This document shows, piece by piece, positions 1 to 64,000 of a stretch of 64,000 nt of DNA. Origin of the DNA: Podarcis erhardii (lineage: Eukaryota); the NCBI GenBank assembly GCA_964252035.1, contig OZ176201.1; one strand, given 5' to 3'. A program made the position numbers and the translations under genes. The stretch's first letter is position 1; every line of letters begins with the position of its first letter. The notes beneath the pieces were generated by a model. That model ran no database searches. It worked only from the letters and a program-made list of their open reading frames with translations, and was not told the DNA's origin.

Positions 1-290
1 TTTGTTACTAAGATTTTAATCAGAGGCTGCTCTTTGGGGCTCCTTGTCATCTGTGGTGAGGTTGTGGTTAACCTGTTAAAGGGCTTTCTCCACTGTTGTG
101 GCCCAACTTTGGAACGTCCCCCCTTGCCTTCTGCCTCTGAAGGTTTGCCTGGCACTGAATCTGAATTATTTGGTGTTGGTATAAAATATTTTAATTTCCC
201 AGGCCTTTTAGAGTGATCTTATGGGTGTTTGATATAGTTTTTAGGTTTTTGTTTTATTTTTGCCGCTTTGTTTTTGGTGGGCAGTGAAAA
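1..290 (+). mobile_element. L2-clade LINE 3' fragment
   Basis: Degenerate ORF2 C-terminus pattern (gttgtggcccaactttggaac..., ttcccaggcctttt, i.e. APxLWN..LF.QAF-like). Confidence 0.5.
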
Positions 291-460
291 CTAACTTTTT
301 TAAGTAACTTCTTTCTTTAGAGGTTTTAACTAATCAGATACATATCCATTTTTTGAAAATGAAGAATTATTAATAATATATCTAATTTTTCCCTCTCTGG
401 CTCTTTCTAAGCTCCTTTTCTTTTTCTCTTCTTGTACTGATTCACTTCCTACTCCTTAAG

Positions 461-631
461 GCCTTGGAATATCTTTTCAAGTTTATTGTGCAGTCTCGGA
501 TCCTTTACTCCAGAGCAACTTGTGGAATGGAGGAGGAACAGTTCAGAGCCAGCATCCAAGAGCTTTTCCAGTCAATCAGATTTGTGCTTAGTCTGGACAG
601 CAGGAGCTCAGAGACTCTCATCTTTACACAG
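461..631 (+). CDS. DOCK3: DOCK3 exon (armadillo region) ALEYLFKFIVQSRILY...ETLIFTQ
   Basis: AG 459-460, GT 632; 171 nt, phase 0-0. Confidence 0.95.
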
Positions 632-1546
632 GTTGGAAATATTCAGTGCTTCTGTTAACTCTGTGTGTGAAACAGGCAAATAGTTTGTGCGTGTGGGTGC
701 AGTTGTTGCAAGCTTTGCTCAGGTAATAGCCTTACTTGCAAATTGTACTGGAACCCTTTTATGAAGTAGATCTGCACCAGTTCAGAGATGGAGAGCTGCT
801 ACCTTGCATTAATGTATGTAGGGGCGAGCAGGCATTTTAATTCCCTTTGGTGTTTGATTTAATGCCTTGCTTGTAAGAAAGTTTCAGAATTGGCATGAAG
901 GAAGTGTAATCGATAATGACAAAAGCAGGAGTAGTTCAGACTGAAGCTTTTCGTTATAGTAACTGCTATTGGAAAGTTGTACATTGTATGATAATTATAA
1001 ACCCATAAAACCATCCTCTGTCTAAACATCGTTTGTCTATAATATTTGTTACATATTATTACTGAGCATCAGATTATTCTATCCTTGCTTTAAACTAGCA
1101 GCACATTACATAGTTCAGCTTCTTATGGTGTACTGCTAAATTGTTATGATCCGAGGCACTACATGTGTAGTAAACCTATTGTAACAAGTATCTGCATACT
1201 ATAGCAGGTGTAGCCTAGTGTACATATATCATTCATTCCTTAGGAGAGGGGTTATTTCAACAATGGGAAGGTGTTGTTTGCAGCTGCAGCAGTTTTGCTA
1301 GTTAACAACCAGCATTTGTAAAAATACTAATACAACAGAAATAACTATACAAAACAGTTGCCTTGCGGAATAATCTGTCATTTCATCACTTTTTTGAGAT
1401 TAATCGCATAGTTACTTTAACAATTTAACAACCATTAAAAAAAACAAACCATAGCATTAAGATATGCCTATTTTTTCTATTGGGTTTAAAATATTGTGGC
1501 TACGAAAAGTATAACCAAATTAATCACTGGCTATACCAGTACATTG

Positions 1547-1623
1547 AACAAGTATAGCAATACACACTATATGTTCTTAAATGCTAAACAAGTATAGCAA
1601 TACACACTATATGTTCTTAAATG
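1547..1623. repeat. Tandem duplication, period 40 bp, followed by (TA)n
   Basis: aacaagtatagcaatacacactatatgttcttaaatg at 1547 and 1587. Confidence 0.9.
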
Positions 1624-3357
1624 GGATATATATATATATATATATTCTACAGTCTTATATCAACTGTCCACTTTTTACCACATGTTGAGACATAATACTA
1701 GTCAAGTAGGTAATATTAATGTTTTGTCTTCAGCAAATATTTCTCTCTAGAAATACCACCAAGCTGTGATGGTTGTCACGGCAATAGTGCTCACAACTGA
1801 AACATTTGAGCAATGAAACAATGGCATGGTGGTCCTTAGGTTGTGAAATGACTTCTTCTCAGAGGTGCATATTGCACCATCATTGTACATTTTTCAGCAA
1901 TTGGTCAAGACACACCCCTTTTCCCAGACCTTTGTTTGAATCTATCTATGTTTTCCCTCCTCCTGCACTACGAATCTGTGCCACTGTTTTATTACTCTGA
2001 TATTGGCTGTCTTTGTAGTTTTCTATTATTTTAATTGTACTTATTTTAATTGTGTATTTCTGTAAGCTGCCCTGGGACCATTTGGCGAAGGGTGGGCTAT
2101 AAGTGAAAATGATGATGGAACTCTGTGAGAAAACACTTCTTGAGGATATTTGGTAACTCCCATTTTAGCCATGTGCTTGAATCACATGCTCATTAACACG
2201 ACCAAGACGAGTCTAATTGCTGTATATTTGTTATTTTATGCTTTGAAGCCATTAAGAAAGGACAACTCTTGATGGCGCTGGTCTCTGCCAACTCTGCCTT
2301 TTTCACCAGTTACACATTGATACGTGAGGAGGTTATATATTCATGAAACTTGACCTGTTTAAATACTTCAAAAGTTTACTTTTTTGTTTCCCACTTGCCA
2401 CTGTGTTGCCCTTTGACCCTAACTGCCCCATAGGCCCCTCAGCCTGGAGGACAGGTGAGCGGAGCAGGGACATGTACCCCACAAAAATGTGGTGGTACTT
2501 CAAGGCCGTCGTTTAATTCTGTAAGTAGTTATCCCCATATCCTGCACAATCTTTCATCATGGATGTACCCAGTGACTGTTGTCCCCCACCCAATCCATTT
2601 CCCTGCACTTAGAACTCAAATACACCGCACAGTTCAATGTTTGCAACTACCAGGTGGTTTTCACAGCACTGGAAATTTAACATAAAGGGCACTAAACTGT
2701 CTGCATGAATCAGCTTGATTGTGAGAACCAGTGATTAGAGAGAAGATAATGGTTCAGCTGTTATAGGTTACTGGACATCATCTCATGGTACAAAGAGTGT
2801 CTAATGGTGGCATGGGCATGAAAACTCATAATAACAAAAGTCATTATTGGAAGACCAGAAAAGTTGAATCTTGGTTATACTGTACTTTATTCTCAGTGAT
2901 AATTAAATATTAATTTAGTCACAAGAAACAGTAACAAAGGGGGAATCAATTTTGGACTGGACTCTCCCTCTCCCCCTGCATTATATTAAGATTTCGTTTG
3001 GTGTTGGAACCATACAGCAATGTGTTCTCTCTAATTACAGTTCTTCTGGTGCTCCAATTTCTGAATACATAAACCACTAAAGATAATGCCTTTTGCTCAT
3101 GAATATGAATTTGATTTTGCATACGTTATACTATATGCACTTAATAAGTCAAGGGATTGACTACTTCCTACAATATTTAGTTGTTATCTAGTTGTATTAT
3201 TTTGGTTATGTTTTTGCGTTTCTTCTGCATTTAGGTCATTTTGAAATAATAAATGGAACGAAAAATATTATGAAATGTTATAAATAATCAAAACCTTAGC
3301 AGAAGTCTGTGCCCATCTTTCAGCTCAACTTCCTTGAAATGTTTGAAATATTATGTA

Positions 3358-3562
3358 CAGTGGATGCTCGGGTTGCAAACCTGATTCATGCGGGATGCAC
3401 GTTTGCAACCCACGTCTGCACATGCGCGGGTTGCGATTTGGCGCTTCTGCGCATGCGCGACCGCCGAAACCCGGAAGTAACCCGTTCCAGTACTTCTGGG
3501 TTTTGGCGGTCCCCAACCCGAAAAGACAGAACCTGAAGTGGCTGTAACTCAAGGTATGACTG
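3358..3562. mobile_element. Tigger/pogo-like (Tc1-mariner) MITE
   Basis: TA flanks at 3356-3357 and 3563-3564; imperfect TIRs CAGTGGATGCTCGGGTTGCA and (reverse complement) CAGTCATACCTTGAGTTACA; CpG-rich interior. Confidence 0.75.
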
Positions 3563-4199
3563 TACATCCTTGTTAGTTAAACAAGCCAAAGTTGAGATGA
3601 GGGGAAAGTGAAAGTAAACACTGGCAAAGTCCTTTTCCTGTCTGTGTAGGAGGAGGGGAAGGAAGGGCTGGTATGTGCCAGCCTATGGCTTGAGTCAGAC
3701 TTTTAATTCATTTCTCCAAATTTGTAAACTGCCCTTCATCATGTCACCATGATCCTAGGATAGTTTCCAACAATACACAAATATAGAATGAGCAAAAATT
3801 ATAAACAAACTAGCAGCCTTGTACCTGGCATCGCTTGAAAATCTTAAGAAACCAACAAATCAGTGCAGTTTTGAAAGGGTCAGTGTGCCATCTTGTTTAA
3901 AATGATATGCAGACCAAAGGCTTTGCCTTGGGTCTCAGAAACCATCATGCAAAATATGGTTATCATATATTAAGAGGTGTCCAAATGCATAGTAAGCAAA
4001 CAACTTTGCAAAATAGCAGATGTTAGAAAAGCCTAATGAATAAAATAGTATTAGAACAGCAGCATGAGACCATACAACTAGTAGTTTGGCTACTAGTGTG
4101 AGTTAACTTCAAAAGACCAGGAGAGGAAAAATGTTTTTACCTTCCAAGAGCCCATTAGAGTTCTAGGTGATTAAGAGCTTTCAGTACTAATACTAAAAC

Positions 4200-4480
4200 A
4201 CTGAATTAGACCAGTAGAATATAGGCAGCCAGCGCAGATCCTACAAAATTGGGATTATATGACTGTGTACAGAAGTACCAGCCCACAATCAAATGGAATA
4301 AATTTTCACTAGCTGCAGCCTCCAGAGTGTCTTCAAAGGAAGCACAATGTACATTGCAGTAGTCTAAACATGAGATTAGAAGAGCTTGGATCCCCATGGC
4401 AAGGCTTTCCCAATTTAGAAATGGTTTGTTGCTGCGACACCAGCTGAAGCTTGCAGCAGGGAGCCCTTGCCTCAAATGAC
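4200..4480 (-). mobile_element. L2 LINE fragment (degenerate)
   Basis: Minus-strand translation QALLISCLDYCN, typical of L2 ORF2. Confidence 0.6.
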
Positions 4481-7220
4481 GAGTACCTGCGGACTTTTGA
4501 TCTGTTCCTTCAGGGGGTGTGCAACTCTATTTAGACCAGGAGTGCCTTCATCTTGGCAGGATTTAGCTTCAGATTGTTCTCTTATTTTAACAATATAATT
4601 TGTGAATGTATTGTAGGACCCTTATACATTCCAAGGTATAAGAAATTATAGAATAAAATGATTATTCAGATAAGGATGTAGGATGCAAGGTGAAATGGAA
4701 ATTTGCATTTATTTATCTTCATTCCATTTTGAATAACCTTAGACAATTGTTCTTGGATTACATAATATTGATTCCTTTTTAATTTCCATAATTGCTTTTT
4801 CACGTGTGTATAACAGAGAAATGTATTATATATGAAAATAAACATTAAAGTGGGGTTGGATCAGTAGGCTTGGAACAGGTCATTATTTCTCAAACTAACT
4901 TTATTTCACAGGGTTGTCGTAGGTCTGTAAGTGATGGTGCTCTGAGCCCTTTGGCAGAAGGGCTGGGTACACATTAAAAAAACTAGGACTGTCAACTAAT
5001 TAAAGAACTGTTCATCAAATGAATGATTGCCTTAACTGATTCATTCATTAATTTAATTGAATGTATTAAATAAATATGTATATTATTTTACCTAAATATA
5101 ACCTTTTTCAGAGAACTTAAAATTATTGAAATAAAATGCCATCATTGATATTTTCTTCTAATTCTCTGTTATACCAATATGCCACTATTAAAATGGCCTC
5201 AACAAATAAAAAGTATGTCCTTAACTTCCTCCCTCAGTGATTATTAGTTGATTAAGCTGCAGAGTAAAGATGTGTTTATTCAATCTAGTGACTGAACAAA
5301 ATATAGCTTGCAGCAGCAAATAAATAAATGTGATCCCCTGACTGCTGTTCTTTGAGAAGAAGTAATTTATAATTGAGGAATGGTTGTGTATCCTGTATAC
5401 ACTTATGTCTTTTGTCATTCTTGATGGGTTTTACAAAGTCCTGCAAAGTCTGTGAACAGAGAAAGTATCCTTGTTCATACATAATGTTAAGCCAAACTGT
5501 AGCTTATCTCAGAGGAGCAAGCTTCCAGAGAGAATATTGCAACCACTTTGCTCCTCCCTGATCATATTGCTTCTGTACTTCACTGAGCTAAACTGTAGTT
5601 TGGTTTAATATGTCATCTGGACCCAGGCACATGGTTTATCTCTCTCTGAGACATGAACTGCAGCTCAGCACAGAAGCAAAATGATCAGGGAGGAGCAAAA
5701 TGACCGTGATCACCTCTCCAGGGGTCTGCACATTTGGACATTCATGTTAAGCCATGTTGGCTGGAGGGTTAAGAACAAGCATTCTGGAGAGATTTGACCC
5801 TCTTCTGTTTCCTTTTCAACTTATTTTCTTTACCAATCTCCTTGTTTTTAAGAAGATTCCTTTTTTGAATCCAGATGTGACTATGTTGGACTTCTTTAGC
5901 AATTGTACACAGAGAGAGAGAGAGTTTCATGAGCAAGGGCACCTCATTTAGAGTATCTAGGCATCAGTGGTGTGTAGTCAGTGGACTAGGGGGACTAGGA
6001 TAGTCCCCTAAATGTTCCCATTTGGGAAGGAGGGATGTTCCCACTTCCCAAAGCTCAGGAAGCTTCTGCCTAGCTCCGGGAAGAAGGTACAATGCTTTTT
6101 TGGAACATCATCCTTTGAGAACACCTCCTGTCGCCCCGTTCTACCGGCTGCCCAAAAATCTTCTAGATCTCAATAGCCACAGGCGAAAATAATCCTTTTA
6201 TCACCTCCATGGATCACAGATGTGCTCAGACTTCATAGCATTGTAGTTTAAGCACAGGTTTGTTGGTAGATAAAGAAGCAGGGCTGAATTCTTAAATGAG
6301 AGGTACTTGGAATCTGTCCTGCCTGCAGACCATGCCTACCTATCTAAAACTCAGATCTCGGAATCCGTGCTGTATGCGGATTTGGTGTCTATGATGTGTA
6401 GACACCATCTTTCAGCCTCCCAAGGTTTTTCTCCTTGTGCAAGGATTCAAAGACCGACAGGCATACAGAAATTGCAGGAGGTCATATGACAGCAATTTTA
6501 TTAGATGCCAGATTTGGATGAGCACCAGAAATTTGTTTGTTTCTAGTGGAGGAGAACTGCAGCAATAACTTTGAAGAGAATTTAGTCTTGTAAAGAGGAA
6601 ATTCAATAATACATTGGGTTGAGTGAAATAAAACAAGTGGATAGTAAAAGGACGGAAGAAAGGAAAGTACTGAAGTTCACACAGAAAATGAAAGAAAGAC
6701 TGGGGTAAAAGAATGTATAACTGACATTTAGAAGTGGGAAATACTGGAAACTGGGTTTACATTATTATTTTGGTAATTAAAGGGCAATGTGTTGGATTTA
6801 CTTACTAACTGCATTGGTGAATGAAAGAGGAAAAGTTCTCAGGACAAATGCTGGATCAGTGTTTCTCAAAGCATGGGGCACTACTGGACTTCATTACATT
6901 TTCATTTGGCCCTCAGCCCTGCGGCCCATTCCTCACTCATCCATCCCACTTCCCGGCTGTACTGTAGCTGTTTGGTTGGACTCCCACCCCCATCCTTTTT
7001 CCTCCCTCTCTGGCCTCTTGCCAAGCCAATGAAGCCTCTTCTGACAGATTCAGTAGTGATGGTTGCCTGTTCTGCCTAAGAAGAGCAAACTGACATTGGG
7101 CAGCACTGGCGGAAGCAGGAAGAGAATGTGGCACAGAATAAAGGTGGACTGGGAGACAGAGGTTGGTGGGAGAAGGGAGAAAGAATGCTGGGGACATTGG
7201 GAAAAAATAGAAAGTTGGTT

Positions 7221-7423
7221 AATGGACAGTATCCAACTAACTTAGGTCGGTGCATATTTCCAGTTGCACAATGGAACTTCTCTCCCCATGCGCATCCCAC
7301 ATTCTCCTCAAATCTGCTCCAAAAGGTAGGAGGGAATGCAGGAAGGGGAGAAGAGAGGGAAGTTCCATTTTGCAAGTGGAAAATCTTGTACTGATGGAAC
7401 AAGTTAGTTGGATATTGCCCATT
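7221..7423. mobile_element. Palindromic MITE-like element
   Basis: Inverted ends aatggacagtatccaactaactt / aagttagttggatattgcccatt, plus inner inverted arms (aatggaacttc / gaagttccatt); related copies near 15440-15600 and 43378-43657. Confidence 0.55.
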
Positions 7424-8114
7424 CTATCTTATCACTCCTGTGGGTGTATTTCATGAACAGAATTCTACTCGAGGGGATTCTATATCCATGTGATTGTTTT
7501 GTCTTATTCGGAGATCTTGCAGCCATTTAAGAGACAAGAGTACAAATTGAAAATACTGCATTGCCATAGAAGTATTTTCAGTGCCTGTTATTTGCATGAT
7601 TGGACATATATGCCACATAAACATGCTCTCTTCTTGAACCCAAAGAGAGAGAAAAAAACCCCGTGAAATAATGTGTTGCAGCTAAGTTACAGTTTGTATA
7701 CCTTTCAATAAACTTCTGGGGGGAATTGAAGTGTCTCCATGGTCTCTATCAAAGCATAAATCCAAGATGAAATTAGCAAATTCATAAAAACATAGATTTC
7801 TTAATGTGCATTCTGAAAACATCCAGAAACAGGTGGAGCAATCTGGCAGTCTTTCATTTCCTTCCTCTTACCATAGTTGGAGATGCTGTACCCATATGAT
7901 CATGCACTACTATATCCAGACTTCCAGAAGATAACTTGATTTAATGTGCCAGATATACTTATGTCCTAGAAACAACAATGCTATATAGAGATGGAGCCTT
8001 AGTGTGGATTTCATGCTTTACCTTCAAATACGTAGCTTCATTTGTATTCCCTAAAACCCATGATGTTTTATATCTGTGCATTAAAGGTCTCATATTTCTT
8101 CATTTTCTTTTTAG

Positions 8115-8307
8115 GCTGCTCTGTTAAATTCCTTCCCTGCAATATTCGACGAGCTTTTGCAGATGTTCACAGTACAGGAAGTAGCAGAGTTTGTGCGAGG
8201 AACTCTTGGGAGTATGCCCAGTACAGTGCATATTGGACAATCTATGGATGTCGTTAAATTGCAGTCTATAGCTCGTACTGTAGATAGTCGCTTGTTTTCT
8301 TTCTCGG
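8115..8307 (+). CDS. DOCK3: DOCK3 exon AALLNSFPAIFDELLQMF...DSRLFSFS
   Basis: ttttag|GCT, G|gtaaga; 193 nt, phase 0-1. Confidence 0.95.
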
Positions 8308-8512
8308 GTAAGAGAGCGTTATTCATTTGAATCCATTTACATCTAATAATCTAATTCATTACATATTAATGCAACTAAATGTGGACAAAAACTAGAATTG
8401 GTTCACAGCTGCTGGTTTTAACCTTTAAAGCCCTATATGGCCTAGGACCCTCATACTTGCAGGACTGCCTCTCCTGGTATGCCCCGCATAATTATTATTA
8501 AGCCATCTCAGA

Positions 8513-8920
8513 TATATTTATTTATTTATTTATTTATTTATACCCCACCCATCTGGGTGGCTTCCAACAAAGATTAAAAATACATTAAAACATCAGTCAT
8601 TAAAAACTTCCCTAAACAGGGCTGCCTTCAGATGTCTTCTAAACATCAGATAGTTGTTTATCTCTTTGACATCTGATGGGAGGGCATTCCACAGGGCGGA
8701 TGCCACTACCAAGAAGGCCCTCTGCCTGGTTCCCTGTAACCTTGCTTCTCTCAGGGAGGGAACCGCCAGAAGGCCCTCGGCGCTGGATCTCAGTGTCTGG
8801 TCAGAACGATGGGGGTGGAGATGCTCCTTCACATCTACTGGGCCAAGGCTGTTTAGGGCTTTAAAGGTCAACACCAACACTTTGAATTGTGCTCGGAAAC
8901 ATACTGGGAGCCACTGTAGC
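8513..8920 (-). mobile_element. L2 LINE 3' end with (TAAA)n tail
   Basis: Minus ORF WLPVCFRAQFKVLVLTFKALNSLGP...RAFLVVASALWNALP...FRRHLKAALF, which is the L2 ORF2 C-terminus; tail at 8513-8541. Confidence 0.85.
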
Positions 8921-9546
8921 AAAAGATTGTAAAACATTTTACACACTAGACATTCTATACACTTGTCAGTGTTGTACAGAAGATATCAGTTGACTTGCCA
9001 ATGCTCATGTTCAAATAAGTAGGTGACAGAGGAATGTTATTATTAAGGTATGTATTGGTTTGTCCCAGCTAACCTGAATTAGTTCACCCAGTATGTTTTG
9101 ACTTCGTGTGCAGCCAGTGTGCCATTTCTATTTAAGGTCTAGTAGACAGTTGCCAGTGCCATCTATTACTCCATTCCTGTATGAACCAACATTAAACACC
9201 AGCAGGTTATTGCCACTAGTAAATTGACAATTCACACGTGGTTTTAATCCTATTCACTGCAATGGAAATTATGCATGTCTTTTGTAACACTGTGTAAATT
9301 AATTCTTTGTTTCGAATTAGAATTTTAGTAAAAAATGGATTCCACTCAAACTTTGTTTCCTGGCAGTCCCTAATTAAGCTGGCATGCTGTTTATAAAGGG
9401 GCCAATTAAGTGAATTTTATTGTGTCTATTATTAATGCTAGCTTTTTCATTTTTACATGCATGCCTTTGAATAACAATGAGGCTTCTTATACCAGTAGCT
9501 GAAACGCTCTCATAAGAAAATGTTGCCTTTTGTTTCCCACTTCTAG

Positions 9547-9674
9547 AATCCCGGCGCATCTTGTTACCAGTGGTTCTTCATCATATTCATCTTCACCTTA
9601 GACAGCAAAAAGAATTGCTTATCTGCTCTGGAATCCTCAGTAGTATCTTCTCCATCATCAAAACTAGTTCTGTG
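9547..9674 (+). CDS. DOCK3: DOCK3 exon (E)SRRILLPVVLHHIHLHLRQQKELLICSGILSSIFSIIKTSSV
   Basis: ttctag|AA, GTG|gtaaat; 128 nt, phase 1-0. Confidence 0.95.
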
Positions 9675-10459
9675 GTAAATTATATGCCTGCCTTTGTATT
9701 ACACTCCTAAGAATTTGAACTATGAATTGTATACAGCTATTTGTGGCCTACTTTCCACAGGTGTATACTGAATTTTGGGACATGTCGAGCAGGAATTTGC
9801 CATGTAATTATTACCTGTGAGGACTGTGCATATGCAGTACAACACAGTAGCAACGGTGAAACTGTAGATTTGTATGGTTGTATCATCAGTGCTTTTGTTA
9901 TCATTGAAAAGAAAATTTGATCCTTTAAAAGATTTCCCAAAGCTACAATCCTATGCACAATTACCAGGGAATAGTCCCATTGAACAAAGTAGGATTGTGC
10001 TGCTACTTTAGCAGAATCATGAAATTGCTAAGATTTTATGTTGGTGATACACAGCATTCAGACTACATTATGCCCTAGACATTCATTCTACTAAGTCCCT
10101 GCATTAGTTCCAAAATTGTCCATGAAAATGTTGGGTTCAGTTTGTGTACTCAGTTTTACAGGATCAAACAGATAACAATTAATGGCAATTATAAAATGAT
10201 TATTCCAAAATTATTCAGTTAATGTAGTGATTGTCATTTTAAGAAAGAAAATCTTCTTTGAGTTATACATTTCGGAAATTAGTTTGGATACAAACTCTTA
10301 AGAGCGGAAGGATCTATATTAAGCAACTTTTACAGATTCAACTGGACCATCTTAGATATTAATGTGTGGGCAGCATTTTCGACCCACTGAATACCTTCGG
10401 CATACCATTTCCATTCCATAGGATGATAACTGTCTGCTTTTTTTAACTGCTTACTGTAG

Positions 10460-10606
10460 GAGACAGATGTCATTGAGGAGGTAGAAATGATGGTGGAGAG
10501 CCTCCTGGATGTACTTTTACAAACTTTACTTACTATCATGAGTAAATCACAATCTCAGGAGGCGGTAAGAGGACAACGTTGCCCACAGTGCACAGCTGAA
10601 ATCACT
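10460..10606 (+). CDS. DOCK3: DOCK3 exon ETDVIEEVEMMVESLLDVLLQTLLTIMSKSQSQEAVRGQRCPQCTAEIT (alternative donor at 10565)
   Basis: tgtag|GAG, ACT|gttagt; 147 nt, phase 0-0. Confidence 0.92.
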
Positions 10607-11461
10607 GTTAGTAACTAACAATCAGGTTCTATTTCCTGCTTATCTAACCTTCTCCCTTTCCCTCAACACAGCATTTCACCTTATTCCACCTTTCCTGCAT
10701 GAACTTTTACCTACTTCAAAACTGAAAACCTTGCCCTTCATTCCAGTGGTAAAGTTAAGCACAGCCACCATTGTGCCGCTCATTTACTTAGCTACTCAAA
10801 GGAGCATAAATTATATTGTGAATTAGTTGCTAGTCATTGGCTGCCATAATTGAAAGTTATCAGTGGGCACCATAATAAAATGCTAAGTAATTCCTCACTG
10901 AAGGATACAATTATTCTATTTATCTGTGGAAAGCTTTCATACAATTTGTCCTGTTTTTTCCAATTAGTCAAAATTATGAATCTTTATAGAGGAGAAAATG
11001 ATATTACATCACATGCTGAGAAGGCTATAGAAAGCACCAGAGCCATCTAGGGAGAATTGCAAAATATTTGAGGCTGGATTATTTAAATTCTGCGTGGGGG
11101 TGGCAGGGAGAAATTATATTCCTTTTTTTCCCTTTTCCACTGAAAAGAGACAAATCAAATTCTTACCCTCACTTTATCCATCCTGAATTTATTGGGCTAA
11201 ATAATTTCTTATGTTGTTTTTTAATTGATATTATGCCTCTTCAACAAAATAGACTACTCAGTATGAATTTACCAAATATAAATATTAATTTGAAATGATC
11301 AAGACAAGTACTTTAAAATCCATACACATGTGCTTTGCTTTCACAAGTATTGAAACATTTTCACCCCTTACTCCTTTTCCCTCTACCCCAAATGTATTTT
11401 TTGTTATATGAATTGAACATGTGATCATTCTAATAAAATAATTCTTCATTGGGATTGGCAG

Positions 11462-11560
11462 GGGGAATATGTGTCCTGTCTTTTGTCTCTACTTCGTCAG
11501 ATGTCTGACACTCATTTCCAACATTTACTGGAGAATTTCCAAAGCAAGGATGAATTAAAG
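11462..11560 (+). CDS. DOCK3: DOCK3 exon GEYVSCLLSLLRQMSDTHFQHLLENFQSKDELK
   Basis: ggcag|GGG, AAG|gtaagc; 99 nt. Confidence 0.95.
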
Positions 11561-11680
11561 GTAAGCTAAGAACCAACCCTAATCATATATATTTTACCAA
11601 TAGAGCTGATGAAAAATAGCAGCAGTGGACTATATCACAAGTTTTCAGAATGATTTTCAATATTTATCTGTTGCATATTA

Positions 11681-12044
11681 AGTGGTGCTGTGGTCTAAAC
11701 CACTGAGCCTATTGGGCTTGCGGATCATAAGGTTGGCATTTCGAACCCGTGCAGTGGGGTGAGCTTCCATTGCCCTGTCCCTGTTTTTGCCAACTGAGCA
11801 GTTTGAAAGCACACCATTGCAAATAGATGAAAAGGTACCGCAGCAGTGGAAAGGTAAACAGCATTTCCATGCGCTCTGGCTTCTGTCACAGTGTTCGTTG
11901 AGCCAGAAGCAGTTTAGTCATGCTGGCTGCATGACCCAGAAAGCTGTCTGTGGACAAACACCGGCTTCCTTGGCCTGAAAGCTAGATGAGTGCCACACCC
12001 CATAGTCGCCTTTGACTGGACTTAACCGTCCAGGGGTCCTTTAC
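11681..12044 (+). mobile_element. Sauria SINE (Squam1-type)
   Basis: tRNA-like head (gtggtgctgtggtctaaaccactgagcct...ttcgaacc), body aaggtaaacagcatttcc...gctagatgagtgcc, 3' end gactggacttaaccgtccaggggtcctttac. Confidence 0.8.
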
Positions 12045-13271
12045 ACAAACTGTAGCTTCAAAATTCATGTATGCAGTTTTCAGGCGCAATTGCAATTGCA
12101 AAATGCCTGGCTTTCAACATATTTGCAAGTTAGGTGTGCTGAGACATTTCCCCCTCTGCTTTGATCTTCTTGCCGCAAATTCTTTTGCAGAGGAAGGAGC
12201 TGCAATTTCACACTTTGCCTAGCACCAGATTCCCTTCCCCTGCAGAAGTGAAGACTGGGTGGGTGCTCAGAGGGCCAGTTGAAATCTGGTTGCAACAGCA
12301 TCCAGCTTGTTGGGTGGGGTTATCTTACCTCTGACATACATGAAACAAGTTGGGGAAAGTCTCTGGACATTTGGAATATGATGCCATCAATATAGCAATG
12401 ATACCCAACACTGTCTCCTGTTCAGGGAGGCTGTGCAGGTTCTGAATCTATTCCTGAGAATAGTAATAGATTAGATGTGAACTAACAATTTGAAATGTAG
12501 TTTCTCACTTTTAGAAACTAAAAAAGAGGGATTTTAGTTTTTCTGTTTTTTCTTTTTGTTTTATGTTAAATGTTTGCATTTCTGTATTTTTGTATTTTTG
12601 TGTTTTTGTATTCTTCTTGTGTTTTTTCTTTTATATATCGTTTTATAACTTTTTTACTGTTAAAATGCAATAAAATATTATTTTTAAAAAATGAAATGTA
12701 ATATCGACAAGAGACAATTGCTTCTGATAAGTAGAATGATGAACTCAGTGATAGAGATGTGGCTTGTTTTTAGAAGAGGTTACTATTTCCTTGAAAATTA
12801 GGTTAGCAATAAATGAATCCTCCTGGATTCTGGGGTGGTGGCTGTGGCCAGGCATGTTTCTGGAGAAGGAAAGCACTGAACATGGTACAAAAACCATAGT
12901 TGAATCAAGGTTGAATTACTCCTGCACACTCTGCAAGGGGCCTTTGAAAATTATCAGAAACTGCAGCTGGTAAAAAGAAAAGGAAAAAAGCTAAAGTTTT
13001 GACTTGAATTTGTTTTTAGCATGTGGCTCCTCTTTTATATCGGCTTCACTGATTATGAATCTAGATTCAAAGTGCTAGTTGTTACTTTTTAAGACCTAAA
13101 TGGTTTAGAACGAGAATACCTGAAGGACTATCCTGCACAGGAATATTGTGACACAGGCACATCAGGTGGCCGTCCTCTCCTATATGGGTAGCAGTGTTGT
13201 AGTAGTCAACCAAAAAAGATAGAATTACAGTAAATAGAAGAATTGTTTGCCTACAATTCTGCCACTGATTA

Positions 13272-13621
13272 CCGTATTTTTCCATATATGATGACCTTTT
13301 TCTGATATTTTTTGTGATGAACTGAGGGTCGTCTGATACATGGGTTAATATGCTAAGTAAGTGAGGGCTGGTGCTGTGGCAGTAGCAGGAAAATGTCAGA
13401 GGGGAGGCTGCTTACCTGCTCTTCCTGGCTTAGGAAGAGTATTTGGTGAGTGCCAGTATGCAGTGTATTACGGCACCAGTTCCGTCAACCAGAGCGGGGG
13501 ATCGTAGAAAAGCTGCTCAATGACTCAGCAAACTTACAAAAAAAGCTCAACAACTGTTGAGGGCTTCCAAAAATAGGGGTTGTCTTATACAAGGCGTCAT
13601 GTTATACATGGAAAAATACGG
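13272..13621. mobile_element. Tc2/Kanga-like (pogo) MITE
   Basis: TIRs CCGTATTTTTCCAT / ATGGAAAAATACGG; TA on the left flank. Confidence 0.8.
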
Positions 13622-13642
13622 CAGTTTCTTCCTTTCTGCTAG

Positions 13643-13737
13643 GAATTTCTGCTAAAGACTTTCTGCGTATTTCGAAATCTGATGAAGATGAGTGTCTTTC
13701 CTCGGGATTGGATGGTGATGAGATTGCTCACCAGCAA
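13643..13737 (+). CDS. DOCK3: DOCK3 exon EFLLKTFCVFRNLMKMSVFPRDWMVMRLLTS(N)
   Basis: ctag|GAA, AA|gtgagt; 95 nt, phase 0-2. Confidence 0.95.
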
Positions 13738-13875
13738 GTGAGTACACACGTTATTTAGAATGATCAAATGTTTTGGGGTTTTTTTCCTGAAAATGGTGTG
13801 CTTTTTCTCTAGATGCAGGATTCTTGTCTGGAATTCACAGTGCTGTTTTTAAACCTTTAAAACAGGTGTGGCTAA

Positions 13876-14171
13876 CCAGTGTGGTGTAGTGGTTAAGAGC
13901 GGTAGTCTCGTAATCTGGGGAACCGGGTTCGCGTCTCCGCTCCTCCACATGCAGCTGCTGGGTGACCTTGGGCTAGTCACACTTCTTTGAAGTTTCTCAG
14001 CCCCACTCACCTCACAGAGTGTTTGTTGTGGGGGAGGAAGGGAAAGGAGAATGTTAGCCGCTTTGAGACTCCTGAAGGGGAGTGAAAGGCGGATATCAAA
14101 TCCAAACTACTACTACTCCTCCTCTTCTTCTTCTTCTTCTTCTTCTTCTTCTTCTTCTTCTTCTTCTTCTT
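13876..14171 (+). mobile_element. tRNA-derived SINE (Squam3-like) with (CTT)n tail
   Basis: Box A TGGTGTAGTGG, box B-like GGTTCGCGTC; near-identical second copy at 50467. Confidence 0.8.
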
Positions 14172-14746
14172 TGCCCCCCCCCCCCCGCCGCAATATTGCT
14201 GAACTACAAGTTTTATAACCCCTGCCTATAGACCATGTTGGTTTAGGCTGATGGAAGTCATAGTCTAAGGATATATGGAGGACCACACATTACCCACCCC
14301 TGCTTTAAAATTGTAACCTTTAAAGTTCTAGCAGGTTTGGGGGTGATATACCTTAGGGAGGCTTTTCTCTAACATGTGCCCACTCAGGTTATGATCTTTA
14401 AATGGGCCCAGGTTTGTGTGCCATCGCAGTCGTTAACAGAAATAGAAACAGAAATCGTCATGGTCCCCTTCTGTTTTGTGACATCCCTTCAGGTTACTAA
14501 GGACTGCAGCTCAGTGGAAGAGCACATGCTTTTCATGTAGAAGGTCTTGGGTTCAGTCTCACCTTCTCCAAGTAGGGTTGGGGAAGATTCTTGTCTGAAA
14601 GCCTGAAGAGCTGCTTTCAAGCAGTATAGAGCTAGATAGACCAATAGTCTGACAAATGGCCTAAAAAAACTTAAATGCTGGTTCAAATAAAGCATACTTG
14701 TGTGTTTACAAACATTTCCGCAATGTATTCTCTTTTCTTATTACAG

Positions 14747-14822
14747 TATAATAGTTACAACAGTTCAGTTTCTGTCCCCTGCACTGCACAAGAATTTCAC
14801 AGAAACAGATTTTGATTTTAAG
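14747..14822 (+). CDS. DOCK3: DOCK3 exon IIVTTVQFLSPALHKNFTETDFDFK
   Basis: ttacag|T, AAG|gtaagg; 76 nt, phase 2-0. Confidence 0.95.
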
Positions 14823-15205
14823 GTAAGGAATGCCGTTAACCCCTTTGTAATATTATCACATCCTTAGCATTGCATCTCTTTCCAGAAACAGCATATACCG
14901 TATTTTGAACTAATTGTTACATCTGAGTTGGTGCCATTGTGATTATGTTATGATTCCGTTTAACACCTTTGGAAGAATAAATTGATTTGGAGGTAAAATT
15001 TGTTTCTGCATGTTTGTGAACAAAGGATGTGTTCAGCTGTGTCCTGCTCAGGATAATCCCATTGGAATTAATGAACCTAAGTTAGTCAGGGCAATTAACT
15101 TCAATGGACCTACTCTGAATAGAACTAGCAAGGCTACCACACAAAGTTTACATCCAGTATACATATTTGTCTTTTATGATTAATCAATTTTTTCCTGATT
15201 TCTAG

Positions 15206-15306
15206 GTGTGGAACTCCTATTTCAGTTTGTCAGTCTTGTTTATAAATCAGCCCAGCCTGCAACTAGAATCTGTTACTCCAGCAAAGCGTAAAAAGATACT
15301 GGACAA
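15206..15306 (+). CDS. DOCK3: DOCK3 exon VWNSYFSLSVLFINQPSLQLESVTPAKRKKILD(K)
   Basis: tctag|GTG, AA|gtaagg; 101 nt, phase 0-2. Confidence 0.95.
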
Positions 15307-15713
15307 GTAAGGACATTTAATTTCCATCCTCAAGTGTTTGAGAAAAAAGGCTCATATTTATCACCCTATTTCTTATATATTACAAGAATGAGAAAAAGAA
15401 CCAAGAAAGACCTGAGATTCCATAAAATGCAATCTAACAGTCAAATCCAATGTTGTTTGAATGGGTTTCCCCTCTTTCTCTTCCCTCACTTCCCCAAGTC
15501 TGCGCCCAAGTGTTTGGAGCAAATGGAAGGAGGGGGAGCTGCAGGAAGGAAGAGAGGAAATTCCTACTGAGTGAGAGTCCATTCCACTTGTGCGTGGACA
15601 CCATTGCTTTTAATCCTAAATATTGCTTGTCCATTAAAGAAAACCTGTTTTGAATAGCTAATACTTTGCTGCATTTAATTCTCTCAAGGTCTGTGTCTTT
15701 GCCTCTGTTCCAG

Positions 15714-15772
15714 GTATGGTGACATGCGGGTGATGATGGCATATGAACTGTTCAGTATGTGGCAGAATCTAG
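15714..15772 (+). CDS. DOCK3: DOCK3 exon YGDMRVMMAYELFSMWQNL(G)
   Basis: ttccag|G, G|gtaaag; 59 nt, phase 2-1. Confidence 0.95.
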
Positions 15773-16333
15773 GTAAAGTTGCATTCCAATTTTATCTTAA
15801 CTTAAGATCTATATTTATTCCAAATATGTATCGTTTAGCCATAAGTATATAAGTATATCATACAATGGTACAATAAAATATAGTATACCACTTAAAATAC
15901 AATTAAAACAAAATAATAGTACAATCCATTACAATATCCAATATTTTCTACTGTAAAAATTATAACACTATCACAATAACACACACAGCAAAGAGAGAGA
16001 GATCCTACTCATTTCCAATTCCACTCAACATTATAACAGCAGAGTAGACAATTTATCTGCTATCTGACATTCTTCATCCACCTTCATTATTCTAAATCAT
16101 GCTGGCCATCCATCAACTATATGGGATTTGGCTCATTCCTTTCTGTCTAGGGCAATTATATACACTGCACTACAGCACTATATGTTCCAGAGTTTCAACA
16201 GCTGGTAGTCTGAATTTATATCAGCAGTGCTCCAGAAGAAACCCTCTGAAACATCCTAACGTAACTGCAGAAGTGAAACTATTATATCTTTCCAAGGTGA
16301 CTGAAATGTTGAATATGCAAGTTCTGCTCTGTA

Positions 16334-16500
16334 CAGTGGCGTAGCGTGGGGGGTGTAGGGGGGGCCGGCCGCACCGGGCGCAACATCTGGGGGGGCGCGC
16401 TCGCACTCGCAGCTCTCTGCCCCTACCTGGCTCACTCAGGATTAGGGGGCGCAAATTACTTGCCTTGCCCCGGGTGCTGACAACCCACGCTACGCCACTG
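16334..16500. mobile_element. hAT MITE
   Basis: Perfect 17-bp TIR CAGTGGCGTAGCGTGGG; perfect 8-bp TSD GCTCTGTA. Confidence 0.92.
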
Positions 16501-16845
16501 GCTCTGTACGGCAAATACGTGACGTCCTGACATCCAGTGTCAGGTAGAAGGGATGTGTTCTTTGGGCAGTATTCTCTGCCAACAACTCATAGAAATCCAA
16601 ATCAAAAATATGCTGACCCAACAAGTTTCAAACCTTTACTTTTTTTTATTGTATTGGAATGCAACATTGTGATCATGTTAAAAACACCCAGATTTTTTTT
16701 AAAAAAGGGTAAGCAAGTGGATTGACCTCTTGCACTGCCTGAATAATTGGATATTTTAAATTGGCAGAATGACGGTCTGTACGCGAGTGGCAAGAAAAGA
16801 TGCAAAGGGAACGGTATAAATACATTCATATTTTTCTGTTACCAG

Positions 16846-16994
16846 GTGAACATAAAATTCACTTTATTCCGGGAATGATTGGCCCCTTCCTCGGTGTTAC
16901 ACTGGTCCCACAGCCAGAGGTCCGTAACATCATGATCCCAATTTTTCATGACATGATGGACTGGGAGCAGAGGAAAAATGGCAACTTCAAACAG
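16846..16994 (+). CDS. DOCK3: DOCK3 exon EHKIHFIPGMIGPFLGVTLVPQPEVRNIMIPIFHDMMDWEQRKNGNFKQ
   Basis: accag|GT, CAG|gtaaga; 149 nt, phase 1-0. Confidence 0.96.
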
Positions 16995-18194
16995 GTAAGA
17001 AGTCTCTTTGGCTCTTTTAATGTCACAGTTTTTTTATTCATGATTGATTTACAGGAAGAAAGTTTTACATCTACAAAGGGAAGCATTATAGCTTTTTAAA
17101 TATTAAGCATGTATGAACAAATAAATATACGCACAATATTTGCAGATCTCCTGGAGGAGTTCTAAAATCCATTTTGGTTGCTCTTTCGCACTTTTTTTTT
17201 ATGAGAACAGAAAAGGCTAGAGCAAAGCTATCAAAAGTGGGAATGGGAACAGGGGAATAATTTTGGCACTGTATCTGCACTGCTGCTTCTCACTGGAGTC
17301 CCAAGGCACGTTGAGATGCCAGTTTTCTAGTGTGTTGCCACCACACTGCATGAGGCACCTGCATCTGAAATTCTCTTGTTTGTGAATTGCTGGAAGAGTG
17401 TTCTGTCACCAGCAAACTCAGCAAGCAAGAGGAAGAAATAGGCAGGGGGAAACGGAGGAAGAGAGACATGGAATGAAACGAGGGAGTTGCTGAGAAATGT
17501 TTGGGATGTGAAGAGAGAAAAGGATGGAAGATTAACAGAAGGATGGGATCAGAAAGCTCTGAAGCAACGCAGACAGAAAATGGGGTTCATTTTGGGAAGC
17601 AGTGAGAGCCATGTAGGATGTGGAAGCAGAGTAGAAGAGGGTAATGTCCATAGATAGAAGACAGCAGATAAAGTGTTAGGGTTGCAGAGAAGCATGTGGG
17701 AGGGGAAACTGAAAAAAGTGGGGTGTAGCAGGTGGGGGTTTAGAGACTGGTGCAGAGAAAGGAGAGAGTGTAATAAATGTTCCATAGATTTATTTATTTT
17801 AATTCCTCACTTGTTCTACTAAGAAATAAATAAATAAATAAACAAGCAACCCAGGGAAGAAGACAGTGTTACAAAAATAAAACAAGCCCATGTTACTTTT
17901 GACTCAGTCAAAAAAGACCTTGAATACTGTGGTGTGACAGTGTTAGAGACAAATGAGGCAAGTTATTCTCCAGGTTGAACTATTGTTTTACTACATTTAA
18001 ATTAGGTCAGTGCTGCTTTGGAAATGTTTTTATATGAAGGCAGAAATCATCCATCCTTTCATAAAAGCAGGCTTCCTGCAGAGCATAAGAGATGAACCAT
18101 AAAATATAATTTTCACAGCCTCCTTGATGTTTGGAATATATAAAGGCAGCTACTGTCTTTCCTCTCTAATACAGCTTCTTCCTCTCTAATACAG

Positions 18195-18280
18195 GTGGAA
18201 GCAGAATTGATTGATAAGCTTGACAGCTTGGTATCGGAAGGAAAAGGAGACGAGAACTATCGGGAGCTCTTCAGTCTGCT
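18195..18280 (+). CDS. DOCK3: DOCK3 exon VEAELIDKLDSLVSEGKGDENYRELFSL(L)
   Basis: tacag|GTG, CT|gtaagc; 86 nt, phase 0-2. Confidence 0.95.
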
Positions 18281-18499
18281 GTAAGCCTTACTTTTAATGT
18301 TACAGGAAACCTTTTACAAACACATAGAGAGAGTGGAAATCAAAATAAGGCATATATATATATGAAATGAACAAAGAGATCGTATTCCATCTCATAAATT
18401 ATTTTTATATCTCTTTTTTTCAAAGCGTTTAACCTATTTTGAATTACATTTGCATAATAGATGGCTGGATTTGTCCATTATTTCTGAGTTTTTATCTTT

Positions 18500-18790
18500 G
18501 TAACTTCAGGTGCCACTCCACAGTGCGTGGTGTCTGTAGCTTTTGGCCAGAAGGGACTGACTTTGCTTAGTGTTACATCTAAATCTGAGCTGGTGATTTT
18601 TCTTGCTCAGAAATGTACTGGGAGCTAGTGTAGATCCTTTAAGACTTGTGTTATATGGTCCTGGTAGCCGCTCCCAATCTGCATTCTGGATTAGTTGTAG
18701 TTTCTGAGTTACCTTCAAAGGTAGCCCCATGTAGAACGCATTGCAGTAGTCCAAGCAGGAGATAACCAGCGCATGTACAATTCTGGATGA
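18500..18790 (-). mobile_element. L2 LINE fragment
   Basis: Minus ORF IVHALVISCLDYCNAFYMGLPLKVTQKLQLIQNA. Confidence 0.8.
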
Positions 18791-19046
18791 ATACATTTAT
18801 TTTATAAAATTATTTCCATAGACGGAAATAAAAGGAAAATAAAAGAAAGGGAAATAAAAGAAAAGGAAATATTTGTATATATGTTTGGGATTACACTGAA
18901 AATAGTGTGCCCATTTTTTAATCAACTAGCAGCAGAATAGGGACAGACGCTACTCTTGGCATAGTACTTCCTTGGTATGAAGTAGTGATATCTTACCATC
19001 TTAATTCAGTACTCTCCTTGTCTTTGCTTCATGCAACATGGATCAG

Positions 19047-19073
19047 AACCCAGCTCTTTGGGCCCTACCCCAG
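19047..19073 (+). CDS. DOCK3: DOCK3 27-nt microexon TQLFGPYP(S)
   Basis: gatcag|AACCCAGCTCTTTGGGCCCTACCCCAG|gtaaga; symmetric phase 2-2; peptide matches recalled DOCK3 ...FSLLTQLFGPYPSLLEK... Confidence 0.9.
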
Positions 19074-19189
19074 GTAAGATAATTATTCAAGTTTGATGTA
19101 AAAGTGACTTTGATATTAAAATGGCTCCTGGGGCTGTTGAAGCTTTATAATATTCCCAAGGAAATCTTATACACTTTCATTTCATACAG

Positions 19190-19285
19190 CCTGCTGGAAA
19201 AGATTGAGCAAGAGACTTGGAGAGAGACTGGTGTTTCTTTTGTTACATCAGTTACTCGTCTGATGGAACGTCTCCTTGACTACAG
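19190..19285 (+). CDS. DOCK3: DOCK3 exon LLEKIEQETWRETGVSFVTSVTRLMERLLDY(R)
   Basis: atacag|C, AG|gtaatg; 96 nt, phase 2-2. Confidence 0.95.
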
Positions 19286-19847
19286 GTAATGTGATTATTT
19301 AACTTTCCTGGGTGTTTTTGTTTGTCTGTCTGACTTCATCTGTGCAATACTCTGCCTGATTGTTTTTTCATGATTTTTGCCTGCAGTTAAGTTTTCCTTT
19401 TACTATTGGGTTACTGTTTCATTGCTGGCTAAGTGACTCTGGAGTGTGGGCATAGTCTGGAGCCTAGCCTTGCTGATAACAAATTCTACCATGTGCAGTA
19501 GGGTCATCCTCAAAGGGGGTAACACCAACATCAATGTTCTCTTCAGGCCGTCATAGGGTGGGGACACCCCAATATCATTTAAGAACTGGAATTGAAGCCC
19601 TGTTATCCTGACCCAAGGCAAAGAGCCCAGGGGAGGGAGATTGGTTTGGTGGGGTCCCAGGACCAGAGGTCACAAGTCCAAGTTTAGTAACAAAATTCCA
19701 AGATGGCATGTGAGCTGTGAAGTTGTTCCAACAAGTTTTCCTGGCTATCCACCAAGCTTTTCAGTAGAGGCGGAGATCCCAAGCTACTTACGAGAATACT
19801 TGCTGTTATGGCAATTCCTTGTCTGAAGGTAAGTGCTACATCTAGAG

Positions 19848-19984
19848 CAGGCATGGCCAAACTTGGCCATCCAAATGTCTTGGGACTACAATTCCCATCA
19901 TCCCTGACCACTGGTCCTGTTAGCTAGGGATGATGGGAGTTGTAGGCCAAAAACATCTGGAGGGCCAAAGTTTGGCCATGCCTG
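19848..19984. mobile_element. hAT MITE with internal hairpin
   Basis: TIR CAGGCATGGCCAAACTT; perfect TSD ATCTAGAG; related copy at about 21557-21686. Confidence 0.92.
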
Positions 19985-20974
19985 ATCTAGAGGGATGTGT
20001 CTCTCCATGGGAGATAATGCTGGATGCACCTCCACCTCTAATTCCTCCCACTCTTGTCGCATCAGCCCACACCCTACAGTCCCCTCCACCCCCCAGGTGG
20101 AAAGCAGCTTCCACACTCTGACAGCCTGCCACCAGTACAGGTGGAGGAGAGGAAGTCTCTGGGACTCCTGCTTCAACTGCAGTCAGGCACATCCAGAGGC
20201 AGAAGGGTTGCTCCCATCACTTGACCTCTACTCTGTTTTCTCATCACCCTCTCCCTCACATTCATCATCCTGGCCCTATAGTGCCTACCACCCCTGGTCT
20301 GAAGCAGAGTTCTTGGAGGGGATCATGGCCAGAGCTATGCTAATGCTTCTTGTGGTGGCTGTAGGCAGGGTGGGTACTTGTATATTCTGAGTGGAGGAGC
20401 TGATTACCTCCTGGGGAAGAAGCCTAGATATCTGGTCTCTGTCCCCCTTCTCAGCCCTTCCATTCATCCAACAATTCACTGCGGCTTATTTGCTGATCTA
20501 TTGTCATTTCTAATTGATGCCATAAAAAGGTCAGTCCATAACAAGGCAAGAAGTTGTCACTTTTTAGTATTTTCTACAATAGCTGGTTCTTTATTGTATT
20601 AAATGAATGCCCTTATAATCTTTTAAACAAAAACAAAAAAAACCTGGAGAACACAATGAAGTTTTTAATCTCTCCTGAAGCAATGCCTTGCCATTTCAGA
20701 GCACTTTATGAACTTGGCATTATCTTGGAGCCAATCATTCTAAAGCTAGAAGGCATGGGTAGGGTTAGTGTCTGAAATGGTGATCACCTGAGAACCCTGT
20801 GTTGACTGCCTTGAGTTCTTTCATGGAAGGAAGGAAGGATATGAATGTAATAAGTTAATAATAATAAAATCAATTTATTTTTAGGTTGTATATCTCCCAG
20901 CTCTCCCTTGTCTTAAACTTTATCCATTTTTCCCCAAACATAAATTTTGAAATATGACTGTTGTCTTTTTTTAG

Positions 20975-21035
20975 GGACTGTATGAAAGGAGATGAAACAG
21001 AGAACAAGAAAATTGGTTGCACTGTTAACCTTATG
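20975..21035 (+). CDS. DOCK3: DOCK3 exon DCMKGDETENKKIGCTVNLM
   Basis: ttttag|G, ATG|gtgagt; 61 nt, phase 2-0. Confidence 0.95.
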
Positions 21036-22992
21036 GTGAGTTTTATTTTGCTTTTGTTGTTCATTCTAAAATAATTCTTTTTTCAGGTTTCAAAGTAGCA
21101 ATGCAGAAAATTGCTGAATTATCCAGCAGAGAATTACTGAAGAACAACTACCTGCCTTTGTTTCAAAAAATAAATAAGATTGCTTCAGTGTAATGTTCAG
21201 GTGGTTGTGTGAAACTACTGACATAGACTAGTCAATATGTACTTTGCATGTGATGCCTTCTTGAGAAAGTGAATGTCACATTTGACTTTAAATGATTTTG
21301 AGCCAGTAGTAGTCACAAGATTATTTCTTACTTATCAATTGCTGGTGCTTCTTTGATTCCCGCCAGAGAAATGTGATTAGAGATTTTTGGATCTCGAACC
21401 ACAAAACAGATTTTCTCTGGAATGTTTTGGTTTACATTCAGAAAATGTTGCCATGCTCTCTCAGGGCATGTGCTTGAATCACTTGTTCATAGTCATGGAA
21501 TTAGTGCTTCTGCAAATCAAATGCCTAGGCGAAAAGTAACTCGCATGTGCTAGGACTAGGGTTGCCAATGTGGTACCCTCCAGATGTTGGTGGACTACAA
21601 CTTCCGTCATCCCTAGCCAGCGTAACCAATGATGAGGGATGATGGGAGTTGCAACATCTGGAGGGCATCATGTTGGCTACATCTGCCTAGGATTTCTTTC
21701 TGTGACCCTGCCTCTATGCTGCCAGAGAGCAGGCTGGTCATAGATTAGAGGCCCATATAAAGTGCATGCAACAAAAATACCTTATGATCCTTGATGGAAG
21801 TGTAACAAAAGTGTAATTAGAAAAATAGCATTTACTGGCTTATTAGGAATTTGTTGATCCTTGCAAATCTCTTGCCCACTCACTCCCCGGCTCAAGTATA
21901 TAATATGAGTCCCAGTGTAACACCCTTAATGGCCTAGCTTAGAATATATGGTAAAAACCTGAACTAAGATTAGCATTTAATCCCCTGAAAATTGTAAATC
22001 TTAAGAGTACTTTTTCAGTGAAACTTCAGTTCAGATATAACACTACACCATGATTTAGCATTATGAGAACAAGTCACAGCAGACCTTGGGCTTGCACGTG
22101 CTCTCTTTCTGTTAGAGGTTACCAACCATAACCGCTTCCCAAAGTGTCTAGCAGAGTTTTCCTGGCTGCAGTCGACAAGAACTATAGTCACACTCGAATG
22201 CACAGTCAATAATTACTTTATGCAAGCATTTGGTTATACAAGCATTTTCTTTTACTACTATCTACAAACTATTTACAGTCCTTCTTCCTCTCCTCGGCAC
22301 AGTATAGTAATAAACTGTCCTGATACTGCAAACTCATAGTATCAGCAGCACACTTTACCATACATCCAAACTCACTGTAAGCATGAATACTAACAGCGTA
22401 TGTGTGCTCTCCTTGTGCCTCAAATTGCAAACTCAACTTCCTCCCTTTAATTGAATCTCCAGCTGACACCAATTAAGTTTGGAGTGCCACTCCCACACAT
22501 TGAAGAAACTTCTGCAATGCTTTATAAAGTTTCCAGGAACTATTAATCTGTTTCGTGAAGAATTTATTCCTAACACTTCCTGTGCAGCAGAAGGACACGG
22601 AAACAATTGAAAACATCCACTTTTAGTTTTGAATGATTAGCAATTTTTATCACATCTGAACTAGGTAAACTGGTTAATTTTAGCAGTGGTTAGTTTGAAC
22701 AAACCAGGATCATGCCTTGATTTCCAATCTTGATTTGTACAGTTACAATAAATCACAGTGTATCAAGTTCAAACTTAACTGTGGATTATTCAAAACTAAA
22801 AGTGGGAAGGTATTGGTGTTCTCCCCTAATTCATGAAAGTAGATTATATGTTGGGAGGACTGGCACATAAGCTCAGCGCTCACCAAGCTAAAACATGGTA
22901 TAGCACTATGTAGCAAGAGTGATAACTGCTTAAGTCTCTAAAGATATACTAAACAATGAAAGTGGTTTTCTGAATTTTTTTATTTCCATTAG

Positions 22993-23086
22993 AACTTTTA
23001 TAAATCTGAAATTAATAAGGAAGAAATGTATATTCGCTACATCCACAAGTTGTGTGATATGCACTTGCAGGCTGAAAACTACACAG
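22993..23086 (+). CDS. DOCK3: DOCK3 exon (start of DHR2) [31 protein letters not shown](E)
   Basis: cattag|AAC, G|gtaagt; 94 nt, phase 0-1. Confidence 0.96.
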
Positions 23087-23893
23087 GTAAGTATGGAAGG
23101 AAGCTTTCTTCAAATATTCTCTATTGTCATCTTTAAATGTGTATTTTAAATCCTTTGTGGTTTAATTGCACTTAGAAAAGAAGTTAAGTAATATTTTAAA
23201 TTGCAAATATTTAAATCAAGCCTTGGTCACATGGCATATGCATATAATAACATGCTGCTGTTACTTGAACAACATCACAGTGACCAGTATTAACTTTTCT
23301 TACTATAGCAGATCCTGTATGAGTGAGTAAGGGAGTTAAAATCAAAAGTGTACAGCATGTGTATCGTGTTTTCAAAGGGTGCTTTGATGACTTTGGAAAA
23401 TGCCACAGTTCTGAATTTCTGTAAGCACTTTTGAACTGATTGTCCTTTTCATTCATTTAAATCACCGTCGTATCTACATAAAAACATGTAGCACAGAAGT
23501 AAGCAATATGTTCAACAATGAGACCATTTGTACAGATCCTGCTAATTTACTACTGTATTTAGTTTCTTAAATAATTGAGAATGGTGAAGATTTCATAACT
23601 TTAATCAAGATAAATAAATGATAACAATATGAAAAAGCAATAGATAAATAAGGCAAGACGTGATTTATATTAGTTCAAGACTTACGTGTTAATTTGGGAG
23701 TTAATTACTTTCATGACAATGAGTTCATTGATTCACATTTCTTAGAGTCAAGCTCTCTGATGTGCTGAGGATTAGAATTTTTTACTGAACTTGTTTTCTT
23801 GCAGTGGTCATGATCACGTGCATAATATTGTGTTTGAACTGAAATGCATTTGAATATTTTTGTTCATTGTTTATTCCTTTGCTATTTCGACAG

Positions 23894-24042
23894 AGGCTGC
23901 CTTTACATTGCTCTTATACTGTGAGCTGCTTCAGTGGGAAGAGAGGCCTCTTCGGGAGTTCCTGCACTACCCTTCTCAGACAGAGTGGCAGCGTAAAGAA
24001 AACCTTTGCCGAAAAATTATCCACTATTTTAATAAAGGGAAG
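23894..24042 (+). CDS. DOCK3: DOCK3 exon AAFTLLLYCELLQWEERPLREFLHYPSQTEWQRKENLCRKIIHYFNKGK
   Basis: gacag|AG, AAG|gtatgc; 149 nt, phase 1-0. Confidence 0.96.
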
Positions 24043-24270
24043 GTATGCAAAAAATAATGCTAATTTTTCTGTAGCTTCATTGTTACTTTTGGATAGAAGT
24101 ATGGATAGAAGTAGATGGTATAGAAAATGCCTGACTTCCCCCCTTTTTTGTGTGTGTGTCTATATTCAGTCCTTGGGGTCACAAACTATTAAAGTTTTCA
24201 ACTCTTGAGTTGTAAGTCTTATCTGTCTGAAAATCCAACTTGGCCTGAGTTTTTCGCTTTCCTGTTTCAG

Positions 24271-24357
24271 AGCTGGGAATTCGGAATCCCATTGTGCAGA
24301 GAGCTTGCTATTCAATACGAAAGCTTATATGATTATCAAAGCCTCAGCTGGATTCGG
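24271..24357 (+). CDS. DOCK3: DOCK3 exon SWEFGIPLCRELAIQYESLYDYQSLSWIR
   Basis: tttcag|AGC, CGG|gtaggt; 87 nt. Confidence 0.96.
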
Positions 24358-24674
24358 GTAGGTGGAAATTATATTGATTTGTATTTAATAATTTAACAGT
24401 AAGCAAGATTGCACTCTAATGTTCAGGTGATTTAAATGAAAATTACTTGCACACAGCATCTTTCCTATGAAAACACAGGGTCCTCTATAGATTTATATTC
24501 CTAGTATACGTGACTAATAATTTTGGTGTTTCACAGGATCATAGTTTACTTCTTAATGTGTTTTGAAAATCTTTGATGGACAGCACCAAATGATACCAAA
24601 GTGTTTTCAGACGGTTATTCCTGTTGTAACAGTAATTGCACTTCTAATATGTTTTTTTAAATTTCTATTCACAG

Positions 24675-24779
24675 AAAATGGAAGCTACCTATTATGATAA
24701 TATAATGGAACAGCAACGGTTGGAGCCTGAATTTTTCAGAGTTGGCTTTTATGGAAGGAAATTTCCCTTCTTCCTTCGG
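24675..24779 (+). CDS. DOCK3: DOCK3 exon KMEATYYDNIMEQQRLEPEFFRVGFYGRKFPFFLR
   Basis: cacag|AAA, CGG|gtaagc; 105 nt. Confidence 0.96.
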
Positions 24780-25044
24780 GTAAGCCCATTCAACATTTGC
24801 ATTAATCTATGAATTATACGTGCAATTTACAAATAAAGGAGTTTTGTGTACAATTGATTTTTATTTATTTGTTGACAAGTAGGAAATATCTGCTAGGTTT
24901 TTGTTCAGTTTAGTTTCAAAGCAGATTGCTGTTTACTTCAATGCAGCGGTAAAGAACAGCTTTTCACAGTTAAAACCATGGAGAGACCTGGTCTGAACAA
25001 AGACATTGGATTCTTATCTCATTATACATGACAAAGCCATTTTT

Positions 25045-25345
25045 CACCTTCTCACCCCTTGCTTTTTCCTGTAAGACCTATTGCAGTCGTTAAGAGTCGT
25101 CAACAGGCTCATCACAGCTATCTGCCAATCACCCATTCCCACCACCCTTCTGAGTAATACCCCTCCCCACCTTCTCACTATATAGAAGGGTCTGGTGACT
25201 TCTGTTTCAGTGTATCTGAAGAAGTGTGCATGCACACGAAAGCTCATACCATGAACTAACTTAGTCGGTCTTTAAGGTGCTACTGGAAGGAATTTTTTTA
25301 TTTTGTTTTGACAATGGCAGACCAACACGGCTACCTATCTGTAAC
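25045..25345 (+). mobile_element. Penelope-like element terminal (pLTR) fragment
   Basis: Signature ctgaagaagtgtgcatgcacacgaaagctcata...tagtcggtctttaaggtgc, recognised as the reptile Penelope terminal motif. Confidence 0.75.
25212..25249 (+). ncRNA. Minimal type I hammerhead ribozyme motif
   Basis: GTAT-CTGAAGA-A-GTGTGC-AT-GCACAC-GAAA-GC-TC-ATAC: stem I, core, stem II, GAAA, palindromic AGCT in place of stem III; predicted cut after C25245. Confidence 0.75.
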
Positions 25346-25798
25346 TGGAGCTTTTCACAGTGAAAGTGTTGGGGGAGGGGGAGCACTTGCACACAGAGCT
25401 TTATCCTGTGAACCGCCCTGAGACCTACGGGTATATTTATTCATTATTATTATTGTGCACCTATGCCTAGAAAGCAGCACAAAAGGAAGTCTGAATGGGT
25501 CTTTAGTTGACCTCCCTGAACTGTATATTAGATTTTATTGTTGATGCTGTTATGTTGTTTAACATTATTATACATAACTTAACCTGAGATGAGTGATGAT
25601 TAGGGCCAGGCTTGAAATCCTTTAAATAAATCAATAGCATTTAAACATTTTTTTGTGGATCACTCAATGCTTTGGTTTACCATAACTTCACACAAGAGTA
25701 TTATTTTCAATTAATTTTCTGTTACCTACAATGAAAAGAAAGCTAAGATGACATAGTAGGGATTTATTGGCTTCCACACCTCTTTCTTTCCTTTGTAG

Positions 25799-25940
25799 AA
25801 CAAAGAGTATGTTTGCCGAGGCCATGACTATGAGAGATTGGAGGCCTTCCAACAAAGAATGCTCAGTGAATTCCCACAAGCCATTGCAATGCAACATCCA
25901 AACCACCCAGATGACAGCATCTTGCAGTGTGATGCCCAGT
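25799..25940 (+). CDS. DOCK3: DOCK3 exon NKEYVCRGHDYERLEAFQQRMLSEFPQAIAMQHPNHPDDSILQCDAQ(Y)
   Basis: ttgtag|AAC, T|gtatccttt (U12-type donor); 142 nt, phase 0-1. Confidence 0.95.
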
Positions 25941-27036
25941 GTATCCTTTATCAAAGATTATGATGTTAATAAAGCAGCTACAAATAGACATCTGAATGTT
26001 GATCTTGTTCACCGTTTCCCTTTTAGATGTTGAGAAAAATTAAGCACAGAAGTGTTTCTTTTCATTATCATTGAATGAAAATCAAAGTCAAAATCAAAAT
26101 CAACTAATTGTTAGTTGAGTTGTGCGAGCACTAGATTACAGAGGAGCATTCCTGTGAAATGAGGGACACCCGTAAAGCTGGACTGCTACCTTTGTCAACT
26201 TTCCCCTAGTTCATGATGAATTTTATTTTTTAAAAAAATTAAGGTTGTCACATGCATTACCCTATCTTCATTCAGGTACACAAAGCAACAACAAGTTCTT
26301 CTTGATGAGGAATAGTTTTAGAAAACAGCGTAGATGTGTGCTCTGTGATATTACTGTAATATTAAAAACAAATTAGAGATGAGGTAAGGAGTTCAGAGCA
26401 TAACATGAACATTCACAGTTCCAGTTAAGAAACTGGCTGCCAGATTAGTGTCATAGTAAGAGGGACCCAAACTGAAATTGTTTAATTGCAAGATAGTTAA
26501 TGTATTTAAATAATTTTAAAAAGCAATACCTCATTTTGATTTTCCAGCCTTTTGCAGCCCCATGTTCCCTAATGGAGCCACTAATTCCTCTGCTTTGAAG
26601 CACTAAGGCATGGAAAGAAAATGGATCTTGAATTTAATATAATATTGGCCTAGATAAGTTGGTAATGCTACATTAACAGCAGTCACATGTTACAGATTTA
26701 CATAACTGCTAAAATGATGTGATTCAAACAGCTAGATAAATGAGTGAAACTTTATTCCTTAAAGCCATAGGAGACCACAATATAAATACAAGAAACAAAC
26801 AGTAATTTTGACATATTCAACAGCTGCTTGAATTTCCATCATAGAAAGTTGCTGGCAATTGGGCCTTCCCTGCATCATAAGGTATAAGCATCGCTTTAAA
26901 ATATATTTTAAAGGATATGCAACAAGAGTCTGTAATTTGTATCCGCTGCTAGTGTCATAAATGAGACTTACCTGGATGCTCTTGTTTGGTGCCTATGTGT
27001 TTGTTTGTTTTTTTCTTTGACTGGACTGCGTTGCAG
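25941..27036 (+). other. DOCK3: U12-type (minor spliceosome) GT-AG intron
   Basis: Donor GTATCCTTT matches the U12 consensus RTATCCTTT; branch-like TTCTTTGAC at 27013-27021 (A27020) lies 16 nt from the AG. Confidence 0.85.
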
Positions 27037-27203
27037 ATTTGCAGATCTATGCAGTGACTCCCATTCCAGATAATATTGATGTGCTGCAAATGGACCGTGT
27101 CCCTGATCGCATAAAGAGCTTTTATAGAGTTAACAACATCAGGAAGTTCCGCTATGACAGACCTTTCCATAAAGGCCCAAAAGACAAGGAAAATGAATTT
27201 AAG
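27037..27203 (+). CDS. DOCK3: DOCK3 exon LQIYAVTPIPDNIDVLQMDRVPDRIKSFYRVNNIRKFRYDRPFHKGPKDKENEFK
   Basis: ttgcag|AT, AAG|gttgaa; 167 nt, phase 1-0. Confidence 0.95.
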
Positions 27204-28130
27204 GTTGAATTCTCTGTAATATGGCAGCATTGTCTTTATATGAAGCACTTGCTAAATCAAAATGAGTCCTGTGTCAAAAAGAATATTAGGAAAAAACTTT
27301 GAAAGCTGATAAAACCAAATAATTCAATCCTATGCATTTCTTATTGGAAATAAACCTTGCTGAACGACATGGAGTAGACATGCATGAAATTGTGCTTTAA
27401 ATGATTCAAAATGTACTAAAGTATATTCATGAGTATACTTCTGTGTTCTGCAGAAGAAACGTAATCCATGTCGTGTTCTGCAGCCTGTGTACTGTTCTTC
27501 CCTGCACAACAGAATTCTACCTTTTCTTGGGAGCAACCTAAATAGGAGCTTTTGAAGTGGCTAATAAAAATAGGCCCAGGAGCAGCTGCTTGAAACGCTA
27601 AAAAATGAAAGGTTTCATACTGTTGTTTAAAAAAAAAGTGGCATTGGAATGTAATGGTTTTTTATGTTTTCCTCCAGTATATTAAACTGCTTAAACCATA
27701 GACTTTATCGAGTCCAGTATGTTAAGAATATTGTATGCTTAGGAATCACTTTTCCCCTCAGTTGTTTCTTCCTTCATCCTCCCTTCTTGTGAGTGACCAA
27801 ACAAATGTGGAAGTCTTCCATTAACTATCATTTTCCAATTTTGGTTGAACCACCTGATATTAATTTTAGAAAATTAAGCCACAACATCAAGTTAGTTTAA
27901 TATCCTGAAACCATTAACCGTGGTTTTCTGGTTTCCAGAAAAAAACGGAAACTATAATTAATGGAAGACTGCCTGGTTTGTTTGCCAACTTGCAGAAAGG
28001 GTGGAGTGAAAAAGTTGCACAACCTAAAATGTTCATTTATTCCCCAGTTTGTTGAGCTGAGGTAGGATTGTCTGAATGTGGCCAATGGATTTTGCATTTT
28101 CTATATATTGTTATGTTTCTTGCTTTGCAG

Positions 28131-28217
28131 AGTTTATGGATTGAACGCACAACTCTAACCCTGACTCACAGTTTACCTGGCATCTCTCGGTGGTTTGAAG
28201 TGGAGAGAAGAGAACTG
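28131..28217 (+). CDS. DOCK3: DOCK3 exon SLWIERTTLTLTHSLPGISRWFEVERREL
   Basis: ttgcag|AGT, CTG|gtaaca; 87 nt. Confidence 0.96.
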
Positions 28218-28794
28218 GTAACATGTATTATACTTAAGGAGTGAATGGCTAGCTAAAATGAAAAGAATGAGCAACTTTCTGCCTATTGGGTTTAACTCTA
28301 TGGGTTAAACATGTATGTTATATATCTTACTGCTACAATAAGAATAGCAGTACCAAGCGTTCAAAGAGGGCCTGTCAGCTGTTCACAGTCAGTATGTTAG
28401 ATATTGTAGTGGCTGGACAACTGGTTTAAATACCCATGCTGCAAATCAGTGACATATGTCAGATGGATGTGTAATGGACTTTGAAGTGGCTAATATGGGG
28501 AGGGGAGGATGACCTTAACTGCTCAGTTTGCAGTCCACCTTTGGTTCTGCTCTCCACGCAACACACAAGAGACTTGGCTGCCTTCTCAACGTAGCTCTCT
28601 ACTGCTCTCATACATGAGACGATACTAGCTTCTGGAGAGCTGTGTGGCACACTCAGCCCTAAGGCCTGTACCAAGAGAAGGACCCTTCCCAGGGCTCCAC
28701 CAAGAAAGAGAAACTAAAACATGCAGGCTCTTAACAAAACGTTACAGTACAGGAATGTTGATGGTATTGAAGTGGACTCTGGTGTCTTTTGCAG

Positions 28795-28974
28795 GTTGAA
28801 GTCAGCCCTTTGGAAAATGCCATTCAAGTAGTGGAGAACAAAAACCAGGAGCTAAGGACGCTGATAAGCCAGTACCAACACAAACAGATGCATGGGAATA
28901 TCAATCTGCTCAGTATGTGCCTGAATGGAGTAATTGATGCTGCTGTGAATGGTGGCATAGCACGCTATCAGGAG
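28795..28974 (+). CDS. DOCK3: DOCK3 exon VEVSPLENAIQVVENKNQEL...GVIDAAVNGGIARYQE (DHR2 lobe C, nucleotide-sensor Val of AVNGG at 28945-28947)
   Basis: ttgcag|GTT, GAG|gtaaat; 180 nt; the AVNGG motif is the conserved DHR2 alpha-10 sensor. Confidence 0.97.
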
Positions 28975-29315
28975 GTAAATGGAGGTTGACTCTGTTTTGT
29001 TTTGTTGTTAGCAGCTCTTCGCAGTACCATTTTTTTTTCAGTTGCATTGAATTTTAAAATATGAAAGAGCATAAGAAATTGTGTCCAATTTTCTTTACAA
29101 GATGGAATTTTATTAAAATTGTGCCTAACTGTTGGTCTACATTCTGATCTAGACAGCCACAAACATTTTATGTTGGGGGGGGGGTGAACATTCTGCATAA
29201 GCAAGTGGTCATAATGTAAAATACTGAAAATACTGAATTTTAGGAAGCTAATATAGTGAGTGATGCCTTAGAAAGCCCTGAAATTCATTCCCTTATTAAT
29301 GCTGAACATTTGTTC

Positions 29316-29355
<40 letters not shown>

Positions 29356-30189
29356 AATTATCTTTGTCTTCACTAAATTTCAACAGAAGCATAGGCTTAA
29401 AGGGACTTCTGCTCTACAGTTTGGTTGGCAGATACTAGTTAAAAATGTATGTTGCTAAAACTACATTTATAAAATATGTTGACCTACATTTCTGGGTCAT
29501 CTGCACCATGCAGACCCAAGAAACACACTTCACCTTTTATATTATTAATTTCCGATGTTTCTCATTTCCCACAGCTGCTGAAGATAAACAAATAACAGAA
29601 AGTATAAAAAATTCAAGACATGGTCTAAGAGTGATGCAGTGATTATGTTAGGTCAGGTTTATTTTAAGGTCCTGGAAAGGTCTTCCCAGCACTACTCAAC
29701 AGCAATTACTTTGTATAAGAAGGGATTGTTTTTGCTGTTTGTTTGCACTGTTGAGTTCTGAATCCATGCTCCTAAGGAGGATTGCACCAACAGCATAACA
29801 ACTACATTTTTTGTTTTCTGTTACGCTAATATAAGAAGAGAAAACAAAGTATGAAACAGGGTAAAAAAGGGAAGGAGGAGAGCGGGGGGGGGGGAGAGAA
29901 CAGAGAAAACAGGAAGGCAACCATACATGGTGAAATATTTTAAATGGGTCCCATGTTGCAGGTAGAAGTGAATCCAAAGTCTGAAAATGAATTGACTAGG
30001 CCATTAAATGGTGCTGTGACTGCATGTATATTCTATAATACTAGAGGAGATTAAGTAAATGGTGTTTCGGTGTTTCTTGGTGGTAGACCACCCTATGTTT
30101 CTATTAGGGTCTTTTCTCTTCTTTCTTGTGGTTATTAAGAAACTTTTTATTGAATTTCTAAGTGGGGAAAAAATGTCTTCTTTCCCCAG

Positions 30190-30273
30190 GCTTTCTTCGA
30201 TAGAGATTATATTACTACTCACCCAGGAGATGCAGAAAAAATCACGCAGCTGAAAGAGCTGATGCATGAACAG
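30190..30273 (+). CDS. DOCK3: DOCK3 exon AFFDRDYITTHPGDAEKITQLKELMHEQ
   Basis: ccccag|GCT, CAG|gtatcc; 84 nt. Confidence 0.95.
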
Positions 30274-30885
30274 GTATCCCCAGACTTTTAAAGATGAAGG
30301 AATATTATATTAATAACATTTTATTTCCTCAACAATATATCCAGTAACAAAGATTCCATAGGCTTAGGCTACAATGCTTACACTACTTAATTTGGGAATA
30401 AACCTCACTGAATTCAATAGGACTTCTCAGTAGACATGACTACTATTGCACTCTAATTCAGTGTTTAAGATGAAGAAGTTTACATTGTGCTCAATGTAAA
30501 TTTTTCTTCTAAGCCTTTTTTCCAGGACTTAACATTTCACTGACCTAAAATGAAAAGAGAAACCTAAGTTAGTCTACAGGTAGATTCTGAATACATCCGT
30601 TTCCATGTAAAATATTTAAAAGTGAAAATTCTGGTGATTTCAGTCATTTTTCCTTCCTTCACTCCATTAAAGTATTTTATCCAAACTAGGGAAAATTTTG
30701 AAAATTTTCATGATCAGTGTCTTGTCTACATTGCTCCCACAATCTTAATTTATGTAAAAGCTTAACATGGTAGTGGCCTTTTGTAATTATTTTCACTGGC
30801 GGAATACTAGTTCCAAAGCGGTCGGTGTGATGATTAGAACTGGATGCCTACCCTAGGTGTTAATTCAAGGAAAATAAATCAGTCT

Positions 30886-31500
30886 GGGACTTCCGGGTTA
30901 GCGCCATCGCCTAATGGCGGATTCCCTCCGAGCTCCGGAGGGAATCAGCTCAGTAGGAGACGGGTCCTGGCGACGCGGGGACCCTCAGAAACCACAGGCG
31001 CTGAAGCCTGTGGACCTGGTGACTCGGCGGGCACCATCTGTGTCCTCCCCGACCCGAGAAGGAGCCTTTTTAAAGGCTTCGGAACGGGGGACGGGGAGAG
31101 GCGCGGTGCTGAGAGTCGACTGCTACTCCTACTGAGGGAAGCCGCATGCCATGGTCGGAGAGCGCTGACTTCTTCCTTTGAACATTTGGACCCAAAGTAA
31201 AAGCCCGTGAGTAATACGGAAATTGGATCTAGAAAAGAAAGATTTTTTTGTCTGAAAGATTTTTTTGTCTGAGAAGAGCACACCCACCTAGTCTGATACC
31301 CTGGGGGTATAATCACTTTCCCCCCCTTTCCTGTAATTATTTCTTCTCTGTGTAAGTTAAGCTTTACTACAGAGGAGCTTTACTACAGAACAGAAACGGA
31401 TTTAACAATTACAGTGTTTTTAAAAAGAAACTGGAACAAGCAGGAAGAGGATCAGATTTCCTCTTAGCTTAGCGTTTCCTGCTTTTAGCAGTAGGCAGAG
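30886..31500 (+). mobile_element. Probable L1 5' UTR fragment (CpG-rich), end approximate
   Basis: Starts gggacttccgggttagcgccatcgcctaatggcgg, resembling recalled lizard L1 5' UTRs; hairpins and short internal duplications; no ORF1/ORF2 recognised after it. Confidence 0.45.
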
Positions 31501-32155
31501 ACAACTTCCATGTGGATGTATCCTGACTCGCAAATAGAAACACCCTTTAGGTGAGTGCCAATGGTACCCTCTAGCTCAGTGTTTCCCAACCTTTTTTGGG
31601 CAAAGGCACACTTGTTTCATGAAAAAAATCTCGAGGCACACCACCATTAGAAAATGTTTAAAAAATTAACTCTGTGCCTATATTGACTATATATAAAGTA
31701 ACTCTCTTTAATAGGAATCAAATAAACACAAATAAAGTATTTTATAATTACTTTATTATGAAATAGTAAGTAAACAGAAATATGAAAAATTATAAAATAC
31801 TTTATTCAGTGAACCTGTGAGGGCCCGCCCTTTGCAGCAGCCGATTGGCTGCCGCCGTGGGCAGTGAATATTAATGATGTATCATTTTTGTGCTTCATGC
31901 TGTGGCCACAGACATGTGATCTGATGGTGAATTTGGGGTGACCCAATGCAAAAATCCTGAGAATCCCTGTGGATCCATGCTTTTAAACCACATTTTAAGT
32001 GGGGAGGGAAGGAAAAACACAGAACGGACAAGGAGCACGAGAGGGGTGTGCAGAGAAGCAGCTGGCTAAGAATGCAGGAGAGGGATTTAACGGGGAGGGA
32101 GGAAAGGAAGGCAAAAGTTTTCCCTCACCTACTCACCCAAGCCAGCCAGCTCGCA

Positions 32156-32190
<35 letters not shown>

Positions 32191-32290
32191 CTGCCTGCTT
32201 GCCTGGAGGGGAGGGGCTTTCCCTGCTCTTTGTTCCGTTTGAGCAAGCACAGCAAGGAAACAGAGGCGGGTGGGCAGTAAGACCCTGAGG

Positions 32291-32353
32291 CAAGTGCGGC
32301 TTGTGCTTGCTCAGCAGCTTCTTCACGGTGCTCCGCGGAACGGTGTTCTTCAT
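32291..32353 (-). pseudogene. CENPW: Captured CENPW-like first-exon fragment MKNTVPRSTVKKLLSKHKPHL
   Basis: Aligns by eye to the recalled chicken CENP-W N-terminus MRRTVPRGTLRKIIKKHKPHL; similarity stops abruptly after 21 codons; good Kozak context (gccgccgggATGa). Confidence 0.72.
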
Positions 32354-32431
32354 CCCGGCGGCGGCGGCTCCCTCTCTTTCCTCTCAAGCAGAGCGGCCTT
32401 CCTGCTCCAGCCGCGCCTGCGCCTGAGGAGT

Positions 32432-32505
32432 TTCGAATCTGCCGCCGCGCGCAGGGTGACGTCACGGCCGCCGCCGGGCCAATCCGCCTGCTCGGCCCCG
32501 CCTCC
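32432..32505 (-). promoter_or_regulatory. Cell-cycle-type promoter module: GC box, CCAAT, CRE, CDE/CHR
   Basis: On the minus strand GGCGG (32446-32442), 4-nt spacer, TTCGAA (32437-32432); GTGACGTCAC 32456-32465; CCAAT 32479-32483; CCCCGCC about 32496-32502; CpG-island composition. Confidence 0.7.
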
Positions 32506-32759
32506 CTTCTTCTCGCCTCCCTCACGAGAGGAAGCGCCTCCCTCGCGCACGGCGGATGCAGCCTGAGCAGAGTCCCCTCTCGCTTAGAGCAGTGTTTCCC
32601 AAGCGGCACACGAGGCAACGTGTCGCGGCACACTAGTGTGCCGCGGAACACCGGTTGGGAAACACTGCTCTAGCTAGCAGTCAGATACTTGGGGAAATTT
32701 TTAACTCATTATCGCTCACCAGAGCCTAAGTTAGTTCTCATGTATGCTTGTACACAAAG

Positions 32760-32760
32760 T

Positions 32761-32811
<51 letters not shown>
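32760..32811. repeat. (TTTC)n microsatellite; others include (TA)n 29318-29352, (CT)n 32159-32186, (CTT)n 14120-14171
   Basis: Direct inspection. Confidence 0.95.
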
Positions 32812-33156
32812 CACTAGTTACAGTGTATGTGAAAATCACACAGCACTGAAAGTGCCTGGATCCTTGTGGTCTACAAAATTGGTCTGGCAAAGTTTGGACA
32901 CCTTACCCTGTTTGAGAAAAGAGTCCATAGTGCTAGATGGTGTTATGTGAAATGTTATGATTAATTCTATACTGCCTTTTGGCTAAAAAAAAAATGCCCC
33001 CATGGTAGATCACGAAGGATAATAAAAAGATAATTAAAGGAAGGGGGGGGGATCCAACTAAGAAAAATGTAAAACAAAATTGTAAGTATTGATGAAGCTG
33101 TTCTCCTGATTTTGAAAAACTTCATTGATATCTGCCAGTTCTCTATTGGTCTAGCT

Positions 33157-33349
33157 TAGGGTTGCCATATTTCAAAAAGTGAAAATCTGGACACAAAAGT
33201 TGTTGAGATCTTGATTTTTTGCATGATCTCAACAACAACAAAATTTGAGCTATTTTAAAGGGAATTTGCCAAAATCTACACTTCCAACACTGTTTCTGAC
33301 AGCCGAATCCCAGCTATGTCAAGGGAATTCTGGATGTATGGCAACTCTA
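33157..33349. mobile_element. hAT MITE
   Basis: TIR TAGGGTTGCCATA / TATGGCAACTCTA; TSD GTCTAGCT/GTCTAGCC. Confidence 0.8.
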
Positions 33350-33635
33350 GTCTAGCCACAACTGCCATCACTTCAAATTCACATTCTTGCTATTACAACA
33401 TTTGCAGGAAGAGATGGCCAGGAATCACATGAGTGGTTGTTAGGCAATTAACTACATGCTCTCTAATGTTTCATGCTATAATCTGAAAAAAGATTTAGTG
33501 AGCATGAATGATTTAGCTAAACTAAGCTACAAGTATTTAGAGACAGTTACCCTTCAGTGAATGAGTGGTATATAGAACATTATTTTGCAGTCTTTCTTAG
33601 GCTGCATGTATAGGCTTTGATTTTATTTTTAATAG

Positions 33636-33752
33636 GTACATATATTAGGAGTGGGTCTTGCAGTACATGAGAAGTTTGTACATCCAGAGATGCGCCCTCT
33701 TCATAAGAAACTAATTGACCAGTTCCAGATGATGCGATCCAGTTTGTACCAT
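33636..33752 (+). CDS. DOCK3: DOCK3 exon VHILGVGLAVHEKFVHPEMRPLHKKLIDQFQMMRSSLYH (end of DHR2)
   Basis: aatag|GTA, CAT|gtaagt; 117 nt. Confidence 0.96.
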
Positions 33753-34951
33753 GTAAGTAGATAAACACTTTTCTTTGTTTGTTTCTTTCTCTTTTTTTAC
33801 AGTTCACAGCAGTATTTTGAATTCTTCCATTATGGCATAGACATGTGCACTGGAAAATGCTGAATGAGTACAAAATGAATTCTTCAGCAAAAATAAATTA
33901 GATATCCAGAAAAATATGAGGAAATGAACATCTGGATTTTTCATTTGTCTAGGCATTGCTCACATCATTTGAATCACATATGATCTTTTAAAATGGGTAC
34001 AAAAAAACTACACATTGCTTGAAATGCTATGATTAGGGATCTTTTAATCTGAGGATGCAATTTGAAAATAAAGCCTCAAGGAAAATTTGCTTGAAGAAGG
34101 TTATTTTATATTGGAAATTGCTACAGGGGGAAAGGATAAAAGCCCCTCTTCCCCTGTACTAGTTTTTCATCTTCAAATTGCAATCTCAGCAACTGTATTT
34201 TGGGGTTTTTTACTCCCTTAAAAGAATAACAGCAGAGTACATAATGTATAGTTCTGCCTTCAGTTGCTTGCTTAAAATAGGATATAAATAAATGTGTGCT
34301 TTTAAGCGTTACTTAAGGGCAGAGTACACAGTGAAAGGAGAAGTAAATAATGTAGTGTTAGAAATCCATTTTGTATAAAAGCCTGCATCAAAGCTAGACA
34401 TGTGTACTTCACATCTTTCTGATTTGGGAACCATTACCATCAATCTGTATATTGATGGTTCATTATTGATGATGACAAAAGTATTAGCGATAACGATACA
34501 TAGAAAAAGTCTCATAGATTGCATTTGCTAAGATATGAGTGAGGCTTATGGCATACAACTCCTTTCCTCCTCCCTTTGCACAAGCCAGCAACAGATCAGA
34601 AAAATCTTCAGTTAGCTATCTTTTCCCATTTCATCCAGAGTGGAACCAACCAGGATATTAAGCCATGGGCTACACTTGCACATTATGCTAAATCGTTGCT
34701 TAGTAGTACTATGTGTGTGAGCAGGAAGGAACCTGAGTGAAGACTCAGAATTGTATGCTCCCCTCTCCTCTTGTGTGGCCAGGAGAGGAACTTTGCTAAT
34801 TTTACAGAATGTCAGCTTTCACAGAACTGTGGTTTAAAACAAATTTCTGGCCAGCTTCTAAGCAAGCGTACTTCATACCATGGATTATGAAGCTGCTTTG
34901 AAACAAGCTAATCAGAGCTTGTTTTAAACCACAGTCTCTGGTTCATACAAA

Positions 34952-35696
34952 CCGTATTTTTCCGTCTATAAGACGCCCCCATGTATAAGGACCCCCCCCC
35001 CTATTTTGGGAGACTCAATTTTAAGAAAATGAGGGGAGATGGCCCAAAGTTGTTGAGCTTCTCCCCCACGCAGCTGCGTGCAGGAAACACTCACTAGATC
35101 ATTTCCCGCTCACTGCTGCATTGGGGGAAGTTGCGCTTCCGCCAACCAGCTGGCTGGCAGGCGCACCGCTTCTCCCCCCCCCCCCTTGCCACTATCCATG
35201 TGTATTGTTTGTCAGGATTGGTCATTGTCCTCTTCAGATCACCACACAAACGCTTCTTGTTCTTTTATAACTTTTTATTGCGTACTAACAAAACAATCTT
35301 ATAAACGGTTCTTAAATATTATTCCTCAGAGTCACTTCTTTCAGATACCTTCTGAGCTCTGCTTCTCCATGACCAGCCACTCTCAAAATGGCGAAGGCGC
35401 CCTTCCCTTTTTTTCCGCTCTTTTTTCTAACCTCCTGGCTAGAGCTGGCTTGTATCTCCCCTCCTCCAAATCTGAGCTAGAACTTAACCCTTGCCTTTCC
35501 TGGGAACAGCCGGTCCCTTCCTGTTGTTCCTCCTGTTCTCTTCTATTAGATTCACTGCTCCCCTCCCCCCCTTGGGGAATGCTTTCTCCCTCTGAGAAAC
35601 TGGAAACTTCTAACTCTTCCCTGACGTTGGTTGACCCCAGTTTTTTGACACAGTTTTTGAGTCAAAAAACCTCGTCTGATACACGGGAAAATACGG
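34952..35696. mobile_element. Tc2/Kanga-like MITE, with a possible nested solo LTR at 35210-35626
   Basis: TIR CCGTATTTTTCCG / CGGGAAAATACGG, TA on the right flank; same TIR family as 13272. Confidence 0.75.
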
Positions 35697-35899
35697 TAAT
35701 ACCAAGCCAGAATTCTGTGATATTGAAAGCAGATGCTAGTTGTACGGGGACAGACAACAAGAAGGGTAACAGGTAACATTCTAGCTCATGTAGATAGCAC
35801 TAGCTATGGTTTATGAAAGGGCTGTGTGGGGGACCATAAGGCACGATCCTATTAGCTGATTATTAAGGCAACATATGACCATCCGAATGTACTTTACAG

Positions 35900-36021
35900 G
35901 AGTTGCCTGCTTTGGATAAACTGAGTCCAGCCTGCTCAGGAACGAGCACACCACGCAGCAATATGCTTGTATCACATAGTCCAATGAGTCCAGAGAGTAT
36001 CAAGCTGGTGCATCGCCACAG
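35900..36021 (+). CDS. DOCK3: DOCK3 exon ELPALDKLSPACSGTSTPRSNMLVSHSPMSPESIKLVHRH(S)
   Basis: ttacag|GAG, AG|gtattt; 122 nt, phase 0-2. Confidence 0.93.
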
Positions 36022-36054
36022 GTATTTATCTACCTAAGAAAGGTCTTTCTATAC

Positions 36055-36177
36055 TAAGGTTACCAGATTTTTTTCAATGAATCCGGGGACACTTTTCAAC
36101 TTCAATGAATTTTGTATGGAGACTGATTTGTATATCCGGGGAGAGTCCCCGGGAAACGGGGACGTCTGATAACCTTA
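36055..36177. mobile_element. hAT MITE 33 nt downstream of a splice donor
   Basis: TIR TAAGGTTACCAGA / TCTGATAACCTTA; perfect TSD TTCTATAC. Confidence 0.9.
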
Positions 36178-37591
36178 TTCTATACCAGTCTTTTCAACTG
36201 ATGTCTAAAGCAAAGTAGCTCATGTAGCTACTGTGTATAGATTCTGGGAGGTGCTTTAGGTCTACTCAAAGTTATAGGAATAAATAAAACCCACTTTTAT
36301 TTTAACTTATCCGGGCAACGAATCATTTGTGAAAGGGTGATCATTCTGTGTTGGTCTTTAATATGCTTTAGCAGCTAATATGTAAAGGACTTGAAACAAC
36401 TTCAGGGGATGCCTACCTAAGAGAAACATGGAAGCATGAAAACAAGCTAAAATCCACACAGTTGAAATTGTGTGGTGGAAATGATTTTCGTTCTTCAAGC
36501 ATTTTTAATTTCTAAACCTTAAGTATTGTGATGGAAATGATTTTATGAGGATGGTTATAAAAGGCTCCATTCTTTGTTGCTTCAGCTGTTAAAATTTGCT
36601 AACCTTTCTCCTGCTTCTTTGCCACCAATTTTTCATTTAATAAAAGCTTGCAATATTCAGTATTAGCTGATACAGAAACTGCTAATGGCAGTAGTTTTAT
36701 CTGAAAAAGTATTTTTAAAACCATCAAAATTTGGTAGCAGACTTGGTTTACAGTTTTATCAGTTGCCTCTTCATCCTGCCCAAAGCAAGGGGTCCTGGAA
36801 ATGTTGCTCTAGCCATGGAATTCATAGTAAGATACTGTTATGGCATCATTTTGTATCAAATGTATTTTTAATGCAGATACAAAACTATGCATTGAAAAAC
36901 ATACAATATAAATAATTTCATGGGTCATGAAATAGTGGTTGATGAACCCTTGACTATCCCTCAAAATGCAGATGATTTCCCCAAATATTTACAAATCCAA
37001 AACAGCAGAATTTGTGTGGGTCAGAGAGCTCACTAGTTCCATGTGCATCTTAAATTGATGCAACTATGAAAAAGTATGGCAATTGGACATTAAATTATAC
37101 ATTAGTTCTTACTGAGTTTGTATACATTTATTGTCTTCTTTATTTATTTTAGGTGATTGTCATTTTTCTTCTCTGCTGTTGAAAGCTATTTCGAACAAAT
37201 GGTAGAAAAGCAGGATATAAATATTTTACAGAAATAAATATTTGAATAGATAGAAGAGACACAGGAACAGCCACTTAGGTCAACGTGAATTTACAATTTG
37301 ACTTCTGGCACAAAAAAAATAAGTGGTTTCTCTGATATGTTCTAACATTTCTTGACAAATTGCTAACTTGCTCTGCAGCTTGGCAAAATGTGAAAGTCCT
37401 TGTTTAATATAGTGATGGGCCTTATCTAACTGAAAATGTACAGACGCAGAAAGGCTTGTCTGTGCATGTTACTTCAATATGTTTTGAGGTACCTAAACAG
37501 TAGCTTCCAATGAACAAGATGCATTTTTAAAATAAATATTTCTGATTAAAACAAAATATTATTTTATCTTACTGTTCTCTGTTCTCCGTAG

Positions 37592-37727
37592 CCCATTGAA
37601 TATGCTGGGCACAGTCCGGCACTCGTCATCTTCTCTTTCTTCCCATACATCAAGTGAAACAGGGAATCTGGTTATTCTAACAGACAGTTCTGTCGGAGAA
37701 ACAGCAGAGGATATGTACCACATGCAG
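37592..37727 (+). CDS. DOCK3: DOCK3 exon PLNMLGTVRHSSSSLSSHTSSETGNLVILTDSSVGETAEDMYHMQ
   Basis: ccgtag|C, CAG|gtacga; 136 nt, phase 2-0. Confidence 0.92.
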
Positions 37728-37787
37728 GTACGACTGTAACTCATCAGGAATATGCAGTGTTAAAGATGATTTTAGGATGCATTTAAG

Positions 37788-38061
37788 CAGGGCTGTCTTA
37801 AGCATATGTGGCGCTGGGGTGCAAAGACCCCCCTGGTGCCCTCCCCCCCCCCGGTTGCCCAGTCCCAGGCGCACAGCAGGGCAGAGCCAGCCAGCCGCCT
37901 CAGCGTCTCACTGGCTCAGTCGCTCCCGAACTCGCAATGCAGAGCTGGGCGGGCTCTTCCCCGGACTCAACTCTCAGGCCCTGGAATCTCAGCCTGGTGC
38001 CCCTGAGAGCCTGGCGCCCAGATGCCCCACACCCCTAGCTCCTATGGGTAAAACGGCCCTG
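37788..38061. mobile_element. hAT MITE
   Basis: TIR CAGGGCTGTCTTA / TAAAACGGCCCTG; perfect TSD CATTTAAG. Confidence 0.9.
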
Positions 38062-38129
38062 CATTTAAGATCTCGGTCAGTACTAAGATCTACTCAGTAC
38101 TTGTAGACATTGCTAGAATAATATAGTGC

Positions 38130-38335
38130 CTTACAGACTGAGGAAATCAAATCTTACCTCTGTCATGAACTCACTTGCTGGCTTTAGGCAAGTCACCCTC
38201 TCTCCCACATCTACAACATGAGAATAATAACAACACTCATTTCCTTACAAGGTTGGTATAAAGATTACATGAAAATAATATGAAACCCTTGACACACTCA
38301 GAAATACTTTAAAATGCTAGGTATTTTATTATTGA
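38130..38335 (+). mobile_element. MIR/CORE-SINE-like relic
   Basis: ctttaggcaagtcacc...catctacaacatgagaataata...ccttacaaggttggtataaagatta resembles the CORE consensus. Confidence 0.45.
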
Positions 38336-38492
38336 ATTATATTTAAGTTTACTTAGACAATTTTTAATGTTAGCTGGGTGAAAACCCCATTGTACTAGTG
38401 AGAGCACTTGCACTGGCTTCCACAGGGTGGGACGTGTTGGTTGAATCCTGCCCTAAGAATCTAATCACTAATATCTGTTTTTTCTTTCCTAG

Positions 38493-38574
38493 GCCAGTCC
38501 TTCCACCTCAAGCCTGAGCTCTACCCATTCTGCACCATCCCAGATGATTAACTCTGCACCTCCTAGCGCACGGG
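38493..38574 (+). CDS. DOCK3: DOCK3 exon ASPSTSSLSSTHSAPSQMINSAPPSAR(G)
   Basis: cctag|GCC, G|gtaaga; 82 nt, phase 0-1. Confidence 0.93.
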
Positions 38575-39379
38575 GTAAGAATGAGCCAAGGTTCTACAAA
38601 TTGCTATGATGTTTGCCCTTTAAAATTCTAGATTGTACATTGAATTGCTTCCTTGCTTAAAATAAGTGATAGCTTCATTATTGCAACAATGAATTATTCA
38701 AGACTGTCTTCTACAATGTCCCAATTAAGTGTGTCATCTTTTCAGAACAGTTTGGTATACTTTCTCTCTGGTATAAAATTTATTTTAAGACAATTTAACT
38801 GTGTGTTTCCAATGGGCTCCCCAATCATTGAGCCCATTCACTTAAATCCATTCTGCTGCTTGTACGAGTTGTTTCAATTCTAAAGCAAACAGTCTGAGAA
38901 ACAGCACTGAAAACAGCAACCACATGAGGACAAAGGTAAATACCAGGCAGGTCTCAAATGAAAAGAAATCAGGATGAAGGAACATAGAGTGTAGAATCTT
39001 ACTTGGAACAAAGTGTACAAAATTTGCCTTCTTTGCCTGAGTTACAAATGAAGAAAGGGAGAGAGAAAATATCTGAAATAGCTTTCACTCCCTAGTATTT
39101 CCTTTCCCTAAAAGACACTATGCAAAGTTGGTTGTTTCTTCTCTTCACAAGTCACAACCCCCAGCTGTGGCCTCTCTAGAACTGGGTGCCAAATTATTGC
39201 TTAGAGACTCTCAAACCAAATTGCACTGCTGTTTGTGTATGCTGCAGAACAACAGAACTTCCCTATCCACTTATTTTTGGTGAACCCATTTCTGTAGAGC
39301 TCAGATATCCTTGGCAGTAGTGATACAATGGAAGAACCAATATCTCAGTAGTAGAACACATACTTTTTTGTGCGAAAGA

Positions 39380-39453
39380 TTGTTTTTAACACTTGACTGG
39401 AAGCTGCCCAGAGTGGCTGGGGAAGCTCAGCCAGATGGGCGGGGTATAAATAA

Positions 39454-39507
<54 letters not shown>
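39380..39507 (+). mobile_element. L2 3' UTR fragment with (ATT)n tail
   Basis: gcccagagtggctggggaagctcagccagatgggcggggtataaataa followed by (ATT)n. Confidence 0.7.
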
Positions 39508-39509
<2 letters not shown>

Positions 39510-41876
39510 TCTCTGGTAGGGAGAGGGGAGAAGGGGACTCAGTGTGGAACACATGTTTTACATGCTGAAGGTGCAAGAATAAATCCATGACTTCTCCAAT
39601 TAAAAATTATTCTCAAGATGTAGGGCTGGAAAATATTGTTTGCCAGAGACCCTGGAAAGTTACTGTCAATCAGAATAGACTACACTGGGCTAGATAGATG
39701 GGTGATATGACTCAGCATACTGCAGCTTTATATACAGCAGGAAAGATGACATGGAGACAGCTGGGGAGCTTCATATGTTCAGTGAAGTCTTTTTCATTAT
39801 TGTATCTGTTGCACTAAGCTGAAGAGCATAGTACTGTATATGAGTACAAATATTTTTATAATTACCAAAGTTGGTGGGAAAGCAGTTGTGATCAAAGCTG
39901 AATAAAGAAGGTAAAGGTGGTGACCATTGTCAGGAAAATGGTTATGTAATTGTACTGCTTTAGGGTCAACTGTGTCTGCTAATTGTATCTCTATTAAGTA
40001 TGCACTTTGGGGAGGAAAAATATGGTATGGTGGTCCTTGCATCATTTCACAGAACTCATAGTTTCTGTGATACTGTGGATATCCAGCTTTCTGAGCTGCC
40101 ATTTGACTTCCCAACAGCATTTCCTGCATCTAGAATCTCTACCAGTGCTTAGAGACAAATGAGGTGATGTATGTTAAAGGACAACCAATGAATAAGTAAT
40201 ACATCATTTCCTGTTAGCAAATATATATTTGAACAAGCACTGTCATAACTACATGTGATTTCTGGTTTGGACTGTTTCTGATCATTTTGGAAAACTTCAT
40301 TTATTCTTGGACAGATTTCTTAAACTAATTGAATTAATTTTCTTAAATTAATGGAGAAGTTGTTTGGAATTCCATGAATCGCACACTAGAAAAAGAAAGC
40401 CCCAAATCGTCTTTATACTTCACAGCATGTGAATTATTAATTTAATTGTTGTGAAACTTCCAACGGGGATGAAATTGTTTTTGCAGAAAATAAGCCTGGT
40501 GGTATTGAAAATAACATGGGATTTATTTATTTGCGTACATTTCCCCCCCATTTTGATAAGTTTTATTCTATGGAAATGAGAGATTGACAAGCATTGGCGC
40601 TAAAGCAAGCTGCAGTGCAAAATTCACATGCCTAGCTCTGCCAATATGCTTCAATCCTTTTTTTTATGTTTATTTATATTCTTTTTAATTTAGTGCTGAT
40701 GAAAGGTGCTGGATTGACAACACTGGAGGCTGAAGCCCTCTATTTATCCACAGAACAGATACAGCACGGGCGGCAGCAGTGCAGGCTTCCCCACACTGCC
40801 CCCACCAATGTGCCTCATCTCTGTCCTGGAGGAACCACCTCTAGAGGTGAGAGGATAGATTGGTCTCCATGACCCATACAGTCCTTGGCCTTTCTGCTCA
40901 GATTGCCAACAGAGTTACCAGCTTGTAGTGGCAGACTTAGACACCCTTCAGCCAGGAAGTGCACCAAGTTCATCAGCGTGTTTCACTGCAGCTATTTGGC
41001 AGTGATAGGTTCCACACTGATGTGAGGAGTTGTACTGGAACCTCGATTTACTGAATGATGACTAACTTGCACTCTTCAGGGTTCAAAGCTTGTCTTAGAA
41101 ATGAGAAAAGAGTTGCCCAAACTTTAGCAGCTTTGATTTCAGTCAATAGTCTGATTTCCGACTAAACCTCCTATATTCTTATTCATGAGCTGAGATCTAA
41201 CTGAACTGAGATGCAGCTATAATTTGAATATCTAGATAAGCCTCCCATTCATATGGCTCTGATTTTTGTTTTGTTTTTATAGATAAACTATTGGATAATA
41301 TAGCAAAGCTTGTTTTGTTCACAGTGAACAGTACAAGTCAAATATAACTAACACAAAAAGTAAATATAATCAGCTGAAATGTCTCGCAGCTTGTCTCTGA
41401 AAAACGTACACATGTATTTTCATTTTGAAATGATAAACATTTGTAGGAATATGCTGCCTTCTTAACTTGGTACAGTAGTATGTCATAAAGCACCTTTTGA
41501 GAGGTTAGTAGACACATTACGGGGCTCTGCTCCATGAATGAGCTGATTTATCTTCATTGTTAAGGCCCATTTAAATATTATTTTAAGCATTGTAGATATG
41601 AGAATCACTTACACACTTCTGTCAGTCCGTTCTCCAATACTGCCACTTCTCAATTGTTGATATAAATATATCATACATGGTCAGATTCATATGCTTAAGA
41701 TTTTATTTCCAAACACAGCTCTGATCACGGTCTTTTTGGAGAAGAGCATTAGGGTAAACATTACACAGTGTATCATCGGCTGTAATATAGTACAAGCTGT
41801 ATTTGCGAAAGCTTCCACCTTTTCATTACATAGCTATAAACACACAAATTAGCTGCAAACGTTGGTCTTGTTCATA

Positions 41877-42076
41877 NNNNNNNNNNNNNNNNNNNNNNNN
41901 NNNNNNNNNNNNNNNNNNNNNNNNNNNNNNNNNNNNNNNNNNNNNNNNNNNNNNNNNNNNNNNNNNNNNNNNNNNNNNNNNNNNNNNNNNNNNNNNNNNN
42001 NNNNNNNNNNNNNNNNNNNNNNNNNNNNNNNNNNNNNNNNNNNNNNNNNNNNNNNNNNNNNNNNNNNNNNNNNNNN
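41877..42076. other. Assembly gap (200 N)
   Basis: Run of N; true length unknown. Confidence 1.
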
Positions 42077-44189
42077 GTGTTCGCTGCATGAATACATTGA
42101 CGTGTGAAGGGGAGATGGTATCTCTCACCAAGTATTCAATCTGGATGTTTGCCAGATAGACACTAGCTGTCATTTCCTTAGATTATGTCTATCACATTTC
42201 TCAGCCTGGAGAGAATACAAAGCCTCCCAAGTAAATATACTTAAAAGACCATTTGGAGCCTCTATTTAGTTGTGGCTTAGTGCGTTTTGAAGGTGGTCCC
42301 CTGCTGTGAACTCATAGTAGGAGCTGTCAGGTCAATGTTGCTGTTTAGTTTAGACTTCTCCTTTTCTCTGCTTGGACAGCAAGTCACAGCTGTTTAATCA
42401 GCACTGAATACTAATAGCATTTAAACATTGGACTTCGATGTTAAAACAAGCTCCTAGAAGGTTCAGCAAAGATGAACAAATCAGTTCATATTTGGGTTAC
42501 ATGCAAATTATTTAGAAATTTCAGCAGTGCAGTCTTCTGCATGTTTACTCAGAATTAAGTCTTATATTGAATGGTACTTACTCTCAGGTAAGTGGGCATT
42601 GGATTACAACTTTAGAATTTATAGTAATTCACAATACTTTTATGAGATACCACAAGATTGGTTCTTTAATTTGTGACAGACCAACATACTACCCCACTCA
42701 AAGTTAGTATTTATATGGCACTTTTTCATAGTAGTTAAAGTAATTCATATATAATATTATGGCAGTAATTCTTATATCACTCTGTAAAGTGAGTGTGAGG
42801 ATCCTGTGGCCCTCTAGATGTTGCTGGAAGCCATGCAAGTTGTAGTTCAACAGTATATGGGGAGCCAAAGGTTCCCTACTCCTGCTGTAAAGTAAACCAT
42901 CATTTCCCCTACATTGCATGACAGGGTAGTGGGAATTTAGACTGAGATAGTGGGATTGTCACAGCGTCACATGACAAGGGCATTGCCCATCCCATTGGCT
43001 CCAGCATCCCACGATGCAAATAGGCAGCTCTAAAAATTCAGTCTTTGTTGTAATTTATACTGCATTTCTTTCCTCAAGATCCTGTGATGAGACTTGCCAG
43101 TTCTCCATACGCTTTGTTTTCCCTTCTGAAAAATTAGTTCAGGTTGAGAGTAATATTGTTCTGATGGAAATTATTACCAATGAACATCATAGGCATCCCC
43201 GGTACAACGTGGTTTTACAAACAGTGACACTGAAGTTCAATTTTGAGTGGTAATCCTGCAACAGATCTTGCTCTTGTGAAAGGTTTCATGTTATTCTCCT
43301 GCAAGACTTGGAGAAGAACTGTGATTGCACAGCTGCATCACTCAAAGCCTTCTCTTAATAAATGAAAACACAGTGGATTGTATCCAGTGCTGTCCTTACA
43401 TTTACAGAAAGCTGTTTGATCCAGTGGGAATTTCCAAGAACGTTAGGGAGGGAGGGGATTTTTTTCTTATTTCCTCTTCCATTCCCAGTGCTCCCTTCCA
43501 GTCTGCTCTAGGGGCTTAGGGTACACACTTGAACAGTGCAGGACATGATATGGGGGCTGCAAGGGAAAGGGGACATTTAGGGGAATTACCTCCCTCCCCA
43601 TTCTATGCATGGAAGTCTTTGAGCGATCAAATCACCTTTTGTGAATAGAAGACACCACTGGATACAACTCACAGTCAGGCTAGTATCCTTTTTAGCACAT
43701 CTATGGTTAGGGAGGAGTAGACTCACTGTTCCTCAGTAGAGAGACCATACTTCCAGTTATTAAGTTTTGAGGGACAAACAAGGAAGGTTCTTGTTCTCGT
43801 GTCTCCTTTTGGACTTTTTAGGGAATCTGATTGCCCACTGGTGCAGGGAAATGTTGGGTTTTCGGCGTTTGAGTATCAAGGTACCACTGTACTTCAAAGG
43901 CAGAGCACACCATTCCAAATGTGGGACTGCTGCTCTTTGCTGCATGTTTGCTGTAAGCATGTCATCTGGAAATACACACTTCGGATGTGCACATGTATGC
44001 ATTGTGTAAAGAAGCACTAGACTAATGGGCTTTCAGCAGGTCAGTTGCATATTTTGAAGTTGTCCATAAGCACCTGAATGAAACAACAAACACAGCCACC
44101 ACCATGATACCCTACCTGCAGATAGACATATTAACAAACAAACAAAAAAGAGTGGATGTATGACTTTTGTCTACCAAGATACTATTCCG

Positions 44190-44660
44190 ACAAGCTTGGC
44201 TGAACAGGTAGAATTTCCAAAGATCTTGACAGTTACAAATAAGTAACGTGATTTTACACGATTTTCTTTAACTTTTAAAAGAGCTTTTGACAAATACTGC
44301 CCTCTGTTGATGACTTGAAGTCACATAATTAATAGAAAAGCTTTCAGGAAACAATTGTTGTCAACCATGTTAGATGAGCAGCAAAGGTATTGTTTTCATG
44401 TGTTTTTCCAAATTGATGGTACTCAACAGCTTCATATGTATTTCTAGGATAAATTGAGAATATATTTTAAAGGGGGAAATCAACAATGTGCTTTGGTGCC
44501 ATAATACATTTACTGGTGCTCCTAAAAGATCAGTATTTTATATTTTGTGATGCAGGAAGTAGGACTATCTGTGATATGTATGTGAGCAAAAGAGACAGTA
44601 TAAAACATTAATGCTTACCTAAATGAACATTGTGAATGATAGGATGGTCAGATTATTTGT
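44190..44660 (+). mobile_element. Highly decayed CR1-like RT fragment
   Basis: gtgattttacacgatttt...aaagagcttttgacaaa resembles DVIYLDFSKAFDK; actggtgctcctaaaagatcagta resembles TSGVPQGSV. Confidence 0.45.
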
Positions 44661-45559
44661 GTTCTGTGTTTGTGGTGAAAACATTTAATCATACAGTGGA
44701 GTTTGAATTTCTTTGAGCTTAATAACTTGAGGGAAACTCTAGAAAGTGTGAAGGTTTCTCCTGTACTGCTAACTATATTGTTTCTTCCTTTTGTGCTAAA
44801 TCTCAGTCTATGACCTGCATGCCATGCTTCCGTTCATGTGAAATCTGTACCAACTAGAAATAACACTTGTGTTTAATATTATTTGTGTGTGGTCAGATAT
44901 TATTTGTGTGGTCATAGAAAGTTTGCAGAGGGGACCATGTGCATCAGATTCTGCACATTAATGCATCCAGTAGGGGAGAGAGTTTCCATTGTTATCATTA
45001 CCTTAGGCAGCTGTGCATTTCAACCAGTACCATAATGAGTAGGATTTCCCCCATCAAAGATCATAATGCACTGATACACTATGCAGTGCCCAAACAAACA
45101 TTCATCAAAATGGCAATATATGTCAATAGGAATCAAAACCCTTATGGGATAGAGATATATTGAGAAGCTTTGTGTTCTCATATTCTCATACTAAGCATAA
45201 CTGCTTGTTAATTACACAGTTTGTGGAAGCACACTTCTTATGTTCTTACACCAGCAGTGTAGGAATGGATCTACCAAAGGCAGTTTTATTTTGGTAACAT
45301 GGGGCTTTCAGAATGCATTCATTGACCTGCTAAGCGGTATGCTACAGACCCAGCAGCTTGTCTGTGTTGCTGTTTTTGTTATGCACTGAACTCTAGAGCA
45401 GTGATTCCTGTGTGCCAGTTAAGCTCATTTCCATTGTGCGCTAAAATGTTATGTTTCATAGTTGTGACTCATACATCTTAGGAAGACTAGGGGACTGGGC
45501 CAAAGAGCATCTCTGTTGTGTTTTGTCATGTGTACGTGATTGTTCTCACTTGTTTACAG

Positions 45560-45679
45560 GCTCTCCCTCTCTACCAGATAAGTATCGTCATAATCGGGAG
45601 CTGATGATGTTATTACCGATGCACCGAGACCGACCTAGCAGTGCCATGTACCCCTGCAGCTATCATGGAAAATGGACAG
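45560..45679 (+). CDS. DOCK3: DOCK3 exon SPSLPDKYRHNRELMMLLPMHRDRPSSAMYP/AAIMENGQ (contains +1 frameshift at 45651-45655)
   Basis: ttacag|GC, CAG|gtaacg; 120 nt as assembled, but 119 nt is needed for phase 1-0; the ORF track shows the frame switch (MYPCSY... vs ...PAAIMENGQ). Confidence 0.9.
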
Positions 45680-46628
45680 GTAACGATTTCAGTATTGCTG
45701 TTTTTTCTGAATGTGCCAGGACATGAAATTAGCAAACAGATCCATTTTTCTGGACAGGAAAGGACAAATGTTTTGGAAATGGGAACTAATGGGAAGGAGG
45801 AACTTGCAGGTTACCTTACTTGGCAGGATAACTGTCCCCAGTCAGCTAGCCCACCTTTCCTGTCTGTCTTCCCTTCAGAAAAAGAGAGCGGGGGGGGGGG
45901 GGGGAGAAAGGGGTTCTGAATCCCATAGCTAGGATTCATGTGGGTGAGGTGAGTCAGGAAGGGAGATGGCTTTAGTGATTCCTGGCCAAAGGAGTAGCAG
46001 AGTAGCCAGCTGGTGGACATTTTAAACAGCAGGCCTCAGCACACAGGGCTGGCAAGGCTGGGATTACCCTAGTCATAATGCACTAAAAATCCCAGGCAAA
46101 ACTTCTTGGCAATAACTGAGGGCAGACAGGCCCATGCCTTTGACCAGCACCTGTATCATTGTACCTGTCAGCTTCCTGAGCAAATTCAATAAAAGAAATT
46201 GCAGCTTCTGCACCCTGAGCATGTGCTCCTCTCAGGGAGATCTGTAGAGCAGCCACTTTGGGGGGGGGGGTTGGAGGGTGTTCCTGCTCATTCCAGTCCA
46301 GTCTCAGTCTTGGGAGGTCCTTCCAGCAGAGGAATCAAGTTATACCCTAACCCCTGTCTCTTACTGGTGGAAGGGGCTTAACTGGAAAGTTCTCCAATGC
46401 CCTTCTTACTCTCCCTAGAGCATGATATTTATGGTAAAAAAATTATTCTGCCTTCATTCAAATTATTATTATATAGTCATAATAACATAGGCACAGAGAT
46501 TGCCCTTGTAACATAAAACAAATGTAAACAATCAGATATCTTGTGAATCTTATTGGAGATATCAAACAGCATAGTTGCAAACTGTTGTTTAAGAAGTGCA
46601 AGTATTTGTTGCCTTTCTTCTCTCTTAG

Positions 46629-46716
46629 CACCCAAACTTCCAGCGAGCCTTGCTCCAGCAAGTGATTGGACCGTGCAAACCCTGCAGCGATCCCAATCTT
46701 TCTGTTGCTGAAAAAG
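46629..46716 (+). CDS. DOCK3: DOCK3 exon HPNFQRALLQQVIGPCKPCSDPNLSVAEK
   Basis: cttag|CAC, G|gtattc; 88 nt, phase 0-1. Confidence 0.93.
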
Positions 46717-46874
46717 GTATTCCGTGCCCTATTTTATATTATTTACTTATGACACTTATTTCAGGCATTGCTTTTTGCTGCTTTGCTGGATCCAGAATCT
46801 ACAGCTAGCGCTGAATGCTGTAGCACGGTTGCTGACATGAGCAAGACTCTGCTCAGAGATCTGCATTAGTGGGT

Positions 46875-47270
46875 GAAGTTCAAGGTGCTAGTATTGGCCT
46901 ATAAAGCCCTAATCACTTGGAAGCCAGTTTATTTACAGGATCTCCTTACTTCATATGTACCCACTTGACCTCTCTTGACCCACTTGCAGAACTTGTAAGA
47001 AATTGCTTTTTTAGCGCGGCAGGACCTAAACTTTTGCACTCCCTGCCAATTTACATCAGGTTGAGTGGTGGCTTAGCTGTGTACTTTCTGATGCCTGCTT
47101 AAAACTTTTTTGTTAAGCTAAACCTATCCAGATGTACATATATTGAATAAATTGTTTTCAACCCTTTTTTTTTTTAGTTTGCTGCTGGTTTAAATTCTAT
47201 GACCCGCCCTGAGACCTCCGGGTATAGGGCGGTATATAAATTCAGTAAATCAAATACATAAATAAATAAA
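46875..47270 (+). mobile_element. L2 LINE 3' end
   Basis: ttcaaggtgctagtattggcctataaagcc (FKVLVLAYKA), then gacccgccctgagacctccgggtatagggcggtat and a (TAAA)n tail. Confidence 0.75.
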
Positions 47271-47498
47271 TTATTTTTTAAATGTTTTAATTACTTGTTT
47301 TTAACTACTTTGCTGATAATTTTAATATTTCTTGTCAGCCCTTAGAGGTTTTGTTGCAGTCAAGCAGTATATAATTTTTTGTTAAATACTATTAATTAAT
47401 TAATTTTATTGTCTCGTTTTATGTTCATTCAAAGTGTTCTTATCACTATAATCTCTTAAAACCATGTGTATTTAGAACAAGCAGTTAATCACACAGCA

Positions 47499-47588
47499 AC
47501 TGCCCAATCCATATATACTCCTAGCAGAATATATACATTTGTGACTGCCCAATCCATTTATACTCCTAGCAGAATATATACATTTGCG
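47499..47588. repeat. Tandem duplication, period 45 bp
   Basis: actgcccaatccatwtatactcctagcagaatatatacatttgyg at 47499 and 47544. Confidence 0.9.
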
Positions 47589-47695
47589 AGTCATGTTTCA
47601 AATATGACAATCTCCTTCCTGCATAGAGATTATCTACATAAAGGGAAAATTTCAGTTATGAAGCAGCACTTTGGAAAGGTCAGTAATCCATAGGC

Positions 47696-48125
47696 CAGGG
47701 GTGGCCAACTCTCAAGAGACGGCAATCTACTTTCAGAATTAAAAACTGGCAATGATCTGGGTCAGCTCTAAATTGTTGAACTTTTTTTAGGGAGGAGAAA
47801 GGCCCCATTTTTAGTGGTTAAAAAACAGCTTTTTTGGAGGGAAAGGTTCCATTTTTGTGGGGTTTAAAGGCAAGGGACAAAGGGGTAACGTCACTCACAA
47901 AAAGATCGCTATGGATGAAAACAGCAGCACAGAGAAAGCTCTGTCTTCCCTTCCAGAGATCAAACAATGGAGGGCGGTGCGGGGGGGGGGGGCAGGGCAG
48001 GAGTCAGTTTTAGGGACACTAAGGAAAGGGAGCCAGAGATCGACCGCGATCTACCAAAACCTCACGGGGATCTATCAATAGATCTACCAATAGATCTACC
48101 ATGATCGACCTGTTGGACATCCCTG
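47696..48125. mobile_element. hAT MITE
   Basis: TIR CAGGGGTGGCCAAC / GTTGGACATCCCTG; perfect TSD CCATAGGC. Confidence 0.9.
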
Positions 48126-49374
48126 CCATAGGCCATTGGAAGGGGAGTTGGTGTACATATCAACTGCACAACATATACAGCTGAAGATGCTTGGAATGCT
48201 CTCCCTAACCGGCTGAAAGCACATGTTTGGGTAAACCTGGAGACCTGTCACTTTCCCTTTTTTACACTGATTTTTCTTGACAGTAGAGTGACATTGAACA
48301 CCTTAAAGCAAAATCTTTTCAATTATAGCTTCTCTGCTGATGAATCTAATCACTGAAGACAAACTCTGCAGCCGATGGTTTGGCCACTACAGGACAGCAG
48401 GGACTTTCAAAGATAGTTTAAGCATGAGCTAAGCCTTTATTTGGGATAAACCATCCAATATCAAAATTGCACATCAGGTTTTCCAAGCATTTTAGTCTAA
48501 ATTACGATAGACACAGCAGGGAGGAGGGTATCGAATTTGCCATCAGTTAAGATATTCCATGTTTTGTTTCTGGTTTTCATGTGTATTCTATACAGGTGGT
48601 GACCTTCAGATAGATAGTGATCAGTTTAGAGCAGTTTCAAAGCATGCACACAACTTGCTCATCCAGTGGCAGCAGCAGGAAGTCAGTACGTATAGGCTGA
48701 GCGAAAATGATGCCTGCTACGGACTCAAAAACTGTGGATTTAGGTTCTCAGTGAGAACAGAATAAGAAGGTTTGTTAAACAAATAGTGAATGGTAGCTTC
48801 ATAACAAGGTGAATGTTGGGATGGGAAACATAATTAATTCATTGTGGGGGTTATAGGCCCCACATAAACTATAATCCACAGCATTCTCCTCTACAACCAA
48901 GGCTGATGTATACTTTTTACCAAGTCTTGTGTCAAAACTCCCCTGTCGGTGAGATTCTGTTTGATGTTTGGCAGTAAAATCAATGTTAAGGAAAGGTCTG
49001 GGCAAAGTCTTGGTGATTGTTTTCATTGCTATAGTTTTTTTTAAACCTCTTATTTTCTGTTTGACTGCTACCATGAATTTTATAAGTGTGTTACCTTTAT
49101 CAGGAAAATGCAACTCTTTTCTACTTGTTTTGTCTCATTAATGTATAAGGAATTTTGTTTTGTTTTTTGTTTTAAAAAAAGGTTTGGGACCAGAGGAAAA
49201 CAAACTTACCTCATCTTGGTCATCGCGGCACAGTAACAGGCTCTGTTCTGCATACTGAAATGTCTGTTCCTTGTTCTTTGTTACTGCTTCCTTCATCCTG
49301 CTTTTTTAAAAAAAAATCTGTAGTCTAAAAGATATCTTCTTGGTCTCCTAATAATGCTAATCTACCTAAACTGC

Positions 49375-52300
49375 TTTCCCATTTCCAGTGAAAGGTCAGC
49401 AGAGTAAGTTGATTGCTCCACCTAGTGGTTACAAGGCAGACAGCAACCTTTTGGGAGATAGGACTCCCAGCAAGAATCCAGTTCTGCTCCTGCCATTGGT
49501 CGCTACTGCTCTCGCTGATCTTTCAGGTTTTCTCTCTGAATTTCTTCTGTGACAGAAAAGGGAAAAAATAGAAGTTAATAATAGTCCTCTTTCCCTGTGG
49601 CCATGTTCCCCTTTGTTTCCCTACACTCCCCTGAAGGAGTTGTGGTGATTGCTCCTTTAAAGAAGGCTACTAAGGCAGAATGGGAGAATTCCCCAAATAT
49701 TAAAAAGCTGTACCTATTGTGAATACATTTTACACCTTGGAAACTGAATTCACTGACTCCCTTAAAACCCCTAGCATGTATTGTCCTATTTCTCTCTTAG
49801 TTTCTGAAAATCTACTTCCCAGAGGTGGGGATTCACAATTCAAGGACACCACTGAATGCAGATTGAACTATGCAATCCATAAAACACATGAAGCCCCCAC
49901 CCTGCCCATTAGAGCAGCACGAACAGCCTCTGTTTTTATCTAAACATCTATAAGATAAGCTCTTAGATGAGCCCATCAAACCAGGATACAAGTTGCACAT
50001 GTCAAACCCTACTAAAAATCCATTGCTCAGCTGCCTTCATAGCAGATGCTACTATGGATACCTCTCAATGTGCTTCTTGAGCCCTTGTAGCAGATGTGGT
50101 CACCAGATGCACTTAATGCTCAAACACTGGGATGTAGACACTCTTATGTCAGCCTCTCCATCGCGTCATATGCAGGAGGCAAGCTTCTGAGGGAGGATGC
50201 CCTAAAGGACATCTTAGTCTAGATGACAAGTGGAAGGTATTGCTAGCATACAAGACGGACAACAAGCGGCAGAATAGGCACCGTTCTCCACATTTCTACA
50301 ATCAGTCCTTTTAGAACTACTGATGAGTTCCTGGTCAGTTAAAAAAAAAAGCCGTATCTCCCCAACTTATCACCTAATACATTTTGGAGAACTCCTGTAC
50401 ACCACCAAAAGCCTCATCTCCTTAGCCCTGGAAAGATTTCAGAAAGCAAATCTGCAGTACAGCTTTAGCCAGTGTGGTGTAGTGGTTAAGAGCGGTAGTC
50501 TCGTAATCTGGGGAACCGGGTTCGCGTCTCCGCTCCTCCACATGCAGCTGCTGGGTGACCTTGGGCCAGTCACACTTCTTTGAAGTCTCTCAGCCCCACT
50601 CACCTCACAGAGTGTTTGTTGTGGGGGAGGAAGGGAAAGGAGAATGTTAGCCGCTTTGAGACTCCTTAAAGGGAGTGAAAGGCGGGATATCAAATCCAAA
50701 CTCTTCTTCTTCTCTTCTTAGCCCTCATTCACGCCAATATAATGGTGGTGGCACATGTCCTTGGCCTCTGCGTCTCAGCAACTCCTTGGGTGAAGCACCA
50801 TGCTTGGCCCCTCCAGTGGGCCCTACCGCCATTTCCGAAAAACATTGCCCTCGGCAGGTGCCTTCACATCAGGCTGTCACCCCAGCTCCATGACAGCCTG
50901 CAATGGTGAACTGACCTAGTCATCTTGAGGAGGGACTCCCCATTCCAGGACTCCCAGCAAATGATAATACCTTCAGATGCCAGACTCGTCTGTTGGGGCA
51001 CACATTGCAGGGATCTCTCAGTCCAGGGCCAGTGGTCTGCAGCAGAATCCTCCATGAGCATCAACTGGCTGGAGCTTTGAGCCACCCACATAGCCCTTCT
51101 GCACCTTGCACAACATCTCTCTCTCTGGAACATGTATGTACATCTGGACAGACAATACCAAAGCCAAATGAAACATCAACAGGCAAGGTTCAGCTTGATC
51201 CCCGAATCTGCAGCAAGAAACAACCCTCCTCTTGGACTAGGCAGGGATCAACATTCAATCAGTCACAACTACTGAACACATATACGGACTTAAGAACACT
51301 CGGGCAAACCAGGCAGAGTGGAGCCTGAAGCCCCACTTGTTTTCCAACTACTCCAGCAAAGCTTCAGCCAATGCAAAATCAATCTCTCTATATCTAATAG
51401 GGATTGCCAACTTCCACAATTCTTCACCAGGTTTCTCACCCCATCAGTGGAGGCCTGGAGCACTCTGCTCTCCCCCTGGCCACAGGGTCAACTCTATGCT
51501 TTCCCTCCAACTCCCATACTCCCATGGGTCCTCAGGAAAATCAGGGAAGAAAAGGCAAGAGTGCTCCTCATCACTCGGTTCTGGCCACATTGTCCTTGGT
51601 TTCCGCAGGTACTGAGCCTAGCACTCTCCTCTCTGTGGCAACTCCGCCAAATACTGGACATCCTAATTCAAGGTCTGATCCTTCACCCAGATCCTGCCTG
51701 GTTGCATCTGACTGCATGGTTTTTGACCAGAGATGGCTGACAGATGGATCTCACTCCAGACATCATAGATATTCTGCTGCACTGTGGAAAGTCTTTGACT
51801 CTACATATCTACCAATTCACCTGGAAATCTTTCCTCCTGAGGTGCTCTACTGAAGGGTGTAAAGTCAATAACTCTGGTATCTACCATCTTAGAATTCCTT
51901 CAAGATGACCAGAGAAAAGGCCTGAAGCCCAGTGTGCTAAAACAACAGGCAGCGGTGGTCTCCTCCATTCTCTCAAGGCTGCACTCCCCTTCCTTCTCCT
52001 CTCACCCACTCCTGAAACACTTTCCCCAGGGAGCATCTCTTAAATGCCCTCTAACTTTCCATAGATTCCCCTTCTGGGACCTTCACAGGGTTCTCTCTGT
52101 GCTTCAACACCCTCTTATTTTTAACCTCTCAGCAAGGTGGCTCCTTTCTTTGAAAATGGTATTCCTCATCGCAATCACCTCAGCCTGCAGAGTCTCTAAG
52201 TTGAATGCTCTTTCTGTTGCCAAACACCTCTGTGTCTTCCATAGAAGCAGAGTAGTGCTAAGGACTGAGACCCCCAAGTGTCTCCTGCAGATTCCATCTC

Positions 52301-53140
52301 CGGAAGGAGATGGTTCTTCTCTCCTTCTGTCCATCCCTACTCCATCCTCTGGAAAAGGCCTGACATTCCCTGGACGTCTGCAGAACCCTGAAGATTTACA
52401 CTGGTGGAACTAAAGCCCATAGGCTAACTGAAACCCTGTTTGTATCCTTCTACCCACCCTCACCAGGCAGGAAGATGTCCTCTTCCACCCTTTCTAGGTG
52501 GATCAGGGCATGTATAGCCTGGCCTAAGAGGTGCAGTGGTCTTCAGCACACCATGGCTCATTCCACAAAAGCCACAGCAGCCAGGGGTATGTTTTCCTCT
52601 CCTGCTTTTCTACAGGAGATCTGCAGGGCAGCTACTAGGGCAGCACCCAGGACCTTCACCAAGCACTGCCCCCTGGATTCCTAGGCACCCTCAGACGCAG
52701 CTTTGGGCAGAAGGGCTCTCGCTCCTCTCGCTATGACTTCCTGAAGCTGCACACTCTCCTTAGAAAGATTAGCTGCTGTGCGTCCTGCTGACCCTTTCAC
52801 TGGAAATGGGGAAAAGTACAGTTGTACCTCCCTGAAATGTAGCTTTCCATTTCTTGATGAAAGGCCAGCAGACCCTGCCCTAGTTGGTTTGGCTGCAGGA
52901 TTCTTGTCATTAGCACAGTCACATTGACATTAGGAGGTAGCATGTTTTTTTCTTCTTTCTATTCTTACACTCCTGGCTGTTGAGCTTGGCGAGTCTGCAT
53001 CCTGGATGGATGCATGCTGGGAGTCCTACCTCCCAAAATGTTGCTGTCTGCCTTGTGACCGCTAGGTGGAGCCATCGCCCCACTCTGCTGACCTTTCACT
53101 AGGAAATGGGGAAACTACACTTCAGGTAGGTACAACTCAT
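49375..53140 (+). mobile_element. DIRS1-like tyrosine-recombinase retrotransposon, decayed
   Basis: RNase H relic SDA...WGTH...QGQWS..E...INWLEL at about 50961; MT-like LYAFPP...VLRKIREEKARVLLI...WP..PWF (51318-51740); YR WDL..VL...AITSACRV..L.ALS and STLSRWI...AHST...EICRAAT (51934-52684); left ITR 49375-49472, ICR 52785-52871, right ITR 53015-53114 plus extension. Confidence 0.9.
50467..50719 (+). mobile_element. Squam3-like SINE inserted into the DIRS element
   Basis: Near-identical to the copy at 13876; (CTT)n tail. Confidence 0.85.
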
Positions 53141-53322
53141 ATTTTTCTCATGATCAAGAAGTGCACAGTTCTCTTACCACTCGCTGCCTTCAGAGCAGGA
53201 CATAACCTAACAGCTTGGGGCCAGTCCCAAAACTCACTTGATTCAGTGAGTTTAAAAAGTCAGCCTTCAGTCCCATCAAATATTACAGCATTACCCAAAT
53301 TCAATCTGTTTCCATCCTTCAG

Positions 53323-53445
53323 CTGTTCCAGCAGCACCAAGCAGCTGGAGTCTGGACAGCGGAACCAGAGAGGCCTTGCCATTCCTGTCTACTCATGTTG
53401 GGAGCATCCTGGCCCCACCAGTACCTCCCCGAAGCCTGCCCCATG
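53323..53445 (+). CDS. DOCK3: DOCK3 probable cassette exon (A)VPAAPSSWSLDSGTREALPFLSTHVGSILAPPVPPRSLPH(G)
   Basis: cttcag|CT, G|gtaagg; 123 nt, symmetric phase 1-1, open frame; SSWSLDSG and PPVPPR resemble the recalled DOCK4 tail. Confidence 0.85.
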
Positions 53446-53705
53446 GTAAGGAAATGGCCAGTAGGTCTGCAGAAGAAATCCTGCACTAATGCCCAATTAA
53501 ACCATGTGAAAGCAAACAGTGCCACCTGTTTGCCTTCTGAAAAATGAAAAAGGAGTAAAAGGAAGAGAAGGCTACACCAACTCTCTTGGCTGATGATTTC
53601 ATAAATCTTTAAAAACCAAAAAAAGCAGTACTCTAAATGTGCTTTGGGACTGGAATTGGGCTTATGAGTGATGTACACTAGCCCAGTGTCTTGCTAAAAG
53701 CCGTA

Positions 53706-53795
53706 CAGTACAATTCCATGCATGTTTACTCAGAAGTAAGTCACATTGAGTTCAATGGGACTTACTACAAGGTTAGCGTGTATGGGATTGCAGCC
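53706..53795. mobile_element. Short palindromic squamate MITE (related copies at about 9945, 30360 and 42536)
   Basis: catgcatgtttactcagaagtaagtcacattgagttcaatgggacttactac...gggattgcagc, self-complementary around attgagttcaat. Confidence 0.65.
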
Positions 53796-54117
53796 TAGGT
53801 TTAACAAATAAAACATTGAGCTCTAGTTATTGAAGATAAATTAAGGTTTCAGATATTTAATGCTAAAGAGCCTGTTGTCTTGCCACGGGAGCCTTGATAT
53901 GATAACTGCGTGTGTTACACTGTGTTGCTGCCTTCATTTGCTGTTTGTTGTGTACATTGAGTTACAATTTACCATGTAAAATAATTGGTTTCTAGGAAAC
54001 TGACACTGCACTATCAGGACATATCTGTCTAACTAGCATCACAGGACATTTAAGAGTTGGAAATGCTATTTCTGACTTACTGCTCGCAGACAACTTTTTC
54101 CATTTATCTCATTTAAG

Positions 54118-54200
54118 GTCACTACTCGCTGCATTTTGATGCCTTCCATCACCATCTTAATGATGCCCCCCCAGCACTGCCTGCACGGACGCTACGTAAG
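54118..54200 (+). CDS. DOCK3: DOCK3 exon HYSLHFDAFHHHLNDAPPALPARTLRK
   Basis: ttaag|GT, AAG|gtaaaa; 83 nt, phase 1-0. Confidence 0.93.
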
Positions 54201-55492
54201 GTAAAACTATATCTCAAATTGCAGAACCACCCTCTGATTCAGCCAGCATACTGAGAGCAATTCTGTAATCCACCTCTTTGTTTATTTATACTGATTTACT
54301 CTACTGTACGCCCTGTGATATTACCGGGAGATTTATCACCTTGCTAAACTTGATGAGGTGGGAAAGGGTGTTTCTCCTGCTTGCTTATTTAAAACAGTTA
54401 AAAGATCCTCAAGCTGTTATAGCAGTGTGTGGTAAGCCCACATTTCCTGAGAGTTAGGGTACTCTGAAAGCAGCAAGGGGAGCCTTTTCAAAGCACTTTC
54501 CCTGATTGACTTTCAAAATGCTCTTCCTATTTAAGCATGGGTCTCCTTTGAAAGCGTAGATCCATCCAGAGCCACCCTTTCAAAGCACTCTTCTGTACCT
54601 GCTCAAACAGGGAGAACAGAGTGCTTTGAAACCACAGTCTGTGCCAGCAGGAATTGCACTTTCAAAGCACTCTTCTTGCTGCTTTGAGAATGGTCCATCC
54701 CCAAAGAAATATGGCCTTAATTCACACTGCTATGAAAAAAAACAAAAGGGGGTTTTTTTAAGTTAAAGAAGCATTGGGAGGCCTCAGCTACTGCTTGAAA
54801 ACTCTGAGGAAATTTTGCTCATCCACCCCATTTTCAGGGATTTCAGGAAACTGGCAGAATGTGCAGGTTGGTCTATAGTTGAGGGCAGTTAAAGTGTCTG
54901 GAGGTAAGGGTGGGGAAATGAAACAGAAGGAATTGGCCTCCTTAATTCCCCAACAGCTATTGTATTCCGGAGGAAAGCTTCTGATTGGCGGGATGTGCTC
55001 CTTGAAGTTGTCCTCCCACACTGTTCACCTTACTTCCGGCAGCTATATACAGTAACAGAACAGCAGCCAGCCTCAATCAATCCTGAGCCCTTTAGTACTA
55101 TAGCACAGCACAGGTTTTAGAAGGGCAGAAGAGAGAAGGAAAGTAGCCTCTTGCAAACCCCAGTACTAAAAGTTAAAAGTGGACATGGAGCGGCACGTGG
55201 TACCTGTAAAATCTGTTGCTATGTACATGCACCAATACTCAAAATATTCATCCTGCTCTTACTATGTGAAATTGTAATGATAGAGAGGAATCCTATTCGG
55301 AATAAGGGAATTTCCCTTTAAAAAAGGGAAACGTTGACAGCTATGATATTTGTTTATATTTGAACACAAAATCTATAAAACGGTAATTAATGTTCTGTGA
55401 TCGGTGTGGGACGAATTAACCACGGAAGTGCAGAAATATTTCTTTGTATGTTTTGACATACGTATGAATGTTCTGTGTCGTTTTTTAAACAG

Positions 55493-55999
55493 TCACCACT
55501 TCATCCGATTCCTGCATCACCCACAAGCCCCCAGTCTGGCCTGGATGGAAGCAACTCTACCCTTTCAGGCAGCGCAAGCAGTGGCGTCTCCTCGTTAAGT
55601 GAAAGTAACTTTGGGCATTCATCTGAGCCCCCTCCTCGAACAGACACTATGGATTCTGTCCCTAGCCAGGCGTGGAATACTGATGAAGACTTAGAGACAC
55701 CCTACCTTCCCGTCAGGTATAGTCTCTCAGAGCCAGATGTCCTGGAAACACTCAAATCCCAGCCGTGCCGAAGCCACTCTGCCCCATCGGGAGTCATTCC
55801 TCAGGACGCTGTGGACCCTCCAGCTCTACCCCCTAAACCATATCACTCCCGCCTTCCAAACATGGAAAACGAGGAGGGGGTGATCTTGGAGGAGGATGAA
55901 AAACACCGGGCGCTACATCGCAAAATTTCCCAGCCAACTAGCGGTGTGAAAGAGGAGCAAGCCAGAGTAGCGTGGGAGCATGGCATCAGTGAGCAGTAG
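55493..55999 (+). CDS. DOCK3: DOCK3 last coding exon SPLHPIPASPTSPQSG...PPALPPKPYH...AWEHGISEQ*
   Basis: aaacag|TCA; TAG at 55997-55999; proline-rich tail with a PxLPxK (Crk SH3-type) motif. Confidence 0.96.
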   Translation, partial: SPLHPIPASPTSPQSGLDGSNSTLSGSASSGVSSLSESNFGHSSEPPPRTDTMDSVPSQAWNTDEDLETPYLPVRYSLSEPDVLETLKSQPCRSHSAPSGVIPQDAVDPPALPPKPYHSRLPNMENEEGVILEEDEKHRALHRKISQPTSGVKEEQARVAWEHGISEQ

Positions 56000-58900
56000 G
56001 CAGAAGTGTGAGAGAAGACGGTTTGCATGATCATTCCAGGTCTGTGAAACCAGAAGACAGATGTACAATAAGGAGGCTTCAGAGAAAAGAAAAGTGAACT
56101 GCTTTATTCTCTGCTGCAGAGAGTTAATGACTGGAGCCAGAGATTGGGCCAGCATGTGCAGTTGCTGCTTTCCTTTTTATTTAATTTTATACTTTTAAGA
56201 TTTTTAGTGTTTTGGGGTTTTGTCTATTTTTTTGCAGTGGGTGCTTCATTCCTTCTACAGTTTATCAGACAGCAGGAAGTGATATTAGCTATAGACACTT
56301 GCAGAAACTGAAAAGCATTAGGATTTTGAGGGGAGGGGGGATGTGGCATGGAATATTTACAAGCTTTCCTTCCAGTTTTGAGATGCGCACAAGTTTTGAA
56401 GCAGTTGCACTAGGAATGTGTTTATTTGCTGTAGTAAGTGAATGCTAATTTTGAATTCAGGGATTCTGCGAAGCCAGAAGGTACAGAGTTTTAAAGGCAC
56501 TGAAGAAATGAGATGTTCCAGGCTTGAGGCATATAAACTTATTTTGCAATGGTCTCCTTGCATTGCCTCAGGTGTGCTGAAGCAATCTAACCAGTGCTGA
56601 CTGGCTGCCATTTCTATTTTAAGGCATCATTTCACACAAACTCTTCTTGGCTTGGCAGAGACTTTTTGATTTCCTGCTTTTTCCATTGTTATTCATCTGT
56701 ATTTATTGATGCTACAGTATGAGGGAAACGGCTAACCATGGGACTTATAGCCCATTCCTGGCCTCCCCATGCCTCGGGTTTTTGGCATTAGCATTTTAAT
56801 TCCAGTCCAGGAAGTTGAGGAGGAGTATCTTATGTCAGAAACTAAGCTAGAATAAAAGGAAGGCTTGAGCACACGCCTGACAGTTGCTTTAAGGCTGACG
56901 ATCTTGCATAGTCCAAACTACTCTCTGTTGTTGTACCATCCTCCTCACCCCAGAAAAGAAAGCCTCTCATTGTTGCATTGCTATTGGACAAGATCACTTC
57001 CAGTTACTTGTTCCAGTGTCATAGAAATACAGTGGTCTTCAGAAAATGTCCACTAAGTAAAAATTGTAGAAGCGGGTGGAGGGGGGGGATATTTTTATCC
57101 TTTTTAATAAAAAGTTTCTGAAATGTTTACAAAGGAGACGACTAAGGGTGTGCTATGGTGTGTAAAATCATGATTGACTGTTAGGGAACCTAAGGAATGG
57201 GGCGTTGCTTATATTTATATTCAAGAACCAGTGCAGCCAATTAACATGCCATAGTTGAACATTTTAACCAAAGGAACTGTGGGGCAAGCTGCCATGAACT
57301 ATATGAGTTAGAAATGTAGCTAAGTTTGGGAAAGGAATATTAACACATATTAAGCAATACGGCAAGGATTTGCATATTCAAATGAATAATGCAAGATAAC
57401 AATACTTGAAAGTTGTTAGGGTTTTAGTCAGCATTTTTTAAATCCATGTCATCCCAACACCTTAATAATGGCAAAGTTATATTTAATCAAGATCCAGTTT
57501 TGCTGCCCTTCCCACTGGTGGCTAAAAAAAAATATGAATCTGTTTATTTTTACAATTTTTGTAGTGATACCCAGAAGCACATTATGAAATGTTTTATACT
57601 AAATGAGAAATCAGCACAGAAAATGTAAAGGATTGACTCCATTTCCAAAACAGCCAATGACAGAAACATACAGAAGCTCAAATTCCTGGTTTCACTCTTC
57701 AATCAGTCACTATATATATTATAAAGAAACAAACAAAAAAATATACCGTATGTACCTTGTATGACTGAAATGGCTTTTTTCTGAGGTAAGCTGCTAATGT
57801 ATTTTCCCCCAAGCTCTGTCCAATGTAAACACACAGTAGTTCCGTCCTTATATTTTAACGAAACACCATGGCATTAAAAACTTGCCTAGTTTTATTTTTG
57901 AGTTTGCACTAGATAGAAAATACATTTGTATTGCCTCTTTCCTTTGATCCACAACCATCATTTCCCTCTCTTAAGTCAAAGTGGCTTTGCAGTGCCATCA
58001 GAAAGAAGTATCTCCTGTCAGGCACAATTTAAATGCAGGTCCTATACTTCCAGTTAAGAATAGAATGTCAAACATAAATGTTACCCACTTAGAGCTCCAG
58101 GAAGGTTTTTTTTAAAAGGCGTAACATCTTTTTTAGAGACTAGCAGTACAAACCTATGGATTTTCTCCTTATAGTAGGTTGCTTAGAGGATTGCAACCCG
58201 CAGTATAGCTAGGGTGTTTGCTGTTGGTACCTGAAAGCAGGTTGTTGTTGTTTTTACAAGTAAGGTAATGAATTGGCAGGTGTAAGCAAATATCAGCTAC
58301 TTTCATAACACTCAACCTTCAGATTCCATTGAGGGAAGCAAATTTAGATGTAGTAACTGAAGCTTTCCAATTTCTAAATAATGTTTGGTGTGCTTTAGTG
58401 GCTTTCTAAAAGGAAGTTCTCTATGTGTGTACATGGATGCAATTTTAAAATGAGTTTCAACTGTATTGCAGTTGGCGAGAACTTAGCATCCGATAAATCA
58501 GGATGCATTTCCAGTTGCTGAATTGGGTATCCTATGCTGCATTACTAAAATTACTTACTAGATATTCAGGCCACCAGCACAAGCCCCATTGAGAGGGGGG
58601 AATATGTGCTGACATGGCTTTGAAAGCCAACCTATAAAAAGCAACATAATAATTTAGTTGGACACAGACAGGAAAAATGGAAACATATCTTTGGACAACA
58701 AAGTAGCACATACAATCATGGTACTTTGGAATAGGTATAAACTGCTCCAAAATATGGTGTTCTTGTCCTTTGCCTGAAGTAGAAGGAAGGTTTAAAGACA
58801 TTAATTGGATTTTGTTGCCATAGCAAAGATATAGGGATTCTTTCCCTCACAAACATCCCTACACTCATTTTTCCCCCTTTACTCTGTAAAAGGGGACTAA

Positions 58901-59430
58901 ATCATATCTTTCCTAAGGAAGAACGAGTGAGCAGGAAATTTAGGGAGGTGATATCATGTTGCTTAATTTGTTTCCCCATCACGTTTCATGTAAATATCCC
59001 ACGAATGCTGTGTATTTGTACAGGAAATTGAGCAAAAAATGTATAGATTGTGATGTCTGACTGGTACTCTGCCCTGTAAATGTATTTTTAACCTATGGCA
59101 ATCTGTTGTTGTTTAAAACAACGGCAACCACAATCCCTACCCCAACCAGTTCTCTTTTTGTGTATTCATGTTCGGAAAACCTATCATAACTGTAAGGAAA
59201 AGCAAACCTTAAAAGGAAAACAAAATATTTGTACCAGAGTCCTAAAGATATTTCATTGTATATATTGTGATAGCATGTTTCTGGAACCAACAAATAAGTG
59301 ATGTGAATTTTAGGTGTAAATATCTGCTGTTTTGTTTTGGATTTCCCCCCCTTCCCTTCCCCATTCACTCAACTGCTGTGATGTTGAATTAAAAATTAAT
59401 ACTTGATATTAAAAAGCATTGAGCAGATGC
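56000..59430 (+). other. DOCK3: DOCK3 3' UTR (end approximate)
   Basis: Repeat-poor sequence after the stop codon; AATAAA at 57106-57111 (possible proximal site) and ATTAAA at 59388-59393 and 59408-59413. The end point is inferred. Confidence 0.5.
59388..59413 (+). terminator. Candidate distal poly(A) signals (two ATTAAA)
   Basis: Two ATTAAA hexamers directly after a PUM-site-rich UTR block; cleavage site not verifiable. Confidence 0.4.
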
Positions 59431-60519
59431 TCCAAAGTACCCATGAGATATTTATTCAGATGCCACAATGTATCTTACATATAAAAGCTGGTGCTCAGTA
59501 AACTCTCATGATGTTGATCTCCTACAGATTTCCTGTTCAGGTGCTGTCAATTGAAATTACACACCAATAAGTTTAGGGGTGGGAAACTATTGAAAAATCA
59601 GGAAAATGGGAAGAATGCTGCAATCTACTTCATAGGGAAATTGATGATATGATCATCTGTTATTAACTAACCGTGTTTTACCCAGCAGTATTCTCCCTTA
59701 CTAAAAATACTTTCCCCAAGATTTGTGGGTACCATTTTCACTTTTTTTTAAAAAAAAGCATTGTAACCAGTAAATCCCTAGATGATGAAACCTTGTTGCT
59801 AGAAGAAAAGGGGATACTTGCTTCTCGCTAGAAAAGGTTTTCATCTTGCTTTATGGGACCCAAAGAGGTAGAATAATCTCACACCTAGTGAACTGAAGGC
59901 CCTGCAGAATACTCATGGATTCTCTGACTGGCTTTCTCTAATGTTTTAGCACTCTGTGACAGCCAATTACCACCGTGTGTCCAAGTTCATTGAAATAGCT
60001 TGGCCATGCCCCCCCCCCTTTGTTGCCAATCACAAGCTGCATTGGTTTTGCCTTTAGACTCCTCTTCTATCAAAACAGAAACATGCCGTACATCTGAGCA
60101 GTAACCACACCAGGAATCAGCTTCTGGAGCTGGGTTTAGAGTGTTGGCAGCAATTTTCCTACTCATGGCAAAACAGTGTAAGGACCAGAATAGGGAATGC
60201 CCCATCACACTCACGGCTAATTATTAAACACATAACGAGAATTATTGCAGATAAATTCAGAAGCAGAAAACCATGTGCAACACATGGAAAACAGGCATGC
60301 CTAATACCTTTTGAGTCAGACTGAATGGATGAAAGATAGGAATGGAACAAAAACAGCAGCTCAACCCATCACTTAGCAAATATGATGGCATAATATGGGG
60401 ATTTGGATTTCTTCCTGGGCTCAGGTCTTTTTGTTAAGCTTTAGCCAGCTGATGAGTATAGTGAGGGTGCAATGTTGAATGTAGGAGACCCTGCTGCACA
60501 TCCGCTAACGGGGTGGCTC

Positions 60520-60700
60520 TCTACCTACGAACCTAAGACCCTGCTGGGTCAGGGCAAAGACCCATCTAGTCCAGCATCCTGCCCTCACAGTGGCCAACCA
60601 CATGCCCATGGGAAGACAACAAGTTGGGCCTGAGTGCAGCAGCGTGCTCTCCACTTGTAATTCCCAGTGACTGGTATTCAGAAGCAGACCATCTCCACCA
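60520..60700 (+). mobile_element. CR1 3' UTR fragment
   Basis: ctgctgggtcagggcaaagacccatctagtccagcatcctgccctcacagtggccaacca, the recalled lizard CR1 3' UTR motif. Confidence 0.65.
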
Positions 60701-63700
60701 AAACCTATTCAGGGGGATTGTGAGGTCCTTTCCAGATACAGATAGATGCGCACACCATCAAACATCTTTCCTCTACTCAGCACATTTCCCAGCACTCAGA
60801 ACAATGATTATTTTGTTGCCGAGATGGTATTGTCTCTTCCCCCTACCTCCACCTGATATAATAGTGAGTGCTATGTAGAATGTGGTTATGCAAGTATAAG
60901 TACCTACTGCAGTGTCTGTGACATCACTGGCAACAAGCAGCACAGCTCCTTTGTACGCCATTTTGTAACCTTTAATTTTGTTCCCCAATCTTGTCTTGAG
61001 GCTGAGCATTCTCCCATTCAAACACGTATGCACTCTTTAAGCCCTTTAACAGCAACTTAAAATACTTGCTTAATTTTTTTCCTTGTTTTTTTTATGTCAA
61101 CATACTGATTCTGAGTATATTGTTGTATTAATATATTACTACTGATGTGAATATTGTCTATTTTAATGCTGTTGAATGTATAGTTTATTTGATCATATAT
61201 AATTGTAATTCTGTTAAAATATGAACAATTAATAAAAAGATAAAATATAACGAAAGGGCCAAACATGAGCAGGGATCCACCTCCCATCATCTCCCCACCA
61301 CACACAGTATTGCCATGTCATTTCACAACCATTTTTCATTCTGTTCAATTGCTCTTCTTCCCAAGGAGTTCTTGGAGGCTGTGTGCTCTTCCACTCCAGT
61401 GCAGGGCGTACTTTTCCCATTAAAGAAATAGTACTTTGGCCACCCCATATATGTGTTTCTTTCATAACGAAATCTGGGGTGAGGGTTGTTTTCTAACAAG
61501 GCCCAAATACTATTTAGAATACTTACAATAAAGATAACTTATTACAGTTAACAGAAATAATTGATCCATCAGTCAGCTTCTCTATGTAGGGGGGGGTAGC
61601 AAGGGGAGAGGGTTACATACACAGATCAGCCACAGTATAGACCTTTGATTGCTTCCTGTGTGCAAAAAGGATAAATCTAAATATCTGCCATCTGTGCATA
61701 TAGGCACCTAGACAACTAAGACAGGATGTGCACCATTAAGTGCATTTCCTATTAACCTGCACTGTATGAAGATGCATATTCTCTGGGCATTACAAGTTAT
61801 ACACATCTTGTTTGCCTGACTACATCTTCAAAGCCGATGGAGTTTGAACCATGTAAACACAAGCTCTATAGTATTTGCCTTGATCTATGTGATATTTCAA
61901 CCTGAGTTCACTGATGGGCGATTAGACTTGGAGGCAAGCCTCAAGTTTGAAAGTTACTATTCTAGTCTGTCAGAGCAGCGTCCCACAGAATGAAGGTAAG
62001 CTTTTTATCCACTAAACAAACTACTGGCCATCCAGATATCATTGAACTATAACTCCTATCAGTCCTTAGCCTTGACTTTTTCTTTTTGTGCTTGTGTGGG
62101 AGTTGGGAGTCCCAGCAACTTCTGGAGCACCACAGGTTAGCCTTAAAGGCAGGTGAAGTAAGCTGAAAATATGTCCTTTAGCAAAAATAAAGTGAGGCAG
62201 TGCTTAGCTAAGTTAAGAAAATGAATGCAAGGTAAGTGGTCCATTCTTAACATTAAAAGGATTTGGCTGAGATATTTAGGTTAGAACTGCAGTCTTGGGA
62301 GCCAACTCATTTAGCAACAAGGAAGTGAGACAATTGCCTGCTATTGAATAGCCCATATAAATAGTACAAATTGTTAAGATTCAGTGGAATTGTGCTCCTT
62401 TTGTCTTTCAAAGGTGTAGGAACCTTCAGTCACTCAATTTCTATCTAGTACCTTGCAACATCTCCAGGATCTCATCCTAACTTCAGCATTTCTATGGACC
62501 ATATCAAGCAGAAATCTATTGGGCATAAGAATGGCTAGAATGTGGAGGACTTTATAGGGTTGAAATAAAAGGGTGAGGTAGGCTTGGTTAAAGACGTAGA
62601 AGAACCAGAGGCTGCCTCCGAAACCAAATACTGTTTTTGGTGGATGCTGTCCGAAGCAACTCTTGGCTATGGGGGAAACATGCAGTGAGTGATAGAGGGT
62701 GTCTCTCCCTACTTTTCATTCCGCTTTTCCTTCTTTGTGGGGAAAGAGAGAGGCATCTCTACATTTTCATTCTGTTGCATAGAGAAGAGACTTTCGTCAG
62801 CACATGTGAATGACTTGAGTGTGTCTATATACATATGGATATATATTTTTTTCCAAAATGTATCTAGTAAAATAATGTTTAAATATGGGTTGCAGAAATT
62901 AGATACTCTGTAATTAATCTAAGATGTAATGGATTTTACAGTTTAAGGAACCAATTGTTGGTTTTAAATTAAGTTCTGTGCTAAAAATAAATAAATACTC
63001 TGATTATGGTTGGTGTGCATTTTCATCACTCTTAACAAAGATATGCCTATAGATGATCAGCTGATAGGCTGTTTAATATTCAGCATCTTCATCACATACC
63101 AGAACTCTGTGCCGGGAGAGGCTTAACTCTCATGCCATGACCAAATTCAGCAATAACCACTCCAGGCAAGGAAAAACAAGGCAATTCTCCTCAAGTACAC
63201 AAGACGGAGCTGCATTCTATTCCTATTCCCCCCCCCCCCAACTTCTACATTAAAGTTGGGCTGTGCCAGTTCCTCCAGGGTGAGCAAAAAGTTGGTTTCA
63301 ACAGCTGGTGAGAAAAAAGGAAACCTACACATAGCAAATATGGGAAATAGTGCTAATTATTCATGTGTATACATACCAATGCAAAAGCAAAACTTTATGT
63401 TTATTCCATAATCTCATTTTGCTGCAATTGCCTGTCAGCATAGTGATGCATTCTACTTTCATGGACAGTACGTGTAGCACAAATAAATACTGTGGAGAGA
63501 GGATAGAGCTGGTGACTTTCCTTTGATAATTCTGAATCCTAATCCAGCTAAAAGGAGTGCAGGTATGTTGCAAAGAAATACCTGTGTAATGTAAAATGTG
63601 TGTTGCACACTTTACTTAAAAGGTCCCACACTGCACTAAGGATTTTTATGTCTCCACCATGTGAGGCTTATAATTTGTATATTAAAACATTTCCCTTTCT

Positions 63701-64000
63701 AGCGTTTGGCTCCAATCTCCCGCTCCAAATGAGTGTCTCTCAAATACGCTTGTAAATTGCCTTTGGCAAGCAAATATGCATTCCTAGGTCCCCTGAAAAT
63801 GACTGCTCTGCAGGCCTTGCATCTTCCAGATTAGTGGGAGTGCCCTCTTGCCCAACACACACATATTCTAGAAGTGGCACAGCTGCCACGCACGTGGGGC
63901 ATCTCCCATTTCAGACCAATGTTTATTGCTGCTGTTGCTACAGTCGCTACTATAAAGTTCTTCTCCTCGCTATGGCAGGCCGATTTTGAAACCCTGAGCT

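Follow-up and report, generated by a model that had tools for sequence, protein, structure and literature searches.

A predicted non-autonomous hAT element carrying a CENPW promoter and first-exon fragment in the wall lizard Podarcis erhardii

The Pack-MULEs of rice, TIR transposons that carry fragments of host genes, were reportedly described by Jiang et al. in 2004. Amniotes are considered to have few DNA transposons with recent activity. The animal survey of Tan et al. 2021 comprises 370 Pack-TIRs from 100 animal genomes, 208 of which are hAT elements (PMC8277862). Only four of these 370 are multicopy (three from a frog and one from an alligator), with copy counts of three and five given for the frog families, and multicopy Pack-TIRs favour GC-rich cargo (PMC8277862). 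Lizards are unmentioned in the main text of that survey, and its authors state that their pipeline may miss cases in which the parental copy is TE-linked (PMC8277862).

The element described here lies in a 64-kb window of Podarcis erhardii DNA (the window being the whole stretch that was analysed). It is a Pack-TIR (Pack-hAT) sensu Tan et al. 2021, since intact TIRs and a TSD enclose host sequence for which a parental copy, CENPW, is found elsewhere, and to judge by contig depth it is an unusually prolific member of this known kind.

The element and its insertion site

The hAT-type unit spans 31577-32667 (1091 bp). Its 15-bp TIRs are perfect, with CAGTGTTTCCCAACC at 31577-31591 on the plus strand and the exact reverse complement at 32653-32667 (the 3' TIR, minus strand), and it is bordered on both sides by the 8-bp TSD CTCTAGCT (31569-31576 and 32668-32675). 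These ends had been described in the original prediction and were located exactly in the sequence. The TIR opens with CAGTG; the hAT consensus is a short TIR of about 10-25 bp starting with (C/T)A(A/G)NG. There is no transposase ORF within the element, and an Rfam search of 31400-32800 returned chance-level matches only. Judged by its ends and TSD, this is a predicted non-autonomous hAT element.

Used as a search pattern with up to two mismatches, the TIR matches the 64-kb window at three places, where 0.14 matches would be expected. The third, which was absent from the original prediction, is internal (32590-32604, plus strand, one mismatch) and adjoins the captured DNA described below. With this third copy, the 3' end of the element (32590-32667) can be read as a self-contained, MITE-like unit of 78 bp. 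The motif GGCACAC or its complement GTGTGCC occurs five times near the two ends of the element: at 32605, 32627, and 32636 in the MITE-like unit and at 31605 and 31635 at the 5' end. hAT elements typically have subterminal repeats, and the GGCACAC copies look like such repeats.

The interior of the element is a mosaic. The first 73 positions (31577-31649, plus strand) appear to be a common hAT 5' end. In each of the three DNA runs, the contigs over this stretch, like those over the hAT ends in general, add up to thousands of times the depth of single-copy sequence, a sum that does not equal a copy number. A large number of contigs part from the element sequence after 31647-31649. The next segment (31650-31815) is AT-rich backbone with a GC content of 0.16-0.36 which, by composition and contigs, is repeated in these genomes. 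It is followed by a backbone block (31816-32289) that includes a (CT)n run at approximately 32158-32186 and is a very high-copy repeat unrelated to CENPW: its summed depth reaches approximately 3 million (3e6) in every species compared, and it has no match in the native CENPW loci. The last segment before the inner TIR (32290-32589) has a GC content of 0.68 and an observed/expected CpG ratio of 0.99, compared to a CpG value of 0.09 in the right flank, and is thus CpG-island-like, as had been predicted.

The element sits inside a gene. An exon at approximately 24.7 kb on the plus strand matches DOCK5 residues 1349-1385 (E value 8e-6; motif search, then PDB), and motif searches place further DOCK-A/B DHR-2 exons on the same strand at approximately 25.8, 27.1, and 28.9 kb. 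Immediately upstream of the element, a plus-strand exon at 30190-30273 matches residues 358-382 of the 431 of the DOCK2 DHR-2 domain (chain 3b13_A, E value 0.009). Downstream, the next exon-like ORF on the plus strand (about 33636-33755) has a translation that reads VHILGVGLAVHEKFVHPEMRPLHKKLIDQFQMMR...; a PDB search with the exon at 33636-33761 gave no significant match, and this ORF is a putative DOCK exon by its likeness to DOCK3. Ten long ORFs of the window, including the GC-rich block at 30.9-31.2 kb, contain no Pfam families. The host is therefore a plus-strand gene of the DOCK-A/B family, with the element lying antisense in an intron between two late DHR-2 exons, toward the C-terminal end of the domain's coding region, in agreement with the predicted insertion into the DHR2-coding region of a DOCK gene. 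The paralogue is presumably DOCK3, as originally predicted. The DOCK-family exons around the insertion place the cargo at a site other than the CENPW locus.

Presence and absence of the element were compared by aligning contigs from four public runs of coded lizard species to 31300-32950. A 5860-bp contig of organism F and a 980-bp contig of organism G both run straight from 31568 to 32668; these are exact empty sites. Each omits 1099 bases, and the 8 letters common to both sides remain as a single CTCTAGCT. The flank in organism F is less than 1% different from that of the window, yet it is without the insertion. Organism G has P. muralis-specific variants in its CENPW promoter, and its sole CENPW contig is of the native type (depth 26.7, compared to approximately 50 for the flanks); no hAT-CENPW composite was found among the contigs of this P. 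muralis-like genome, only the native gene. These empty-site contigs from two related species show that the composite transposed as one unit, antisense, into the DOCK-A/B intron in one Podarcis lineage, and that the insertion produced the 8-bp duplication CTCTAGCT. Both points had been anticipated: that the element moved as one piece, and that an orthologous empty site would carry the target octamer once.

The CENPW cargo

The native CENPW loci of P. muralis (L001), P. lilfordi (L002), P. raffonei (L003), and Lacerta agilis (L004) were compared with the cargo. Identity to P. raffonei is 97.0% (298 bp aligned), to P. muralis 96.2% (290 bp), and to P. lilfordi 96.0% (303 bp), falling to 86.3% in L. 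agilis. Read on the minus strand, 32290-32589 corresponds to the native gene from approximately 236-237 bp upstream of the ATG through coding nucleotide 64, so that the captured fragment comprises promoter, 5'UTR, and the first 64 nt of the CDS. The coding portion (32290-32353, minus strand: start codon, 21 codons, and 1 nt) is identical to the native Podarcis coding sequence.

CENP-W (Pfam PF15510) is the histone-fold partner of CENP-T, and its histone-fold domain is about 76 aa in length. The minus-strand ORF that starts from the ATG at 32353 encodes 74 aa, opens with MKNTVPRSTVKKLLSKHKPHL, and then runs into unrelated sequence. A PDB search with its first 26 aa matched only chicken CENP-W chains (E value approximately 1e-4), so the chicken N-terminus given in the original prediction was correct, and in a protein search residues 1-21 proved 100% identical to Podarcis muralis CENP-W. 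Searched against Pfam, the 74-aa ORF and its 26-aa start matched CENP-W only, and below threshold (E value 0.12 for the 26 aa), because the peptide is so short. As the ORF retains only CENP-W residues 1-21 and is without a histone fold, its predicted product is not a CENP-W protein. An exhaustive protein search with the 74-aa ORF found no chimeric proteins; it returned one weak match (P0029), a repetitive, junk-like ORF that matches the part unrelated to CENPW.

The native reading frame continues ...HL RMRAN... at the point where the element diverges. As native sequence remains in frame past this point, the breakpoint lies inside exon 1 and not at a splice site. The block matches native CENPW at 96-97% in three Podarcis species, which bears out the proposed capture of the promoter and part of the first exon; two details are revised, in that the cargo is 300 bp (32290-32589) rather than approximately 295 bp and ends within exon 1, not at its end.

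The four native loci also bear on the direction of transfer. No hAT end lies within 10 kb of any of them (within 3 kb in the case of L. agilis), and the promoter core is conserved as far as Lacerta, which together indicate that sequence passed from the host gene to the transposon. Three substitutions (at 32424, 32517, and 32518) are private to the captured copy, with the others common to some native sequence. Since there are only three, the capture looks young, approximately 1% or less from its source, and the same count led us to reject the possibility that the cargo is older than the host lineage. We also rejected the interpretation of 32577-32589 as 13 bp of filler, as these positions are native upstream DNA in P. 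lilfordi, P. raffonei, and L. agilis. In P. muralis, a deletion of 25 bp removes their equivalent, including the CTCTAAGC site that adjoins the inner TIR, and P. raffonei has a 2-bp deletion at this site.

The cargo consists of approximately 170 bp of promoter and at least 65 nt of 5'UTR, followed by the start codon and 21 codons. Its transcribed portion was delimited with the native CENPW mRNA of organism G, represented by an RNA contig that matches 32290-32418 and ends there. This end places the transcription start at or just upstream of 32418, inside the cargo, and defines 32354-32418 (minus strand) as 5'UTR. By motif positions and alignment, the core promoter occupies 32419-32589 on the minus strand. 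Motif searches located a CCAAT box (32479-32483), a CRE TGACGTCA (32457-32464), and the arrangement GGCGG-4 nt-TTCGAA (32432-32446), a putative CDE/CHR cell-cycle element. The core from the CRE to TTCGAA is invariant in all five aligned sequences, out to Lacerta. A scan for bacterial-type promoters and terminators found nothing, the model being irrelevant to a eukaryotic promoter. If the captured promoter is active, dividing cells would produce short RNAs from it, in antisense orientation to the DOCK gene.

Junctions, origin, and copy number

The two junctions of the cargo differ in character. At the backbone junction, generic copies of the backbone extend to 32292 and CENPW homology begins at 32290, leaving a 3-bp overlap (GCA); this microhomology is weak on its own. 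At the other junction, native homology in P. lilfordi, P. raffonei, and L. agilis reaches exactly to the inner TIR at 32590, and the 8 bp beside this TIR, in the CENPW orientation, are CTCTAAGC. This octamer is hAT-target-like: TA is at positions 4-5, as it is in the TSD CTCTAGCT, although these are two sites only. The Buster/Charlie-like group of hAT elements has a target preference of nnnTAnnn. A full TIR terminus set against a target-like 8-mer has the appearance of a hAT insertion junction, and for this reason we prefer an account in which a MITE came first. The inner TIR suggests that the parental CENPW locus in the source lineage may once have had a TIR element; no MITE is present at the proposed upstream site in the four native loci compared (P. 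muralis, P. lilfordi, P. raffonei, and L. agilis).

We hold with high confidence that this is a non-autonomous Pack-hAT whose 300-bp CENPW cargo transposed as a unit and was amplified. The steps of its origin, as we infer them, would be as follows. A short hAT MITE may have inserted at CTCTAAGC, approximately 237 bp upstream of the CENPW ATG, in the source lineage. During gap repair after a hAT excision, or through end bypass, synthesis templated on this MITE (or the choice of ends by the transposase) would then have passed the inner TIR of the MITE and read through into the CENPW promoter and exon 1. After 300 bp, a switch via the 3-bp microhomology GCA could have led into the backbone of a longer element. 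The resulting new element would have had a TIR at each outer end and a fossil TIR inside. The transposase of the family would then have amplified it.

The main rival to this MITE-first account places the inner TIR later. It holds that an older Pack-hAT carried a longer stretch of CENPW upstream DNA, that the 78-bp MITE inserted into this cargo at CTCTAAGC, and that the transposase subsequently used the old 5' TIR together with the 3' TIR of the MITE, yielding the present, shorter element. Such a history would equally leave the inner TIR beside a target-like 8-mer, and it fits the finding that the MITE is present at the site in 0/4 native CENPW loci. However, no longer precursor was seen. In run X1 (organism A, the best match to the window), moreover, the contig across the CENPW/inner-TIR junction (32466-32651) has a depth of 2052, equal to that of the contig inside the cargo (32342-32464, depth 2069), so essentially all copies have the inner-TIR junction. 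We regard this later insertion as unlikely.

FoSTeST, the model proposed by Tan et al. 2021 for multicopy animal Pack-TIRs, fits less well. It requires no hAT insertion beside CENPW, and in its favour are the multicopy state of the element, a parental locus that is free of the TE in four species, microhomology at one junction, and its description for comparable cases (PMC8277862). It does not, however, predict that the cargo should end at a complete TIR beside a TA-containing, target-like 8-mer, and we think it rather doubtful as the origin of this element.

The amplification that forms part of the preferred account was assessed from contig depth. Three contigs of run X1 show zero differences from the window: the two already described and a third across the backbone/CENPW junction (32257-32340, depth 1949). 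The unique right flank in this run has a depth of 76.7, placing the junction contigs at approximately 26 times the single-copy level; these values are assembler word depths of single short contigs from one run, possibly of the same sample as the assembly, and were used for the estimate in place of summed depth. No variant at 10% or more was observed across the cargo. The original prediction had guessed at a dispersed family, and the approximately 26-fold depth of the hAT-CENPW junctions in the best-matching species supports that guess. Contig depth thus suggests that, in the A/B lineage, the composite forms a young and dispersed family with approximately 25 near-identical copies. Sampled words of the junction stretch (32230-32650) were also compared across 24 runs, a set that does not include organisms F and G. 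The share of words present is 0.90-0.95 in organisms A and B, 0.70-0.75 in D and E, 0.57-0.63 in C, and 0.40 in J, where shares of up to approximately 0.6 could reflect the native gene together with unrelated hAT ends.

High depth could instead arise from tandem or segmental amplification of one insertion, or from an artefact of short, GC-rich contigs, with the element itself being essentially single-copy. The estimate is drawn from contig depth, which is not a straightforward copy number; the 64-kb window and a further 82 kb of related loci contain no second copy, the window and the four native CENPW loci contain no further member of the hAT family, and most animal Pack-TIRs are single-copy. 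Against this, three independent contigs agree (approximately 2000 compared to 77 for the flank), and the equally GC-rich native contig of another species is at or below single-copy depth (26.7 compared to approximately 50), making an essentially single-copy element improbable. Finally, the notion that the likeness to CENPW is fortuitous, that the block is ordinary internal hAT sequence, or that a transposon donated the CENPW promoter has next to no probability: nothing was found in its favour (the sub-threshold Pfam score reflects the shortness of the peptide), and it is refuted by the 96-97% nucleotide identity over 300 bp to the native loci of three species, by the contig comparison, in which the hAT family of the P. 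muralis-like genome does not contain the block, and by the conservation of the native promoter in Lacerta agilis without hAT ends.

Comparison with known systems

With approximately 25 near-identical copies, presence or absence among species, and a complete core promoter and start codon as cargo, this Pack-hAT family would constitute a natural experiment on a scattered cell-cycle promoter in a vertebrate genome. It could also serve as a marker of hAT activity that is still under way, in a genus heavily used in population genetics, and the fossil inner TIR beside the cargo provides a rare sequence-level clue to the origin of capture, which is unsettled even for plant Pack-MULEs. A broader and speculative proposal, which we consider unlikely, is that a hAT family that is active now or was very recently active in one wall-lizard lineage systematically captures CpG-island promoters and first exons, CENPW being the present example, by inserting beside promoters and then undergoing read-through repair or end bypass. 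Working cell-cycle promoters would thereby be scattered by the dozen and give rise to antisense or chimeric transcripts in other genes. If true, this would be the amniote counterpart of plant Pack-MULEs.

The resemblance to Pack-MULEs lies in the capture and amplification of gene fragments and in the bias toward GC-rich 5' ends of genes. Pack-MULEs are often near or in other genes, where they form chimeric transcripts, and the lizard element is also inside a gene. The two differ in superfamily, structure, and scale: Pack-MULEs are Mutator elements of plants, with long TIRs, 9-10-bp TSDs, and thousands of copies per genome, whereas the lizard element is a hAT of an amniote with 15-bp TIRs and an 8-bp TSD. 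Of native CENP-W, the element copies residues 1-21 together with the regulatory DNA upstream of them, and its ORF departs after residue 21.

Two insect systems share individual features. Ssk-FB4 of Drosophila melanogaster is a young, polymorphic, multicopy Pack-TIR that originated by template switching followed by transposition (PMC8277862); it is a Foldback element carrying a whole coding gene with protein evidence, in contrast to the 21 codons of the lizard element, which has no histone fold. The hAT2_NA MITEs of insects (Zhang et al. 2013, PMC3845634) have the TIR C(A/G)GTGTTTCCCAAC, of which 14 nt are identical to that of the lizard element (Manduca sexta family), as well as an 8-bp TSD and a preference for TA at TSD positions 4-5 (PMC3845634). 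Their hosts are insects and no gene capture has been reported for them, and a likeness drawn from the TIR alone makes relatedness a lead only.

The closest described system is Pack-hAT-N8_XT of Xenopus tropicalis, which carries 291 bp of the CAPSL 5'UTR (PMC8277862). It is likewise a non-autonomous hAT element with intact ends and 8-bp TSDs, and both elements carry a GC-rich cargo of approximately 290-300 bp that derives from the 5' end of a gene of the host. The frog family was amplified by transposition to distant sites, and the lizard family probably was as well. The cargo of the lizard element adds a core promoter, a transcription start, and a start codon, and it adjoins a fossil inner TIR, which suggests that the parental locus was linked to a TE. 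Pack-hAT-N8_XT has three copies, compared to approximately 25 by depth for the lizard element; this depth suggests a copy number approximately 5-8 times the frog counts and greater than that of any vertebrate case in the survey (PMC8277862).

The CENPW promoter in related lizards

The cargo of the hAT element (31577-32667) adjoins a third copy of its terminal inverted repeat (TIR), the inner TIR at 32590-32604, and the counterpart of this junction upstream of the native CENPW gene is altered in two species (positions 9740-9800 of each native locus). At the P. muralis locus, a 25-bp deletion spans the native site matching the junction; at that of P. raffonei, a 2-bp deletion lies at the edge of this site. 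The native P. muralis promoter has also lost its CCAAT box (ATTAG rather than ATTGG), and the stretch containing this box is missing from the native promoter of Lacerta agilis.

Contigs of public reads from a related lizard, organism F, show an empty site at the position of the element and lack a composite like that of the window. These reads include a 138-bp contig of the upstream CENPW promoter, corresponding to window 32436-32573, at a depth of 520, compared to depths of 88-130 for the flanks and 158 for the contig of the native 5'UTR and coding sequence. There seem to be a few additional copies in organism F, of the upstream CENPW promoter only.

Possible other family members and the backbone block

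In the read contigs of organism G, which is P. muralis-like, the 5' end of the hAT element (31577-31649) is common to 22 contigs, all of which follow it as far as 31649 and then continue into a different GC-rich sequence with TGACGTCA. These contigs look like the same transposon family carrying other promoter-like cargo in another species.

For the backbone block of the element (31816-32292), summed contig depths in each species compared would be equivalent to a copy number in the tens of thousands. The block appears to be internally repetitive, as generic copies continue past 32292 with sequence like that of 32070-32085. Neither the rest of the window nor 82 kb of related loci contains a further copy of the block.

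Simple repeats and the host intron

A (CT)n run is located within the backbone block (32158-32186), and a (TTTC)n microsatellite (32762-32810) is found approximately 90 bp beyond the right end of the element; both broke contigs aligned to this stretch. The window includes 200 N. Approximately 400 bp upstream of the element, the same intron contains another GC-rich, CpG-rich block (30880-31180; GC 0.63, CpG observed/expected 0.82). No hAT TIRs were found near this block, and its long open reading frames on both strands matched no Pfam family.

Similarity to insect MITEs

Over its first 14 nt, the element TIR (31577-31591) exactly matches that of the hAT2_NA MITEs of Manduca sexta, an insect family whose TIRs in Bombyx and Rhodnius have one difference from that of the element (PMC3845634). 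hAT2_NA MITEs have an 8-bp target site duplication and a preference for TA (PMC3845634); the lizard element has a duplication of this length and may share the preference. This similarity between lizard and insect TIRs could reflect a shared hAT clade or provide a lead to horizontal transfer.
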